A stretch of DNA of 64,000 nt, from the IMG/VR virus record IMGVR_UViG_3300042868_011386, positions 25,458 through 89,457 of that record. The stretch is one strand, 5' to 3'. This stretch comes from a virus. Made by a program: the position numbers and the translations under genes. The notes under the pieces are model-generated. The model worked only from the letters and a program-made list of their open reading frames with translations. It was not told the DNA's origin and made no database searches. Numbering within the stretch: the stretch's first letter is position 1; each line of letters begins with the position of its first letter. Of the stretch, positions 1-64,000 are shown one piece after another.

Positions 1-2
1 AT

Positions 3-248
3 AAAGAAAAAATACTGGAGCAACTTCAAAATGGAGTCGTACTCGTCACTTTTACCAAAGCTGATGGCACAGTTCGTAGTATGAAGTGTACGCTTCAACC
101 TAGTCTGCTTCCTCCGCATACAATCAAAGAAAAGACGTGTGCGAGCGGAGAAAACTGTGACTGCATCAAGGCATATGACCTTGAAGTGAATGGGTGGAGA
201 GCCTTTAAAATTTCTAGAATAATTTCAATTTTTGACACAAATGAGTAA
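3..248 (+). CDS. 5'-truncated small phage protein, SH3/WYL-like (DUF2693-like); not in the ORF track
   Basis: Manual translation KEKILEQLQNGVVLVTFTKADGTVRSMKCTL...AYDLEVNGWRAFK...DTNE*; the FTKxDG..R.M.CTL and DLE.NGWR.F motifs are typical of this small family in T4-like phages. Confidence 0.6.
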   Translation, partial: KEKILEQLQNGVVLVTFTKADGTVRSMKCTLQPSLLPPHTIKEKTCASGENCDCIKAYDLEVNGWRAFKISRIISIFDTNE

Positions 249-1458
249 TGCATTTAAAGCTGGACGCGTAATTGCGCCTGACGCAAAATGGACAGGTGAC
301 GAACCAGACTGGAATGGTTGGGAAACTTGGCCAACTGAAAAGTTTTATAAGACACGGGCACGTGCTTTAGGGTTTTATAATTACTACTTGGATACTGCCG
401 CGATGAAGCCACTCGTGCTTGATTGGATGAAGATCAACGGGTATAACAAGGATGATGTCTCTGCAATCAAAGAGGCAAACCCCAACGTTTTACCAAGCAC
501 TGTTGGTAAACTTGTGCGATGCTTGACGCGCGGAATGCCAAGTATACACCCACAAGCAACAGAATATTTTGCAACACTTCCTTTTCATGATGAGCCGCCA
601 GTTCCAAAGGATGATGCGTCAGTTGTGCATCATGAGTTAAAACGAGCAATTACGCTTTTACGAGCAAACTCATCGTCAGATAATAATGATGACACAAAGG
701 TTAAAGTTGCAACTCCAAGTCCACTTGATCGTATACGCGAGAGAGTGCACAAAGAGATTGTTGTGCAACTTGAGGATTGCACCGATCAATGGGCAACCAC
801 TCGTTCTGGAAATGCTTCTTTTAATATGTCTGCCGCTTTACGAGACTCTAAGATTCCAGCACAAGGCTGTAAGACTATACTCGATTGGTTAGAAAAAAAC
901 TATGAAGAATATAATGGAGCTCTTCAACGTCTCGATGAACAGCTTGTTGAAGGTTATTCACACTTACCAAAGGCAGAACTTCGTAAGATTGTAAAGTCGC
1001 TTGAAAGCATGATTGGTGACGTTCGTAACCATGCAAAAATTAAAAATTCTACTCGCAAGCCTCGTAAGAAAAAGGTTAAGGATGCTAGCAAACAGGTTTC
1101 AAAATTAAAGTATCAACAACATTCATCAGACTGGAGCCTAGACTCTGTTTCTCCGACTCGCATTCCAACTTCTCAGAGACTCTATCTCTTTAATACAAAA
1201 ACGCGGGCGCTGAGTGTCTATGTTGCATCTGGGGCGGCTGGCTTTGAAGTAAAAGGAACTTCATTAAAGGGTTATGACATGTCAAGCAGCTTTATTGCAA
1301 CTCTTCGTAAACCCAAAGAGACTCTAAATAACATTTTAAGTTCTACACCAAAACAACTTGACAAATTGTTTGTAAACTTAACAGTTAAGAAAAAACCAGC
1401 AAATGGCCGTATAAATGAACAAACAATAATCTTAAAAGTAGTTGAACACAAAATATAA
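241..1458 (+). CDS. Hypothetical protein upstream of gp33
   Basis: 405-aa ORF, ATG at 241 overlapping the previous stop; basic C-terminal domain; function not recognised. Confidence 0.6.
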   Translation: MSNAFKAGRVIAPDAKWTGDEPDWNGWETWPTEKFYKTRARALGFYNYYLDTAAMKPLVLDWMKINGYNKDDVSAIKEANPNVLPSTVGKLVRCLTRGMPSIHPQATEYFATLPFHDEPPVPKDDASVVHHELKRAITLLRANSSSDNNDDTKVKVATPSPLDRIRERVHKEIVVQLEDCTDQWATTRSGNASFNMSAALRDSKIPAQGCKTILDWLEKNYEEYNGALQRLDEQLVEGYSHLPKAELRKIVKSLESMIGDVRNHAKIKNSTRKPRKKKVKDASKQVSKLKYQQHSSDWSLDSVSPTRIPTSQRLYLFNTKTRALSVYVASGAAGFEVKGTSLKGYDMSSSFIATLRKPKETLNNILSSTPKQLDKLFVNLTVKKKPANGRINEQTIILKVVEHKI

Positions 1459-1459
1459 T

Positions 1460-1696
1460 ATGTCTGAAGAATTACCAATAAAAATTTTAACAAAACAGGA
1501 GTTTGCTCTTGAAATTGAGCGCCGGGTTCGTCTCAAATCTATAGGATATCTTGAAGCAATCATTGACTATTGCGATGACCATACAATAGATCCTGACGAC
1601 ATTTCAAAACTTGTTGTCGGCAGTCTAAAAGAAAAACTTGAAGCTGAGGCACAGCGCAATAACTTATTGCCTAGGAGCGCATCACTATTTGCATGA
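1460..1696 (+). CDS. gp33: Late transcription co-activator gp33
   Basis: F..EIE...YLEAIIDYC....IDPDDISKLV..SLKEKLEAEA..NLL motif; gp33-gp59-gp32 order. Confidence 0.88.
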   Translation: MSEELPIKILTKQEFALEIERRVRLKSIGYLEAIIDYCDDHTIDPDDISKLVVGSLKEKLEAEAQRNNLLPRSASLFA

Positions 1697-2310
1697 CAGT
1701 TCAAGACGTACGAGTCTCTGGTTTTGAGACGTGGTCAATTTATATGGCCATGAAATTGCATTTTAGTGAAGGCAACTATGATGCATTTAAATTTAACTTT
1801 AAGGGACCACGTTTAAAGGAGAGTACATTTCAGTCTCGGCGGGATCGTTATTTTTTTGAAAAATTGGCTCGTCGTTATGTTAAAAAGAAAACAGTAATTG
1901 AATATTTTTTAGCCAATCTACTTGCTGGAAATGAATGGATTGGAAATATGTCTGAAGAGGCCTATACACTTTGGACTTCTAAAATACAGCGATTACAATA
2001 TAGCTTTAAAGAAGAGCTCATTGCATGCAAGTCGATTACTGACAACTTTGATGAACTGTTGCAACCGCGCGGCTCGCAAATACCACTCTATGATTTTGCG
2101 GCGAGTGGTCGAGTCTCTGTAGAGACGCTATGCATACTTGATGTCTTATGCAACTATTCATGTCGTATCGTTGCAGGAGTGTCTGACCCAATGGGGCTTT
2201 ACGCCGCCATGACTCTAAAGATAAATAACTACAAGCCATTTATTCGCAACTTACCGTTGCAACAAAAAGCTTTTCAAGAAATTGTAATAAAAACATTTAC
2301 AAAGCCTTGA
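1693..2310 (+). CDS. gp59: Helicase loader gp59
   Basis: YMAMKLHF...YDAFKFN...F..RRDRYFFEKLA motif; lies between gp33 and gp32. Confidence 0.88.
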   Translation: MTVQDVRVSGFETWSIYMAMKLHFSEGNYDAFKFNFKGPRLKESTFQSRRDRYFFEKLARRYVKKKTVIEYFLANLLAGNEWIGNMSEEAYTLWTSKIQRLQYSFKEELIACKSITDNFDELLQPRGSQIPLYDFAASGRVSVETLCILDVLCNYSCRIVAGVSDPMGLYAAMTLKINNYKPFIRNLPLQQKAFQEIVIKTFTKP

Positions 2311-2323
2311 AATATGTTATAAT
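2296..2323 (+). promoter_or_regulatory. Sigma70-type promoter upstream of gene 32
   Basis: TTTACA (2296-2301), 16-nt spacer, extended -10 TGtTATAAT (TATAAT 2318-2323). Confidence 0.6.
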
Positions 2324-2380
2324 AGCCAAGTGGTTATATAACATCACATAATAACAATACACTGCAATACAAATAAACAT

Positions 2381-3301
2381 ATGTCATTTGACAAACTAAA
2401 ACAAAATCGGGCAGCAAGCATCAATAAACTTGTTGAAGCTGCAGAAAAATTGAGTACACCAAAAGCTTCATACGGAGACGATCGTATTTGGAGCCCAGTA
2501 GTTGATAAAGCTGGAAACGGTTATGCTGTGATTCGCTTCTTACCAGCTCTTGAAGGTGAAGATCTGCCATGGGTTCGCTTTTGGGATCATGGTTTTAAGG
2601 GACCAACTGGTCGTTGGTACATTGAAAATTCACTTACCAGTATCGGTCAACCTGACCCGGTAAGTGAGATCAATAGCGTGCTTTGGAACAGCGGCAATGA
2701 AAAAGACAAAGAGATTGCTCGCGAGCGTAAGCGTCGTTTGCATTATGTCTCTAATATTCTAGTGCTTAGTGACCCAGCAAATCCAGACAACGAAGGTAAA
2801 GTTTTCTTGTACAAATATGGCAAGAAAATCTTTGACAAGATTATGGATATTATGCAACCACAGTTTCAAGATGAGACTCCAATCAACCCATTTGATTTTT
2901 GGGCCGGTGCAAACTTCAAGTTGAAAATTCGCAACTTTGAAGGCTATCGTAACTATGATAAGTCTGAATTTGAAGGAGCTTCTGAACTTTTCAGCGGAGA
3001 CGAAGCTAAGCTTGAGAAGATTTACAATTCGTTGTACTCATTAAAGGACTTTATTGACCCTGCAAACTATAAGTCGTATGCAGACCTTAAACGTAAACTT
3101 GTTGAAGTACTTGGTGCTGAAGCGCTCGCCGGTTCTTCTACTGAACCAGCAAGTGTAAATGTTGCGGCAGCAGCAGTCGGTAAGTCAGTTGAACCAGTAC
3201 AAAGTTATAATAGTTCAGAATCAACATTTGCTGCGTCAAGCACTGATGATGACGATGATGAATCGCTTAGTTACTTTGCAAAGCTTGCTCAAGGCAGCTA
3301 A
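2381..3301 (+). CDS. gp32: Single-stranded DNA-binding protein gp32
   Basis: DKAGNGYAVIRFLP, HGFKGPTGRWYIENSLT, GANFKLKIR..GYRNYDKSEF, acidic tail DDDDDESLSYFAKLA. Confidence 0.96.
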   Translation: MSFDKLKQNRAASINKLVEAAEKLSTPKASYGDDRIWSPVVDKAGNGYAVIRFLPALEGEDLPWVRFWDHGFKGPTGRWYIENSLTSIGQPDPVSEINSVLWNSGNEKDKEIARERKRRLHYVSNILVLSDPANPDNEGKVFLYKYGKKIFDKIMDIMQPQFQDETPINPFDFWAGANFKLKIRNFEGYRNYDKSEFEGASELFSGDEAKLEKIYNSLYSLKDFIDPANYKSYADLKRKLVEVLGAEALAGSSTEPASVNVAAAAVGKSVEPVQSYNSSESTFAASSTDDDDDESLSYFAKLAQGS

Positions 3302-3316
3302 TAATTAACTCTATAC

Positions 3317-3350
3317 AAAACAGGGGATAGAATGTTCTATCCCCTGTTTT
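3317..3350. terminator. Rho-independent terminator after gene 32, possibly bidirectional
   Basis: Perfect inverted repeat aaaacaggggataga-atgt-tctatcccctgtttt. Confidence 0.85.
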
Positions 3351-3363
3351 CATATATACTTCT

Positions 3364-3642
3364 ATGATATTTTTAATAAAAGTATTTACGTATGTAAATT
3401 GTATTGATTGTTTGCGCCACCTAAAAACTCTCCGCGACTATTGCGATCGTACTCCGACAATTTTAGAAATTGTTGATATTGATAAAGAAGAAAATATACC
3501 TCTTATATTTGAATACAACATAATGGGTATACCGCATACACTATGCTATAATATACGAGGTGAAATTATGCACAGTTTTCCGGGTGTAAAAACTGCAGAA
3601 GAGTTTGATGATATTGTTTATCACCGTATCTGTAATCAATAA
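3364..3642 (+). CDS. Thioredoxin/glutaredoxin-fold protein
   Basis: CxxC (CIDC), VDID, YNIMGIP (cis-Pro loop); 92 aa. Confidence 0.7.
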   Translation: MIFLIKVFTYVNCIDCLRHLKTLRDYCDRTPTILEIVDIDKEENIPLIFEYNIMGIPHTLCYNIRGEIMHSFPGVKTAEEFDDIVYHRICNQ

Positions 3643-5468
3643 CCCATAGCGCTGCCAGTTAATATTGGCATCATCGGAGAAGCATTATTGTTTACGTTGC
3701 TCGTATTAATATTACTTACATTTCCTCCATTATTGTTATTTACAATTACTGTTGGAGCAATATTTGAAATGTTTCCAGCGGTCGCTAACATACTTCCAGA
3801 TGATGCCGGCACCCCTTGCACATTATTTTTCCACTTGAAGTTTGATGCTGCATATTCATCCCATGACCCATAACCCGCAGCCATAGCCTTTTCAGGTTTA
3901 CTTAATTCTGAAAAATTATTTGTAGATACGGCCTTTAATATTTTTTCGGAAGATTCGGTAGTAAGTTTTTCAGCAGTTGGTGTGACACTTTTTTCAGCAG
4001 TTGGTGTGACACTTTTTTCGGAAGATTCGGTAGTAAGTTTTTCAGCAGTTGGTGTGACACTTTTTTCGGAAGATTCAGATTTCTCACTCTTTTTAGTGTT
4101 GTATGCATATTCATATATGCTGTCTGGAACAGACTTTCTAAACCAATATTTTGGATTTGCCATAGAAAGATCTTCATTGGGGTCAGGTAATATTGCTCGT
4201 AGGGCGCTACGTTGCATGTCGTCAATTGAACTTGCAAGACTGTCTGCTGCGCCAGTTATGCTTTCTCCAGCCGAAGAAAATAATGCCCCCAATTTTTCTG
4301 GTAAACTTGCAAAAAAGTCAATAACAATACCCGGCAAATCTCCTATAAATTTACCAATTGTAGCATACATCTCAAACATTGGATCTACTAAATATGTTTT
4401 ATACAAATCAGTAAACGAAAAGCTATCTAAAAATTTGGAAAATTCTGAAAATCCTAGCTTTTCAGATATCCAGGATATTCCATCTTTTACTGAGTCTAAT
4501 AAACTGCCAATCAAGCCATCAAATACACCTACAAGTAATCCTTTTAGACCGCCGATCAAACCACCTTCTTTAAAGCCAGCAATTGCTCCCTTTATTCCGC
4601 CATAGATTCCCATTATTATTGTTAACGGCCAACCTAAAACTTTTAAAAACGGACCGACAATTTTACCCACTGACAAAAGCATTTTTGCAAGGCCTCCCCC
4701 AGCTTTCATTCCAATTTTAAAAAACCGAGACATACTTGAGAATGTTTCGCCTATTACTGAAAATGCTTCGCCAGCAACTCCAACAACACTAGACACAGTC
4801 TTGATTATTGGCGAGTTTCCAAATATAGAAAATACTTTTCCGAGTAGAGTAAATAATTTGCTAGACTTAAACTTATTAATGAGTTCCGCAATCTTTTCTA
4901 TACCAGTAAAAACCCCCTTAAACAATGGAGAGGCCTTTAGCCGAGTTACAATGTTTGTAAAAAATTGACTAATTGCAGAAAAAACGCTGCTAATTTTTTG
5001 AAAAAGTTTTGTTTTTCCAAGAACATTAAACAGCGCAGACGTTAGTTTACCTACAAACCCAACTGCAAAACCAGCTAATAGGGCGGCGGCTGACAATATT
5101 CCGCTAAATATACCACCCGGCATCTTAAACTTAGAGTCTTTGACGGGTGTGCGTGTTCTGTCTGGCCTTAAGCCTCTAAGAGCATCAAGTAATTCGTCAC
5201 GATTTTCACGTTCTTGAAGCTTATTGCCTTCAAGTCGTTTTGCCAAAACTACATTTGATCGTATTAGAATATCAAACTTGTCTTTTAAGTCTGTTGCTAC
5301 ATTTACAAGTCTATCTAAAAAAGTAGGAACCTCTGTAGTGTTTTCACGAGCAGCATTTGACGCAAGCGTAAAGTCATAGTTATCAATGGTATCAAGTATA
5401 AGATCTTGAGACAAGTTTGAGCTTTGTAATTCCTTTACAACTTGTGCTAGTGTTGATTCGTCGTTCAT
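3636..5468 (-). CDS. Tape measure / baseplate hub protein (gp29-like)
   Basis: 610 aa, helical with Gly-rich hydrophobic stretches and an Asn-rich C-terminus; directly follows gp26/gp51. Confidence 0.65.
   Translation of the reverse strand: MNDESTLAQVVKELQSSNLSQDLILDTIDNYDFTLASNAARENTTEVPTFLDRLVNVATDLKDKFDILIRSNVVLAKRLEGNKLQERENRDELLDALRGLRPDRTRTPVKDSKFKMPGGIFSGILSAAALLAGFAVGFVGKLTSALFNVLGKTKLFQKISSVFSAISQFFTNIVTRLKASPLFKGVFTGIEKIAELINKFKSSKLFTLLGKVFSIFGNSPIIKTVSSVVGVAGEAFSVIGETFSSMSRFFKIGMKAGGGLAKMLLSVGKIVGPFLKVLGWPLTIIMGIYGGIKGAIAGFKEGGLIGGLKGLLVGVFDGLIGSLLDSVKDGISWISEKLGFSEFSKFLDSFSFTDLYKTYLVDPMFEMYATIGKFIGDLPGIVIDFFASLPEKLGALFSSAGESITGAADSLASSIDDMQRSALRAILPDPNEDLSMANPKYWFRKSVPDSIYEYAYNTKKSEKSESSEKSVTPTAEKLTTESSEKSVTPTAEKSVTPTAEKLTTESSEKILKAVSTNNFSELSKPEKAMAAGYGSWDEYAASNFKWKNNVQGVPASSGSMLATAGNISNIAPTVIVNNNNGGNVSNINTSNVNNNASPMMPILTGSAMGY
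3941..4076 (-). repeat. Exact in-frame micro-duplications in the tape measure gene
   Basis: Units ttttcagcagttggtgtgacact x3 and ttttttcggaagattc x3; encode SEKSVTPTAEKLTTES-type repeats. Confidence 0.9.
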
Positions 5469-5647
5469 TTTTTACGTTTTTCTTCTTCTTCCTGTATGTG
5501 TTTTATTAACATTGCGATATAAATTTCCCTCTCCCACGGCAGCATATTATCTAATTCAGTTAAACTATATTTGTGATGTTGTATTAATGCAAAATTTGTT
5601 TGATAATAATTAGTTAACGATTCATGTGAGAGGGCTATTCGAAAAAA
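5465..5647 (-). CDS. gp51: gp51-like baseplate hub assembly protein; no ATG/GTG/TTG at its N-terminus, probably made by -1 frameshift from gp26; not in the ORF track
   Basis: Manual translation FFRIALSHESLTNYYQTNFALIQHHKYSLTELDNMLPWEREIYIAMLIKHIQEEEEKRKK*, matching the short gp51 family of marine T4-like phages; its stop overlaps the tape measure ATG (ATGA). Confidence 0.8.
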   Translation of the reverse strand, partial: FFRIALSHESLTNYYQTNFALIQHHKYSLTELDNMLPWEREIYIAMLIKHIQEEEEKRKK

Positions 5648-6345
5648 GCCTGCGTTCCTGTAAGAGTAATATTATTTTCTTTTTTACAACCAGTACAATT
5701 AAATTGAAGCGTGTGTTGTAATTTTGGAGAGTTTGATATATACTCTTCAATTTTATTAAGTTGTGCACGATTTAAACTGTTTACAAATGTTAACAGCTCT
5801 TCACGATTTGATTGTGCTGCTGGATAAACTCCGCTTTCGTCAAAAATTGATTCAATTGAAGCAATAAGCATATTTGTTATTGTGTCAACATTGATTTCGG
5901 ATGTGGCTATAATAGAAGACATATCATCAACGCATATATGTCGTAAAATTACTCCAATTTTATCGGTCAACATAATTTTACTATCAACTTGTTGTTTTGG
6001 CCATGTAATTTCGATGTCATCTATGTTTACTGAGACTTCATTGTATGTTTCGCAATAATCACATTTACATTTTATATTGCTAATTTCTCCTACGCTTTTT
6101 GCTCGGAGTTTTAAGAAAATATACTCAAGGTCAAATGATGTTAATTGTTCTGGTTTACAGACATTAAATGTACATGCTCTTATAATATCTTTAATTGCTG
6201 ACATCATTTCGCTAGAATTGTTAGATTCTTGCGCAAGCAATAATATTTTTTCTTCTTTTACGAGGAATGGACGATATTCAATTGACTGCGACGTTGACGG
6301 CACAGTGAGTATATATTTTGGCGATTCAAGTGTTGGTAATGGCAT
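5635..6345 (-). CDS. gp26: Baseplate hub assembly protein gp26
   Basis: MPLPTL..P.Y.L.VPST...YRPFLVKEEKILL, FDLEYIFLKLRAKSVGE, two CxxC pairs, ends G.Q.FF. Confidence 0.88.
   Translation of the reverse strand: MPLPTLESPKYILTVPSTSQSIEYRPFLVKEEKILLLAQESNNSSEMMSAIKDIIRACTFNVCKPEQLTSFDLEYIFLKLRAKSVGEISNIKCKCDYCETYNEVSVNIDDIEITWPKQQVDSKIMLTDKIGVILRHICVDDMSSIIATSEINVDTITNMLIASIESIFDESGVYPAAQSNREELLTFVNSLNRAQLNKIEEYISNSPKLQHTLQFNCTGCKKENNITLTGTQAFFE
5641..5647 (-). other. Candidate -1 ribosomal frameshift heptamer T TTT TTC
   Basis: gp26 ends GCT TTT TTC GAA TAG; the -1 frame reads TTT TTT CGA ATA GCC into the gp51 frame. Confidence 0.65.
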
Positions 6346-6356
6346 AATATTATATA

Positions 6357-6884
6357 TTAGTGTATAATTTTCAATTTATCATAGGTAAATACTACTGTTA
6401 CTTTTTGAATAGTAGATTCACTGTTGTTGTCTAATTCCATGGAGTTTAGAGTAATTGGATAGGCTCCCTGTAGAGTTACTTTATGAACTGCTTTATTTTG
6501 TTCATCTAGTTGAGTAATGCTTATTTCCGTCTTATAGTCACTATAATTAGAAGTTAATAGGTATGAATCAATATCTATTATTTTCTGCATCCATGTGTCT
6601 ATTGCAGTTTTAATAAAATTATTATTAGTTAAAATAAATGTCATTGTAACGTCATCCTCAATATATCCTGTTGGTATTTTTAGTGGTCGACGAGTGCCAA
6701 TGTCATAGTCCAATGTAGTTATTTGTTTTCCAGGAATACTAGTAGTTTCACAAAAATATGGTATATCTCGTGTCGACTCAGATGATCCAGGAATTGCAGC
6801 AAACGTTACGTAAAAGCGATTTGCTTTGGCAATCCCACCATTTCTAATTATAGCAGACTTAAAATCATTTATTGAAGACGACAT
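6357..6884 (-). CDS. Tail tube initiator / tube-fold baseplate protein (gp54-like)
   Basis: GGIAKANRFYV, CETTSIPG, QLD.....V.L..AYP, VTVVFTY motifs of the gp19/gp54 tube fold. Confidence 0.7.
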   Translation of the reverse strand: MSSSINDFKSAIIRNGGIAKANRFYVTFAAIPGSSESTRDIPYFCETTSIPGKQITTLDYDIGTRRPLKIPTGYIEDDVTMTFILTNNNFIKTAIDTWMQKIIDIDSYLLTSNYSDYKTEISITQLDEQNKAVHKVTLQGAYPITLNSMELDNNSESTIQKVTVVFTYDKLKIIH

Positions 6885-6885
6885 A

Positions 6886-7470
6886 TTAGATTAGTGTACG
6901 TGTTTTTTGCCAAATTGATATATTCTTTTGGCCGACAAAGGAGTCGGTTGGTAAAAAGAGTGCTATTTCCCATTCTTTTGGAAGTACTTCAACTGTTTTA
7001 GAAGAGACGTGTTTATAGAGATAATGTTTAAAACAAGGGGCATAGGCACGTAACTTTGCAGTGCTACTTAACATGTCATATGACAGCCTAAAGCGAGTCG
7101 TTTCATCTAACTTTTTATTATTCATATGATCCATAAGGCGATCAAAAAATACCGCGCGTTGACGGGGCGGTAAGTAGTGTAAGTTTAGGCCATAAAAGCC
7201 TCCCTTTGCTGGTCCTATCATGAGTATAAGTGGAAACTTATCATAATACGGCAGTGTTTCTTTATATTTTGGGTCATATAAAAACATAAACATACGACCA
7301 ATAAGTGGTTTACGACGCGTTTGTAACGAGTCATCATTTAAAACCCTCGATGGAGATATATTTGATAGGTTGCGTATTTTACGTATAAACCAGTCGCGTG
7401 ACTCTACAGAGCGCGGTAAAAAGCCGGCGCGTTCTGCATCGGCTTGAATCTTAGAAAAAAGAGACGGCAT
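6886..7470 (-). CDS. gp2: DNA end protector gp2
   Basis: GRMFMFLYDPKYKETLPYYDKFPL, GLNLHYLPP, FKHYL, EWEIALFLPT. Confidence 0.9.
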   Translation of the reverse strand: MPSLFSKIQADAERAGFLPRSVESRDWFIRKIRNLSNISPSRVLNDDSLQTRRKPLIGRMFMFLYDPKYKETLPYYDKFPLILMIGPAKGGFYGLNLHYLPPRQRAVFFDRLMDHMNNKKLDETTRFRLSYDMLSSTAKLRAYAPCFKHYLYKHVSSKTVEVLPKEWEIALFLPTDSFVGQKNISIWQKTRTLI

Positions 7471-7475
7471 ATATC

Positions 7476-7483
7476 TATTTATA
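7476..7483 (-). promoter_or_regulatory. T4-type late promoter for gp2
   Basis: TATAAATA on the minus strand, 5 nt before the gp2 ATG. Confidence 0.8.
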
Positions 7484-7490
7484 GCATTTT

Positions 7491-7946
7491 TTACGTCAAT
7501 AATTTTATGCCAAGCGCCTTTATTGTATCTTCAGTCCACACTTCAAAAATCCATCCTCGATCAGCGCAATATTCTCGTGCAGCTTCCCACTTTGATATAT
7601 TTTTTGCATAGGTGAGTACCTCTGTAATGTATGCCTTTGTTTTTTTAGACCGCACAGCTGGTTCCTGTGTTTGTTTTTTAGGTTTTATTTCAATAAGATA
7701 AGTAGTTCCAGTCTTAAATGTTACTTTTAAGTCTACAAAATATCTATGACTTTTTCCGTCTGAGCGGCATCGGTATGGCACAACTGTTTCTTCACTGCTC
7801 CAAGAAACTACGGCTGGATTTTCATCGCACCACTTAAAAACTTGACGCTCCCATAGCGATCGATATACGACTCCAGAAGCGTCTCCATCATATTTTTCTT
7901 TGTGCGCTATGCGATATTTACCACTATAATAATGTTTTTTCGCCAT
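7491..7946 (-). CDS. gp4: Head completion nuclease gp4
   Basis: KY.GD...VVYRSLWE...WCD.NP....WSSEE, HRYFVD, IEIKP, N..KWEAA. Confidence 0.92.
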   Translation of the reverse strand: MAKKHYYSGKYRIAHKEKYDGDASGVVYRSLWERQVFKWCDENPAVVSWSSEETVVPYRCRSDGKSHRYFVDLKVTFKTGTTYLIEIKPKKQTQEPAVRSKKTKAYITEVLTYAKNISKWEAAREYCADRGWIFEVWTEDTIKALGIKLLT

Positions 7947-7963
7947 ATAAATACTTATATGGC
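7942..7963. promoter_or_regulatory. Palindromic divergent late promoter pair for gp4 and gp48
   Basis: GCCATATAA-atac-TTATATGGC; TATAAATA (+, 7946-7953) and TATAAGTA (-, 7959-7952), each 5 nt before an ATG. Confidence 0.75.
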
Positions 7964-8717
7964 ATTAACTTTTCCAAGTGATCGAGCAAAGCTGTCATCA
8001 CGTCCATTTATTAAATTTGCATGTAAAGGTGCGGCTGCAACTACTATAGTATTGCCCATACCTGGCTCGTTGCAGTTTGGTGATGGTGCAACATACAATA
8101 ATACTGAATTAGGATTTTTAGGAGGCAGCCTTGCCAGTATAGCATCAGCCGCATCTGGCGCAGGTTCATTTAAGGGCGCTGGTGAAGCTGCGCTTAAACA
8201 GATAGGTGATATATACAATAAGGTGGGTGGCGGTATCGCAAATGCGCCAATTTCTTCACTTGTACAGGGGGTGACTGCTCTAACAGGAGCAAACGAATCA
8301 ATTCAAAGCGCAATAAGCATAGGCACTGGCACAACGCTAAATAAAAATATAAACACTGAATTTACTGCAACAAACACTCGTGTCTTTACATTTGCATTTC
8401 AACTAATACCATCCTCAACTGATGAGGCAACTGAAATAAAAAATATTGTAGCAGCATTTCGTACAAACCTGTATCCAGAGGGCGGCGAGTTTCAACTAAA
8501 ATATCCGCCAAAATGGACTATAGAATTTAGAAAGGGCGGAAGTGGAGACATTATAACTGATATACCGAAAATAGGACAAACATATTTAACTGAAGTTAGC
8601 ACTACATTTAATAGTACTGCTAATATGTGGAGAGCAGATGGATCACCAATTGAAACATCTATTCAACTGCAATTTATGGAAACACGGGCCCATAGACTAG
8701 ACACCTTACCAACATAA
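7959..8717 (+). CDS. gp48: Baseplate tail tube cap gp48
   Basis: LPIP..L.......YN..ELG..G, R.F.F.F.LIP.S..EA..IK.I...FR..LYP, YPP.W.I, L.F.E; start taken at the ATG after the late promoter. Confidence 0.78.
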   Translation: MALTFPSDRAKLSSRPFIKFACKGAAATTIVLPIPGSLQFGDGATYNNTELGFLGGSLASIASAASGAGSFKGAGEAALKQIGDIYNKVGGGIANAPISSLVQGVTALTGANESIQSAISIGTGTTLNKNINTEFTATNTRVFTFAFQLIPSSTDEATEIKNIVAAFRTNLYPEGGEFQLKYPPKWTIEFRKGGSGDIITDIPKIGQTYLTEVSTTFNSTANMWRADGSPIETSIQLQFMETRAHRLDTLPT

Positions 8718-8720
8718 ATT

Positions 8721-9779
8721 ATGTCATTTTTTGCAAAATATCCTAAAATAAACTATGATTTATTTTCAGATGGTTCAATATTTGAGCTTACTGATATTTC
8801 TCGTTCAGTAATTATAAATTCAAATCGTATTGCGGATGACAGCGCGCTATACACATATTATAGTATAAATGATGGTGATCGTCCTGATATAGTTTCGCAT
8901 AAACTGTATAAAAATTCCTCTTATTATTGGACATTTTTTATCATAAATGATTTTTTACGTGATGGTTATACATCATCATGGCCATTATCATATCGAAATT
9001 TTACAAAAATGATAGAGCAAGAATATGCAAAATATTCAGCGCTATCAATTAAACCAACTACAAACCCACAACTAGAATTAGACGGCACCGGATTTTTGGA
9101 TATGTCGTTTATACCAGTAACTTCTCAATATTTGCCATACTTAAAGTTTGTGTCTGGCGATGGCGAGTATCGTTCAAATTTTATTCGATATGACGCTAAA
9201 AGACATCAGTGCATTATAACTGATATTCATAAAGTTATTGATTCAAAAAGAATTGAAGTGTCATCTAGAGAAACCTTTGTAGAAAGTACAAATCACGCAT
9301 ATAAAATAGTTTGGGATGACTCAGTACGTGAGTTAAACCTGTTTTCTACAGACACTGAAGCGATCATTTTAGCGAAACGCAAAGATGCTGAAGCTAAAAA
9401 TATAACTTTAAAAACAGAATGGATTGACTCGATCTATTCTATGATTACACAATATGACATTACTGGAACGCGTGAACATATTGCAGCGAAAACCGCAAAA
9501 GAAGACTATATTCTTTCTAAAACACTTATGGTTGCAAAGCCAGAGTTTAGATGGAGTGACTATTCGAATGCTGCATACGAGTATTATTCACCAAATGATA
9601 CTGTGTTAAGTGCATATGACGCCTTAACAAATGATCTTATAGTTAACCCCAAACTAACATCATTTTTTGAATATGAAACTAATATAAATGAATCAAAGCG
9701 CATGATAAGAGTAATACGTTCAGAATTTATAAGTGAATTTTCTGACCAATACTTTAACACTATAAATGATGTAACATAA
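8721..9779 (+). CDS. gp53: Baseplate wedge subunit gp53
   Basis: FF..YPKI.Y, Y.I.DGDRPDIVS.KLY....YYW, WPLS, C-terminal EYE...NE.KR.I.VI. Confidence 0.85.
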   Translation: MSFFAKYPKINYDLFSDGSIFELTDISRSVIINSNRIADDSALYTYYSINDGDRPDIVSHKLYKNSSYYWTFFIINDFLRDGYTSSWPLSYRNFTKMIEQEYAKYSALSIKPTTNPQLELDGTGFLDMSFIPVTSQYLPYLKFVSGDGEYRSNFIRYDAKRHQCIITDIHKVIDSKRIEVSSRETFVESTNHAYKIVWDDSVRELNLFSTDTEAIILAKRKDAEAKNITLKTEWIDSIYSMITQYDITGTREHIAAKTAKEDYILSKTLMVAKPEFRWSDYSNAAYEYYSPNDTVLSAYDALTNDLIVNPKLTSFFEYETNINESKRMIRVIRSEFISEFSDQYFNTINDVT

Positions 9780-9781
9780 TT

Positions 9782-11719
9782 ATGTCAGCCAAACCAATAA
9801 ACCCGGCGCATTCAAAAAATACTCCTAAGATTGGCTATAGCGATCAGCCAAACGTTAAATTGCCTGGCGCATTTGAAGTTGAAAAATTTGATATAATAGA
9901 TTCGCAAGGAGTTAGAAAAGATATAAGAAGTTTAGTTGAATCATTTACAATTACTAGTGAATTGTTTTCTCCAGTGCTAACTCTCTCAGCGTCTCTACGT
10001 GATACAGAAAAATTATTTGAACCAGTTGATGGTAAACAACTACAAATATATGGTCAAGAAAATATTGAAATAAAGATTAAACCTGGAATTGGAGATGCGA
10101 TAGAGCACACATTTTCAGTAAAGGAATATCCAACTCTTGTTCGTACACTAGACTTTCCACACACTCAAATTTATACACTTTTAGCAATTTCAGAGTTTGC
10201 TTATCGCAGCAGTCTTATGAATATATGTAGAGTGCTTGATGATGGAAAATCATTAGATAAAAATATTGAAACTATTTTTAAAGATGACTTGGGGCTAACA
10301 GAATTTAATGTGGAAGGAGACATAGAAACTAAATTTAAAGGAATTATAAACATTCAGCGGCCACTCCAAGCCGCCGAGTGGTTACGTTCACGTTGCTTTA
10401 CCGAAAACGGCTCTCCATTTTTCTTATACAGCAATACTACTCGCCCTGGAGTAATCTTTCTATCTTCATGGTCGAATCTTTCCGGAAAGACTTCTCCAAT
10501 TGTCGCAAAATATGTGTTTAAACCATTTATCAAAGAAGAACCTGGAACGGCAGAGCATACTACAGCCGAAAGAAATCGTCTGTTGAGTATGACGTCTTCA
10601 ATCAAACTTGATCGTTTAAAAGCATCAAATGCTGGTGCCTATGCAAGTCGCTATAATGTTATAGATTTTTCTTCAAAGGCATTTTATGTTTTAGACTTTA
10701 ATGGTAAAGAGACGTCAGATTGGAAACCACGTAAGTATAATATCAAGGATAGAAGTGGAAATTCTCAATCTGCCACAATGCATACAATTGCAAGTTCTAA
10801 TGTTGTCAGTGTGCATGTAAATAGAGGCATTTCTGAAACTGGTGATGGCAACAGCGGCGGGGTTGCGTATAATTCTATTACTGCATGCGAACGATATTTG
10901 CCCCCATCCAGAGCACTATATGCTCGATTAAATGAGGTTAATCATGACATTGTAGTTTACGGAGACACCGCAATGCAACCCGGCGTAAAAATAAATTTAA
11001 AAGTGCCAAAGCCAAAATTAGAAAATGATAGAGCAGAAGAGGAAATTGATGAACTTGCATCTGGAGACTATGTTATTCTTGTGGCTTCATCTATTTTTTC
11101 TAACGGCATACATACAAATAAGTTAAAAGTTGCCAAACTTGTTCCTAGTGTAGAAGGAAATATATTAGATTCAGTCGGCCCATCAAATGTTAATCAAACT
11201 GGACAAGTTGCTAATAATGCAAACATAAATCCAAATGGTACTGGAAAAACTGCACCAACTACTGAGAGTCAAAAAGCATACTATACAAAAATGTATAACG
11301 CATTATACAAAGAGGCTGTTGCTAAGGGACTGCCAAATCCAGACGTTGTTGCACGACTTGGGGCTGCTCAAACCTGTTTAGAGACTGGATATGGCACTCG
11401 AATGGTTGGAAATAATGCATTTGGAATAAAGGCACATACCGGCAGCGGTAATGCTGGTGCAGTCACTGCATCAACAAAAGAAGTTATAAATGGAAAAACA
11501 ATTACAATAAATGATAGCTTTAGGGCATACAACAGTGTTGAAGACAGCGCAGTGGGATATATTGATTTCTTAACTAAAAATAAACGATATTCAACAGTGT
11601 TAGCTTCAACAAATATAGATGACGCAGTAACTGCAATAGGGCAATCTGGATATGCAACTTCCCCAGTGTATGCGCGCGATGTTGGTTCAATTGCTAGAAA
11701 ATTCCAATATGAAAATTGA
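9782..11719 (+). CDS. gp27-like hub protein fused to a C-terminal GH73 (FlgJ-like) glucosaminidase
   Basis: Position between gp53 and gp5; C-terminus has AQ..LETG.G, NNAFGIKA, FRAYNS, GYATSP.Y. The gp27 call rests mainly on gene order. Confidence 0.7.
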   Translation: MSAKPINPAHSKNTPKIGYSDQPNVKLPGAFEVEKFDIIDSQGVRKDIRSLVESFTITSELFSPVLTLSASLRDTEKLFEPVDGKQLQIYGQENIEIKIKPGIGDAIEHTFSVKEYPTLVRTLDFPHTQIYTLLAISEFAYRSSLMNICRVLDDGKSLDKNIETIFKDDLGLTEFNVEGDIETKFKGIINIQRPLQAAEWLRSRCFTENGSPFFLYSNTTRPGVIFLSSWSNLSGKTSPIVAKYVFKPFIKEEPGTAEHTTAERNRLLSMTSSIKLDRLKASNAGAYASRYNVIDFSSKAFYVLDFNGKETSDWKPRKYNIKDRSGNSQSATMHTIASSNVVSVHVNRGISETGDGNSGGVAYNSITACERYLPPSRALYARLNEVNHDIVVYGDTAMQPGVKINLKVPKPKLENDRAEEEIDELASGDYVILVASSIFSNGIHTNKLKVAKLVPSVEGNILDSVGPSNVNQTGQVANNANINPNGTGKTAPTTESQKAYYTKMYNALYKEAVAKGLPNPDVVARLGAAQTCLETGYGTRMVGNNAFGIKAHTGSGNAGAVTASTKEVINGKTITINDSFRAYNSVEDSAVGYIDFLTKNKRYSTVLASTNIDDAVTAIGQSGYATSPVYARDVGSIARKFQYEN

Positions 11720-12224
11720 TCATTGGTTTACAGCTATTGTGGAGAATATTGCAGACCCGCTAAATGCAGGTCGGGTGCAGGTGCGTTGCTATGAATATCA
11801 TGAACTTAATGATGTGAATAGTATACCGAGCGAAAAATTGCCATGGGCGACTCCACTCTTACCAATTACTAGTGCGAGCAACTCGGCAGTAGGTGCAAGT
11901 GCAACAGGGCTAATGGTTGGTAGTTGGGTTTTTGGTTTTTTTAGAGACGAGGATTTGCAAGACCCCGTTATAATTGCAACAATACCTGGAACAACAAATT
12001 TAAGTGGTGGTGGCGCTGACATACCACAGGATGCAATATCATCTTCGGTAGGAAGCTCATTTGTAAGTGGAACAAACACTTCGCAATATGTAGATGGCTC
12101 CCCAGTAGCAAATTCAGCAAATACTTCTGCGCTTGATGGCGCGCCTGCGCCATGGGCCGATAGCAAAGTTGCTACTGGCGCTGTAGATTCATTTGTTAAT
12201 GATGTACTTAAGTCTTCAGAATAA
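11709..12224 (+). CDS. gp5 N-terminal OB-fold domain as a separate gene
   Basis: WF..IVE...DPL..GRVQVRC...H, LPWA..L.P, GSWVFGFFRD...Q.PVI..TIPG. Confidence 0.85.
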   Translation: MKIDHWFTAIVENIADPLNAGRVQVRCYEYHELNDVNSIPSEKLPWATPLLPITSASNSAVGASATGLMVGSWVFGFFRDEDLQDPVIIATIPGTTNLSGGGADIPQDAISSSVGSSFVSGTNTSQYVDGSPVANSANTSALDGAPAPWADSKVATGAVDSFVNDVLKSSE

Positions 12225-12232
12225 TTAAAATT

Positions 12233-13117
12233 ATGTCTAATGTTTCAAATCAATGGTGTGCTGAAAAATTAACTGGATTTTTAAAATCATCGGTTAAACC
12301 AGAAAGTGCAGATCTTCCTACTGACACAAGTAGTTTAACTAATTGGTTAAATTGGCCTCTAGGCAAAGGAGCCAAATATATGACACAAATATCAAGTCCT
12401 AAAAATTTGTATAAAGGTGATATTATTATTAGAAGCGGTGCTGAAGACTATATTGCAGTTGTGTATGATGGCGGTCCAGTGTCAGGAACTTACAAAATTG
12501 CAGAATTTGACTATATTTCTAAAAAGATTGTTAAAAAAAGTACTACTGGTCCAGTGGCATACATATTACGTATACGAGGCGCATATGGGGATCCAGGAAT
12601 TACGAGTACTGCTGCTGATGGCAAAAAAGTTAGCAGACGATCAAGTTTTCTTGTAAGATCTGGTTCTGTAGCAGTTGACAATAGACTTATTGATATAATA
12701 GAAAGCGCTGGTATGGCTATGCCAGACGGTTATACTACTCAGTTAACTTCAGGTGTGAGACCAGGAGACTCTAGATTTCATGGTCGCGGAAAAGCAATTG
12801 ATATACAACTATATCTAAATGGCAGATCATTGGGACGATATCAGGTTGCATCAGACTTTAGACATTATGAAATATTTGCGCAAAAAGCACGACAAATTCA
12901 AACTGCTAAATATCCAGAATTAAACGTTGCATTTAGGTTTGGTGGTTATTTTTCAGGAACCAGAGCAAACTATGGAGCATTAGACTCTATGCATTTTGAT
13001 ATTGGTGGTTCCGCTGGTCTAGGTACTGGTGGTGGGTCTTGGGCAAATGGTTTAACTTCTACTATGAGAAATTATTGGGCAGGCGTTACTAGCGTAGGCA
13101 TGGGCGGAGCAGCATAA
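12233..13117 (+). CDS. Putative virion peptidoglycan hydrolase: degenerate CHAP/NlpC-like N-terminus plus peptidase M15-like domain
   Basis: WCA and KGDIII motifs; SGVR....S.FH..GKAID and MHFD (M15-type Zn ligands). Confidence 0.6.
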   Translation: MSNVSNQWCAEKLTGFLKSSVKPESADLPTDTSSLTNWLNWPLGKGAKYMTQISSPKNLYKGDIIIRSGAEDYIAVVYDGGPVSGTYKIAEFDYISKKIVKKSTTGPVAYILRIRGAYGDPGITSTAADGKKVSRRSSFLVRSGSVAVDNRLIDIIESAGMAMPDGYTTQLTSGVRPGDSRFHGRGKAIDIQLYLNGRSLGRYQVASDFRHYEIFAQKARQIQTAKYPELNVAFRFGGYFSGTRANYGALDSMHFDIGGSAGLGTGGGSWANGLTSTMRNYWAGVTSVGMGGAA

Positions 13118-13142
13118 GGCTTATATATAGAATAGATAAATT

Positions 13143-13997
13143 ATGTCAAATAGTAGTTTTAGCGCACCATACCCAACTTCTCAATCAGTATATCCATATA
13201 ATAATGTGACGCAGTCACGTTCTGGACATGTCTTTGAAGTAGACGACACTCTTGGACATGAACGCATAAAGGAAAAACATAAGTCTGGATCATATCGTGA
13301 AATACACGCAGATGGTTCAAGTACTGTAGTTATAGTTTCAAAGCATCATACAACTATTCACAGAGATGGAGAAGTTACTATTATTGGTAATGCTAAAGTT
13401 GATATAGGTGCCGCTGGATCAGTATCAAATGTAACAATCACCGTAAATGGTAATGTTAAAATGGAGGTAAAAGGCAATTATGAACAAACTGTTGAAGGCG
13501 AATATAAATTAAAATGTGGATCATATAAAAACGAAGTACTTGGTGATAAGGCCGAAAACGTTGTTGGCAAAAAAGATAGCATAATTGGTAATGGTGTAAA
13601 CAACACTGTTCGAGCAGGTGGTATAAAAAGCATGGTTGTAGGTAGCTGTGAAAAAACCGTTCTTGGAGGATATACTGGAATATATACTGGTACGGCTGAT
13701 ACTACTGCACTCCTTGGAGTAAGTATGTCATCTCCAGCGGGACCAGCCACAGTTGGAGGACTCTCGGCAGCTGTTGATAGCGCAACTACATTAAATATGA
13801 CATCACTTGGATTGACAAATATGACTTCATCATTTACAAATATAACTACTCCATTAGTTAGTGTGCTTGGAGGAGGAGTTGTGGCAGCTGGTGATCTTCG
13901 GGCTGGAGCTGGAACTACTGGGTTGTTAACTCACCTTCACCTTGGTGACGGATCCAAAGGGATTCCAACTCCTACTGTGCCTGGCGCCCTCGGATAA
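13143..13997 (+). CDS. gp5 C-terminal beta-helix spike as a separate gene, with an HxH apex
   Basis: YPYNNV..S.SGHVFE.DDT.G.ERI...HKSG.Y.EI..DG; V.G repeats; ends LLTHLH. Confidence 0.85.
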   Translation: MSNSSFSAPYPTSQSVYPYNNVTQSRSGHVFEVDDTLGHERIKEKHKSGSYREIHADGSSTVVIVSKHHTTIHRDGEVTIIGNAKVDIGAAGSVSNVTITVNGNVKMEVKGNYEQTVEGEYKLKCGSYKNEVLGDKAENVVGKKDSIIGNGVNNTVRAGGIKSMVVGSCEKTVLGGYTGIYTGTADTTALLGVSMSSPAGPATVGGLSAAVDSATTLNMTSLGLTNMTSSFTNITTPLVSVLGGGVVAAGDLRAGAGTTGLLTHLHLGDGSKGIPTPTVPGALG

Positions 13998-14018
13998 AAA
14001 TGATACTAAACTAAAAAT

Positions 14019-16781
14019 ATGCCACTTACAATTTCAAATATTGCCGATCAAAACCTACTTGGCGTGGCAGAGTCTACTGGCCCACTTAGTTTCACAATTG
14101 CATATCCAGAAAATCCATCAGCGACATTTACAGTTAGCGCTAACAGCAGTAATACCGGACTCGTCCCTATTGTAAATATTGTGTTTGGAGGAAGCGGAGC
14201 AAACCGTACAGTTACGGTGACACCTGTAAGCAGCAGAAAGGGTACGGCAACAATCACAATCACTGCAACAGTAAGCGGCACCTCAGTTACTGCAGCAGAA
14301 ACATTTTTATTTACAGCAAATCGCCCGTCGGTATATACCGATACATATATGGATTGGACAGCTATAACTGGCCAAGTTGACACCTATTTGTATATAAATT
14401 TTAAGCCTGAAGTATTTAATAGCGAAACATTAACCTATCAAAACTTTAAAGCACAACATCGCCCAATAGAATTAATCTATAACGGACAAACACGTTTTCA
14501 GGATCTAATAGAAAGCTTTACAATTGTTACTCAAGTTGGGGCAAATGGAATTAATAGAGCTCCATTTAATGTTGAAACTCCGGCTAATCCATATAATTAT
14601 GGCACGACTGGACCAACAATGTTAAAAAGACGTCCATGGAGAGTTGAAATAATACCAGTAACAGACCCCGGTCTTACAGTTGATATACAATACGAGAGTA
14701 GAATGGCCGGCATTTCCAATGTTCCAAAGCGGGTTGGTCGCTATGATATTACAATAAATGTCACATATGTTCGAAATTTACCAATAGTTTCATATCCTGA
14801 TATTCAAAATGGGATATATCCAACACACTTACATAATGGCACATATCGTGGTTTTTGGAGTAGTTATCAAGACAAACCAAGTACATTTCCAGTACAGGGT
14901 AATATATTTAATGAAATATCTTTTGATAACCCAATTTTTAATAACAATGAAGATGCGCTAACTGAATTTCAGCTTGATAGGCTCAAGACAGAAACATTTT
15001 TGTATGATTTTAACACTCGAAGAGCTCCATACAAAGGCTATGGTGACCCATCTAAATATTTAGTAATACATCCACGCCCAATTGGAGCTACTTTTACTAA
15101 AACTGAATATGTGTATTATGGAAATACTCATGTTCCCGAATTTATTACTGATCCGCAGATACTAGATGTTGACGACCCAAACTATCCAGGTAATATACCA
15201 GTTAGATTGACATATGCAAAGGCAAATGAGACGTCTCCAGATCTTTTTTCTGCATTGACTCCTCCAATTGAAGTTGGCACATACACTGTTACAGTAGAAG
15301 CAGTAGATTTAAACTATACTGGTTCAGTAACTCAAGAAATTAAAGTAGTTCCAGTTTCTCCCACTGCTGCACAAGCAGCTGCAGCTGAATATCAGGAAAA
15401 AGTGGATCTTTTTGAAGCAGAAGTAGTTTCTAACCCTAAAAATAGTAGTTTAAGCAGTTCATCATATGTGTCATATTCTGAAAATGTATCAACATCAGAC
15501 TTTATAAAAAGCGGTGTACTTTCATTTTTAGAGAAAAGTGATATTCCAGCGCTTGGCACAGTAAAAACCCTTACTGAATGTGCACAAAATTTACCACAAA
15601 AATTAATGATTTTTGTTGCTGCAAAAATAGCAGCACTTATACTTAGTTATATTCCAGGAGTTGGCATTTTAAACCTGCTAACTTCAGTAATGGATCTTAT
15701 CAAAAAGGTTCAACAGATACTGGCACTCATTGAGTTTGCCAAAGACAACCCATGGGCATTTGCAAATATGGTTCTTGAGGCTACAGGCGCCTATACTGCA
15801 TTGGGAAATTTTGCAAATGAACAAATTGACGCTCTTAAATCACAGTTTCCAGGCATTACTGAAGGAGTTGGTGATGTCGCTGGATTTGTAAAAGACGTCG
15901 CGAATGGACTTGTTGATATTTGTAATGCAGTTGATATTAATGGCAATCCACTTGCTAAGTATATAAAGGCTGACAATACAAAAACACCAGAGGCAATTGT
16001 ATCATTTATTCCAGCTACTTCGCGCCAACCTATTGAGGCAAAAGGTAAGTATGACCTCTTTCAATTTAGGTTAAGAGACGCATTAAATAAAGACACAGAT
16101 AAAATTAATACTTTAACTACTGAAGGAAACACTGCTGGTTTACAGGAATATGTTTCAATGCTTACGGCAGTGCATGAACTTGCCTATAACTATCATGACC
16201 GCATCTCCGCGACTGGTGCTGGATCTGGCTTGTTGAGTGGAAGCAGTACAACATCTGATGGTTTGGATTCAGTCTATAATATACTCAGCGAGGCGACTGG
16301 CATACTCTCTAGTGTATATCCACAAAATTCTGGCACAACAAACATTACGTCAACAGATGCAAGTGGGAGTAAAAAGAAAAGTGGTCTTTCAGTAGATTCA
16401 TTGAATTCTGGTCTTGGAGCAGCTGCAAATGTAGTTAAAGGCATTAGTAGTGGAGTAGGATCAGTTGGAAGTTTCTTATCTGGAGAAACTGGGTTTTCTT
16501 TAACCGGTCTTAAAAATGAGTTTAATTATTTTGCAAAAGAAACTTTATTGAAAAACCCAGCATGGTCATCAGAAACAGTTAACGAATACAACAAGCGCGT
16601 AAATAAAATAAAATACGAAATGGAAAATAACTCTGAAGCAATACGTAATAACCCTGCAAATGCGGGGGTGTCTGCTGCCTCAAGTATAAACTCTGCCTCC
16701 TCATCTTCTGGCTCTTCCTTTTTAAATAGTATAAGTTCGTTTGCCAGTTCTCCACTTGCTGGTTCATTTTTAAACAAATAA
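14019..16781 (+). CDS. Large hypothetical virion protein with Ig-like and MBG-like domains and a helical hydrophobic C-terminal half
   Basis: SSNTGLVP..NIVFGGSGANRTVTVTP...GTATITIT; VGTYTVTV...D.NYTGS; hydrophobic LMIFVAAKIAALILSYIPGVGILNLL. Confidence 0.5.
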   Translation: MPLTISNIADQNLLGVAESTGPLSFTIAYPENPSATFTVSANSSNTGLVPIVNIVFGGSGANRTVTVTPVSSRKGTATITITATVSGTSVTAAETFLFTANRPSVYTDTYMDWTAITGQVDTYLYINFKPEVFNSETLTYQNFKAQHRPIELIYNGQTRFQDLIESFTIVTQVGANGINRAPFNVETPANPYNYGTTGPTMLKRRPWRVEIIPVTDPGLTVDIQYESRMAGISNVPKRVGRYDITINVTYVRNLPIVSYPDIQNGIYPTHLHNGTYRGFWSSYQDKPSTFPVQGNIFNEISFDNPIFNNNEDALTEFQLDRLKTETFLYDFNTRRAPYKGYGDPSKYLVIHPRPIGATFTKTEYVYYGNTHVPEFITDPQILDVDDPNYPGNIPVRLTYAKANETSPDLFSALTPPIEVGTYTVTVEAVDLNYTGSVTQEIKVVPVSPTAAQAAAAEYQEKVDLFEAEVVSNPKNSSLSSSSYVSYSENVSTSDFIKSGVLSFLEKSDIPALGTVKTLTECAQNLPQKLMIFVAAKIAALILSYIPGVGILNLLTSVMDLIKKVQQILALIEFAKDNPWAFANMVLEATGAYTALGNFANEQIDALKSQFPGITEGVGDVAGFVKDVANGLVDICNAVDINGNPLAKYIKADNTKTPEAIVSFIPATSRQPIEAKGKYDLFQFRLRDALNKDTDKINTLTTEGNTAGLQEYVSMLTAVHELAYNYHDRISATGAGSGLLSGSSTTSDGLDSVYNILSEATGILSSVYPQNSGTTNITSTDASGSKKKSGLSVDSLNSGLGAAANVVKGISSGVGSVGSFLSGETGFSLTGLKNEFNYFAKETLLKNPAWSSETVNEYNKRVNKIKYEMENNSEAIRNNPANAGVSAASSINSASSSSGSSFLNSISSFASSPLAGSFLNK

Positions 16782-16798
16782 CTCGTCGACTATATTTG

Positions 16799-16806
16799 TA
16801 TAAATA
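16799..16806 (+). promoter_or_regulatory. Late promoter for gp25
   Basis: TATAAATA 4 nt before the ATG. Confidence 0.8.
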
Positions 16807-16810
16807 GAAT

Positions 16811-17242
16811 ATGAGCCGCAACCTGTCTGACTATAATGATTCTAGAACGACAGTGGTGTCTAGAAAAAATTTATATTCGGATATTGATAATGCCTTTGCG
16901 ATACACCCGATCTATAATGACATCTTACCAATTACTGACATTGACTCAATAAAGCAAAGTTTAAAAAACTTACTATTGACAAACCGCTATGATCGTTGTT
17001 TTCAACCTGATGTTTATTCGGACGTAACTGCACTATTATTTGAACAGGTCGATATTTTTTCTGAAATTGAATTAAAGGAAAAAATAGAAAACATAATTGA
17101 TCAGTATGAACCACGAATAAGCGACTATGAAGTCATAGTTTCAGATGATTCTGAAAAAAATGCCTATCGAGTTTCTATTAAGTTTGAAACTTCATATGAT
17201 TCATCTTCTGAAATAGTAATATATTTAACTCGTATACGATAA
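16811..17242 (+). CDS. gp25: Baseplate wedge subunit gp25
   Basis: YSDID..F..HP...DI....D..SIKQSLKNLLLT..Y.R.FQP, YEPRI. Confidence 0.9.
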   Translation: MSRNLSDYNDSRTTVVSRKNLYSDIDNAFAIHPIYNDILPITDIDSIKQSLKNLLLTNRYDRCFQPDVYSDVTALLFEQVDIFSEIELKEKIENIIDQYEPRISDYEVIVSDDSEKNAYRVSIKFETSYDSSSEIVIYLTRIR

Positions 17243-19122
17243 TGGAAATTCCTACACAATCAGTAGCAGTCACAGAATTAGATTTTGATGCGATAAAAGC
17301 ATCTTTGATAGATTATTTTAAAACACAAGAGAGTCCATTTAAAGACTGGGACTATACTGGTTCTGGTTTAAATTTATTGATAGATGTACTTTCCCATAAT
17401 ACTCATTATAATGCGTTACTCGCGCATATGGCCGTAAATGAAAGTTTTATAGATTCGGCCCAACTTCGTCAAAACGTTGTATCTGCTGCAAAACTAATTG
17501 GATACACTCCACGTAGCGCAGTTGCTGCAAAAGCAACAATTGCCTGCAGTTTGCCTCCTCGTATTGACTCAATAAATGAATATGTAATACCAGCGGGTTC
17601 ACTATTTTCTTCAAACATAACTGATCGTACTAAAAACAGAGGTTATAGATTTACTAATTTAAATGATATTATTTGCAGCAAAAATTCAAATGGTTTATTG
17701 GCTGCAAATAACGTTGAAATATATCAAGGCGAAATTGTAACAAAGCGAATTCAAATAAATTCTGCTCAAAGTAATAATGAGTATATTATAGACGATAAAA
17801 ATATAGATTTAAATACTTTAAAAGTAGCTGTATTTCAAAATGGACGGTCAGAAATAAATGAAGTATATTCTAGATTTTCTGACATAAATGCAGTTGATAG
17901 GTCAACTCCAATTTATTTTATATATGAAAATTATAATGGAAACTATGTAATATCATTTGGTAATGGAGTATTTGGTAAAAGGCCAGATAATCTTAACATT
18001 TTAGAACTTAGTTATTTGGTTACTGATGGTGTTGGCTCAAACGGATCAAATATATTTTCATATTCAAGTTCATTTGACTCTACTAAAATTACTAAGGTTG
18101 ATATATTTACTATAAATCGTGCACTTGGTGGCGCTGATCAAGAATCAACAAGTAGTATAAAATATAACGCCCCGTTACAATATATTTCTCAAAATCGCGC
18201 TGTAACTGCAGATGATTATAAAACGTTAATACACGGAAAATTTCCAAACGTAAAATCCATATCTGTGTGGGGTGGGGAAGAAAATGAACCTCCTCAGTAT
18301 GGTAAAGTTTTTGTATCAATTAGAAAAAATAAAGACCTCAATTATACGTCTGACTTTTTAACCTATGAAGAAAAACAAGAAGTGCTATCATACTTAAGTG
18401 ACAAAAAAGTACTTTCAATATTTCCTGAAATAGTTGATCCAGAATATGTAAATATTGTTCTTGACGTGCTCTTTAAATATAACCGTAACCTTACTACATA
18501 TACAAAGATACAACTTGAAAATAAAGTTAAAGAAACAATAAGCGAGTTTAATACACAATATTTAGATTCATTTGATGGTGTGTTTCGTCATTCATTTTTA
18601 ACAAAAACTATTGACAACTCAAATCCTTCAATATTAAACTCTCATGTGAGAATTTATATTTCTAAAAGTGCTGAACTGCTTGCTGATTCTCCAGAAAAAA
18701 TAACTTTAAAATATGGTGTTCCGCTTACAGTTGACAATGACGTTACAATTATAAATTCAACTGGATGGGACTATAATGGCATAACATACTATATTGGCGA
18801 CACAAAGGATGACACATCAAGTGATGTGCGCTCACTATTCATATATTATTATGACTCAAATAATATACCAATTGTAAAAGAAAGAAATGTTGGTAAAATA
18901 ACATTAAGCACCGGAATATTAGAATTAAGTCCTCTATTTACAGATGAAAATGTCACACTAACATTAGATCTTATACCACTTTCAAATGATCTTGCTCCAA
19001 AACGCAATCAACTTATACAAATTGACTCTTCAAGATTAAACGTCTATGGTGAAGTTGATGCAATTGCGGTTGGTGGATCAAATCGTTCAGTAGAATACAC
19101 AACATTTAGTAGAGACCGTTAA
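17242..19122 (+). CDS. gp6: Baseplate wedge subunit gp6
   Basis: ELDFD.IK..L, DYTGSGL..L.D.L..NTHYNA, NE.F.DSAQLR..VVS.AK.IGY.P.S, QNRAVTADDY, WGGE.N.PP.YGKVF. Confidence 0.93.
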   Translation: MEIPTQSVAVTELDFDAIKASLIDYFKTQESPFKDWDYTGSGLNLLIDVLSHNTHYNALLAHMAVNESFIDSAQLRQNVVSAAKLIGYTPRSAVAAKATIACSLPPRIDSINEYVIPAGSLFSSNITDRTKNRGYRFTNLNDIICSKNSNGLLAANNVEIYQGEIVTKRIQINSAQSNNEYIIDDKNIDLNTLKVAVFQNGRSEINEVYSRFSDINAVDRSTPIYFIYENYNGNYVISFGNGVFGKRPDNLNILELSYLVTDGVGSNGSNIFSYSSSFDSTKITKVDIFTINRALGGADQESTSSIKYNAPLQYISQNRAVTADDYKTLIHGKFPNVKSISVWGGEENEPPQYGKVFVSIRKNKDLNYTSDFLTYEEKQEVLSYLSDKKVLSIFPEIVDPEYVNIVLDVLFKYNRNLTTYTKIQLENKVKETISEFNTQYLDSFDGVFRHSFLTKTIDNSNPSILNSHVRIYISKSAELLADSPEKITLKYGVPLTVDNDVTIINSTGWDYNGITYYIGDTKDDTSSDVRSLFIYYYDSNNIPIVKERNVGKITLSTGILELSPLFTDENVTLTLDLIPLSNDLAPKRNQLIQIDSSRLNVYGEVDAIAVGGSNRSVEYTTFSRDR

Positions 19123-19124
19123 GC

Positions 19125-21665
19125 ATGCTCCTAAGTATAGCAAATTCTCGTCCGCGTAATATGGAATCCATTGGGGTGGAGGGACTCTATCCGTCGTCTT
19201 TACGAGAGTCAGCATCCTCACTTATCGGGTTTATTGAACAATACTATAATTATTTGAATAGTGTCGGACTCCCTTCAAACGAGATTGCAAACATCACTCG
19301 CGACAAAGACATTGATATTGTATCAAATAAATATTTGACTGAAATACAAAGTCTTATTGCACGAAATATACCAAATAGTCGTGCAGTTGATAAGGTTACA
19401 CTTTATCGAATTATTATACAGTATTATCGTACGCGTGGTTCAGAAGATAGTATACATACATTTTTTAAACTTTTCTTTGATGAAATTGTAGATATATTTT
19501 ACCCGCGAAACTATTTGTTTGACCTGTCTGGTGGATCTGGAAAATGGGCACCGCTTGATATACCTTCTCTCAGCGAGGTGTATACAAATCCAAATAAAGC
19601 TACATTAGAAATAATATCAGACTATAAAATAGGTCCATTTCCGTTTTCGGCAAAAGCACCATATGCAATAATTTTGCAGGCAATTAGCAGGAATGTATGG
19701 ACTTATAATGGTATTACAAAGGAAGTTAATTTACCTTATGTTGAACGCATAAATATATCTTCACAAGGGCAACCTCCAGTATTTAGGTGGTTGTACAAAT
19801 ATGGAAATGAGTTTGAGTTGTATAGTACTAATGATACAACTTGGCCTGATGAAGCGCAATGGCAAACGATTTCTCGTAATATTGAAAATTCTACAATTGG
19901 TACTACTGGCATTTCTCTTCTTGAATCTCAATCATTTTCTTTTTTGGAAAATAACACACTTGTTTTACTAGAAAATGGACAAGAGAATGAGGTAGTAACT
20001 ACAAAAAATATACAACATGACACTGTAGAAATAATACCAATACTTCCAACATTTGAACCAGAATTAGTACTTGATGAAAGTATTACTGGTCAAAACTTTA
20101 TTGATGAGTCTATACTAGCAAATGAAATAGTCAGTGAAAGAATAATTATTCTTGGAGACGATGATATTGACATTTCGCTCTATGGCTTAACTACAGAAGA
20201 AGAAGAATATTTACTTATTGAAAGAGGAGGAGAGCCAAATACAAATGCTCTTGTAGTTGAAAGCGGGTCTCGTGATGAAAAATTTATTACTATTCTTGAC
20301 AGCAAAAATATTGAATATTATCATCTATTTAGCATAGAAGCATTTCCACGTTACACAACAAAAATTGGAGATCTTGTTCATTCACTCGAGGATGTTATAA
20401 ATCCAACGATCAATGCGCAATTTTTACAATCAAAAGTTTATCGCTCTACGGATTTGGATCCAATATTATGGGTTGAAATTGACAAGAATATAGATGTTTG
20501 GAGTTATGCTGATAACAAGTCATTTGCCTCTGACTTATATAAGTTGCATGATGGCGAATATTGGCAAAAATATTCTTATCGCATACGCAGTATGCTTCCT
20601 CAAGAAGACTGGGTAAATGACTATTTACGATTTATGCATCCAGCTGGTTTAAAACTTTTTAGCGCAATACTGTATGAGTTTGTATCTCGTACTGCATGGA
20701 ATAATACAATTGATTATATTGCAAAAAGACCACAAGACAGCTATCTTTGGTTAAATGCGTATGAACCGCCAGTTGTTGGTTATCATACGCCTCGTTATCA
20801 GCCTGGATGGTTAACTGGAAACGAGCGTTTACTTACTATTATTCTAGAATATCTTAAGAGCAGTGGAAGCGAAGATGATTTTATCCGATTAATACGGCTT
20901 ATCATCAAAATTTTTACACAAAGCACCAATCCGCGAAATAAAAATATACACACTGAATATCAAAGATGGTTAAAATATCTTGATCCTAATGAACTTATAG
21001 CTGGGTATGCGGATAAAACAATTGATGAGGCAAACTCTCCATGGACAGACACCTCACGAGCTTTATTTAGTAATATTTCGTCATTTATCAGTTTTAAATT
21101 TAAAGATCCTTCTTATTATCCATGGTTCTATAGTGAGTTAATACCACTAGATCCATCATATGAAGACACTGACGATAATTATAATGAAGCGACTATAAGT
21201 TCGTTTGATATAGAAATGACACCGTATAATAATAGCACGCTTGAAGATAGAGAGCCTCTAGTATATGGATATGTACTTGAGGCTCAAAATGATGATGACT
21301 TTATAACTGAAAACAGCAGTGGTAGGTTTATTACTGAAGGTCAACCAGATATAAAAACAGTAATAAGTTTACTCTCTAATAAATCTACGGTAAAAGAAAA
21401 CGAAACTGTACGTTTCTATGCATTGACAAAAAATATACCAGAAGGAACAACTCTTTACTGGAGTGTTTCACAACCAAATATCTATCCTCAGTCTGGTACA
21501 ACAATTGTAAAAAATGAAGTAGCTGTTTTTAAAGCATTGCCTCTCATAAATTTTACAACTGGTGCACCTCAAACCTTTACCGCAACTCTTCGTCAGGGCG
21601 GTCCTGAAGGTCAAGTGCTCGTTAATAGTTTGCCGGTTACTGTAAATAATAATGTAGAGATATAG
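19125..21665 (+). CDS. Baseplate wedge initiator, gp7-like
   Basis: Y..RGSEDSI..FFKLFF.E.V.I.YP and LHDG.YWQ.YSY.I.S......W...Y....HPAG; follows gp6. Confidence 0.72.
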   Translation: MLLSIANSRPRNMESIGVEGLYPSSLRESASSLIGFIEQYYNYLNSVGLPSNEIANITRDKDIDIVSNKYLTEIQSLIARNIPNSRAVDKVTLYRIIIQYYRTRGSEDSIHTFFKLFFDEIVDIFYPRNYLFDLSGGSGKWAPLDIPSLSEVYTNPNKATLEIISDYKIGPFPFSAKAPYAIILQAISRNVWTYNGITKEVNLPYVERINISSQGQPPVFRWLYKYGNEFELYSTNDTTWPDEAQWQTISRNIENSTIGTTGISLLESQSFSFLENNTLVLLENGQENEVVTTKNIQHDTVEIIPILPTFEPELVLDESITGQNFIDESILANEIVSERIIILGDDDIDISLYGLTTEEEEYLLIERGGEPNTNALVVESGSRDEKFITILDSKNIEYYHLFSIEAFPRYTTKIGDLVHSLEDVINPTINAQFLQSKVYRSTDLDPILWVEIDKNIDVWSYADNKSFASDLYKLHDGEYWQKYSYRIRSMLPQEDWVNDYLRFMHPAGLKLFSAILYEFVSRTAWNNTIDYIAKRPQDSYLWLNAYEPPVVGYHTPRYQPGWLTGNERLLTIILEYLKSSGSEDDFIRLIRLIIKIFTQSTNPRNKNIHTEYQRWLKYLDPNELIAGYADKTIDEANSPWTDTSRALFSNISSFISFKFKDPSYYPWFYSELIPLDPSYEDTDDNYNEATISSFDIEMTPYNNSTLEDREPLVYGYVLEAQNDDDFITENSSGRFITEGQPDIKTVISLLSNKSTVKENETVRFYALTKNIPEGTTLYWSVSQPNIYPQSGTTIVKNEVAVFKALPLINFTTGAPQTFTATLRQGGPEGQVLVNSLPVTVNNNVEI

Positions 21666-21745
21666 AGATACCAACATACTCAATAACATCAAACACAAAT
21701 AGTTAATAGCGGTGAAAGTGTCTCACACACCTATTCATAAGATAA

Positions 21746-21753
21746 TATAAATA
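21746..21753 (+). promoter_or_regulatory. Late promoter
   Basis: TATAAATA 6 nt before ATG 21760. Confidence 0.78.
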
Positions 21754-21759
21754 TAGTAT

Positions 21760-22569
21760 ATGCCTGACGTAAAATTTTCACAACTTACCGCAATAACAGC
21801 AGCGCAGCCAGCTGATTATATACCAATTGTTGATGTTTCTAATCAATTTATGTCAGAAAATGGAAGCAACGCAATTATAACTGTTGGTGATCTTACCTCT
21901 TCATTTTTTGATGGTTTAGGAGATGGTTCAATAAGCATTTCTAAACTAGAAGCAAACCCAACCTTTACTGGCAATGTAATATTGCCGAGTACAACTACTA
22001 TTGGCAGTGTAAATAGTACAGAAATTGGTTTCTTGTCTGGTTTACGAAACAACGTTCAATATCAACTTGATAACCCATACTTTAATAACGGCACTGTAAT
22101 ACTTGGTCCTGGTATGGCTTCATCGGCTCCTCTAAAAATTAGTCCTGGTACTAATACAACAACGCTAACTTCTGGCAACATAGAATTTGACGGAACAAAG
22201 TTGTATGTTACAAATAGCACACCTACGCGTCAAGCACTTGCTACAGAATCGTTTGTCACTGTGGCCAATTTACATGTTGTAGTTAACACCTCTGCGTCAA
22301 CGCTCACTATAACTCAAGCCGATAACAATGAGTATATACGATGCTCTGCGGCAGGCGGTACTGCAATAACACTGGATGGATCTGGTGCATGGACAGTAGG
22401 CATGACAGTGACACTTCGACGTACTACCAGTGCTGGTGCATTAACATTAACTACTTCAAATGCAACAATAAATGACAATGATATTGCAAATGTTTTAGGC
22501 GGAGACACATTTGCATTAAAATGTGTTGATGTTACCAGTCCTACAAATAAGGTATTTGATTTTATTTAA
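21760..22569 (+). CDS. Tail fibre-related structural protein
   Basis: N-terminal VKFSQL and PTFTG.V.LPS.T.IG...EIG.LSG..N.Q.QLD motifs shared with the next two fibre genes. Confidence 0.6.
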   Translation: MPDVKFSQLTAITAAQPADYIPIVDVSNQFMSENGSNAIITVGDLTSSFFDGLGDGSISISKLEANPTFTGNVILPSTTTIGSVNSTEIGFLSGLRNNVQYQLDNPYFNNGTVILGPGMASSAPLKISPGTNTTTLTSGNIEFDGTKLYVTNSTPTRQALATESFVTVANLHVVVNTSASTLTITQADNNEYIRCSAAGGTAITLDGSGAWTVGMTVTLRRTTSAGALTLTTSNATINDNDIANVLGGDTFALKCVDVTSPTNKVFDFI

Positions 22570-22572
22570 TAT

Positions 22573-22686
22573 ATGTTATTATCTACATTAAAAAGGAAAC
22601 GTCGTCGTCGCGGTAATAACGGTAATAGTGGTAGTAATGGTAATCAAATTATCCATACTACTACTACTACTACTACTTTTGATTAA
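22573..22686 (+). CDS. Possible 37-aa low-complexity peptide
   Basis: MLLSTLKRKRRRRGNNGNSGSNGNQIIHTTTTTTTFD*; fills the intergenic gap; contains (ACT)7. Confidence 0.35.
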   Translation: MLLSTLKRKRRRRGNNGNSGSNGNQIIHTTTTTTTFD

Positions 22687-22695
22687 TGTGTGTCG

Positions 22696-22703
22696 TATAA
22701 ATA
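22696..22703 (+). promoter_or_regulatory. Late promoter
   Basis: TATAAATA 7 nt before ATG 22711. Confidence 0.78.
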
Positions 22704-22710
22704 ATAGCAT

Positions 22711-24045
22711 ATGGCTACAGTAAAAATTTCAGAGTTGACACCATTAAACAGCGCTTCAGTGACTGCTGGTGATCTTTTACATATTATCAATATAGAAGAA
22801 ACAACAGAAAATTATCCAACTGGTACAAATAAAAGAATTACAGCACAAAATCTTGCAAATGGTCTCGCCGGCCTAGCCACAGTAATTCCACAAACAATAC
22901 AAACTGCTTTAGACAACAAAGTATCACTTGAAAATTTTAATAATGCAAGTTTAAAAATTGCCGCTCCAGTAGCAGCTGCGACCACTACAGATATAGATCT
23001 AGCAAGTACACTAAATACAGTTCTTATTGATGGTGTACAACTTTTAGTAAATGACCGAGTGCTTGTAAAAAATCAAAATGATAATAGATTTAATGGCATC
23101 TATGTAGTAAACTCGGGAGTGCCTACTCGTGCAACAGACTTTGACACACTAACCGAAATTAATAATGGCTATGTGCTTGTAAATGGCGGAGACACTCAAA
23201 AAGGCAGCGCGTGGGCAGTAACGTCTACTATAGCAGTTGTCAACACTGATCCAATTGTATTTACTCAATTTGCTGCTGCAGTTACAAATATCAATAAGGC
23301 TTCTATAGGACTTGGACAAGTTAACGATACGAGTGACCTCAATAAGCCGCTGTCTACTGCAACAACTGCTGCGCTTGCCCTTAAACAAGGCACAATTACT
23401 GGAGCAGCATCAACAATAACGACAAACTATCTTGCTATTGACCGTGCATTAATTTCAAATGACACTGGCACAGTAGCTGTAAGCGCAATAACAAGCACAG
23501 AATTAGGCCGATTAACTGGTGTTAGTAGTAATATTCAAAATCAGTTGAATGCAAAGGCACCAATCAATAACCCAACATTTACTGGTACCGTTAACTTACC
23601 AAGTGGCACAAAAATTGATGGTACTTCTGTAGATCTTATTCCTGCAGGCGCGATTATGGCTTTTGCAATGAATAGCGCGCCAAGTGGCTGGTTAGCTTGT
23701 AATGGTAGCACTATAAATCGAGTAACTTATGCTAGACTATTTGATGCAATTAGCACATTATACGGGGCTGGCAACGGGACTTCAACCTTTAGATTGCCAG
23801 ATCTTCGCGGCTATTTTGTACGTGGTTATGGAGAAGATGAAGGATCTGGCGCTTTTGGAGCAAAACAAGCTGACGCGTTTAAGGCTCACACACACAATAC
23901 TATACAAACCATTGACCAAGGCGGTGGATTTGATGCGGGAGCAGGCAGACCTAGATATGGTGGAAGCGCAACAGCATCAAGTAGCACAGGCGGATCAGAA
24001 ACCCGTCCAAAAAACATCGCAATGCTCTATTGCATCAAAATATAA
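22711..24045 (+). CDS. Tail fibre with phage tail collar domain (short-fibre-like)
   Basis: IPAGAIMAFA....PSGWLACNG.......Y..LF..I...YG.G.G..TF.LPDLRG.F.RG; H.H; ETRP.N.A..Y.IK. Confidence 0.85.
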   Translation: MATVKISELTPLNSASVTAGDLLHIINIEETTENYPTGTNKRITAQNLANGLAGLATVIPQTIQTALDNKVSLENFNNASLKIAAPVAAATTTDIDLASTLNTVLIDGVQLLVNDRVLVKNQNDNRFNGIYVVNSGVPTRATDFDTLTEINNGYVLVNGGDTQKGSAWAVTSTIAVVNTDPIVFTQFAAAVTNINKASIGLGQVNDTSDLNKPLSTATTAALALKQGTITGAASTITTNYLAIDRALISNDTGTVAVSAITSTELGRLTGVSSNIQNQLNAKAPINNPTFTGTVNLPSGTKIDGTSVDLIPAGAIMAFAMNSAPSGWLACNGSTINRVTYARLFDAISTLYGAGNGTSTFRLPDLRGYFVRGYGEDEGSGAFGAKQADAFKAHTHNTIQTIDQGGGFDAGAGRPRYGGSATASSSTGGSETRPKNIAMLYCIKI

Positions 24046-24061
24046 TAATTAAAAAATAGCT

Positions 24062-26173
24062 ATGCCATTTAAAATTTCAGACCTTACTTCAGTCGACACA
24101 ATAGGCGTCAATGATCTTATACCAATTATTGCCGTTGATGATGGCACAATGGGAAGCACCGGCACAAACAGACGAATAGCTGCTGGGCTTGCGGCAAACC
24201 AAATTGCTGGATTAATTACGGTCGTTCCATCTATTGTTGTGACTGCCTTGTCAACAAAAGCAAACATTGACAGTCCTACTTTTACTGGAAGTGTTACATT
24301 GCCATCTACAACTGCTATTGGTCCAGTAACCGGCGTGGAAATTGGTCGTCTTAGTGGAATTACCAGTAACATTCAAACTCAACTAGATGGTAAAATATCA
24401 GCAATTGGTTCATCTTTTAGTGGCACTCCCACATTTTCAAATTCTTCAGCTAATTCATTAACAGCTGGGGCATTACACTGTAATGCGTCTACGGGTGCAA
24501 TACTCATTGACAATGGCGGCCATAAACGAATTTCATGGAATGATGGCGGACCTGGCGACTTTAATATTCGTGCTGGGCATTATAGAACTTCAACTGACGC
24601 AGTATTTGCAAAGGCACCAGCTGACACCAATGGCGGTGCTGCACGAATAACATTAAACACTGATGTTGCAGATGGTACAATTACATTAAGTACAGCAGCA
24701 ATTGGGACGCCCGGAACAACAGTAAGTTGGGCAAATAACTTTGCGTTAAACAAAGACTATGCCTATACTGATAAAAAGTTTGGAATTGGTTTAAGCACAA
24801 CTCCTGCTGCATTTTTACATATTAATGCTGGGTCATTAGGTGCAACAGCAAACTCGGAAGTTGAAATTTGTAGACTCTCTACAACTAATGCTAATGGCTC
24901 TAACCTAATAGTATCAACAAAACGAAACGCCGCTGGCGCTGATTGGACGACTGCTTCGACTCGCATAACACAACGCACAGACACCACTAATCAAGGTTAT
25001 ATTGAATTTAATCCTTCAAGTGTTACCGCTGGTTTGGCACTTGGATCTGGTGCTAACCAAGCAATTGTAATTGATAGTACTGGCAAAGTTGGTATTGGTA
25101 AAAACAACCCAGCGACTGCACTTGATGTCAATGGCACAGTTACAGCAACAACATTTAGTGGGTCATTTTCTGGGTCTATTACTGGAAACTCAGCTACATC
25201 TACACTTGCGGCAAAAGCAAGTACGCTTGCATCTGGTGGCGGAAATGGTAGTGGAATGACTTTCAACTGGACTCCTGGTACAGGCACTCAACCAACTTGG
25301 TTGTGGGGTGGAAATGACGCCACCAATATGTATGTCTATAATCCAAGTAACTTTAGCGTAGCTTATGCAGCAAGTGCAGGAGTTGCAAACAGATTAGCTG
25401 AATCATACAGTTTAAAAAGTGGAGCTTTAGACATGCGTAGTACTTGGGATAATCGTGGCACTGTATCATGGTCTAGAAATTTAGTTGGTCAGTATTACGA
25501 ATATACGTTAAATTATTCAGCTAGTAATGCCACTCTAAAATCTGCATGTGAAAGAATAGAGGTTGATCACTGGGTACCGGTGTATATACCAAACTTTTTA
25601 TATAGTGGTGCATATAAAGTTATAGCTAACAATACCGTAAACAAAACATTAACATTTAGAGTTAAACATACAAGTTTATTAACTGGATGGAGTACACCAA
25701 ATGTTGGAACTGGCAACAGCGGCACTGGTCTAACACCATTTGGCATAATTGCAGATCCATGGAATCGTTTTGTAGTAATGCATTCTACATTAGTATCTGA
25801 TACTGCAAATGCTGGCTTTCTTAGATCAGATAATGATGGTATGTTATGCTTTATAAATTTAAAAACTGGAAGTCAATTACCTCAAGGCTTTGGTGTCGAT
25901 CGTGCTCGTTTGAATATTAAATCTCATTATGGTGATTTTGGCACAACTGTCTATTATACTGGATTATTGCCAACTACAGCTCGTCAATTAGACTATTTTA
26001 ATGGAAGTACAAATCGTTCTAGAGGAGATGGAGAATGGTTTAATACTGACTATGCAACTGCAAATACGCACGATAATTATGTTTTTACCGATAAAACTAT
26101 ACCTATCGGCATTAGTACTGCTCCTCGCTATACTCATTTTGAAGTTGAGTATATTACTATTCCATATCCATAA
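24062..26173 (+). CDS. Tail fibre protein
   Basis: FKISDL N-terminus, G.VGIG...P...LDV.G repeats, QPTWLWGGND..NMYVYNPSNF fibre motif. Confidence 0.72.
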   Translation: MPFKISDLTSVDTIGVNDLIPIIAVDDGTMGSTGTNRRIAAGLAANQIAGLITVVPSIVVTALSTKANIDSPTFTGSVTLPSTTAIGPVTGVEIGRLSGITSNIQTQLDGKISAIGSSFSGTPTFSNSSANSLTAGALHCNASTGAILIDNGGHKRISWNDGGPGDFNIRAGHYRTSTDAVFAKAPADTNGGAARITLNTDVADGTITLSTAAIGTPGTTVSWANNFALNKDYAYTDKKFGIGLSTTPAAFLHINAGSLGATANSEVEICRLSTTNANGSNLIVSTKRNAAGADWTTASTRITQRTDTTNQGYIEFNPSSVTAGLALGSGANQAIVIDSTGKVGIGKNNPATALDVNGTVTATTFSGSFSGSITGNSATSTLAAKASTLASGGGNGSGMTFNWTPGTGTQPTWLWGGNDATNMYVYNPSNFSVAYAASAGVANRLAESYSLKSGALDMRSTWDNRGTVSWSRNLVGQYYEYTLNYSASNATLKSACERIEVDHWVPVYIPNFLYSGAYKVIANNTVNKTLTFRVKHTSLLTGWSTPNVGTGNSGTGLTPFGIIADPWNRFVVMHSTLVSDTANAGFLRSDNDGMLCFINLKTGSQLPQGFGVDRARLNIKSHYGDFGTTVYYTGLLPTTARQLDYFNGSTNRSRGDGEWFNTDYATANTHDNYVFTDKTIPIGISTAPRYTHFEVEYITIPYP

Positions 26174-26233
26174 TTGATATGTTCTGACGAATATATCATA
26201 ATAAGATGTTTAAATATTTAGGACAAAAAATTT

Positions 26234-26241
26234 TATAAATA
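26234..26241 (+). promoter_or_regulatory. Late promoter for gp8
   Basis: TATAAATA 18 nt before ATG 26260. Confidence 0.72.
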
Positions 26242-26259
26242 CATTAAATAAAACACAGT

Positions 26260-27648
26260 ATGGCAGCAATCGTAACAGACTCTTTTCGTAGAAACAACGC
26301 AAAATTCTTTTTAGACAGTATATCGTCTAATAGTACAAACTATTATGTCGGTCTTGGAAAATCTGATAAATGGACGCTTGACGAAGAATCATTGCAGCCA
26401 GGAGACATTCCAATTTCTTATGGAACCGAGGGCGAAAACAACGACATAAAATCAAATCTTGTTACGTTGCTTAAGATTAATAACACAAATGCTGAATGCG
26501 TAATTCCTCATATAAAATGGAAAGTAGGAGCACGCTACAAAGCATACAGCCCATATGATCCAGATTGCTTTTATCCAAGTGTTCTTGAAGGAGGAATAGA
26601 AATTAATCCTTGCTATGCAGTTATAAGTGGACGTATTTATCTTTGTTTAAAGGCTGGACAAGAAGGCACTGCTGGAATACCGGTAGCAACTGACTATCGC
26701 GCAACAACTGTTGGTGGTGATGGTTATGTTTGGATACTAATTGATAATATATCAACTGCCCTATCAAAGTTGCTTACTGACCAATTTATCAATATAACTT
26801 CAGGCACAGCACCGACTACAGTTGCACCAATAATTCAATCAGACGGTGGAGGATTACTTTATGGCTTTAGTGTATTATCTGGTGGCACTGGTTATGGTTC
26901 ATTAAATGAAGTTACATTTGTAGCACGCTACTCAAATGACACTACTGCTGAGATTGATTGCCCAGCTATTGCAGACGCAAACACTGGTGTACTTAAGAGT
27001 GTATTATTACCATCAAATTGGTCATACACTGATACTGAATCAAAACGCATAGTTGATGGATATTTTAAAATTGTTTCAACAGGTAGTGGTGCAGTTATAG
27101 TTCCTCATATTGCCCCATTGCGTGGCTTTGGTTATGAACCATCAGCAACGTTACCATCATGGTTTGTTGGAATTGCGGTTGACGCTGCAGATGATATATC
27201 TAGTGACGGTTTTTATATTCCATATCGTCAAATTTCAATTATAAAAGACGTTGAATATTCAGAAAGTGCCAGTCCTGATACATTAAGCGCAGCGCGTTAT
27301 TTGACATTAAATTCTTCTCCAAATTCTGCAATAACAGTAGGTGATATTTTGAAAATAACAGCTGCTGGTACTGAAGTGTATGCATATGCTGATATATACA
27401 AAGCAATAAATATCAACGGGAACATTTCTCATCGGTTATATTTTCACCAAAATTCGACAACTGGTTATGGAGTTATTCCAAGTTCTGGTACTGTAACTGA
27501 TTCTAAGGGAACATCTGTGACATATAATTCGGTAAATAACAGCGAATATACGCCTCGTACCGGCGAAGTAATATTTACCGAAAATCGTAAGCCAATCAAC
27601 CGTCAAAGCGGTCAAACTGAAGAAATTAAGATTATTATACAATTCTAA
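26260..27648 (+). CDS. gp8: Baseplate wedge subunit gp8
   Basis: MAAIVT..FR..NA..F, YY.G.GK...W, DGYVW, YRQI, GE.I..ENR.PI.R...QTE.IKIII.F. Confidence 0.88.
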   Translation: MAAIVTDSFRRNNAKFFLDSISSNSTNYYVGLGKSDKWTLDEESLQPGDIPISYGTEGENNDIKSNLVTLLKINNTNAECVIPHIKWKVGARYKAYSPYDPDCFYPSVLEGGIEINPCYAVISGRIYLCLKAGQEGTAGIPVATDYRATTVGGDGYVWILIDNISTALSKLLTDQFINITSGTAPTTVAPIIQSDGGGLLYGFSVLSGGTGYGSLNEVTFVARYSNDTTAEIDCPAIADANTGVLKSVLLPSNWSYTDTESKRIVDGYFKIVSTGSGAVIVPHIAPLRGFGYEPSATLPSWFVGIAVDAADDISSDGFYIPYRQISIIKDVEYSESASPDTLSAARYLTLNSSPNSAITVGDILKITAAGTEVYAYADIYKAININGNISHRLYFHQNSTTGYGVIPSSGTVTDSKGTSVTYNSVNNSEYTPRTGEVIFTENRKPINRQSGQTEEIKIIIQF

Positions 27649-30600
27649 TGTCCATTACATCATACAACACGACCTATCATGATGACTATATTTCATCTGG
27701 AAACAGCGATAAAAATTATCTGCGAGTATTATTTAAGCCTGGTTATAGTGTACAAGTAAGGGAACTAAATCAGCTACAATCTGCGCTACAAGACCAAATA
27801 AATCGCTTGGGTAGCAGCGTATGGAAAGCCGATACTGCAGTAGTTGGCGGTGGCACTTCATTTTTACCAGAGTTGCATTCATTAACAGTTGATCTCTCAA
27901 CTGGTGTGTCCAATGTTGCTGGGTCTAGTCTTACCTATGACCAAATTGCTGAAATTGCAAAGACAATTACATATGTTGGCACCGAATTACGCGGAGAGAT
28001 TATTGGTTATCGTAAAGAAGAGGGCACGGACTATACATTTTATTTTAAGTATATAACCAGTGGCGCAGGCGGTCAAACTACTTTTGACGGTGAAATTCCA
28101 AATGGTTTTAAACTTATATTGCGTTCAAGTAACTCTACTCTTTCTGAGAGCGAATTGCCAGTAATAAATGGTCTTACCTATGTCAATGATGGTTTTGCAT
28201 CAGGACTTGTCTGTGAAGAAGGGGTGTTTTATACAAAGGGGTCTTTTGTTGCGGTGCCTCGTCAAACATATTTTATCGACAAAGCTGAACTTGACACTCC
28301 ACTTACTGGATATGCAGTATTAAAAATTGACGAAGAGATTATATCATATTTTGATGACCCTAGTTTGCTTGACAATGCAAATGGCACGCCAAACTACAGC
28401 GCGCCCGGAGCTGACCGATATACAATTGACCTGACCCTAAATTGGATTTCTGGAGAAGACTATGCAAGCAGCACAAATTCTTATATAAAGTTACTTGTAA
28501 TAAATGCATCTCGTCCAGTTGAAATTGTTGAAACTGCCGAATATGCTGAAATAGTTGACATACTTGCAAAACGCACAAGTGAAGAGTCTGGAAACTATAC
28601 AGTAAATCCATTTACAATTGGTACTCGTGAAACGTTTGATGGCGACAATCTACCAGCTGACTGCATTGTAGTTGGACGCCGCTATCGTATTCAAGATCTT
28701 GGTAGCACAATTGCTCCACTTACTGATTGGGTAGGTTTGGGCGCAACTTCTCCTGCAGTTGTAGGTTCCGAATTTGTTGCAATTAAACCCCCTGGAGACG
28801 GCTCTGGAGACACCGCAAATGTAAATGGAGGACGAGTAAGTGAACTTGCCTATATTCATGGCTCTTATCGTGCTGACGAATTAGACCAAATTGGTTATGA
28901 TCTTTCTACAACAATTAAGAAACGTGAAGCAATTGAAAACGCACGAGAACAATATACAGTTACACTTGACCCGTCTGTCGCATATGTTGACGGTTATCGT
29001 GTAGCACTTGATAAAAGTTTAAACCTTACCTCTAAAAAGGCTCGTGAGCAATCAGAGGTTCGCATAAATACAAGCGCAAACATTGGCAGTTATTTTATTG
29101 GTAATATACAAAAAGCAAACACCACCAATTCAACCTTTCCATCAGTATCAACTATAAATACTCTTTACAACCTCTATGCATATGCCAATGGTGCACCAGA
29201 CAATAGTACATCTGGTGGTGTCATTATAGGCACATGTCGTATACGTGCATTTGAACCTACTGGCGGAGGCAGTACAGAGTTTCGTTGTTATGTGTATGAT
29301 ATAGTTTTTAATAACCCAACTACGACTCCACCAGATTGGGCAAATCGTAGATTTGATAACATTGATCAAATTGTTGGTTCAAGCTTTATGTTTAATGTTA
29401 AGGCGTCATATGCACTTTTAGAAAGCACCTCTAATACAGCACTTTTTCAACTGCCATATCCTCGTGCAACAGCGATGCGCGAAATAACATTATACGCTCA
29501 AAGACAATTTACTGGTACTACTAATGGAACAATTGTACTATCAGTTGATGGTGGTCGTACATTTACAGACACAAGCAACGTGTCCTTAATTGTAAATGGA
29601 GATATAAAGGTCCAGGGGACACATTACAATGCTGCATTATCAAGTGATGCATTAACGCTAACACTAACCCCAATAAGTAACGACTGGACAACTGGTCAAC
29701 CATACTCTGTTCTTGTAAAAATTGCTGTCAGCAATGCTGGAAGTATTGCGCGCGTTACAAAGAGTCGTGCAATTGCAGAGGACCTTGCTATTACTCCTGC
29801 GTCAGGCGGTGCAAATAAAATATACACTCTTATAAACACCGACATTATACGAATAACAGAAGTAAAGACTACATCAGGAATAATTATTACTGATCTTTTC
29901 ACACTCATTGACGATGGTCAACGAGACGCGATATACACAAATGGAAGAGTTCAATATACCGGCGCTTCAACAATAAGTGAAAATTTTTCCATTAAATATG
30001 AATATTATAGTCGACTTGGTGGAGTCACTGGTCGTGACCTTGTAATGTACAATGTTGACTCATATCGTCAAAATAATAATAGCATTGGTACTGCATATGA
30101 TGACATACCATCATATAAAGGATTAAAACTTTCTGATGCATTAGACTTTAGACAAGATATACTATACAGCGTCGATGGCGGTATCGTTGGTTCTATTATA
30201 GCAAATGGAAATAAGAGTCAAATTGATCCAAACACACCAGTATCATCATATACCACATTTTATTTACCGCGAATAGATGCTGTCACTGTAAACTCAAATA
30301 ATGAGTTTACAATTATAAATGGTCTATCATCATTGACTCCTGTTGAGCCAACTGTGCCTAAAAATGCAATGACATTGTATACCTTAAATGTGCCGGCATA
30401 CACACAAAATGTGTCTGACATAGTCAAGGTTTATATTGATAATCGTCGCTATACAATGCGCGATATTGGAGCAATTGAAAAACGCATTAGTAATATAGAA
30501 TATTATACTTCGCTTTCACTTCTTGAACGCTCTGCTGCCGATAAGAGTATATTTGACGACGCAGGTGAACGTTTTAAAAATGGCATACTTGTTGATAATT

Positions 30601-33428
30601 TTATTGGTCATGGTGTTGGAGACGTATTTGATCCAGCCTATAGTTGCTCAGTAGATAAATCTGCTGGATTACTTAGACCACGATATAATACACATAATAT
30701 TGACCTTGCAATTGATAGTGAACAAACAACAATAACAGACAGTCAATCAAAACTCGTTGATGACAACAAGATACGAGTGCATGACAGTATTATTACGTTA
30801 AACTATGAAGAGGTTGAACTTGTATCGCACCTAAAAGCAACGGCTCATATTAGTGTACACCCTCATGTCTATGCAAAAATTAATGGACATATACGTCTAT
30901 CACCTGCTGCAGACAACTGGAAAGACACCGTTACTCGACCAGATCTTATTGTAACTGATGATAGTTCATTTGATGCAATTAAGTTTATTGCAGAAGATCC
31001 AGCGCTCGATATCCTTGGCACAGACTGGAACAACTGGGAACGCGAGTGGGGCAGTTCTACAACAACCAGTACTCGTGGTGCATTTGTACGCGGACGTGGT
31101 ATACCTACAACTACAACTACTGTACGAAATTACACCGAGTCTCGTACAGGTACAAACACTACTCTCGGATTCTCTTATGTACCAAAGAGTCTAGGAACAA
31201 ATGTTGTCGACACTGCAATTATACCATTTATTCGCTCACGAATTGTATATTTCCATGCCACTGGTTTAAAGGCTACTACACAAGTCTATCCATTTTTTGA
31301 AGATAAAAATATATCGGCATACACAAATCAGGTAATTGGTAATGACAGCACCAAATTTATTGTGCCATCAACAGTAAATGATAATACCACTCGTGTATTT
31401 AATAACTTGTTGTCAACAGATTTGCCCACTCCAGGGAGTGGATATACTCCTTATGGTTCAGCGCTTACAACTGACTCTGGTGGAGAACTCTATGGTTCAT
31501 TTATTATACCAAATAACAGTTCAATGCGTTTTCGCACTGGTGATCGCATCTTCAAATTAACTGACGATCCACGAAACGCATCATCGGAAACAACCTATGC
31601 GTTTTCAAAATATACTGCGAGTGGCATACTTGAAACTATACAAGAAACTATACTTTCAACTAAAACACCTCAATTTACAGTAACTCCTATTGAACAATCT
31701 CGTGCTGGAAGTGTTACGACAACAAGTACTGCATATCATGATCCACTTGCACAGTCATTTGTAATTAGTACAGACGACTATCCAACTGGCGTGTTTATTA
31801 CTTCAATTGATATTTATTTTGCTCAAAAAGCACTTTTCCAACCAGTTGAAATCTATATTGTGACTATGGAAAATGGTGCACCAACACGGACAGTCGTTCC
31901 ATATTCGCGAGTTTTCCGTCGCCCAGACCAAGTAGCAGTTAGTGATAATGGTTCACTTCCGACAAATTTTAAATTTAGTGACCCGGTTTTCTTAAAGAGT
32001 GACGAAGAATATTCTGTAGTTGTATCTTCAAATGATGGCGATTATCGTTGCTGGTATGCAATACTTGGAGAAAATGATATACTTTCAGGCAAACGTATAG
32101 AAAAACAAGAGTATCTTGGAACATTTTTTACAAGTGCTAATGCCTATACATGGACGCCTCAACAAGAACAGGACCTTAAATTTAAAATTAATCGTGCTCG
32201 CTTTTTTAATCCAGCAAACACTTCGTCGGCTTCAGGAAATATCGGGTTTAGAACAGAACTACATAACGGTGTAGATAATATAATAATAAACAATCCTGGA
32301 GCTGGTTATGGCTTGCCACCAACTATATCATTTATACCTGATAGAGGCACACGAGCTGAAGCAATATTAGATCCGCTTACTGGCAGTATTTCAAAAGTAA
32401 TAATACGCAATCGTGGATCTGGTTATAATATTGCACCTACTGTAGTAGTTACTCCAGCAACTGGTGATCCTATTGGGTCGCCAACAACTATAGCTACTCT
32501 TATTGCTAAACTTGCTGAAGTTCCAGTGTCTATGTTTAATTTGCGTCAACCAAAACTAACATTTAATGGCACGGCAATAGATTATAGCATACAGTTTAGA
32601 TCTGAGGCGCCTGAAAGATTTGAATCTGCAACAAATAACTATTTGCCAAGTAGTTATGATAACTTAAGTTCACATATATTGTCTCCTATTCAACAGGAAC
32701 TTCAATTTGGACCAAGAGCGCTGATAAATGCAAATCTAATTACAATTGATCCAGCAATATCTCCAATAATTGACGTTGATGGTTCATCACTGCTCACGGT
32801 TACAAACCTTATAAATGATGATAGTACAGATGAAGCATACACTCTCTATCAAAGTGGAACTGCAACTGCAGGAAGCGTTAATACTTTAACTGACAGCACA
32901 AAATCTTGGGTCGTCAATTCATGGGTAGGAAAAAGATTAAAAATTACAAGTGGTACCTATATTGGAACAGAATATCAAATTACTGCTAATACCGCTACTC
33001 AAATTACATTCAATCCTAGTACCGGGGGAGCGGGGATTATTTCTACTGACACATATCAAATAATTAATCCAGCTAATGCTGGTAAGGCTATTGCTCGATA
33101 TATTACGCGCAAAGTTACACTTAATAACGGCGCAGACTGGTTAAATGTTTTTATATCGACAAATCGCCCAACTGAACAAACTAATATCAAGGTCTATGTA
33201 AAACTTGGATTTGATACAGCTACAACAGACGATTTAATTGAGTGGCAGGAATTAACACCAAAAAATCCAGTTGCTATTAGCAGCGATCCTAATAAATATA
33301 GTGAAAGTGAATATAAGATTGATCCGCAAGATGATTTTATTTCTTTCCAGGTAAAAGTTGTACTTTTATCAAATAATATTTTTGATATTCCAACAGTTCG
33401 CGATTTTAGAGCAATCGCAACAATATAA
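27648..33428 (+). CDS. Large baseplate/structural protein (VrlC/DUF4815-like)
   Basis: Y.DD......Y.RVLFKPG..VQ.RELNQLQS.LQ.Q, APGADRY, RT.EESG.Y, RRYTMRDIG..EKRI..IEYYTSLSLLE, DPLAQSF, ends D.RAIA. Confidence 0.82.
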   Translation: MSITSYNTTYHDDYISSGNSDKNYLRVLFKPGYSVQVRELNQLQSALQDQINRLGSSVWKADTAVVGGGTSFLPELHSLTVDLSTGVSNVAGSSLTYDQIAEIAKTITYVGTELRGEIIGYRKEEGTDYTFYFKYITSGAGGQTTFDGEIPNGFKLILRSSNSTLSESELPVINGLTYVNDGFASGLVCEEGVFYTKGSFVAVPRQTYFIDKAELDTPLTGYAVLKIDEEIISYFDDPSLLDNANGTPNYSAPGADRYTIDLTLNWISGEDYASSTNSYIKLLVINASRPVEIVETAEYAEIVDILAKRTSEESGNYTVNPFTIGTRETFDGDNLPADCIVVGRRYRIQDLGSTIAPLTDWVGLGATSPAVVGSEFVAIKPPGDGSGDTANVNGGRVSELAYIHGSYRADELDQIGYDLSTTIKKREAIENAREQYTVTLDPSVAYVDGYRVALDKSLNLTSKKAREQSEVRINTSANIGSYFIGNIQKANTTNSTFPSVSTINTLYNLYAYANGAPDNSTSGGVIIGTCRIRAFEPTGGGSTEFRCYVYDIVFNNPTTTPPDWANRRFDNIDQIVGSSFMFNVKASYALLESTSNTALFQLPYPRATAMREITLYAQRQFTGTTNGTIVLSVDGGRTFTDTSNVSLIVNGDIKVQGTHYNAALSSDALTLTLTPISNDWTTGQPYSVLVKIAVSNAGSIARVTKSRAIAEDLAITPASGGANKIYTLINTDIIRITEVKTTSGIIITDLFTLIDDGQRDAIYTNGRVQYTGASTISENFSIKYEYYSRLGGVTGRDLVMYNVDSYRQNNNSIGTAYDDIPSYKGLKLSDALDFRQDILYSVDGGIVGSIIANGNKSQIDPNTPVSSYTTFYLPRIDAVTVNSNNEFTIINGLSSLTPVEPTVPKNAMTLYTLNVPAYTQNVSDIVKVYIDNRRYTMRDIGAIEKRISNIEYYTSLSLLERSAADKSIFDDAGERFKNGILVDNFIGHGVGDVFDPAYSCSVDKSAGLLRPRYNTHNIDLAIDSEQTTITDSQSKLVDDNKIRVHDSIITLNYEEVELVSHLKATAHISVHPHVYAKINGHIRLSPAADNWKDTVTRPDLIVTDDSSFDAIKFIAEDPALDILGTDWNNWEREWGSSTTTSTRGAFVRGRGIPTTTTTVRNYTESRTGTNTTLGFSYVPKSLGTNVVDTAIIPFIRSRIVYFHATGLKATTQVYPFFEDKNISAYTNQVIGNDSTKFIVPSTVNDNTTRVFNNLLSTDLPTPGSGYTPYGSALTTDSGGELYGSFIIPNNSSMRFRTGDRIFKLTDDPRNASSETTYAFSKYTASGILETIQETILSTKTPQFTVTPIEQSRAGSVTTTSTAYHDPLAQSFVISTDDYPTGVFITSIDIYFAQKALFQPVEIYIVTMENGAPTRTVVPYSRVFRRPDQVAVSDNGSLPTNFKFSDPVFLKSDEEYSVVVSSNDGDYRCWYAILGENDILSGKRIEKQEYLGTFFTSANAYTWTPQQEQDLKFKINRARFFNPANTSSASGNIGFRTELHNGVDNIIINNPGAGYGLPPTISFIPDRGTRAEAILDPLTGSISKVIIRNRGSGYNIAPTVVVTPATGDPIGSPTTIATLIAKLAEVPVSMFNLRQPKLTFNGTAIDYSIQFRSEAPERFESATNNYLPSSYDNLSSHILSPIQQELQFGPRALINANLITIDPAISPIIDVDGSSLLTVTNLINDDSTDEAYTLYQSGTATAGSVNTLTDSTKSWVVNSWVGKRLKITSGTYIGTEYQITANTATQITFNPSTGGAGIISTDTYQIINPANAGKAIARYITRKVTLNNGADWLNVFISTNRPTEQTNIKVYVKLGFDTATTDDLIEWQELTPKNPVAISSDPNKYSESEYKIDPQDDFISFQVKVVLLSNNIFDIPTVRDFRAIATI

Positions 33429-33432
33429 AGTT

Positions 33433-33663
33433 ATGGCAACTCCTAAAAAAATAAAAGTAGAAGACGCCCCTTCACTGGAGCGTGATTCTTTTTCGAATGC
33501 AATTTTAAATTCTGATACTGCAGCATATAATGCAGTCATCAATCGTAAAAAACGTATGCGCAACCAAGAACGGTTAATTGCCGAACTACATAAAAAGGTT
33601 GAAGAGTTATTACAATGGAAAAGCGAAATAACCGCAATGTTACAAAAAAAAGAGAATAAATAA
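33433..33663 (+). CDS. Small coiled-coil protein following the VrlC-like gene
   Basis: KVE....L.RD..SNAI.N.D...Y followed by a coiled coil; ATG at 33433. Confidence 0.65.
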   Translation: MATPKKIKVEDAPSLERDSFSNAILNSDTAAYNAVINRKKRMRNQERLIAELHKKVEELLQWKSEITAMLQKKENK

Positions 33664-33668
33664 AGATA

Positions 33669-36600
33669 ATGGATTCAATTCAATTTTCAGAGTTTTCTAC
33701 AAATGGTGTTATTAATAGTGACACTTTTGATATTTGGCGTAAAAAAACAAATGGTATTGTACAAGAAGTCGACAATATAAAGGACAGTATATCTCCATTG
33801 TTTTATACTACAGGCCAAAACTCTTCTGCGTTATTGCGAGCGGTTACTATAGACACTCAACAAACAATAACTGGTGCAAAAACTTTTTCTGGCGGCACTG
33901 CGGTTTCTCCAATATTAAAAATTGATGCTGCTGGTGTTTATTATGAAGAGGGCACATTGGTTTCTACCGTTCCTTTAAAAAGTGATAAAATAATAATTGG
34001 CTCTCAACTACAACTGGGCGCGCACCAATACTCAATACCAGTAAACAACCCAACTGAATCTTCTCTCTTAAGAAAAGAAGGAAACTCTTTGGCATGGACG
34101 TCACTTAGTGGTATTATTGCTCAAATACAAAGTGAAGGAGCAGTAAACGTAAGTACCACGAATATTGTTGTTCCGGTAGGTTCAGTAATTACTGTTACGG
34201 CAGCTAGCGCAATTCCTTCAGGTTGGCTTCGCGGCAGCAGCGGCCGTTTTCGTGGAGGAGACTATCCAGAATTGGCGCAAGCAGTGCTTAACCAATATGG
34301 ACCAGTTTACACTACCCAAACAGGTAATAGTTTAGCACCTAGTCAGACAACGTATAATGCGGATTGGTGGTATACTAATCACCCGAACGCAAATCAAATT
34401 ATAAAGGCAACTCCCGATTCTGTAGTCAACACATTCATCGATCGTGGAAATGTATTTGAACTTATTAAAGGAGTAGAGTCTTTACAAAGTTTATCACTTA
34501 CAAGTGGCGGCGCCACAACATTAAACTTAAGACATGACAATACGCTACGCATAAATTCAGAACGCCAGTTGGGTCTCGCTCCACTCTCTATTGGCAGCAA
34601 TAATATATTGCCAGACTCCATTGATCCAAGTAAACTTAGTTTGGGTGGACCAAGTTGGGACTCGGGTACAGAAGTCTTATATGAAGGTAGAGATCCTAAC
34701 TCGCGTCGTCGAATAGCAACACGTGAGTATGTCGATTCAAAGATATTTAAAACTGGTCCAGCAGCAAAACTAGTTAGCCGTCCATCAAGTGGTCCAGACA
34801 CCTCTGCCCCAGGATTTGGAGAATTTTGTTATATAAATCATGACGGTATTCCAATCATAACTGGCGAAAATAGAAACAACCGATTTGGATTTGCTAACAA
34901 ATTCTCGCATTGCGAAATGCCTCTTCCTGATAATCGTCGTGCAGTTGAACTTTATGTGTCATATGATAATATGTGCGCCCTCGATAATGTTGGCGAATTA
35001 TGGGCAATAGGAAACATAAGTTATAATTTATTTAATATTGTTCCATTTCCAGGAGGAACAACTGTATCACAATGGGCAAAGGCATATACACCTCTGTATG
35101 ATTATAGCCCAAATAATAAAATTCGTAAAGTTATAATGTCGGGCGATGTCTCGATTCTTAATGTTGCTGTAATTGATACATCAAATCGTCTATGGATAGC
35201 TGGTTATAATCAACACGGGGTACTTGGCCGTGGAAACTCTGGAACGACTACAACAAGTACTGCAACTAAAACGGGGGGTGAAGAGACTCCAGTGTTAGAA
35301 AATGTACTTGATGCATTCTTAGTTGGAAGTTTAGGTTCAGCTGATTATGCAACATGTATTGCACTAACACCTTCTGGAATACACATGTCTGGCTATGGAG
35401 GTCAAGGACAAAATGGAAGTGGAAATAATACTTCTATTAACAATACCTTTAATACAATAAATCTACCAAACATTGAAAATTATTCTGGTTGTAGTATATA
35501 TGGCTCTGGGGAAAATCAATATACGTCTATATTTGTAAAAACACCAGACAGTCTCTTATATGGTTGGGGATATAATGGAAATAATATATTTGGTGATGGG
35601 TCTGGCTCAAACAAAAATATCCCGACTGTAATTTTTAATAATCCAGATATAAACATTGATTCGTTGTACACAACTACACATATTGGCGGTGAAGGCGCTC
35701 TATATTTTTCTGGTCAAAGAAATAATGCAACTGCACAACGCGGAACAACTATAGAAAGTACAATTGCAGGACATCTATTAGGAACATCAATAAGTTCAAA
35801 TGATTCTGGTAATATAATTGCTGTAGGCTCTCCGGGAGCTGGCGGACGAGTGCAATGTCATACTTATAATGGAAACTCATGGTCAACATATGGTTCTGTC
35901 ATAACTACTTCAGAAACTAATGCACTTTTTGGACAATCGGTAAGTTTAAATTCTGCTGGTGATCGTCTTTGCATTGGCGCCCCAGATGGTCAACTAGTTG
36001 GCTCTTCACGGTTTGGACAAATGCGTATATATGATTATTCGGGTGCAAGTTGGGTTCAACGTAATTTGTCATTTAATGGCGAATTAGCAAATTCTAAATT
36101 GGGTTCTTCAGTTGCTCTATCTGGTGATGGCAACGTAGTAGTAGTTGGTGCTCCCGGATATAATGGTAATATTGGTCGCGTCTATATTAGACGAATAACA
36201 GCTGCTGGTACAGATCCGGTTGGTGACAATATAACTGGTACTGCAACAAATCAACAATGTGGTATAAAAGTCGCGATCAATACTTCAGGAACAATAATAG
36301 CAGTTGCATCAAATGGAGTCTCTAATGCAGGAGTTGTAAGAGTTTATAGTCTAAATAATAATAATTGGACACAACTTGGTGGAGACATTACTGGGAGAGC
36401 TGCGTCTGATGGCGCAATTAACATATCATTAGATGGTGCAGGCACACTGCTGGCAATTGGTGCGCCAGGTTCAGACGTCGCAGGATCTAATAGCGGAACC
36501 ACTAGAGTGTATAACTATAATTCTTCGACTACTTCATGGGTTCAATTAGGCACAGACATACATGGTCTGTCTGTAAATGAAGCAAGTGGAACTGCTGTAG

Positions 36601-37328
36601 CATTTTCTCGTGACGGGTCAGTCTTAGCAATTGGCGCACCAAATGGAGATGCGTATGGTCAAACAGACAGCGGAACAGTTCGTCTACTTAGATATGATGA
36701 TTTAAGATGGAAACTATTAACCGGAACTCTAGCAGGAGAAACGGCTAGTGAAAAGTTTGGCGGAGCGATTGCCCTTTCATCAACTGGATCAAACGTTTTA
36801 GCTGCAGCCCCTTCATGGAACTCTAATCGTGGTCGTGTACGCTCAATTGGCTTTGTCAGTGCCCCAATAATTTCTTATGAAATATGGTGTGCTGGTAAAA
36901 ATACTGGAAATAAATTTTCGCTTACTGGCGACACTCCAACATGGAGACAAATGGGACCCCTGCCGTCTGGCTATCAAATCAAAGAATTTTGGCCTGGTAA
37001 CGGGTATTATTCAAATAACGTTAACTTTGTAAAAGCATATCGTCCTGCAGATGACATGTATTATTTATTTGCTGTTGGATCGAATACCAAATATGAGTCA
37101 GGCTATGGCACCAAAACCGTTTTAAATACGTGGACACGCTTAAACTTGCAGTCACACATAGTTGATAATATAATTGATATACAGTCGGTAAGTCCATATG
37201 GCGGTGAAGACTATACTATTTTACATATAAATGACGGCACTCTCTATTTTGCTGGTTATAACGGCTATATGATTGATCCAAATTTACCAGTTAATAATGA
37301 AAGAACAGACTTTACACGTATAAAATAA
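33669..37328 (+). CDS. Fibre/adhesin: baseplate-anchor N-terminus, collar-like segment, RCC1-like and FG-GAP propeller repeats
   Basis: DTFD.WR.KTN; VPVGSV......IPSGWL; LW..GYN..G.LG; repeated G.SV.L...G..LA.GAP. Confidence 0.7.
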   Translation: MDSIQFSEFSTNGVINSDTFDIWRKKTNGIVQEVDNIKDSISPLFYTTGQNSSALLRAVTIDTQQTITGAKTFSGGTAVSPILKIDAAGVYYEEGTLVSTVPLKSDKIIIGSQLQLGAHQYSIPVNNPTESSLLRKEGNSLAWTSLSGIIAQIQSEGAVNVSTTNIVVPVGSVITVTAASAIPSGWLRGSSGRFRGGDYPELAQAVLNQYGPVYTTQTGNSLAPSQTTYNADWWYTNHPNANQIIKATPDSVVNTFIDRGNVFELIKGVESLQSLSLTSGGATTLNLRHDNTLRINSERQLGLAPLSIGSNNILPDSIDPSKLSLGGPSWDSGTEVLYEGRDPNSRRRIATREYVDSKIFKTGPAAKLVSRPSSGPDTSAPGFGEFCYINHDGIPIITGENRNNRFGFANKFSHCEMPLPDNRRAVELYVSYDNMCALDNVGELWAIGNISYNLFNIVPFPGGTTVSQWAKAYTPLYDYSPNNKIRKVIMSGDVSILNVAVIDTSNRLWIAGYNQHGVLGRGNSGTTTTSTATKTGGEETPVLENVLDAFLVGSLGSADYATCIALTPSGIHMSGYGGQGQNGSGNNTSINNTFNTINLPNIENYSGCSIYGSGENQYTSIFVKTPDSLLYGWGYNGNNIFGDGSGSNKNIPTVIFNNPDINIDSLYTTTHIGGEGALYFSGQRNNATAQRGTTIESTIAGHLLGTSISSNDSGNIIAVGSPGAGGRVQCHTYNGNSWSTYGSVITTSETNALFGQSVSLNSAGDRLCIGAPDGQLVGSSRFGQMRIYDYSGASWVQRNLSFNGELANSKLGSSVALSGDGNVVVVGAPGYNGNIGRVYIRRITAAGTDPVGDNITGTATNQQCGIKVAINTSGTIIAVASNGVSNAGVVRVYSLNNNNWTQLGGDITGRAASDGAINISLDGAGTLLAIGAPGSDVAGSNSGTTRVYNYNSSTTSWVQLGTDIHGLSVNEASGTAVAFSRDGSVLAIGAPNGDAYGQTDSGTVRLLRYDDLRWKLLTGTLAGETASEKFGGAIALSSTGSNVLAAAPSWNSNRGRVRSIGFVSAPIISYEIWCAGKNTGNKFSLTGDTPTWRQMGPLPSGYQIKEFWPGNGYYSNNVNFVKAYRPADDMYYLFAVGSNTKYESGYGTKTVLNTWTRLNLQSHIVDNIIDIQSVSPYGGEDYTILHINDGTLYFAGYNGYMIDPNLPVNNERTDFTRIK

Positions 37329-37329
37329 T

Positions 37330-39186
37330 ATGTCAGAATATAAAAAAATAATTTTAAAAAATAGTCCAGTTGCTGGAGCTGTTCCGCTTGAACAATTTTT
37401 AGATCATGGCGAGCTTGCATTAAACTATGCAGACAATAAAATCTATTACAAGACTCTCAATGGAAGTATTGTAGTTCATGAAACTCCTAATATTGACACA
37501 TATCAAAGTCAAAATTCAATTGTTCGTCGTAACCTAGATGGTTCTGGTAGTTTTAATGGAGTCATTAGTGAAAGTACAGATTCTGATATTTATAGCATCT
37601 ATGCTAAACACGATTCTGCTGTAACTGCAAAAATTATTAACACCAGCGTATGTACTGCAGCTGAAATTTCTTCTAACAACGGGGTTGGCGCAGAGATAAG
37701 CAGCACATCTGGTGTCGGCGCAAAAATAAGCAGTGCATCTGGGACCGGTGCTTTGATACTTAGTACATCTGGTGTTGGCGCGCAAATAAGCAGCACATCT
37801 GGGGTTGGCGCGCAAATAGGCAGCACATCTGGTGTCGGCGCGCAAATATCCTCTACAGGTACTACAGAAGATTCAACTGGGTTGTATGTAAGTGCTGATG
37901 ACGGTGTCGCTTTGCAAACTGTGAGTCAAGAAAATTTAGGTGCAGAAATAAGTAGTACAAATGATACTGGCGCAGAAATTTACACTTTAAACGGAGATTA
38001 TCATTTAATACTTGGACGAGCTGATAGTGCTCAACAGCTCATAGGAATTTCACGTCCCAACGCATCGGTTGATTGGCTTAAAAATAATGATAGAATTGGT
38101 AGTTTAAGAACTACAAGTACTATTTCAGCAAATTGCAATTGGACACTACCAGATCGTTCAGGCACAATATTATTAGATTCAAGTATACGCAGCGGAAAAA
38201 CAATCTATGTTGATGCTGGTGTCGGTACAGACACTCGTAATGGATTTACGGCATATTCATACACGCCGTTTGCAACCATAAGCGCTGCTGTAGCAGCCTC
38301 ATCACCAGGTGATTTGGTTTATGTTCGCGCTGGGTCTTATGTAATATCCGCTCAAATTAACTTAAATCTTAAAGGTCACCTATATTTTGAACCTGGAGCA
38401 ACCGTTAATATCGCAACAGGTGTTGTAGCGTTTTCATATAGTCAAAATTCTGTTCCAATTAATATTAGAGGAGCTGCAGATTTCATATTAGCTGCGGGTG
38501 CAACAGGTGTATTAACAATGAGTGGTAATAGTACAACAGTTGTTAATTTTGAGTGTAGTTCTATCGTTAATCCAACAAATAATTCTACTGGTACACTCTT
38601 TAATTGTGCGTCAGGTGTGTTGGGTGTTGATGTAAGATTAATACAAGCGGTAGCTGCTACTGTGTTTAATATCACTGGTACTGGAGTTGTCACATCAAGA
38701 ATTCCATATGTATATTGTGGAAGATTTGTTAATGGTTCTGGTACAGCTTTTCCAGGTGCTGCTGCTCGTGCTCAGATAAATGCTGACATTTGGACTTTGG
38801 TAACATATAACACAGGATCTGGTATGGATCTAAGGTTAATTACTACTAGCTTTAGAATAGTTAATTATAATCATGTTGGTGTAGGTGCTGCATTAAGTTG
38901 GACAGAAAATACCACATCTGAAAGTCATGCTTTCCGAGGAATTACTTGGAATAGTTTGGCTGGTCAACCGAATATAACATTTGCTTCTACCAATGGTTCA
39001 ACAACTAATAAAATTATTAGATTAGACCAAACAAATATAATGCGTGCGGCAACGACAAACAGTTTAAGCTCTAATGTGCCTATAAATGTAGGAACATATG
39101 GTACATTTGCATCAGCGCCAGCAACTTCAAACGTTACATTTAAGATTGGTTCATTCACAGTAGATGCAGACGTAAACACCTATTAA
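37330..39186 (+). CDS. Fibre/spike protein with probable beta-helix
   Basis: IILK.S...G.VP......GELALNYAD.K.YYK N-terminus; TIYVDA..GTD...PFATI..A....GD.VYVRAG.Y beta-helix entry motif. Confidence 0.62.
   Translation: MSEYKKIILKNSPVAGAVPLEQFLDHGELALNYADNKIYYKTLNGSIVVHETPNIDTYQSQNSIVRRNLDGSGSFNGVISESTDSDIYSIYAKHDSAVTAKIINTSVCTAAEISSNNGVGAEISSTSGVGAKISSASGTGALILSTSGVGAQISSTSGVGAQIGSTSGVGAQISSTGTTEDSTGLYVSADDGVALQTVSQENLGAEISSTNDTGAEIYTLNGDYHLILGRADSAQQLIGISRPNASVDWLKNNDRIGSLRTTSTISANCNWTLPDRSGTILLDSSIRSGKTIYVDAGVGTDTRNGFTAYSYTPFATISAAVAASSPGDLVYVRAGSYVISAQINLNLKGHLYFEPGATVNIATGVVAFSYSQNSVPINIRGAADFILAAGATGVLTMSGNSTTVVNFECSSIVNPTNNSTGTLFNCASGVLGVDVRLIQAVAATVFNITGTGVVTSRIPYVYCGRFVNGSGTAFPGAAARAQINADIWTLVTYNTGSGMDLRLITTSFRIVNYNHVGVGAALSWTENTTSESHAFRGITWNSLAGQPNITFASTNGSTTNKIIRLDQTNIMRAATTNSLSSNVPINVGTYGTFASAPATSNVTFKIGSFTVDADVNTY
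37681..37860 (+). repeat. Six tandem 30-nt coding repeats (GVGAQISSTS)
   Basis: GVGAEISSTS GVGAKISSAS GTGALILSTS GVGAQISSTS GVGAQIGSTS GVGAQISSTG. Confidence 0.9.
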
Positions 39187-39196
39187 TTTTAAAAAT

Positions 39197-40438
39197 ATGA
39201 GTCAACAAACACTATACAACGATTTGGTAATTACTGGTGACCTAACAGTTTCTGGTACCACTACTACAATTAATACAAATAATCTAACTGTAGAAGATAA
39301 AAATATTATTATTGGTAATGTAGACACTCCATCAAATATTACTGGAGATGGTGGCGGACTTACGCTAAAAGCTGCTAGCGATAAAACTTTTAATTGGGTG
39401 TCAGGTGCTGATAGATGGACATCAAATGTTGGCGTTGAAGCTAGTGCGCTTGTACGTACTGGAGGCACAACTGCGCAATTTTTAAAGGCTGATGGCACTA
39501 CACAAGAATTAACTACTGGAAAAACGATTTATGTTGATGCAGTTGTAGGTACAGACATACGGACTGGGTTTAACGATTATGATATATCAAAACCGTTTGC
39601 AACTATTGGTGAAGCGGTGTCTGCTTCTGCAAGTGATGATACAGTTTATGTTCGCGCTGGATCTTATACAATATCTACACAAATTTCATTAAACGGCAAG
39701 GGTAATATATATTTTGAAACTGGAACAGACATTACGGTTGCTGGCACTACAGTTGCGTTTTCTCTTACTGCAAATGAAACTAAAACGGTTAATGGATTTG
39801 CTCAATTCGCGTTAAGTGATACAGCAAACATACTAACACAATCAAATGGAACTCTATTTTTAGAATATCAAAGCATTACAAGCACCTCAACAGACACACT
39901 ATTTAGAATATCTGGAGGCACATTAAATACAAGTTTTGCGAGTATTGTAGCGTCTACAACAGACGGATTTGTGTTGACAGGAAGTGGAACACTGGTAATT
40001 CGCCGTTCCCACACCGCGACATGTAAACAATTTTTAAACTGCAATACTAGTGGATCTGTTACTATGGACATATGGACTGTTGTAGGAGATTCTACAGATG
40101 CAACTATTCGCGTTGTTAATCATACTGGATTTTCGTATCGTGGAGTCAACTTAAACAGCAATTCATCTAGTCCGTGCATCGTTTTTGCATACACCGGTGG
40201 AACTGGCACTCCAGTCTTACGAAACTTAAGATTAACAGCAAGCGGAACTGGTATTTCTATTAATGCCGCTACTGCAACAAGAGATATATTCTTAGATCAA
40301 ATTAAAATAAATGCGGCTAACAGTCTATCAGCTACCGCACCTACAACCGTTTATTCTACCACAACATACAGCACTGTCGCGCCTGATGCTAATGTAACAG
40401 TAGACGGGCAATACAATATAATGTCTAAACTTTTCTAA
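39197..40438 (+). CDS. Fibre/spike protein, paralogous to the C-terminal part of 37330-39186
   Basis: GDLTVSGTTTTINT.NL.VEDKNI; shared GKTIYVDA.VGTD.R.GF...PFATI...VYVRAGSY.IS.QI.LN.KG..YFE.G. Confidence 0.62.
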   Translation: MSQQTLYNDLVITGDLTVSGTTTTINTNNLTVEDKNIIIGNVDTPSNITGDGGGLTLKAASDKTFNWVSGADRWTSNVGVEASALVRTGGTTAQFLKADGTTQELTTGKTIYVDAVVGTDIRTGFNDYDISKPFATIGEAVSASASDDTVYVRAGSYTISTQISLNGKGNIYFETGTDITVAGTTVAFSLTANETKTVNGFAQFALSDTANILTQSNGTLFLEYQSITSTSTDTLFRISGGTLNTSFASIVASTTDGFVLTGSGTLVIRRSHTATCKQFLNCNTSGSVTMDIWTVVGDSTDATIRVVNHTGFSYRGVNLNSNSSSPCIVFAYTGGTGTPVLRNLRLTASGTGISINAATATRDIFLDQIKINAANSLSATAPTTVYSTTTYSTVAPDANVTVDGQYNIMSKLF

Positions 40439-40442
40439 AACT

Positions 40443-40820
40443 ATGGCAACAGGACCACTAACAATAAATAACAATACAACGATAACTGGTGACTTAACAG
40501 TTGATGGTAATATTATTACGTCAATCGATTCGACTATAACAGGAAGCGGTAAAACTTTTAGCAATGCTGATTCTGGTAAAATATTTCATGTTTCTGGAAC
40601 AAACACACTAGTTCTTCCTACCTATGCATCTGCTGATACTGCATGGAGCATTGGCATTGTAAATGTAGGTGGAAATACACTTACAATTAATATTGCAACA
40701 GGTTCAGGAAATACAATTAATGATGCAGTCACAATAAGCAATACAGTAAAATATTCATCAATTTATATCTATAGATCAACAACAACAGGTAAATTTATTG
40801 CATTAGGCACGTTATATTAA
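40443..40820 (+). CDS. Small fibre-associated structural protein
   Basis: ITGDLTVDG motif, beta-rich, 125 aa, ends ALGTL. Confidence 0.5.
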   Translation: MATGPLTINNNTTITGDLTVDGNIITSIDSTITGSGKTFSNADSGKIFHVSGTNTLVLPTYASADTAWSIGIVNVGGNTLTINIATGSGNTINDAVTISNTVKYSSIYIYRSTTTGKFIALGTLY

Positions 40821-40821
40821 C

Positions 40822-42030
40822 ATGAATATCAGTGATTTTAGAAAAGTAGTATTATCTAACCAAACTATAATACTAGACTCACCAATGCTAAACGCAATTG
40901 CGGCAGGTGATGATTTTGGTTTTAGCGTTGCGATGAATGCTACCGGTACAGTTTGTATAATAGGCGCTCCAAATTTTGATACAAATAATAGAGGGCGAGC
41001 AGTTGTCTATGCATTCAATGCAACTGCTAAATTATGGGAACAGCGAGGAGATCCATTCCTTGGAGCTCTTAGCGGTCAAAAGCTTGGTTATTCTGTTGCT
41101 ATAAATGGTGATGGAACCAGAATAGTTATTGGCAGTCCAGGAAATTCTAATGTTCAAGTTTATTCTTGGAATGGAACGTCATATACTGTTATAAGAAATA
41201 GTACTGAAACTGCAACCGCTGCTGGTTGGAGCGTTGCGATAAATTCTGCTGGAAATCGTATTGCAGTTGGAGCACCAACAAATAGTGCCACTGGAACTGA
41301 TAGAGGAGCAGTTGAAATATTAGATTATTCTGGAAGCGGAACAACTTGGAATTCACATGGAATAATCGCATATGGAGAGTCAATTGGAGATAAATCTGGT
41401 TGGTGTGTATCATTAAATTCGAGTGGAAATAGAGTTGCAATTGGTGCACCATTTAACGATATTGGAGGAACAATTACTCAAGCAGGTCATACTAGAGTTT
41501 ATCATAATACATCCGGAACAAGTTGGAACAAATTAGGAATAGATCTAGATGGTTCCAGTATAAATGAACAGTCTGGATTTAATATCTCGTTAAATGATGT
41601 TGGAGATATTGTTGCGATAGGAAATATACAGGATGACACCAGCGCAAACAACGATGCTGGAACGACTAGAGTGTATAAATGGAGCGGTGGTGCTGGCACA
41701 TCTGGATCATGGTCTCAGCAAGGACCAGATTTAAATGGAAATCCTGGAGACTTATTTGGCTATTCAGTGTCACTAAATTCTGAAGGAAATATATTGGCAA
41801 TTGGAGCTCCATTTAGAGACAATGCTAGTGGAATCGACTCGGGAGGGGCCCAAGTTTATAAATTTGATAATACTAATGTCATTTGGAAACAAATACGTCC
41901 ATTATTACAAGGACAATCTGCCAGTGAACAATCCGGGCTTTCTGTATCTCTTAGTAAAAATTCTAAAAAAATAATAGTTGGCGCGCCATATACATCTACT
42001 GGAGGAACTGCTAGAATTTATTCAATATAA
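40822..42030 (+). CDS. FG-GAP repeat beta-propeller protein
   Basis: About seven G.SV.(L/I)N..G....(I/V)GAP repeats. Confidence 0.75.
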   Translation: MNISDFRKVVLSNQTIILDSPMLNAIAAGDDFGFSVAMNATGTVCIIGAPNFDTNNRGRAVVYAFNATAKLWEQRGDPFLGALSGQKLGYSVAINGDGTRIVIGSPGNSNVQVYSWNGTSYTVIRNSTETATAAGWSVAINSAGNRIAVGAPTNSATGTDRGAVEILDYSGSGTTWNSHGIIAYGESIGDKSGWCVSLNSSGNRVAIGAPFNDIGGTITQAGHTRVYHNTSGTSWNKLGIDLDGSSINEQSGFNISLNDVGDIVAIGNIQDDTSANNDAGTTRVYKWSGGAGTSGSWSQQGPDLNGNPGDLFGYSVSLNSEGNILAIGAPFRDNASGIDSGGAQVYKFDNTNVIWKQIRPLLQGQSASEQSGLSVSLSKNSKKIIVGAPYTSTGGTARIYSI

Positions 42031-42033
42031 ATA
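42026..42033 (+). promoter_or_regulatory. Late promoter heading the S74 fibre gene and probably the enzyme cassette
   Basis: TATAAATA 5 nt before ATG 42039. Confidence 0.78.
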
Positions 42034-42038
42034 ATTAT

Positions 42039-43673
42039 ATGCCAACTCCACCGCCAATTAATTTAGGTCCATATGCTTTAAATGCTCCCTCGCAACTTGA
42101 AAAGGGGAATATAAGAGAAAGTTTGGATCTTGGATCTGCTTCTCTATTACAAGGGGGATTTATAGATTCAAATCGACTAGTTTTTTCGGACCCAAATGAT
42201 AGTCAACGAACCATAACACTCGATAAAACGCAATTGAATAGTGCGGTCGCTGATCGACTGCGGACCGCACGAGTAGTCAATGTGACTGGCCATGTCACAA
42301 CCACTTCTCCAATCCCTTCTTTTGATGGTACTGAAGATCTATACATTCCAGTTACAATTAATGACGGAGTAATTAGTGAATTAATGTTAGCGACCAATGC
42401 TGTTGTTGGCGCAAAAATTAAAAATGGAACAATAACTCCAGATAAATTGTCTGGAACATTTCCAGACTGGGGAAATGCTGGTACAATGCTTATTAAACAG
42501 CCTGTAATTGAGCTTGGTAGCGGCATAACTGCAAATGGAAATTCATATATTGACTTTCATTCGTCTTTCCCACCTGTTGACTATGATGCACGTATATGGC
42601 GCCGGCCTGGAGTTAATGGAGAGCTTGATGTACTAAACACTGGAACAGGAGATATAAACATTGGTGGTGGATTGTCCATTAATTCAGCAAATACAGTCAT
42701 TTCTACGCGCCAACTTATTGGAGCAATAGAAATTATTGGAAACCAAATTAATGGCACGTTTGCAAATAATGTTGAGCTTGCGCTTAACTATGAAAATAGT
42801 GATAGCACAATTGCAAACTTTTTAAACACAACTGTTTATAATGGTAAGTGTGAAGTTTCTGCAAAGTTTTTTGGAGAGACAAAAACACTTGAAACCTATG
42901 GTCCTTGCCGAAGTATAACAAATGGGCAGATTGCGGTTGCAACTGCTGGACTAGAATCACGAAGTACTTCAGGAAATGTACTTATAGCATTAGCCGCCAG
43001 TGGTACTGGTGGTACATCAACTCTTTTACGACATGTTCGTGGAGGCGCAGGTGTTGAGATAAGAACAGCAGACGATGTAAACTATGCACCGTTAAAAGCA
43101 TCTAATGTTAATACGACTGGTGACATTACTATTAACGAAGAATCGCCAACTCTAATTTTGCAAGACACCAACAATCGCTCTGCAATGGTGCATGTAAATA
43201 GCAATCAATTTTATGTGCTACGTGGTAGTGCAACAAACTCCACGACATGGGAATCTATTAACAATGCATGGCCTCTTCAAATAGATCTTGAAAATAATTA
43301 TGCAACACTTGGAGGTGGAGCAAAAATCAATGGTACACTAAGCGTAACTGGAGACGTTATTGCATATTCAACATCAGATAAAGATCTTAAAACCAATATT
43401 AAAAATATTGAGCAGCCGCTAAGCAAAATACAAAAAATAAATGGAGTAACTTTTGATTGGGACACTTCTAAACAAGATACACACTCTGGTTCTGATATTG
43501 GCGTAGTTGCCCAAGAAATTGAAGAGATTTTACCAGATGCAGTTTGTACCCGAGAAGATGGATACAAAGCAGTTAAGTATGATAAACTTATTCCACTGCT
43601 TATAGAATCTATAAAGGAATTAAATAATAAAGTTCAACTTCTTGAAGAAAAACTTTCAAAAGTAAATATATAA
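42039..43673 (+). CDS. Tail fibre with C-terminal peptidase S74 intramolecular chaperone
   Basis: YIDFH....DYDARI; SDKDLKTNI..I..PL.KI.KINGVTFDW...GVVAQEIE.ILP..V....GYKAV.Y.KLIPLLIE.IKEL. Confidence 0.88.
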   Translation: MPTPPPINLGPYALNAPSQLEKGNIRESLDLGSASLLQGGFIDSNRLVFSDPNDSQRTITLDKTQLNSAVADRLRTARVVNVTGHVTTTSPIPSFDGTEDLYIPVTINDGVISELMLATNAVVGAKIKNGTITPDKLSGTFPDWGNAGTMLIKQPVIELGSGITANGNSYIDFHSSFPPVDYDARIWRRPGVNGELDVLNTGTGDINIGGGLSINSANTVISTRQLIGAIEIIGNQINGTFANNVELALNYENSDSTIANFLNTTVYNGKCEVSAKFFGETKTLETYGPCRSITNGQIAVATAGLESRSTSGNVLIALAASGTGGTSTLLRHVRGGAGVEIRTADDVNYAPLKASNVNTTGDITINEESPTLILQDTNNRSAMVHVNSNQFYVLRGSATNSTTWESINNAWPLQIDLENNYATLGGGAKINGTLSVTGDVIAYSTSDKDLKTNIKNIEQPLSKIQKINGVTFDWDTSKQDTHSGSDIGVVAQEIEEILPDAVCTREDGYKAVKYDKLIPLLIESIKELNNKVQLLEEKLSKVNI

Positions 43674-43677
43674 TATT

Positions 43678-44280
43678 ATGCCAAGTACATTTATTGAAAG
43701 TACAGATATTAGTATGTCATCTTTAAACACCCTTAAAGGTGTTAGAGTAGCAACGGCGGCAGGAGCGCCAAATACATCGTTAAACGATTTAAGAAATTGG
43801 TTTAGAGATAATATTGGAAATACAGGAAATTTTACACACACTGGTGCTAATGGGGCCTCAATTGGCTTATCAGAATTTTCTCAACGATTTATATACGGAT
43901 TTTATGCTGGTGGATGGAGTGAGAGCATAGATAATACATATTATGATAATAATGATGGCGGAGTGACATTTTGGTGGGCATGGGGCGACAATAATGCTAA
44001 TAATTTTGCATTTTATTTAAATGGTAGAGGATGGGTTTCACCAAATCAAAATAATAGTACAAATACTGGAACAGCCTTTCACTCTTTAAGTGGAGCATGG
44101 AATGCGTGGAATACAAGTACAGATTATCAATGTTACGTATATCATCGCACTACTACATCTACTGTTGGATTTAAAATACGAATTGGATATGGAGGAGGGG
44201 GGACATTCTTAATACGCAATAATGGCGTAGCAACAGATATACGAAATGCAACATTTTTCCCAGTAGATAAATCTTTTTAA
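43678..44280 (+). CDS. Putative fibre-tip adhesin (Trp/Asn/Gly-rich)
   Basis: ISMS.LN....SLNDLR....SIGLSEF N-terminus of the kind found after S74 fibres; aromatic-rich C-terminus. Confidence 0.45.
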   Translation: MPSTFIESTDISMSSLNTLKGVRVATAAGAPNTSLNDLRNWFRDNIGNTGNFTHTGANGASIGLSEFSQRFIYGFYAGGWSESIDNTYYDNNDGGVTFWWAWGDNNANNFAFYLNGRGWVSPNQNNSTNTGTAFHSLSGAWNAWNTSTDYQCYVYHRTTTSTVGFKIRIGYGGGGTFLIRNNGVATDIRNATFFPVDKSF

Positions 44281-44283
44281 AAT

Positions 44284-45204
44284 ATGAATTATTATAATGT
44301 ATTAATTGAAGACTTACACAAATCGATTATAATTTTAGAACATAAGGACGTTTATAGATTTGTAACATGTTGTAAAAAATATATTGATTTTGAAATACAC
44401 CAAACTGATGATATTGAAAATGTCATTGTGTATGATATGTATACACAACAGACTAGAAACATACCAGTTATAGAAATATTATGGCATAATCATCATGACA
44501 TACACAATTTAGAAGAAAATGATATCGTTTTCTTAGAACGTCTTAATATTATTAGGAGTATTATAGACAAATATCATATTGAAAATAAAGAATTATCTCT
44601 TGATCAAATATATGATAAGGTTGTAAAACCAAATACGCTTAATATTTTTGATCCTTCTTCTGAAAATAGTGTTTTAGATTTTTTAAGTTATACTAAATTT
44701 ACTTTAAGTGTTGATGATATAATAGCAGACACAATTTCTGAACATCGTAAAGATGATGTTATACGTTGCTGTAAATTTTTAGTGCAGCAAAAATTAGATG
44801 AAATTTTAGATGAGTTAAATACATTAAAATTACAAACGTCTGATCCAGAAGATATATCAGATATTGACGCAATTGAGTCTATGTATAAAGATGTATTGGA
44901 TGAACTTGATTATTCATCATGTACAACATTAAAAGATTGTCTTAAAAATTGGCCGCCATTATTATTGCCAATGCCTGAATATATTGATATGTTTATATCA
45001 AAAATTCCAAAAAATAAAAAATCTAATGATGTTTTATCGGATTTTATGCACATTGTTGATAATTCATTAACACAAGCTGAAATAAAAGAATTATTAGACG
45101 AACTTGAAACATTACAACCGGATGATGCAGACAAACAAAATCAAATGGATTTAACTGTTTTCAAAAAATATTTGTTGTATAAATTAAATAATGAACATAA
45201 ATGA
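44284..45204 (+). CDS. Hypothetical acidic protein, first gene of the AT-rich cassette
   Basis: 306-aa ORF; DY....T..D....WP.LL segment loosely resembles fibre assembly chaperones. Confidence 0.45.
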   Translation: MNYYNVLIEDLHKSIIILEHKDVYRFVTCCKKYIDFEIHQTDDIENVIVYDMYTQQTRNIPVIEILWHNHHDIHNLEENDIVFLERLNIIRSIIDKYHIENKELSLDQIYDKVVKPNTLNIFDPSSENSVLDFLSYTKFTLSVDDIIADTISEHRKDDVIRCCKFLVQQKLDEILDELNTLKLQTSDPEDISDIDAIESMYKDVLDELDYSSCTTLKDCLKNWPPLLLPMPEYIDMFISKIPKNKKSNDVLSDFMHIVDNSLTQAEIKELLDELETLQPDDADKQNQMDLTVFKKYLLYKLNNEHK

Positions 45205-46225
45205 TTTTAGTGTACGCTCTTTTGACATTGACTATACAACCACACGAAACAACAGAGCAAAATTAGACACTGGTTTTCATTGCAACTATAAGTGTGAATT
45301 TTGTTATTATCTAAATCATCTACATCTTAAGACTTCTTTTGAAAAAATAAAGGAACGTATAGACTATATACACTCATATGGAATAACGCAAATTGATCTT
45401 TCAGGTGGAGAAAGTTCGATACATGCAGACTGGTTTAATATACTAGATTATTGCAATGATAGATTTGAACATATTAGTTGCCTAAGTAATGGATCTGCAT
45501 TTTCCAATGAAAAATTTTTAATAAAATCAAAGGAACATGGTTTAAAGGAAATACTTTTTAGCTTACATGGTTATGATGAAGACATTCATGATTCAATTGT
45601 TGGAAAGGTTGGTGCATGGAAAAAAATACATGCAGCAATACAGCATTGCAAAAAACATAATATTCGCGTAAGAATAAATTGTACAGTATATCAAAAAAAT
45701 TATTCTGGATTATCGACAGAATATTCAAAAATTATAAAAGATATATCTCCATATGAAGTTAATTTTTTAACATTAAATCATTGGGATGATTCAAGTACAT
45801 TTGAACCAATAAGCGATTATACTGGATTGACTGATGAAATTAAACTATGTATTGATGCAATAAAAGATTATGTCAAATTAATTAATGTAAGATATACTCC
45901 ATATTGTTTTATGGTTGGTTATGAAAAATATGTGTGTAATCAATATCAACATATATATGATATCTATGATTGGAATAAAGAAATTTACTCAGAAAAACTT
46001 GATACAAACAAGGCATACACCTTGCACGAAAAAATAGATCTTGCATATGATGCTGCGAAAACAGAACGTTTGCAAACATATAAAAAACCATTTAATTGTA
46101 TTCGTTGTAAATATTTTAATATTTGTGATGGCATAGAAAAACAATCAAATGTAAAAGTGTCTCCAGTTCGTGGAGAAAAAATAACTGATGTAAATTATTA
46201 TAGAAAAAAGTTTTATGACATATAA
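45191..46225 (+). CDS. Radical SAM enzyme with C-terminal Cys cluster
   Basis: CNYKCEFC, SGGE, SNG, SLHG; YTPYCFM and CIRCKYFNICDG. Confidence 0.9.
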   Translation: MNINDFSVRSFDIDYTTTRNNRAKLDTGFHCNYKCEFCYYLNHLHLKTSFEKIKERIDYIHSYGITQIDLSGGESSIHADWFNILDYCNDRFEHISCLSNGSAFSNEKFLIKSKEHGLKEILFSLHGYDEDIHDSIVGKVGAWKKIHAAIQHCKKHNIRVRINCTVYQKNYSGLSTEYSKIIKDISPYEVNFLTLNHWDDSSTFEPISDYTGLTDEIKLCIDAIKDYVKLINVRYTPYCFMVGYEKYVCNQYQHIYDIYDWNKEIYSEKLDTNKAYTLHEKIDLAYDAAKTERLQTYKKPFNCIRCKYFNICDGIEKQSNVKVSPVRGEKITDVNYYRKKFYDI

Positions 46226-47123
46226 TGGTGAAAAGATTATTACATGCGGAATTAAAGACTATAATATAAAAACTTTTACATGGAAACTTATAGATGTATG
46301 CAACCAAAAATGCGCGTATTGTAATGAAGGATTTGGATCAGACGAATTTAGACCGAAAAGTTCATTTTTTAAAAACCAATCGCAAATCGATAGCTATAAA
46401 AATGTTTTAAAAATTCTTAAACTAAAATTTATTGGTCCGTTTGAAGTTGATATTATTGGTGGAGAACCAACTTTACACCCTCACATTTATAGCATAATAG
46501 AGCAAATTAATTCTATTGATAATTGTAAACAAATAAGTCTATTAACAAATCTTAAAAAACCATTTTCATTTTATGAAAAATTTAATTCTATAGCATACAA
46601 CAAATTATTATTTTGCCCGTCAATACACTTTGATTATTATACCCCAGAATTATTAAAAAAATGTGTTGAAATTAATAAGTTTAAACACACTAAAATAATT
46701 CCCATTGTTATGTTACACGACGATAAAAAACATTGGGATAATATGGAAAATTTTATTACTGCATTAATAAAACATAATGTTGAATATACAATATCATTTA
46801 TAAATTCATGCTTTGAGTATACTACCAATTATACATCAGAATTTTATTCTAGATTTAATAAATTTATTGTGGTTGATGCAAATAAATATTTGTTTAATGA
46901 TAATTTACTGCTAAACAAATACGATATTCATTTAAATAAGTTAAATGCTTTTAAAGGATGGAAATGTAAACCACTTAGATATATTATAAAACATACTGGA
47001 GAAATTATAAATGCATGCACTGATAAACAAATGAGTTTTGTCAACTCTGAACAATTCGCAATATGCCCTAAAACTGAATGTGATTGTGATATCCAATGGA
47101 ATTATGAAAAATACAATTGTTAA
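46215..47123 (+). CDS. Radical SAM enzyme
   Basis: CNQKCAYC, GGEPTLHP, TNL, SIH; C-terminal GWKC...AC...CP...CDCD. Confidence 0.9.
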   Translation: MTYNGEKIITCGIKDYNIKTFTWKLIDVCNQKCAYCNEGFGSDEFRPKSSFFKNQSQIDSYKNVLKILKLKFIGPFEVDIIGGEPTLHPHIYSIIEQINSIDNCKQISLLTNLKKPFSFYEKFNSIAYNKLLFCPSIHFDYYTPELLKKCVEINKFKHTKIIPIVMLHDDKKHWDNMENFITALIKHNVEYTISFINSCFEYTTNYTSEFYSRFNKFIVVDANKYLFNDNLLLNKYDIHLNKLNAFKGWKCKPLRYIIKHTGEIINACTDKQMSFVNSEQFAICPKTECDCDIQWNYEKYNC

Positions 47124-48090
47124 ATTTATTAGTTTAGACGACTCATACGATTGTTATTTAAGTATGACATGGATGACTGATAATAATCATGGTATTTGCG
47201 GTCACATTTATGAAATTATAGATTATTATCTACTTCTTCATGTAAAATTTAATATTGGAATATTAATATGTGAAGACTTAAATTGGGAAAATATTGAAAT
47301 GTGCATTCGTGCAAAATATAGTATTGATGAAGAGATCATTTTAAAAATGAAACATAATACAATATTTTCATATAAACCCAAATATGTTATTGGCAAAAAT
47401 ACAAGTATACTATTTGTTGATGGTGGTTTATATCGATCATTATATCAATCTAGATGTTTATTAGCTGTTAAAAATATATTTTGTTTTAGATGTTCACCAC
47501 TTGACACACACTATAATCTTTCATACAAAAATCTTACGCTTTTACAAGACAATAGAGTGTATAATGATGAAGATAAAAAAATTGCAATAGATTATATAAA
47601 GAAAATAAATTTTAAATATTATAAAAAAATTAATAATGCGAAAACTAACACTGCATTGTTATATTTGACGTCGAATTGTAGACGTCTTTGTAATATATCA
47701 TTACTTGATATTATTTTTACATATCGTTTTGAAAAATATATTATAATTACAAATACACCAGAATTATATTCTGATATTATAAAAGATTTTCCTAATATAA
47801 CAATAATGACAGTGCCAGTTGAAAATATATTTGAAAAATTTGATACTTATATATACACTCCAACTGGTAAAGATGGCAGCATAGCACAAATATCTTTTGA
47901 TTGCAGTCCACGATTTATTGCTGAATGTAAATATTATAACAAAGATGTAATTTATCATAATATAGATGAAAATTATTTGTCTATTGACACAGGTTTAAAG
48001 TGGCGTCAATATGATATTAAAAATAATTTTGAAAAATTACATTTAATTGATTCTGATGAAATTATAGATATATTATATGACAGGCTTTAA
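47104..48090 (+). CDS. Possible GT-B fold glycosyltransferase-like protein
   Basis: FDTYIYTP....DCSPRFIAECKYY.K.V resembles the C-terminal nucleotide-binding motif of GT4-like enzymes; weak. Confidence 0.4.
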   Translation: MKNTIVKFISLDDSYDCYLSMTWMTDNNHGICGHIYEIIDYYLLLHVKFNIGILICEDLNWENIEMCIRAKYSIDEEIILKMKHNTIFSYKPKYVIGKNTSILFVDGGLYRSLYQSRCLLAVKNIFCFRCSPLDTHYNLSYKNLTLLQDNRVYNDEDKKIAIDYIKKINFKYYKKINNAKTNTALLYLTSNCRRLCNISLLDIIFTYRFEKYIIITNTPELYSDIIKDFPNITIMTVPVENIFEKFDTYIYTPTGKDGSIAQISFDCSPRFIAECKYYNKDVIYHNIDENYLSIDTGLKWRQYDIKNNFEKLHLIDSDEIIDILYDRL

Positions 48091-49099
48091 TGATAAAATT
48101 AAATCATTTGAAATTATACCTCACTCAGATTGGTTTGATTATGATTTAAAAGTTACATTAAAACCAACATTCAAATGCAATCATCGTTGTTGGTTTTGCA
48201 CAGAATATGATAATTCTACTGAGTCATGGACAAAAGAACAGTGTGATGCAGTATTAGAAAAATTAAAAGAAATACCAAACAATAAGAAAAAAATATTTTT
48301 TTATTTTTATGGTGGAGAACCAACATTAAGTAGATACTGGGAATATTTAAATTATAGACTTGTTGAGATATTTCATAATAGAGAACTTTTTATACAAACC
48401 CAAACTAACCTCAGTTTAAATAAAAATCGCCTTGAATTATTCTTAGACACAATAAATGGCTTAAAGTCTAAAAAACATATTATTGATATTTGTAGTAGCT
48501 ATCATCTTAATAAACAAAATGTTGAAGATTTTATAGAAAAGATGCATATTTGCAATAGATATAATGCTTTAGGATTTTGCTTTTTTAGTACTGAATTAAA
48601 ACATAAAGAACAAACATTGGATGAATGTTTAAAAATAGTTAAAGAATTTCCTAATAAATTGAAAATGCGATTTACTGAAATCTATAACTTGCAATATAGA
48701 AATATTCCAGAATACTCAGAATATATAAAGGATCCATATCTACTTGGAGATGACCATGGTAAAAGTTTAGAATTTAGATATTGGTTAAAATATTATCCAG
48801 AATTGCGACAATATTTTGAAAAAGCATGGGACTTTAAAGTAAATGATCAGATTTTTAATTTTTCTGAAGTGTCTGCATACAATATTCATATGAAATTTAA
48901 GTTTATGAAATGTGAATGTGGCGTTAAAAATATGGTTATTGATCATAATTTAAATGTATATCATTGTAACGATGATTTTTATAACAATAGAAATATTACG
49001 AATCTATCAGACTTAAATCTAGAATGCTATTTAAATAAATTAGTTAGATGTTTAAATAATGCATGTTATGATGGACTCGATCATAGAAAAATATTATGA
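48077..49099 (+). CDS. Radical SAM enzyme
   Basis: CNHRCWFC, GGEPTL, QTNL, SYH; C-terminal KCECG...YHC...C...AC. Confidence 0.9.
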   Translation: MTGFNDKIKSFEIIPHSDWFDYDLKVTLKPTFKCNHRCWFCTEYDNSTESWTKEQCDAVLEKLKEIPNNKKKIFFYFYGGEPTLSRYWEYLNYRLVEIFHNRELFIQTQTNLSLNKNRLELFLDTINGLKSKKHIIDICSSYHLNKQNVEDFIEKMHICNRYNALGFCFFSTELKHKEQTLDECLKIVKEFPNKLKMRFTEIYNLQYRNIPEYSEYIKDPYLLGDDHGKSLEFRYWLKYYPELRQYFEKAWDFKVNDQIFNFSEVSAYNIHMKFKFMKCECGVKNMVIDHNLNVYHCNDDFYNNRNITNLSDLNLECYLNKLVRCLNNACYDGLDHRKIL

Positions 49100-50157
49100 C
49101 AGAATACAATACATTAAAGCGAGTAATTGTTGGAGTTGAAAATTATGAAAACTCTAAAATTGTAGATGTGTCTTTAAAACATTTTTTTAAAGATAACTTA
49201 AAGGATTACTATCGTGATGAAAACTTTATATCATATAATGTACCCGATAGATATATAGATGAAAGAAAACAGGATTTAGATAATTTAGCTGAACTTTTGC
49301 AAAACGAAGGAGTAGAAGTGCTTCGTCCTTTACCATGCAACCGCTTAAAAACTATTAGAACACCATATTTTAATAGTATTTTTTATTCTAATTCAAACGT
49401 ACGAGATTTAACTTTAACTATTGGTAATAAAATAATAACGGCACAAACTACAGTACGCTCTCGTTATTTTGAAAACACACTATTAAATGAAATATTATAT
49501 AACGAAACACTTAAATATGATAAACTACTAGTATCACCTCCACTAGCAAGTTTGAGTGATGATAAACTAGATTGGTGTGATTGGAGAGAGTATGTAACAT
49601 TAGATGATAAGCATTTTGATACTCAATATGAAATACTATTTGATGCTGCAAACTGTATAAAAGTTACGAATAGTGATATTATAATGAATATCGGAAATCG
49701 TAATCATTATAATGGTTATATTTGGCTAAAACAGATGTTGCCTGAAATTAATATACATCCAATTTATATGTGTGATAATCATATAGATGGAACAATATTG
49801 CCAATTAGAGATGGTGTATTTTTGGTAAATACATGTTTTTTAAAACATGATATTAGATCTTATTTACCTGAGAAATTTCATAGTTGGGAGTTTATAGAAG
49901 TAAATGAAAAAAAATTAAACCCAAAAATTTATGATGAATTATTACTTTCTGGACCGCAGTTAGCGACATATGAAGGAATCGACATAAATGTATTATCATT
50001 ATCTCCAAATAAAGTTGTAGTACAAGATTCTGCAGTTCATGTCATTGATAAATTAGATAAGCATGGTTTTGAAGTTTTACCAATTCAATTTAGACATGGA
50101 GTTTTATTTGGTGGAGGAATACACTGTTCAACACTAGACTTAGCACGTGATGAGTGA
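49096..50157 (+). CDS. Amidinotransferase (glycine / inosamine-phosphate amidinotransferase family)
   Basis: LKRVIVG, GVEVLRP, RD....G, RSRYFE, FDAAN, HIDG, GGGIHCSTLD (Asp-His-Cys triad). Confidence 0.88.
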   Translation: MTEYNTLKRVIVGVENYENSKIVDVSLKHFFKDNLKDYYRDENFISYNVPDRYIDERKQDLDNLAELLQNEGVEVLRPLPCNRLKTIRTPYFNSIFYSNSNVRDLTLTIGNKIITAQTTVRSRYFENTLLNEILYNETLKYDKLLVSPPLASLSDDKLDWCDWREYVTLDDKHFDTQYEILFDAANCIKVTNSDIIMNIGNRNHYNGYIWLKQMLPEINIHPIYMCDNHIDGTILPIRDGVFLVNTCFLKHDIRSYLPEKFHSWEFIEVNEKKLNPKIYDELLLSGPQLATYEGIDINVLSLSPNKVVVQDSAVHVIDKLDKHGFEVLPIQFRHGVLFGGGIHCSTLDLARDE

Positions 50158-50974
50158 TAACTTAAATGAATATGCACTAATTACTGTAATAGAAGGAAAC
50201 TCTAATTCTATAAATCATAAAATTAATCCTAGACTATTAGAGAATGAGGCGTTAAAATGTTTTAAATCTTGGAGAAAAAATGCAGGAATATATTCAGATA
50301 TCGACATATATTGTATATGTGTTTCTGGAAATACTCCGAGTAAAACCACAATAAGTGAATTTTCTCAGTATAATGTAAAATATATTGAAAATTATATTGA
50401 TGATACTAAATATTTTAAAAATGGTTGGTGGTGTAAACCATTAGGATGTTCGGTGTTAGAAAAAATGTTACCACATAAATATTTAATACATATTGATCTT
50501 GATATGTATTTGTATAAACCTCCTACCGTTCAATTAAATGTAAATTCGTGTTTAGCATACGATAAGTACGATACTTTAACTGAACGTATACTATCCTATA
50601 AATTTGATTCGTCATTTCGACCATTTAATACATGTTTTATAACTACAATACTCAAAGATAAAATTTTTTCTAAATGGTATGATACACTGTTAAAATTAGA
50701 AGAAAGCTTTAATAATAATACAAAATTTTGCAAAGAATATTTTGCAGATATTGAATACAATAAACTTGAAGAAGGAGCTTTTGATATAATTTCTCTTAAA
50801 AATAGTATAATACAAGTTAATGATATTATGTTCGGAGAAACATACACCCCACTACATAAGATGGAAACTACTCATAATATCTGTTTTCATCATTATCATC
50901 TATACAATAAATATAATTTAAACCATTATAACTATATAAAAGATAAAATACTATTTGTAAATGAATACTCCTGA
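50150..50974 (+). CDS. GT-A fold glycosyltransferase-like protein (GT8-like)
   Basis: KP.......HIDLDMY (DxD), FNTCF, HHYH. Confidence 0.6.
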   Translation: MSDNLNEYALITVIEGNSNSINHKINPRLLENEALKCFKSWRKNAGIYSDIDIYCICVSGNTPSKTTISEFSQYNVKYIENYIDDTKYFKNGWWCKPLGCSVLEKMLPHKYLIHIDLDMYLYKPPTVQLNVNSCLAYDKYDTLTERILSYKFDSSFRPFNTCFITTILKDKIFSKWYDTLLKLEESFNNNTKFCKEYFADIEYNKLEEGAFDIISLKNSIIQVNDIMFGETYTPLHKMETTHNICFHHYHLYNKYNLNHYNYIKDKILFVNEYS

Positions 50975-51767
50975 AAAATTTGGAATATGGATAACACAGC
51001 GGTGCCCCATGCGATGTTCTTTTTGCCCAAATAGTGATGAGTATTTTAAAAATGGCAAAATTATGCCTTTATCTATTTTTAAAGATAAAGTTGATGAAAT
51101 AATATCGAACGGAATAACAAACATCGATCTTACTCCTATTATTGGTGAAGTAATGACTTTAAATAATTTAAATGAATATCTTGATTATTTAGACTCAAAA
51201 TTAGAAATATGTGAATATACATTTATTACGTGTTTAGTTTGCCCACAGAAACACATAGACTATATAACTAATAGAAAAAAATTAAAATTGGAAATAAGTT
51301 TTTATGGAGTAGATAGAGAAAAATTTAAAGCTAGGACCAATCGCGATGCGTTTAATATATTTTTAAGCAATTTAAAATATTTAATATCAAATTACAAATA
51401 TAATTGCAAAAAAATTGTATTAATTAACAGAACTCTTGAAAGTCTTGGTCCTATACCGAAACAAGATAAAAGTTTACTATTGAAATTTTTAGTAGACAAA
51501 TGTCATATTGATAATGATTGGATTGCTGATAGAGATAATACTCTACAGCAAAATTCTGATTTACATGAATGTCATTTTATGTCTGAACCGTTATTAACAG
51601 AAACTGGAATTTGTTTTTGTTGTATGGACTGGAATAAAAAATATATAGTCAATTCTAAAATAAATGAATTTTACGGTGATTCTAATACCTTTATATCTAA
51701 AATACGTGATATAAGTAATGTATGTAATAAACGGTGTGGATGGTATAGACCATTGAAAAAATTATGA
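50961..51767 (+). CDS. Radical SAM enzyme
   Basis: CPMRCSFC, GE; C-terminal C....P.....G.C.CC.D...C...C. Confidence 0.85.
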   Translation: MNTPEKFGIWITQRCPMRCSFCPNSDEYFKNGKIMPLSIFKDKVDEIISNGITNIDLTPIIGEVMTLNNLNEYLDYLDSKLEICEYTFITCLVCPQKHIDYITNRKKLKLEISFYGVDREKFKARTNRDAFNIFLSNLKYLISNYKYNCKKIVLINRTLESLGPIPKQDKSLLLKFLVDKCHIDNDWIADRDNTLQQNSDLHECHFMSEPLLTETGICFCCMDWNKKYIVNSKINEFYGDSNTFISKIRDISNVCNKRCGWYRPLKKL

Positions 51768-52714
51768 AAAAAAGAATAGCTTTAATTGGTGCGATTGAGG
51801 GTACAACTAATCGAGTATTAGAAAAAGATTATCTATTTTTTATAAAAACATTGAGAAAAAATGGTGGTCAATATTCTAATATTGATGTATATCTACTTCA
51901 ACCGACAAGATATGATATTTTAAGTTCTACGAAAGATGAACTATTAAAATATGGAGTAACCTTTATAAAAGATATTTCCAGCTATAATCAACCGGGGAGA
52001 GATTTTAACTATACAAACAAACCTATCGCATGTAATTATTTCTATAAATCGCTTAAAGACGATTATGATTATTTTTTATGGATTGACGGAGACGTTGCAG
52101 TTTTAAACGAATTTGAATTGCCAAATTGTAAAGAAGATGAAATAATATTTTTACACAATAATGAATTTTTTGATGTAAATTGTTTATCATATATTACACA
52201 TAATAGTGAAAATTTCTTGTATGATAAAGAATCATACGATGATATGCTAAGCAAATTAAATATTATAAACAATAATTATATTGCAACAAATTCGTGGTTT
52301 ATTTTTGCATCATCGAAATCTATTTTCTGGGAAAAATGGAATTTACTAACTCGCGATTATATTGAATCTGTGTCTAACTATGGAAAGGAACAATTTAGAT
52401 TTGCTAAAGATACCGTTCACTTTGAAAATAGAATTGAAGAATTGACTATGGATATTGTTATTAAAGATAACAATTTAATAAAGATATTGCCAACTAATAT
52501 TCATACATTTAATACTCCAGATTTAAAAAATAGTCATGATTATATTGAAAAATTCAACTATAATGCAAATTGCGTTCACTTCGATGATATACAGTATCTA
52601 AATTATAATAGCGAACTTAAAAAATATTTTGAAAATAACGCATATCTAAAGAGTCAAATACTTGCAATATATGGAATGGATATTTATAAAAATTTATTTT
52701 TAAATTATGAATAG
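51764..52714 (+). CDS. GT-A fold glycosyltransferase-like protein (GT8-like), paralogue of 50150
   Basis: IEG..N..LE, R.N.G.YS.ID.Y, NKP, WIDGD (DxD), NS.F, KW, EE shared with 50150-50974. Confidence 0.6.
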   Translation: MKKRIALIGAIEGTTNRVLEKDYLFFIKTLRKNGGQYSNIDVYLLQPTRYDILSSTKDELLKYGVTFIKDISSYNQPGRDFNYTNKPIACNYFYKSLKDDYDYFLWIDGDVAVLNEFELPNCKEDEIIFLHNNEFFDVNCLSYITHNSENFLYDKESYDDMLSKLNIINNNYIATNSWFIFASSKSIFWEKWNLLTRDYIESVSNYGKEQFRFAKDTVHFENRIEELTMDIVIKDNNLIKILPTNIHTFNTPDLKNSHDYIEKFNYNANCVHFDDIQYLNYNSELKKYFENNAYLKSQILAIYGMDIYKNLFLNYE

Positions 52715-53318
52715 CACATGGGATAGCATTACATTATTTGAAAAACTTATAGCGAATTATTGCGGTAGTACATATGCAGTTGCAGTTGATAGTTGTACAC
52801 ATGCCATTTTTCTTTGCCTTAAATATTGTCAATATTTAAAATATAACATTGATACTATTAATATACCTAAACAGACATATGTGTCTGTTCCAATGCAGGT
52901 ATATCATTCAGGATATAAAATTAATTTTGTCGATAAACATTGGGATGGTCTATATTCGTTAGATCCATTGCCAATCATTGATAGTGCACAGACATTTAAG
53001 GCAAATATGTACAAACCAAATACATATCAATGTCTGTCATTTCATAATAAAAAACCTATTCCAATAGGAAAGGGAGGAATGATATTAACTGATAATCATG
53101 ATGCACATACTTGGTTTAAAAATATGCGTCATGATGGAAGAGATTTAAATAAATCTCATGAGGATATTACACATATTGGATATCATATGTATATGCAACC
53201 CGAATATGCAATTCGTGGAATTGAATTATTTTATAATAATTCTCATAAGTATTATTTGTCGCAAAAATATTCTGATTATTTCGATATTTCAAATTTATTA
53301 TGTTTTAAAAATATATGA
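52707..53318 (+). CDS. DegT/DnrJ/EryC1/StrS PLP aminotransferase (short form)
   Basis: FE...A.Y.G..YAVAV.SCT.A..L, IIDSAQ, SF..KK.I..G.GGMI.TD. Confidence 0.85.
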   Translation: MNSTWDSITLFEKLIANYCGSTYAVAVDSCTHAIFLCLKYCQYLKYNIDTINIPKQTYVSVPMQVYHSGYKINFVDKHWDGLYSLDPLPIIDSAQTFKANMYKPNTYQCLSFHNKKPIPIGKGGMILTDNHDAHTWFKNMRHDGRDLNKSHEDITHIGYHMYMQPEYAIRGIELFYNNSHKYYLSQKYSDYFDISNLLCFKNI

Positions 53319-54016
53319 AAAATGATTTATTAAAAAAATATTTTAATGGGTTTCTAGAAAAACATTTTTCTAGAATTGAATCAGATAAAGGTCATATTAT
53401 GACTTTATTATATAAAGAATATAATATTCGCGTTAGAAAAAATAAAATAGATATAGTATATCATAGAGAATTACCATATACTATTATTGTCGATGATACT
53501 AGAAAATTTTTATATAAAACCAATATTGGTGCGCGAACTCCAAATATAGAATCATTTGATATAATTAAAAAAGATTTTGAAAAATGTTTTACTAGTACCT
53601 TGTTACCAAATATTTTAAACGAAACTTTAAATTTTTATGAAGTTGAATATTTCGATAATGATAATTATAGAATATTTGATACTGAAAATTTATATATTTT
53701 ATTTTTAAGTAAGAATAAAAATAAAATATTAAATTATTATGAAACTATAAAAAATAATAATTATTGTATTGTTGATTTTGAATTACAAAATTTTATTTTT
53801 AATATTCACACTAATGAAATATTTTTAATATATTCTGGTGATATGGATAAATGTGAAACGTTTAATCCTAACATTTTTAGTATCGATACCTTTGATGAAA
53901 AATCAACGTTTTTTATTACTAATATCATAAATGAATTTCCATATAATTTATCTAAAACAGACTATATCAATAATTTGAGTAAATTGTACCCTAATTGTAA
54001 TATTAAATTTTTGTAA
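53315..54016 (+). CDS. Hypothetical protein with a possibly degenerate kinase-like fold
   Basis: LP.IL......YEVEY and CIVDFELQNFIF......IFLI resemble a hinge and an xDxxxxN catalytic loop; weak. Confidence 0.3.
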   Translation: MKNDLLKKYFNGFLEKHFSRIESDKGHIMTLLYKEYNIRVRKNKIDIVYHRELPYTIIVDDTRKFLYKTNIGARTPNIESFDIIKKDFEKCFTSTLLPNILNETLNFYEVEYFDNDNYRIFDTENLYILFLSKNKNKILNYYETIKNNNYCIVDFELQNFIFNIHTNEIFLIYSGDMDKCETFNPNIFSIDTFDEKSTFFITNIINEFPYNLSKTDYINNLSKLYPNCNIKFL

Positions 54017-54208
54017 TATATTATATGATTGATAAAGTTACATATTTTAAATCAACTCCATATTCAAACAAACGTGTGCTAGAAAACGCGTATGATGAGT
54101 TAATACTAAGCGAATTGGGATTAGTTAATTAGATTTTTTTTATCTAGGTATAGTGTATTTGATACAAAAAAGAAAAATAAAACAGATATTTTATCAAAAA
54201 ATAGTGAT

Positions 54209-55063
54209 ATGAATTTAGTAATTACTGGAGGAGATGGTTTTATTGGACGATCATGTATAGATAAATGGTCGTCGATACATAATATTACATCTTTAGATAA
54301 ACTTTCTGGTGTTGATATATCTTCAGATTCTAGTATTTTAGAATCTTCAATAATTGATTGTGATATCGTATATCACCTAGCCAGTCCTGTCGGAATAGAT
54401 TTGATTGATCGTCATCAAGATTCTTTTTTAAATGATATGATAAAGATGAATCTTAAAGTATTTAATTTGGTTAAAAAATATAATAAAAAAATTGTATTTT
54501 TTAGTACTTCAGAAGTTTATAAAGATTGCGATGGAGCATCAGAAAATGATAATTTAACAATAGGTTCTCCTAATATTCCTAGATGGGGTTATGCTAGCGG
54601 TAAATTAACTTCTGAATTTTTGTGTAAAAGTTTATGTCCGCAATCCGTAATTATACGACCATTTAATATTTGTGGAGCGTATGATCGTAAGGGAGTGTTA
54701 TTTTCCTTTATGAATAGCATTCGTAATGAATCAGATATTTGTATTCATGGAGACGGAAATCAGGTTAGATCTTTTTGTGATATTCGTGATCTTGTTGCCT
54801 TTTTAGATATACTAAATAGTCATGAATTTAACGGAGAAATATATAATGTTGGAAATAGTGAAAATTCTATTTCAATAAATGAACTTGCTAAACTATGCAT
54901 AGACATTTCTAATTCATCAGTAAAAATAAATCATGCTCCGTATTCTGATTGTTTTTCTGATAAACATCGTGATATTATATATCGAAAACCAAACTGTGCT
55001 AAAATGTATGATTTGTATAGACCGCAATACAATCTTATAGATATAATAAAGAGTATGCTATGA
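54209..55063 (+). CDS. NAD-dependent epimerase/decarboxylase (UXS/ArnA-like SDR)
   Basis: ITGGDGFIG, HLAS, STSEVY, PRWGYASGK (YxxxK), RPFN..G, GDG.Q.RSF. Confidence 0.88.
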   Translation: MNLVITGGDGFIGRSCIDKWSSIHNITSLDKLSGVDISSDSSILESSIIDCDIVYHLASPVGIDLIDRHQDSFLNDMIKMNLKVFNLVKKYNKKIVFFSTSEVYKDCDGASENDNLTIGSPNIPRWGYASGKLTSEFLCKSLCPQSVIIRPFNICGAYDRKGVLFSFMNSIRNESDICIHGDGNQVRSFCDIRDLVAFLDILNSHEFNGEIYNVGNSENSISINELAKLCIDISNSSVKINHAPYSDCFSDKHRDIIYRKPNCAKMYDLYRPQYNLIDIIKSML

Positions 55064-55707
55064 AAAATATTGTTGTAATTGGAGCTCACTTAGATGATGC
55101 AGAATTTGGTATGGGAGGTACCATTGCTAAACTATCCAATGACTATAATATAACTCTTTGCATTTTCTGTAAAGGAAATCGTCCAGGTTCAGAGTTTGTT
55201 CAGTCTTCTCGTGAAGATGCAATAAGAAATAATATAACAGATCTAAACATATCTGAGTATATTCAGTTAGACTATTCTGATATATCTCTTGACACGATTC
55301 CATTTATTGAAATTTCTTCGCGTATAACTAAACTTGTAGATAAAATTTCTCCGTACACAGTATTTACGCACTACTCACGAGATATTAATACGGATCATAA
55401 GATAATATCAAATGCTACACGAGTAGCATGTCGTCCAAGAGAATCATGTAGCGTACGTGAACTATATGAATATTCAATACCTGGAAGCACTGAATGGTCG
55501 TTTACTGATACAAAATTTAATACATTTTTTGATATTTCTAACTATACTAGTATAAAATATGAATGCATATCACGCTATAAAACTGAAGTAAAAACTGAGA
55601 TTGACCCGTTAAATTTAGAATATATAAAACACAGAGATCTTTATTATGGTGGATTGTTTGGATATAGAGCAGCTGAACCGTTTATAAACATTTTTTCAAA
55701 GCGATGA
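55060..55707 (+). CDS. PIG-L/LmbE family N-deacetylase
   Basis: AHLDDAEFGMGGTI, R..., TH...D.N.DH, AE.F. Confidence 0.88.
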   Translation: MKNIVVIGAHLDDAEFGMGGTIAKLSNDYNITLCIFCKGNRPGSEFVQSSREDAIRNNITDLNISEYIQLDYSDISLDTIPFIEISSRITKLVDKISPYTVFTHYSRDINTDHKIISNATRVACRPRESCSVRELYEYSIPGSTEWSFTDTKFNTFFDISNYTSIKYECISRYKTEVKTEIDPLNLEYIKHRDLYYGGLFGYRAAEPFINIFSKR

Positions 55708-56426
55708 AAAAGCAAAAAATTATTATTGCTGGATATGGAGAAATAGGTCAAGCAATACACCAATTTTATAATCAGCATGATTATGAATTAAGTATAGTCG
55801 ATATTGACATATCATTATCTCAATGTCATTGCGACATCTTGCATATTTGTTTTCCATATTCTGATAATTTTATAGTTGAAGTTGAAAAATATATTTCATT
55901 ATTTTCTCCCCATCTCGTTATAATACACAGCACAATATATCCTGGAACATCAGAAAATATAAAGTTTAATAATTTAGTATACTCACCAATTGTTGGTGTA
56001 CATCCGCATCTACATGAATGCATAAAAATATTTAAAAAATTCGTTGCTGGAAAAACTAAGCAGTCGATCATTGAGGCGTGCAATCATTTCTCTGAACTTG
56101 GAATTGCATCTACCACGTTTAAATGCTGCAAATCGCTTGAAACCGCAAAGACTCTATGTACACTCTATTATGGTATGTGCATAGCTTTTCATGATGAAGT
56201 GCATGATTTATGTAAAAAAGAATCTATCGACTATTCAGAAGTAATGACTCTTTGGAATTCTGAATATAATTCTGGCTATAAAAAAATTGGAAAAGATAAT
56301 GTGGTACGACCAGTGTTGTCTCCGGCTCATGGAAAAATTGGAGGACATTGCGTTATACCAAATGCCGAGATGATCGCTTCATATTTTAACAGTCCAATAA
56401 TAGACTATGTTTTGAGATTAAAATGA
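55704..56426 (+). CDS. UDP-glucose/GDP-mannose dehydrogenase family (short form)
   Basis: GYGEIG, HST..PGT, SP, E.AK, IGGHC. Confidence 0.8.
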   Translation: MKKQKIIIAGYGEIGQAIHQFYNQHDYELSIVDIDISLSQCHCDILHICFPYSDNFIVEVEKYISLFSPHLVIIHSTIYPGTSENIKFNNLVYSPIVGVHPHLHECIKIFKKFVAGKTKQSIIEACNHFSELGIASTTFKCCKSLETAKTLCTLYYGMCIAFHDEVHDLCKKESIDYSEVMTLWNSEYNSGYKKIGKDNVVRPVLSPAHGKIGGHCVIPNAEMIASYFNSPIIDYVLRLK

Positions 56427-56953
56427 AACCGACTCTAATGATACATGAATTTCAAGAAAGATATCTTGATCTTCCGTTAGAAAAATATACACTTACGTTT
56501 GACGATGGGTTATATAGTCAATATGCATTCGTCGACGAGTTGTTGAGAATAAACACAGAAAAGATATTTTTTATTAGCAGCGATATAGTCTGTCCTGAAG
56601 ATCAGACTCAAGACACATCATTCATTTGTTGTAGAGATGCTCATGACAAAGCATTTGCTGGAGACTATAGCAACTATATGAAATGGTCACAGATAACCTA
56701 TCTTGATGGTTTAAATAGTTGTAGAATAGGATGTCACGGTCATAAACATATTCATAATATAGTTTCTGATCCTTTAGTGATGCTTAAAGACAGTCGAAGA
56801 ATGATACACACTTTTAGATGCCATCTAGGATATGTTCCAGATAGTTTTTGTTTTCCATATAATATAGAGTCTGGTATGTATAAAACTATATTACAAAAGT
56901 ATGGTTTTGAACATTTTTATGGTGGAGAAAGAATAGATATAGATGAGTTATGA
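56423..56953 (+). CDS. NodB-type polysaccharide deacetylase
   Basis: LTFDDG, M.W.Q, IGCHGHKH, FCFPY. Confidence 0.82.
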   Translation: MKPTLMIHEFQERYLDLPLEKYTLTFDDGLYSQYAFVDELLRINTEKIFFISSDIVCPEDQTQDTSFICCRDAHDKAFAGDYSNYMKWSQITYLDGLNSCRIGCHGHKHIHNIVSDPLVMLKDSRRMIHTFRCHLGYVPDSFCFPYNIESGMYKTILQKYGFEHFYGGERIDIDEL

Positions 56954-57579
56954 ATATCGATGCAATTACAGTTTCAATTGACTATAGTGACTATTTAGAG
57001 CAAATAGTTAACAATAAAGATAAATTTACACGATGGTTAATTGTCACTCATTGGAGTGATAAAAAAACTATAAATTTATGTAAAAAATATAGTTTAGACT
57101 ATATTCTTAGCAAGGAAATTTATGCAGATGGAGCATGTTTTGCTAAAAGCCGAGCAATAAATGAAGCTATAAGACATTTAAATCCACGAGATTGGTTGTG
57201 TGTGATTGACAGTGATTCTTTACTTCCAGATGACTTTAATAGTATTGTAGAAAACTATGCTGTTGATAAAAGCACAATCTATGGCTGTAAAAGACATAAT
57301 TTAGACGGATCTTTAAAAATAGAAAATAAATTTTCATCATACATTTGGCCTGCAGGATTTTTTCAATTATGGCATACGTCTCAATTTTGTGATTATTATG
57401 TAGGAGATATGACTAATGCTGAAGGTGATATACAGCATAAAAATAGATTTGACAAGTGTGAATTATTACCATTAAAATTAGTAGATGTTCAACAGGAATT
57501 AGAATGGAAAGCAAATTGGTATGGGAGAGGAGCGGTTGGCAAAACACGACATAAACTTTATGGAAATAAACTAATATAA
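56950..57579 (+). CDS. GT2-like glycosyltransferase
   Basis: ITVS.DY.DYL, K..AIN.A......DW...IDSD..LP, GFFQL. Confidence 0.65.
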   Translation: MNIDAITVSIDYSDYLEQIVNNKDKFTRWLIVTHWSDKKTINLCKKYSLDYILSKEIYADGACFAKSRAINEAIRHLNPRDWLCVIDSDSLLPDDFNSIVENYAVDKSTIYGCKRHNLDGSLKIENKFSSYIWPAGFFQLWHTSQFCDYYVGDMTNAEGDIQHKNRFDKCELLPLKLVDVQQELEWKANWYGRGAVGKTRHKLYGNKLI

Positions 57580-57582
57580 ATA
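57575..57582 (+). promoter_or_regulatory. Late promoter
   Basis: TATAAATA 6 nt before ATG 57589. Confidence 0.8.
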
Positions 57583-57588
57583 GTCTAT

Positions 57589-57927
57589 ATGGCAACGTAT
57601 AGTAACATTTATATCGATCAGGGCAGCACCTATGCGTCAACTATAGACGTAAAAGACAGCAACGGTTTACCATTTAACCTTATAGGCTATCTTTCTCGTG
57701 GACAGATACGTAAGAGCTATTCTTCGTCGACCTCGACGTCATTTGCAACATCTATAAACCTTCCATTAGAAGGTAAAGTTGGTGTATCATTGACTGCCAC
57801 GCAAACACGCGGCATGAAACCTGGTCGATATGTATATGATGTTGAAATATACAATTCGGGTGGACATGTCATACGTATAGCTGAAGGACAGGTAGAAATA
57901 TCACCAGCCTCAACACGACCTAGTTAA
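57589..57927 (+). CDS. Conserved small virion protein of T4-like phages
   Basis: N..IDQG.......L.GY....QIRKSY.S, SLTA.QT.....GRYVYDVEI......R..EG.....P. Confidence 0.7.
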   Translation: MATYSNIYIDQGSTYASTIDVKDSNGLPFNLIGYLSRGQIRKSYSSSTSTSFATSINLPLEGKVGVSLTATQTRGMKPGRYVYDVEIYNSGGHVIRIAEGQVEISPASTRPS

Positions 57928-57928
57928 T

Positions 57929-60907
57929 ATGAGCGAAAACATAATTGCTACAATAACACCAACATCTAGAATTAGTGTTTCTACTTTTTCTGAAGGTGGA
58001 CGTACACTTTCAGAACTTACAGACATTGACTTACAAGGCGTAACCAATGGTTCGCTACTAATATATGACACCAACGAATTTGTCTCTCGCACTCTTTCTG
58101 GGGATGCTACGCTAAGCGCATCTGGGGTGATTACAATAAACCCGAACGCCGTGACTCTTGGTGCTGACACAACAGGAGCATATGTTTCAACAGTAACTGG
58201 TACGCTCGATCAGATAACTGTAATTGGTTCTGGAAGTGAGACCGCAAACATAACTCTCAGTCTTCCGCAATCAATCGCGACTTCTTCAAGCCCGTCATTT
58301 AATAATATTACACTCTCTGGTGTTATTAACAACTCTGACTTGACTACAAAGTTATCAACAAAAGTTGATAAGGTAGTTGGCCAGGGATTGTCTGATAGCA
58401 ACTATACACTCACTGAAAAGAATAAATTAGCTGGAATAGCAGATGGAGCGACTGCAAATTCAACCGATGCGCATCTACTCAGTCGTGCAAATCATACTGG
58501 CAGTCAATCATACACAACTATAACAGGTCTTGGAACACTTGCGACTCAAAGCGGAACCTTTAGTGGCTCTTCAAGTGGCACAAATACTGGTGATCAGACT
58601 ATTACTCTTGGTGGTGATGCTACTGGTAGTGGGACAGGTTTGGTAAATGTTACGCTCGCTTCAACTGGAGTGCCCGCAGGCGAGTATAACAGCAGCACAA
58701 CAAGTGTCACACCATTTACGGTTGACATTAAAGGACGCATTACTGCAGTTGATACTCCAATCACTATTACTCCAAGTTGGAATTCAGTAACAGACAAACC
58801 AACTACGCTGTCTGGTTATGGAATTACAGATGCGGTAGATTTAACTAGCTCTCAAACTATAAGTGGGCATAAAGATTTTACAAGCAGTCCAACTGTTCCG
58901 CTTATACCTACTGCCGCAGGTCATGCCGCTTCAAAAGCATATGTTGATACACTCTCTGAAGGGTTGCACGTTCATGCTGCTGTGCATGCGATTCTGCAGA
59001 CTCCACTTGCAACCACGATTGGTGGTGGAGTCACTATAACCTATAGTAATGGTACAAATGGAGTTGGAGCAAAATTAACAGTGTCTGCTCCAGTAACATG
59101 GACGACAGTTTTTAATGACTCTGATATTATAGTTGGCAGTCGAGTAATAATTGCAGGTCAAAGCGCAAGTGCACATAACGGCATATATGTCATTAATTCT
59201 AGCACTGAATTGATGCGAGCAGAAGATTTTAACACGCCAACTGAAATGGCTGGTGGTGATTTTGTTTTTGTCACTCATGGAACATATGCCGACACAGGTT
59301 GGGTACTTTCCGAACCGGTGACTGAGGTTGGCGCGTCTGCAGTAATATTCACGCAATTTTCCGGAGCAGGCGCCTATGAAGCTGGGGCAGGACTCTCTCG
59401 TGATGGCACAACATTTTCAGTTGTAGCAGGCACAGGTATTGCAGTTGATGGAAGTGTAAGTTTGTCAACAGTAGGCTCTCCTGGCACATATAGATCAGTG
59501 GCTGTTGACTCTTATGGTCGAATCACGTCTGGAACCAATCCAACTACGCTGTCTGGTTATGGAATTACAGATGCCGCATCTTCAACTGCTCTGAGCAATC
59601 ATATTAGCGATGCTACAGTTCACCTAACAAGCACACAAAATACGCTGCTTGATGGCATTACTGTGTCTGCAGAAAAGGTTAATTATTTGACTGACGTGAC
59701 ATCAAATATACAAGGTCAATTAAATGTTAAACAGCCACTTGACTCTGACCTGACCGCAATTGCCGGATTGACTGGGACTAGTGGACTCCTAAGAAAAACT
59801 GGGACTGACGTCTGGACTCTTGACACAAACACATACAGCGTTTCAGGTCATACACATGGTACATCACAAATAACTGACCTGTATCAACCATCGCCACACC
59901 AGGATCCTGATGCAACTTCAAATGTAACTGTAGGTGGTACGCTCTATATAAAAGCTGGTGCACAACGCTATGAAGAGTCTGGAAATGATATTAATTGGCT
60001 TAATTATAATTCTAGCATCAATCGTTGGCAACTGGGTGATAATGTAGAAGGCGCATATGCAACTTCTACGAGTGATGGACTCTATCCATGGCTTGCAACA
60101 TGGAGTGGAACTACTATTGTAAAATATTCATATCCACGAGTAGCGGGTGCTCCATTGGCATCAACCGCATCTGATGGAGTTTCAAACTACTCAGCACGTG
60201 CAGATCACGTTCATCCATTTCCAACTGCACTTCAAGTTGGAGCAGCCCCGCTAGTTGGCGGAAAGGTGCCAATGCAATATATACCATCCGAGGCAGATGA
60301 CGTACTTGTGTTTTACAATAGAAGTAATTTTCCAGCAACCGGAGAGAGTGGTAAATTTTATCTAGCCCAATATGGAAGCCGTCTTAATGGCGTGTGGTAT
60401 GAAGGAGGACGCACATATTATTGGGATGGTGTTTATATAGAAGTTGCCCCACTAAGCGTCTATAATCCAAGTGATGCTAATGCTCTTGCTGTTTGGGTCA
60501 ACACACCAAATTTTGTTTTTGTGCCAACCAGCATTCAGAATAATAGACCGATGTATACATTATTTGATGGTCGATATTTCAACGGATATTATATGGGATA
60601 TGACGTTAACAGATGGATCATATACAGCATTGGTGAAGAATACACTCTAGAAGCACAAGCTGCACCAGGCACTGAAGCCTATCCATGGTTAGCAAACTGG
60701 GGTACACCAAATTACATTACGCGGGTTGGATCCTATTCATATGATCAGTCAGTCATACCACGTAAAGGTGCAAGCATCGGCAGCAGCGGAACAAGCGGGC
60801 GCTCTGCTCGAGCAGATCATGTTCATCCACTTCCAACTGCAGCAGAAATTGGAGCAGCATCTCTCGATGACTCAAGCACAATTATAGGTCTTTCAATCTT
60901 TTTATAA
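57929..60907 (+). CDS. Long modular tail fibre / fibre-like protein
   Basis: KVDK..G.GLS..NYT..EK.KL.GI, PTTLSGYGITDA x2, VD.KGR.T, SARADHVHP x2. Confidence 0.75.
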   Translation: MSENIIATITPTSRISVSTFSEGGRTLSELTDIDLQGVTNGSLLIYDTNEFVSRTLSGDATLSASGVITINPNAVTLGADTTGAYVSTVTGTLDQITVIGSGSETANITLSLPQSIATSSSPSFNNITLSGVINNSDLTTKLSTKVDKVVGQGLSDSNYTLTEKNKLAGIADGATANSTDAHLLSRANHTGSQSYTTITGLGTLATQSGTFSGSSSGTNTGDQTITLGGDATGSGTGLVNVTLASTGVPAGEYNSSTTSVTPFTVDIKGRITAVDTPITITPSWNSVTDKPTTLSGYGITDAVDLTSSQTISGHKDFTSSPTVPLIPTAAGHAASKAYVDTLSEGLHVHAAVHAILQTPLATTIGGGVTITYSNGTNGVGAKLTVSAPVTWTTVFNDSDIIVGSRVIIAGQSASAHNGIYVINSSTELMRAEDFNTPTEMAGGDFVFVTHGTYADTGWVLSEPVTEVGASAVIFTQFSGAGAYEAGAGLSRDGTTFSVVAGTGIAVDGSVSLSTVGSPGTYRSVAVDSYGRITSGTNPTTLSGYGITDAASSTALSNHISDATVHLTSTQNTLLDGITVSAEKVNYLTDVTSNIQGQLNVKQPLDSDLTAIAGLTGTSGLLRKTGTDVWTLDTNTYSVSGHTHGTSQITDLYQPSPHQDPDATSNVTVGGTLYIKAGAQRYEESGNDINWLNYNSSINRWQLGDNVEGAYATSTSDGLYPWLATWSGTTIVKYSYPRVAGAPLASTASDGVSNYSARADHVHPFPTALQVGAAPLVGGKVPMQYIPSEADDVLVFYNRSNFPATGESGKFYLAQYGSRLNGVWYEGGRTYYWDGVYIEVAPLSVYNPSDANALAVWVNTPNFVFVPTSIQNNRPMYTLFDGRYFNGYYMGYDVNRWIIYSIGEEYTLEAQAAPGTEAYPWLANWGTPNYITRVGSYSYDQSVIPRKGASIGSSGTSGRSARADHVHPLPTAAEIGAASLDDSSTIIGLSIFL

Positions 60908-60925
60908 AAAAAAATAAATAAAATT

Positions 60926-61291
60926 ATGGCAACATATACAAAGCAATTATTATCGCAAAGCACAAATGGCAAGTCTATTGTTATAGCTGCCAGTGGTGCT
61001 AACACTACGACAATACACACTACACAAGCCTCATCAGATATAATGGACGAGGTATGGTTGTATGCTACAAATTCTACAGCAGCAGATATTACATTAAATG
61101 TATTGTATGGAGGAACTGATTTTTCAACTGATATTTTATTTGAAGGTGTTATTGAGGCTTATGCTGGAAATACATTAATCTGCCCTGGTTTGATATTAAA
61201 GGGAAACGGAACTGCAGGATCTTCAATTTATGGCAATGCTAGTGTTGCAAGTGGGATTAATGTTTTTGGCTATGTGAATAGGATAAGTTAA
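60926..61291 (+). CDS. Hypothetical structural protein
   Basis: 121 aa, beta-rich, DEVWLYA.N and C-terminal GYVNRIS. Confidence 0.55.
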   Translation: MATYTKQLLSQSTNGKSIVIAASGANTTTIHTTQASSDIMDEVWLYATNSTAADITLNVLYGGTDFSTDILFEGVIEAYAGNTLICPGLILKGNGTAGSSIYGNASVASGINVFGYVNRIS

Positions 61292-61292
61292 T

Positions 61293-63884
61293 ATGAGTAT
61301 TCGTTACGGAAATAAAGTTGGACCGTTAGTCTCACGTAAGTCTTCTTTTTTTAAAAAGGATAGATTTGATCGACTGCGTATTAAACAACCATCACCTACT
61401 AGCTCAACATCAAGCACTTGGACACGTCCAGCTGATTGGCTAACAATGCCGACTATAATATCTTCAGAGCAAAAAATAGCTTTGTTGATGCCAGTGTTTC
61501 CGCAACAATCTAACTTTCTCGCTTTTACAATATCTGGAGCATATACAGTTGATTGGGGTGATGGTGTAACAGAAAATGTTGCATCTGGTGTTAAAGCTCA
61601 ACATGAATACTCTTATACCGACCCAGATTTAAATGCCACCGTTACAAGTGATGGTTATAAAATGGCAGTTGTAGTCATTACTCCTCAAGCTGGTCAAAAT
61701 ATAACAAGTGTAGACTTTAACCAAAAATATGCATTAACGGGATCTACATTTCCTGATTCTTCTCCTATATTAGAAATAGTTTTATCTTGCCCAAGTTTAA
61801 CAGGTTTAACTCTTGGTAATGCAACCGCTTCTTTGGCTTTTTGTAAAAATTTAGTTAGTTTTACTGGAGTTAATATGGGATTATTAACTGACTTAACTAA
61901 TTCATTTGCAAATTTAGTTTCATTAAAAAATATATCCCTCAGCGGTACTACTAACGTTACTAATATGACAAGTGCATTTAGTGGTTGTTCTAGTCTTATA
62001 AGTGTATCATTGTCTGATACAGGAAGTGTTACTAATATGAATAGTATGTTTAATAATTGCAGGTCTCTTAATACTGTACCGTTATTCAATACAGCAGCTG
62101 TTACTAATATGAGTTCTATGTTTAGTGGTTGCTCTTCTCTTACAACTGTACCACTGTTTAATACAGCAGCTGTTACTAGTATGAATAGTATGTTTAGTAG
62201 TTGTACTTCTCTTACAAGCGTACCACTGTTTAATACAGCAGCTGTTACTAATATGAGTTCTATGTTTAGTGGTTGCTCTTCTCTTACAAGTGTTCCACTA
62301 TTCAATACAGGGGCTGTTACTAATATGAATAGTATGTTTGCCTCTTGTTCCCGTCTTCAGACTGTACCATTATTTAACACGCAAAATGTTACTACTATGG
62401 GAGGTAATATTCCACCAGAAGGAATGTTTTTTAGCTGTAGATCACTTACAAGTGTACCACTATTCAATACAGCAGCTGTTACTAGTATGGGTAGTATGTT
62501 TTTTAGTTGTACTTCTCTTACAAGTGTACCGCTTTTTAATACAATAGCTGTTACTAATATGGTTAGTATGTTTAGTAGTTGTACTTCTCTTACAACTGTA
62601 CCACTATTCAATACAGCAGCTGTTACTAATATGGTTAGTATGTTTAGTAGTTGTACTTCTCTTACAACTGTACCGTTATTCAATACAGGGGCTGTTACTA
62701 ATATGGGTAGTATGTTTTTTAGTTGTACTTCTCTTACAAGTGTACCACTATTCAATACAGGGGCTGTGCAATTCACGAGTACTATGTTTAATAGTTGTAC
62801 TTCTCTTACAAGCGTACCACTGTTTAATACAGCAGCTGTTACTAGTATGAATAGTATGTTTAATAGTTGTACTTCTCTTACAACTGTACCGTTATTCAAT
62901 ACAGGGGCTGTTACTGATATGAATAGTATGTTTAGTGGTTGCTCTTCTCTTACAACTGTACCACTGTTTAATACAGCAGCTGTTACTAATATGGGTGGTA
63001 TGTTTAGTAGTTGTACTTCTCTTACAACTGTACCACTGTTTAATACAGCAGCTGTTACTAATATGGTTAGTATGTTTAGTGGTTGCTCTTCTCTTACAAG
63101 TGTACCGTTATTCAATACAGCAGCTGTTACTAATATGAGTTCTATGTTTAGTGGTTGCTCTTCTCTTACAACTGTACCGTTATTAATTTCAGGTGCTGGA
63201 ACAAGTACAGGAAAGTTTGGTAGTATTTTTACAAGTTGTATATCACTTACAAGAGCAGCATTAAGCGGATCTGAATATTCAATAAGTTATAGTGGTTGTA
63301 AATTATCAAAAGAAGAATTAGAATCTATATTCAATTATCTAGACACAATAGGTGCTGCTTCTCAAACAATAACAGTAACAAACAATTGGGGAGCGCCGAC
63401 ACCTGTAACTCTTACAGGAACTACAACAGCTGGTAGCACAACAATAACAATGGCAAACACCACTAATATTGCTGTAGGTATGCAAATTACTGGTACTGGT
63501 TCCCCTCTTACAACAGCAAGAGCTGTTACATTTACTGATGCTGGCGATCTGGTCAACTTAGCATCACATGGTTTAAGTAATGGAGATGAAGTTTCTTTTG
63601 CAACTATAGTAACAACGACTGGTATTGTTACTAATAGAATTTATTATGTAGTCAATGCTACAGCTGGAACATTTCAAGTAGCAGCAACTCTAGGTGGTCC
63701 AGCACTAGCATTAACGATAAACGGTTCTGGAACCTTACGTTATCGTACAGAAGTTGTATCAATTAACCCCAACGTAAGCATTACAGTATCACGACAAATG
63801 GCTGCGGGGGGTGCAAATAGTTTAACATTTAGACAATTAAGAACTGGAACAGCCCTATTAAAAGGCTGGGCAGTAACAGCATAA
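61293..63884 (+). CDS. BspA/DUF285-type repeat protein, putative receptor-binding or decoration protein
   Basis: PKD-like VDWGDG; about 17 tandem 22-aa units VPLFNT.AVT.M..MF..C.SLT.; beta-rich C-terminus. Confidence 0.78.
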   Translation: MSIRYGNKVGPLVSRKSSFFKKDRFDRLRIKQPSPTSSTSSTWTRPADWLTMPTIISSEQKIALLMPVFPQQSNFLAFTISGAYTVDWGDGVTENVASGVKAQHEYSYTDPDLNATVTSDGYKMAVVVITPQAGQNITSVDFNQKYALTGSTFPDSSPILEIVLSCPSLTGLTLGNATASLAFCKNLVSFTGVNMGLLTDLTNSFANLVSLKNISLSGTTNVTNMTSAFSGCSSLISVSLSDTGSVTNMNSMFNNCRSLNTVPLFNTAAVTNMSSMFSGCSSLTTVPLFNTAAVTSMNSMFSSCTSLTSVPLFNTAAVTNMSSMFSGCSSLTSVPLFNTGAVTNMNSMFASCSRLQTVPLFNTQNVTTMGGNIPPEGMFFSCRSLTSVPLFNTAAVTSMGSMFFSCTSLTSVPLFNTIAVTNMVSMFSSCTSLTTVPLFNTAAVTNMVSMFSSCTSLTTVPLFNTGAVTNMGSMFFSCTSLTSVPLFNTGAVQFTSTMFNSCTSLTSVPLFNTAAVTSMNSMFNSCTSLTTVPLFNTGAVTDMNSMFSGCSSLTTVPLFNTAAVTNMGGMFSSCTSLTTVPLFNTAAVTNMVSMFSGCSSLTSVPLFNTAAVTNMSSMFSGCSSLTTVPLLISGAGTSTGKFGSIFTSCISLTRAALSGSEYSISYSGCKLSKEELESIFNYLDTIGAASQTITVTNNWGAPTPVTLTGTTTAGSTTITMANTTNIAVGMQITGTGSPLTTARAVTFTDAGDLVNLASHGLSNGDEVSFATIVTTTGIVTNRIYYVVNATAGTFQVAATLGGPALALTINGSGTLRYRTEVVSINPNVSITVSRQMAAGGANSLTFRQLRTGTALLKGWAVTA
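61945..63183 (+). repeat. Tandem 66-nt coding repeat array (about 17 units)
   Basis: Near-identical units such as aatacagcagctgttactaatatgagttctatgtttagtggttgctcttctcttacaactgtaccactgttt. Confidence 0.92.
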
Positions 63885-63888
63885 TTTT

Positions 63889-64000
63889 ATGACATCAGGA
63901 TTTTACAAAAAAGATAATGAGGAACTTTTCTATGCTCCAAACATAGTAGAAGGAAATGGGTTTGTGTTAGTAGCTCAAGACAAAGATCAATATGACTATC
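63889..64000 (+). CDS. 3'-truncated hypothetical protein
   Basis: MTSGFYKKDNEELFYAPNIVEGNGFVLVAQDKDQYDY..., open to the window end. Confidence 0.55.
   Translation, partial: MTSGFYKKDNEELFYAPNIVEGNGFVLVAQDKDQYDY

What the first reader, a model, noticed from the sequence alone, without database searches (positions are those of the whole stretch)
5465..6345. Probable -1 programmed frameshift fusing gp26 to gp51, a lambda G/GT-like arrangement in a T4-like phage
Seen: gp26 ends GCT TTT TTC GAA TAG, an X XXY YYZ heptamer one codon before the stop. The -1 frame runs straight into a well-conserved gp51-like sequence (SHESLTNYYQTNFALIQHHKYSLTELDNMLPWEREIY). Its first ATG is about 35 codons in, after most of the conserved part, and its stop overlaps the tape measure ATG. 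Known: lambda-like phages make tail chaperones G and GT by a -1 slip in the gene just before the tape measure gene; T4 gp26 and gp51 are hub assembly factors annotated as separate genes. Inference: gp26 and a gp26-gp51 fusion are the G/GT equivalents here. I do not know of this being described for T4-like phages.
Basis: partly seen in the sequence, partly recalled or inferred. Interest (0 to 1): 0.8.

Follow-up and report, generated by a model that had tools for sequence, protein, structure and literature searches.

The report
Frameshift joins gp26 to gp51
One tail-assembly gene of this lake-water T4-like phage very probably makes a short and a long protein because some ribosomes slip back one base on a conserved TTTTTTC; phage T4 encodes the same pair as two genes (26 and 51), so the T4 group may not be the exception to the tail-chaperone frameshift rule.

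Summary
On the minus strand, the gp26-like gene (5635-6345, Pfam T4_baseplate) ends GCT TTT TTC GAA TAG. The -1 frame then encodes a 58-residue gp51-like peptide with no usable start, and its stop overlaps the ATG of the next, tape-measure-like gene.

Comparative evidence:
- In 84 distinct related junctions the gp51 part is always in the -1 frame.
- 82 of 84 keep a T TTT TTN heptamer, and the two silent T positions are fixed in 83/84 and 84/84.
- Codon periodicity changes frame exactly at the heptamer.
- 66 of 84 have no ATG before codon 13 of the -1 peptide.

The predicted 293-residue fusion is collinear with full-length T4 gp51, which is a gp26-like domain plus the same C-terminal extension. 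The first ~90 residues of gp26 model as a tail-assembly-chaperone fold: HK97, YqbN and PLE chaperones are three of the four top hits among 48,161 chains, at modest Z (5-8).

Best reading (about 0.85): a programmed -1 ribosomal frameshift of the lambda G/GT kind. Rivals are transcriptional slippage and re-initiation. No protein or reporter data exist.

I found no paper reporting this, and a 2016 review names T4 as the exception. This scan has reached the same conclusion before on other phage DNA.

The parts
5635..6345 (-). gp26-like gene (0 frame, 236 aa), the short 'G-like' product; includes the TAG stop at 5635-5637
   Evidence: Pfam PF12322 T4_baseplate E 3.6e-55 and phrog_150 E 5.4e-59. 7874 homologues were found, and the top 120 are nearly all 234-238 aa. 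AF2 model pLDDT 86.7; residues 1-90 give tail-assembly-chaperone top hits.
5641..5647 (-). Slippery heptamer T TTT TTC (X XXY YYZ in the gp26 frame), one codon before the stop
   Evidence: Read directly. Across 84 distinct related junctions: TTTTTTC 52, TTTTTTT 28, TTTTTTG 1, TTTTTTA 1. The silent positions 0 and 3 are T in 83/84 and 84/84. H_HH.U_UU.Y is among the most efficient -1 motifs in E. coli (PMC4066793).
5465..5641 (-). -1 frame extension (58 codons plus TGA), the gp51-like 'T-like' part; the predicted fusion is 235 + 58 = 293 aa
   Evidence: phrog_634 E 1.4e-28, and also phrog_150 profile positions 230-280, directly following where gp26 ends at 233. tblastn finds it in 579 phage records. 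Conceptual fusions align as one domain across the junction to an HMM of full-length gp51 in 88 of 92 loci.
5656..5659 (-). AGGA, a possible Shine-Dalgarno-like stimulator 8 nt upstream of the heptamer (unproven)
   Evidence: A GGAG, GAGG or AGGA 4-mer lies at -18..-6 in 51 of 84 junctions. It overlaps the codon of an invariant glycine, so selection on the RNA cannot be separated from selection on the protein.
3636..5468 (-). Downstream 610-aa gene, probable tape measure (gp29 equivalent); its ATG overlaps the gp51-frame TGA (ATGA)
   Evidence: ORF list and sequence. No Pfam hit, and BLASTP against T4 gp29 is not significant. The Atlas places it near a PF25671 T4_Tape_measure cluster, score 0.94. 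The gene in the same position in HTVC008M is annotated as a putative tail tape measure. It carries a 24-nt tandem repeat.
6357..6884 (-). Upstream 175-aa tube-fold gene (gp19/gp48/gp54 type), giving the order tube-like, chaperone, tape measure
   Evidence: Pfam Phage_T4_gp19 E 7.9e-08 and phrog_45 'tail tube' E 2.7e-40. The same neighbour is annotated 'baseplate tail tube initiator' or 'tail tube' in Mosig, ValKK3, RL2RES and OLIVR6.

Best explanation
This is a programmed -1 ribosomal frameshift. Most ribosomes translating the gp26-like gene stop at TAG 5637-5635 and make a 236-aa protein. A minority slip back one base while two tRNA-Phe occupy UUU UUC of U UUU UUC (5647-5641). They continue in the -1 frame for 58 codons and make a 293-aa gp26-gp51 fusion that ends where the tape-measure-like gene starts. 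The two products correspond to T4 gp26 (short) and T4 gp51 (gp26-like domain plus C-terminal extension). By inference they act as lambda G and GT do: the shared N-terminal chaperone domain holds the tape measure protein, and the extension on the rare long form docks it to the tube or hub initiator. Both probably leave the finished tail. Shown here: the signal, its conservation, the collinearity with T4 gp51 and the chaperone-like fold. Inferred: that slippage happens, how efficient it is, and the binding partners.
For: (1) The gp51 segment is in the -1 frame in all 85 loci, and by annotated coordinates in seven more distant phages: Vibrio ValKK3, Pelagibacter HTVC008M, Methylophilales Melnitz, Pseudomonas Cygsa01, Rhizobium RL2RES, Agrobacterium OLIVR6 and Synechococcus MC09. 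(2) The heptamer T TTT TTN is present in 82 of 84 distinct junctions. gp26 identity to the window falls as low as 36% across these loci. The wobble base before the two Phe codons is T in 83/84 although the residue varies (Ser, Asp, Ala, Asn). The first Phe codon is TTT, never TTC, in 84/84. Neighbouring wobble positions carry 0.4 bit or less. That T does not change the protein in either frame under the frameshift model, so it is selected at the RNA level. (3) The low-information codon position moves from frame 0 to frame -1 exactly at the heptamer. (4) The shift window is pinned. The 0-frame stop lies 0-1 codon after the heptamer in 72/84, and a -1-frame stop lies immediately before it in 13/84. 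(5) There is no ATG up to codon 12 of the -1 peptide in 66/84, and no ATG, GTG or TTG in 46/84. Yet residues 4-11 (hydrophobic-x-L-S-H-D-S-L) are conserved. (6) T4 gp51 is PF12322 (residues 1-201) plus an extension and covers phrog_150 positions 13-280. T4 gp26 covers 14-235. The window's gp26 covers 5-233 and its -1 peptide 230-280. Fusions from 88 of 92 loci align as one domain across the junction to a full-length gp51 HMM. (7) The top structural matches for residues 1-90 of gp26, in two independent models, are 3fgx, the HK97 tail assembly chaperone 2ob9, YqbN 3klu and the PLE chaperone 5ir0. Z is 5.0-7.8, against 4.9 or less for the best unrelated rows (5ir0 is named a chaperone in PMC12987554). 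(8) The gene order is tube-like, gp26/gp51, tape-measure-like. (9) U_UU.U_UU.Y is a high-efficiency -1 motif in E. coli (PMC4066793). (10) Only one PF12322 gene was found in the 89-kb record.
Against: There is no direct evidence that the fusion protein is made: no mass spectrometry, western blot, reporter assay or ribosome profiling. No stimulatory RNA structure follows the heptamer in this window (z 0.38), and across relatives a downstream structure is inconsistent (mean z -1.27, 21/84 below -2). The heptamer is not rare in this AT-rich window. The fold matches have Z below 8, which the tool warns can be a common arrangement. The record is only about 53% complete, so a second gp51-type gene elsewhere is not excluded. 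A few relatives have an ATG at the gp26 stop (ValKK3, RL2RES), and Cygsa01 has the ATG without the heptamer, so coupling may operate in some lineages.
Confidence: 0.85

Rival explanations
1. Transcriptional slippage: RNA polymerase adds one extra U on the T6 run in a fraction of transcripts, and normal translation of those transcripts gives the same gp26-gp51 fusion.
For: It would equally explain the fixed T at the two silent positions and the -1 frame relation. 28 of 84 junctions have T7. UUUUUUU is avoided in E. coli genes, possibly because of slippage (PMC4066793).
Against: The run is only 6 T in 54 of 84 junctions and never longer than 7; the base before it is never T. By established knowledge, productive slippage in bacteria needs runs of about 8-9 or more, longer than this run and about the length of the RNA-DNA hybrid. 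The run always sits in the X XXY YYZ phase. One contig from an RNA library spans the site with no inserted or missing base (X8, 5300-6255). That is a weak test, because contigs drop rare variants and the library may contain DNA.
Confidence: 0.07
2. gp51 is a separate small protein made by its own initiation: either re-initiation after termination at the gp26 stop on a non-standard codon (ATA at 5638-5636), or a start at an internal ATG.
For: Databases annotate it as a separate gene. ValKK3 and RL2RES have an ATG overlapping the gp26 stop, and Cygsa01 has that ATG without the heptamer. The -1 codon overlapping the stop in this window is ATA.
Against: In this window the first ATG is codon 35 of 60, after most of the conserved part, and there is no GTG or TTG. 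66 of 84 relatives have no ATG up to codon 12, while residues 4-11 are conserved. The codon over the stop is ATA, CTA, GTA or ATC in different relatives, so it is not a conserved initiator. This reading does not explain the fixed silent T before the Phe codons, nor the collinearity of the fusion with full-length T4 gp51.
Confidence: 0.06
3. Artefact or decay: a homopolymer sequencing error or a frameshift mutation has split one gp51-like gene.
For: Eleven or so in-frame fused proteins of 279-300 aa exist in public data.
Against: The same out-of-frame arrangement is found in 84 distinct junctions and 579 phage records, including many cultured and independently sequenced phages. The top 120 of 7874 gp26 homologues nearly all stop at the same place. 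Each fused form is a singleton seen on one contig, which is what rare homopolymer indels would give. Contigs of other metagenomes show no indel here.
Confidence: 0.01

Closest known systems
Lambda G/GT and the conserved -1 frameshift of tail assembly chaperone genes in long-tailed phages (Levin 1993 and Xu, Hendrix & Duda 2004, as cited in the review PMC5009743)
   Same: Two overlapping frames lie between a tube-type gene and the tape-measure-type gene. An X XXY YYZ heptamer sits at the 3' end of the first frame. The extension is in the -1 frame and has no start of its own. Short and long products share the N-terminal part. The N-terminal domain models as the fold of the HK97, YqbN and PLE tail assembly chaperones.
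   Different: There is no sequence similarity to lambda G or T or to Pfam chaperone families; the protein family is PF12322. The short product is larger (236 aa) and carries about 140 extra residues including a four-cysteine zinc-ribbon-like part. The heptamer is U UUU UUC, not G GGA AAG. No downstream structure follows it in this window. The review states the G-T frameshift is conserved 'except T4'.
Phage T4 gp26 (208 aa) and gp51 (249 aa), baseplate hub assembly chaperones (Leiman et al. 2010, PMC3004832)
   Same: Same protein family: PF12322 and phrog_150. T4 gp51 carries the same C-terminal extension (phrog_634) that the -1 frame encodes here. In T4 gp51 is required for assembly but is absent from the particle.
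   Different: T4, Aeromonas Aes012 and Shewanella Thanatos-1 encode the two forms as two divergently transcribed paralogous genes with no frameshift. There gene 51 lies before genes 27, 28 and 29 rather than directly before the tape measure gene. Here there is one gene plus a slip site.
Short 'gp51' of cyanophages and marine vibriophages (Sullivan et al. 2010, PMC3037559)
   Same: It is the same -1 frame peptide. [quoted passage not shown]
   Different: The paper treats it as a truncated independent gene and does not mention a frameshift. The reading here supplies the missing 200 or so residues from gp26.
E. coli dnaX and IS-element -1 frameshift sites
   Same: A bacterial-type tandem slippage heptamer. 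U UUU UUC is used by some IS elements (PMC4066793). A purine-rich Shine-Dalgarno-like stretch may lie about 8-10 nt upstream, as in dnaX.
   Different: No demonstrated stimulators exist here, and the upstream element cannot be separated from an invariant glycine codon.

Membership tests
G/GT-type tail assembly chaperone with programmed -1 frameshift | [quoted passage not shown] | tested here: met
   T TTT TTC at 5647-5641, one codon before TAG. Present in 82 of 84 related junctions.
G/GT-type tail assembly chaperone with programmed -1 frameshift | Conserved -1 frame extension without its own start, with the frame relation kept in relatives | tested here: met
   -1 frame in 85/85 loci plus 7 distant phages. 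No ATG up to codon 12 in 66/84. Codon periodicity switches at the heptamer.
G/GT-type tail assembly chaperone with programmed -1 frameshift | Lies downstream of a tube-type gene | tested here: met
   6357-6884(-): Phage_T4_gp19 E 7.9e-08, phrog_45 E 2.7e-40.
G/GT-type tail assembly chaperone with programmed -1 frameshift | Lies immediately upstream of the tape measure gene | tested here: inconclusive
   A 610-aa gene starts at the gp51-frame stop (ATGA). It has no Pfam hit, and BLASTP against T4 gp29 gives E 0.05. The Atlas gives a lead to a PF25671 T4_Tape_measure cluster at 0.94. The gene in the same position in HTVC008M is annotated as a putative tape measure.
G/GT-type tail assembly chaperone with programmed -1 frameshift | Tail-assembly-chaperone fold of the shared N-terminal part | tested here: inconclusive
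   In two models the top 4 of 48,161 chains are 3fgx (Z 6.3/7.8), HK97 TAC 2ob9 (6.1/7.0), YqbN 3klu (6.2/7.0) and PLE1 TAC 5ir0 (5.0/5.1). Each aligns 80-85 residues, and the next rows score 4.9 or less. The ranking is coherent, but Z is below the tool's caution line of 8. Foldseek found nothing.
G/GT-type tail assembly chaperone with programmed -1 frameshift | Sequence membership in a known chaperone family (lambda G/T or a Pfam Phage_TAC family) | tested here: not met
   Only PF12322 is above threshold in Pfam. A profile search of PDB sequences found no chaperone. So this is analogous, or at most a remote structural relative, and not a sequence-family member.
G/GT-type tail assembly chaperone with programmed -1 frameshift | Both products are made in a fixed ratio, bind the tape measure and tube proteins, and are absent from virions | not testable with these tools
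   Needs protein work. For T4, gp51 is reported absent from the particle (PMC3004832).
T4 gp26/gp51 hub assembly chaperones (PF12322) | T4_baseplate domain | tested here: met
   PF12322 E 3.6e-55, covering 2-219 of 219 profile positions.
T4 gp26/gp51 hub assembly chaperones (PF12322) | gp51-specific C-terminal extension | tested here: met
   The -1 peptide matches phrog_634, E 1.4e-28. tblastn matches the last 50 residues of T4 gp51, E 3.8e-4. In-frame fused database proteins carry PF12322 plus PF28602 by precomputed annotation; I could not look up the name of PF28602.
T4 gp26/gp51 hub assembly chaperones (PF12322) | Two separate genes, 26 and 51 | tested here: not met
   One PF12322 gene in the 89-kb record, which is 53% complete. 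The long form is reachable only through the -1 frame.
Transcriptional slippage site | Homopolymer run of about 8-9 or more | tested here: not met
   The run is 6 T here and 6-7 T in all relatives.

The most novel reading that the evidence does not exclude
The PF12322 proteins are true, very diverged tail assembly chaperones, and the -1 frameshift is the ancestral state across the T4 superfamily (Kyanoviridae, Pelagibacter and Methylophilales myophages, Schizotequatrovirus, and rhizobial T4-like phages). The T4 lineage replaced the frameshift by duplicating the gene into 26 (the G equivalent) and 51 (the GT equivalent). T4 would then not be an exception to the G/GT rule. The long-unknown 'catalytic' role of gp51 would be to load the tape measure gp29 into the hub or tube initiator.
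Probability: 0.55. Interest if true: 0.78.

Novelty: new variant of a known kind. Interest (0 to 1): 0.68.

Why it matters
The G/GT tail-chaperone frameshift is regarded as nearly universal in long-tailed phages 'except T4' (PMC5009743). [quoted passage not shown] The oddly short gp51 of cyanophages was noted in 2010 without explanation (PMC3037559).

If the frameshift is real, it explains three things:
- why cyanophage gp51 looks truncated;
- why gene callers often miss it or start it at arbitrary codons;
- what T4 gp26 and gp51 are, namely the short and long forms of a tape-measure chaperone.

It would also correct the annotation of hundreds of marine and freshwater phage genomes. It makes the function of gp51 directly testable in cultured phages such as T4, KVP40-type vibriophages, cyanophages and HTVC008M.

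Tried and rejected
- **RNA structure 3' of the heptamer in the window:** -9 kcal/mol, z 0.38, so none. Across 84 junctions it is heterogeneous (mean z -1.27). It is strong only in some cyanophages and ValKK3, so it is not a general part of the signal.
- **Upstream Shine-Dalgarno-like element:** present in 51 of 84, but it overlaps an invariant Gly codon, so it cannot be judged.
- **Heptamer frequency in the window:** not above chance, so the single-sequence argument was dropped in favour of the comparative one.
- **Tape-measure identity of the 610-aa gene:** no result from Pfam, NCBIfam or BLASTP against T4 gp29. There is only an Atlas lead.
- **Structure searches:** Foldseek against PDB gave only noise (proteasome subunits, E above 0.1). 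Sequence and profile searches of PDB gave nothing relevant.
- **RNA evidence:** only assembled contigs were available. One RNA-library contig bridges the site without an indel. That shows neither transcription nor absence of rare slipped transcripts.
- **Other look-ups:** PF28602 is not in the local Pfam copy. Xu et al. 2004 is not held.
- **Literature:** ten searches found no report of a gp26/gp51 frameshift. The library lacks most subscription journals, so absence is not proof.
- **ATA initiation:** rejected because that codon is not conserved.
Full report
**What is in the window**

All genes discussed lie on the minus strand. ORF 5635-6345 (236 aa) ends ...ACG CAG GCT TTT TTC GAA TAG. It is a T4_baseplate protein: Pfam PF12322, E 3.6e-55, and phrog_150 'baseplate hub', E 5.4e-59.

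The heptamer T TTT TTC occupies 5647-5641 in the X XXY YYZ phase. The stop follows one codon later.

The -1 frame is open from 5671 to a TGA at 5467-5465. It encodes FFRIALSHESLTNYYQTNFALIQHHKYSLTELDNMLPWEREIY.... This peptide matches phrog_634 'baseplate hub assembly catalyst' (gp51), E 1.4e-28. It also matches positions 230-280 of the gp26 profile phrog_150. The window's gp26 itself ends at position 233 of that profile.

The first ATG in this frame is codon 35 counted from the heptamer. There is no GTG or TTG before it.

The TGA overlaps the ATG of a 610-aa ORF (3636-5468) as ATGA. Upstream lies a tube-fold gene (6357-6884; Phage_T4_gp19 E 7.9e-08, phrog_45 E 2.7e-40). Upstream of that lies a gp2-like DNA end protector. 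No terminator-like site lies on the minus strand between these genes.

By itself the heptamer means little, because TTTTTTY occurs 74 times in this AT-rich window against 86.5 expected.

**Comparative test**

tblastn with the -1 peptide finds it in 579 phage records. They include cyanophages, Pelagibacter and Methylophilales phages, vibriophages, and rhizobial, Aeromonas and Pseudomonas phages.

I fetched 80 loci from IMG/VR with gp26 as query, at 36-94% identity, and 14 annotated phage loci.

In all 85 loci of the first batch the gp51 segment lies in the -1 frame relative to gp26. The homology begins at the T run. The same holds for seven more distant phages: ValKK3, HTVC008M, Melnitz, RL2RES, OLIVR6, MC09 and Cygsa01.

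Among 84 distinct junction contexts:
- The heptamer is TTTTTTC in 52, TTTTTTT in 28, TTTTTTG in 1 and TTTTTTA in 1. The two exceptions are Cygsa01 and one metagenomic contig with TGTTTTC.
- The base before the two Phe codons is a wobble base of a variable residue (Ser, Asp, Ala, Asn), yet it is T in 83/84.
- The first Phe codon is always TTT, never TTC (84/84).
- Neighbouring wobble positions carry 0.4 bit or less.
- Under a frameshift model that first T changes neither protein, so its fixation points to selection on the RNA for tRNA re-pairing.
- The least-conserved codon position moves from frame 0 to frame -1 exactly at the heptamer.
- The 0-frame stop lies 0-1 codon after the heptamer in 72/84, and a -1-frame stop lies immediately before it in 13/84. 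The permitted shift window is therefore the heptamer itself.
- No ATG occurs up to codon 12 of the -1 peptide in 66/84, and no ATG, GTG or TTG in 46/84. Residues 4-11 are nevertheless conserved (L6 72/84, H8 69/84, L11 81/84).

In several database records the peptide is not annotated at all, for example S-WAM1 and S-CAM1. None of the fetched records marks a joined CDS.

**Link to T4**

T4 gene 26 (208 aa) and gene 51 (249 aa) are divergently transcribed.
- Both proteins are full-length PF12322 proteins.
- gp51 has an extra C-terminal part and covers phrog_150 positions 13-280; gp26 covers 14-235.
- They are distant paralogues (BLASTP E 2e-6).
- The last 50 residues of T4 gp51 match the window's -1 peptide (E 3.8e-4).

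I built an HMM from three full-length gp51 proteins (T4, Aes012, Thanatos-1). It aligns as a single domain across the junction of the conceptual -1 fusion in 88 of 92 loci. For the window, HMM positions 13-247 align to residues 21-284 of a 293-aa product.

So the fusion recreates the domain layout of T4 gp51, and the unshifted product corresponds to gp26. This explains the remark of Sullivan et al. 2010 that cyanophage and marine vibriophage gp51 lack the first 200 or so residues (PMC3037559).

Two layouts therefore exist:
- Two genes: T4, Aes012 and Thanatos-1.
- One gene with a slip site: Kyanoviridae, the Pelagibacter and Methylophilales phages, Schizotequatrovirus, RL2RES and OLIVR6.

The window's 89-kb record, about 53% complete, has only one PF12322 gene.

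**Is it a tail assembly chaperone?**

Sequence searches give no link to known chaperone families. Foldseek gives noise.

An all-against-all structural search of 48,161 PDB representatives was run on two AlphaFold models. One was a naturally in-frame fused database protein (pLDDT 86.7). The other was the window's own gp26 (pLDDT 86.7).

| Chain | What it is | Z, fused model | Z, window gp26 |
|---|---|---|---|
| 3fgx | uncharacterised | 6.3 | 7.8 |
| 2ob9 | HK97 tail assembly chaperone | 6.1 | 7.0 |
| 3klu | YqbN | 6.2 | 7.0 |
| 5ir0 | Vibrio PLE1 protein | 5.0 | 5.1 |

These were the top four both times. Each aligns 80-85 residues to residues 1-90 of the model. The best unrelated rows score 4.9 or less.

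From my own knowledge, yqbN sits before the tape-measure gene of the B. subtilis skin prophage. The PLE1 protein 5ir0 is called a tail assembly chaperone in PMC12987554. The lactococcal p2 ORF12 structure (3d8l), which from my own knowledge is a tape-measure chaperone, appears at Z 3.0.

The Z values are below the tool's caution line of 8, so I treat this as supportive, not proven. The functional coherence of the ranking is hard to get by chance.

The rest of gp26 (residues ~90-235) includes two cysteine pairs and gives weak zinc-ribbon matches.

**Downstream gene**

The 610-aa protein has no Pfam or NCBIfam hit, and BLASTP against T4 gp29 is not significant. The leads for a tape measure are:
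- its size (610 aa against 590 in T4);
- its position;
- a 24-nt tandem repeat;
- a language-model neighbour cluster that is 100% PF25671 T4_Tape_measure, score 0.94;
- the annotation of the HTVC008M counterpart.

I call it a probable tape measure.

**Mechanism and rivals**

U_UU.U_UU.Y belongs to the most efficient class of -1 heptamers in E. coli, and some IS elements use it (PMC4066793). Both tRNAs are tRNA-Phe and can re-pair perfectly.

No downstream structure exists in this window. Some relatives (S-WAM1, P-SSM2, ValKK3) have strong hairpins right after the heptamer. A purine-rich AGGA/GAGG lies about 8-10 nt upstream in 51 of 84, but it overlaps an invariant glycine codon. The nearby stop may help ('shifty stop', established knowledge). 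That is inference.

Transcriptional slippage would give the same protein and the same conservation pattern. But the run is only 6-7 T, never longer, and always in the heptamer phase. One RNA-library contig crosses it with no indel (weak evidence).

Independent initiation fails in most relatives for lack of a start codon. It also does not explain the fixed silent T. It may operate in Cygsa01, which has TAATG and no heptamer.

Sequencing error is excluded by the number of independent genomes. The few in-frame fused proteins in public data (279-300 aa) are each a singleton on one contig. They look like homopolymer indels.

The top 120 of 7874 gp26 homologues nearly all end at the same place. That suggests selection keeps both products.

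**Novelty**

Ten full-text searches found no paper describing this frameshift. The Atkins et al. [quoted passage not shown] The library lacks most subscription journals, so prior description cannot be excluded.

Within this scan the same conclusion was reached earlier on other phage genomes. My tests here were done independently before I read those notes, and they agree.

**Verdict**

The most likely mechanism is a programmed -1 ribosomal frameshift (0.85). It is a new variant of a known kind of system: the known G/GT logic, carried by a different protein family, in the phage group that was thought to lack it. Direct protein evidence is still missing.

Noticed in passing
window 3965-4072: A 24-nt tandem repeat, 4.5 copies, 76% matches, lies inside the 610-aa tape-measure-like gene and encodes repeated SEKSVTPTAEK-type units. 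Such repeats could vary tail length between strains.
   Followed up: partly
window 6052-6069 and 5686-5697 (minus strand; gp26 residues C93/C95/C98 and C217/C220): gp26 carries two cysteine clusters far apart in sequence. The model brings them together, and the region gives weak zinc-ribbon matches (LysW/ArgX, ZitP, NrdR, Z about 3). This is a probable zinc-binding module that lambda G-type chaperones lack.
   Followed up: partly
L089 (Pseudomonas phage Cygsa01) 1470-1500: This relative has lost the T run (AGC ATT TTC ACC TAA). It has an ATG overlapping the gp26 stop (TAATG) at the start of the gp51 frame. It may make gp51 as a free peptide by translational coupling. ValKK3 and RL2RES have both a heptamer and such an ATG.
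   Followed up: partly
L001 (S-WAM1), L003 (P-SSM2), L086 (ValKK3), just 3' of the heptamer: Strong hairpins start 0-5 nt after the heptamer in some relatives: S-WAM1 -27 kcal/mol (z -7.3), P-SSM2 z -4.0, ValKK3 z -3.8. The window and its near relatives have none. Frameshift stimulators seem to differ between lineages.
   Followed up: partly
P0122, P0128-P0133, P0135, P0139, P0142, P0144 (public metagenome proteins): These are rare in-frame gp26-gp51 fusions of 279-300 aa, each a singleton on one contig. In several the junction reads exactly as the predicted frameshift product (e.g. ...SFFLIALSH...). They are probably homopolymer indels, but natural constitutive fusions are possible.
   Followed up: partly
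L002, L087, L088, L090, L093 (Mosig, HTVC008M, Melnitz, RL2RES, OLIVR6): In these phages one or two small unannotated-function ORFs (about 40-140 aa) lie between gp51 and the long tape-measure-like gene. In the window the two genes abut directly.
   Followed up: no
window 5300-6255: A 967-nt contig from a freshwater metatranscriptome library (run X8, 25 mismatches, no gaps) covers the end of the tape-measure-like gene, gp51 and most of gp26. The phage or a close relative is present in lake-water samples of several studies.
   Followed up: partly
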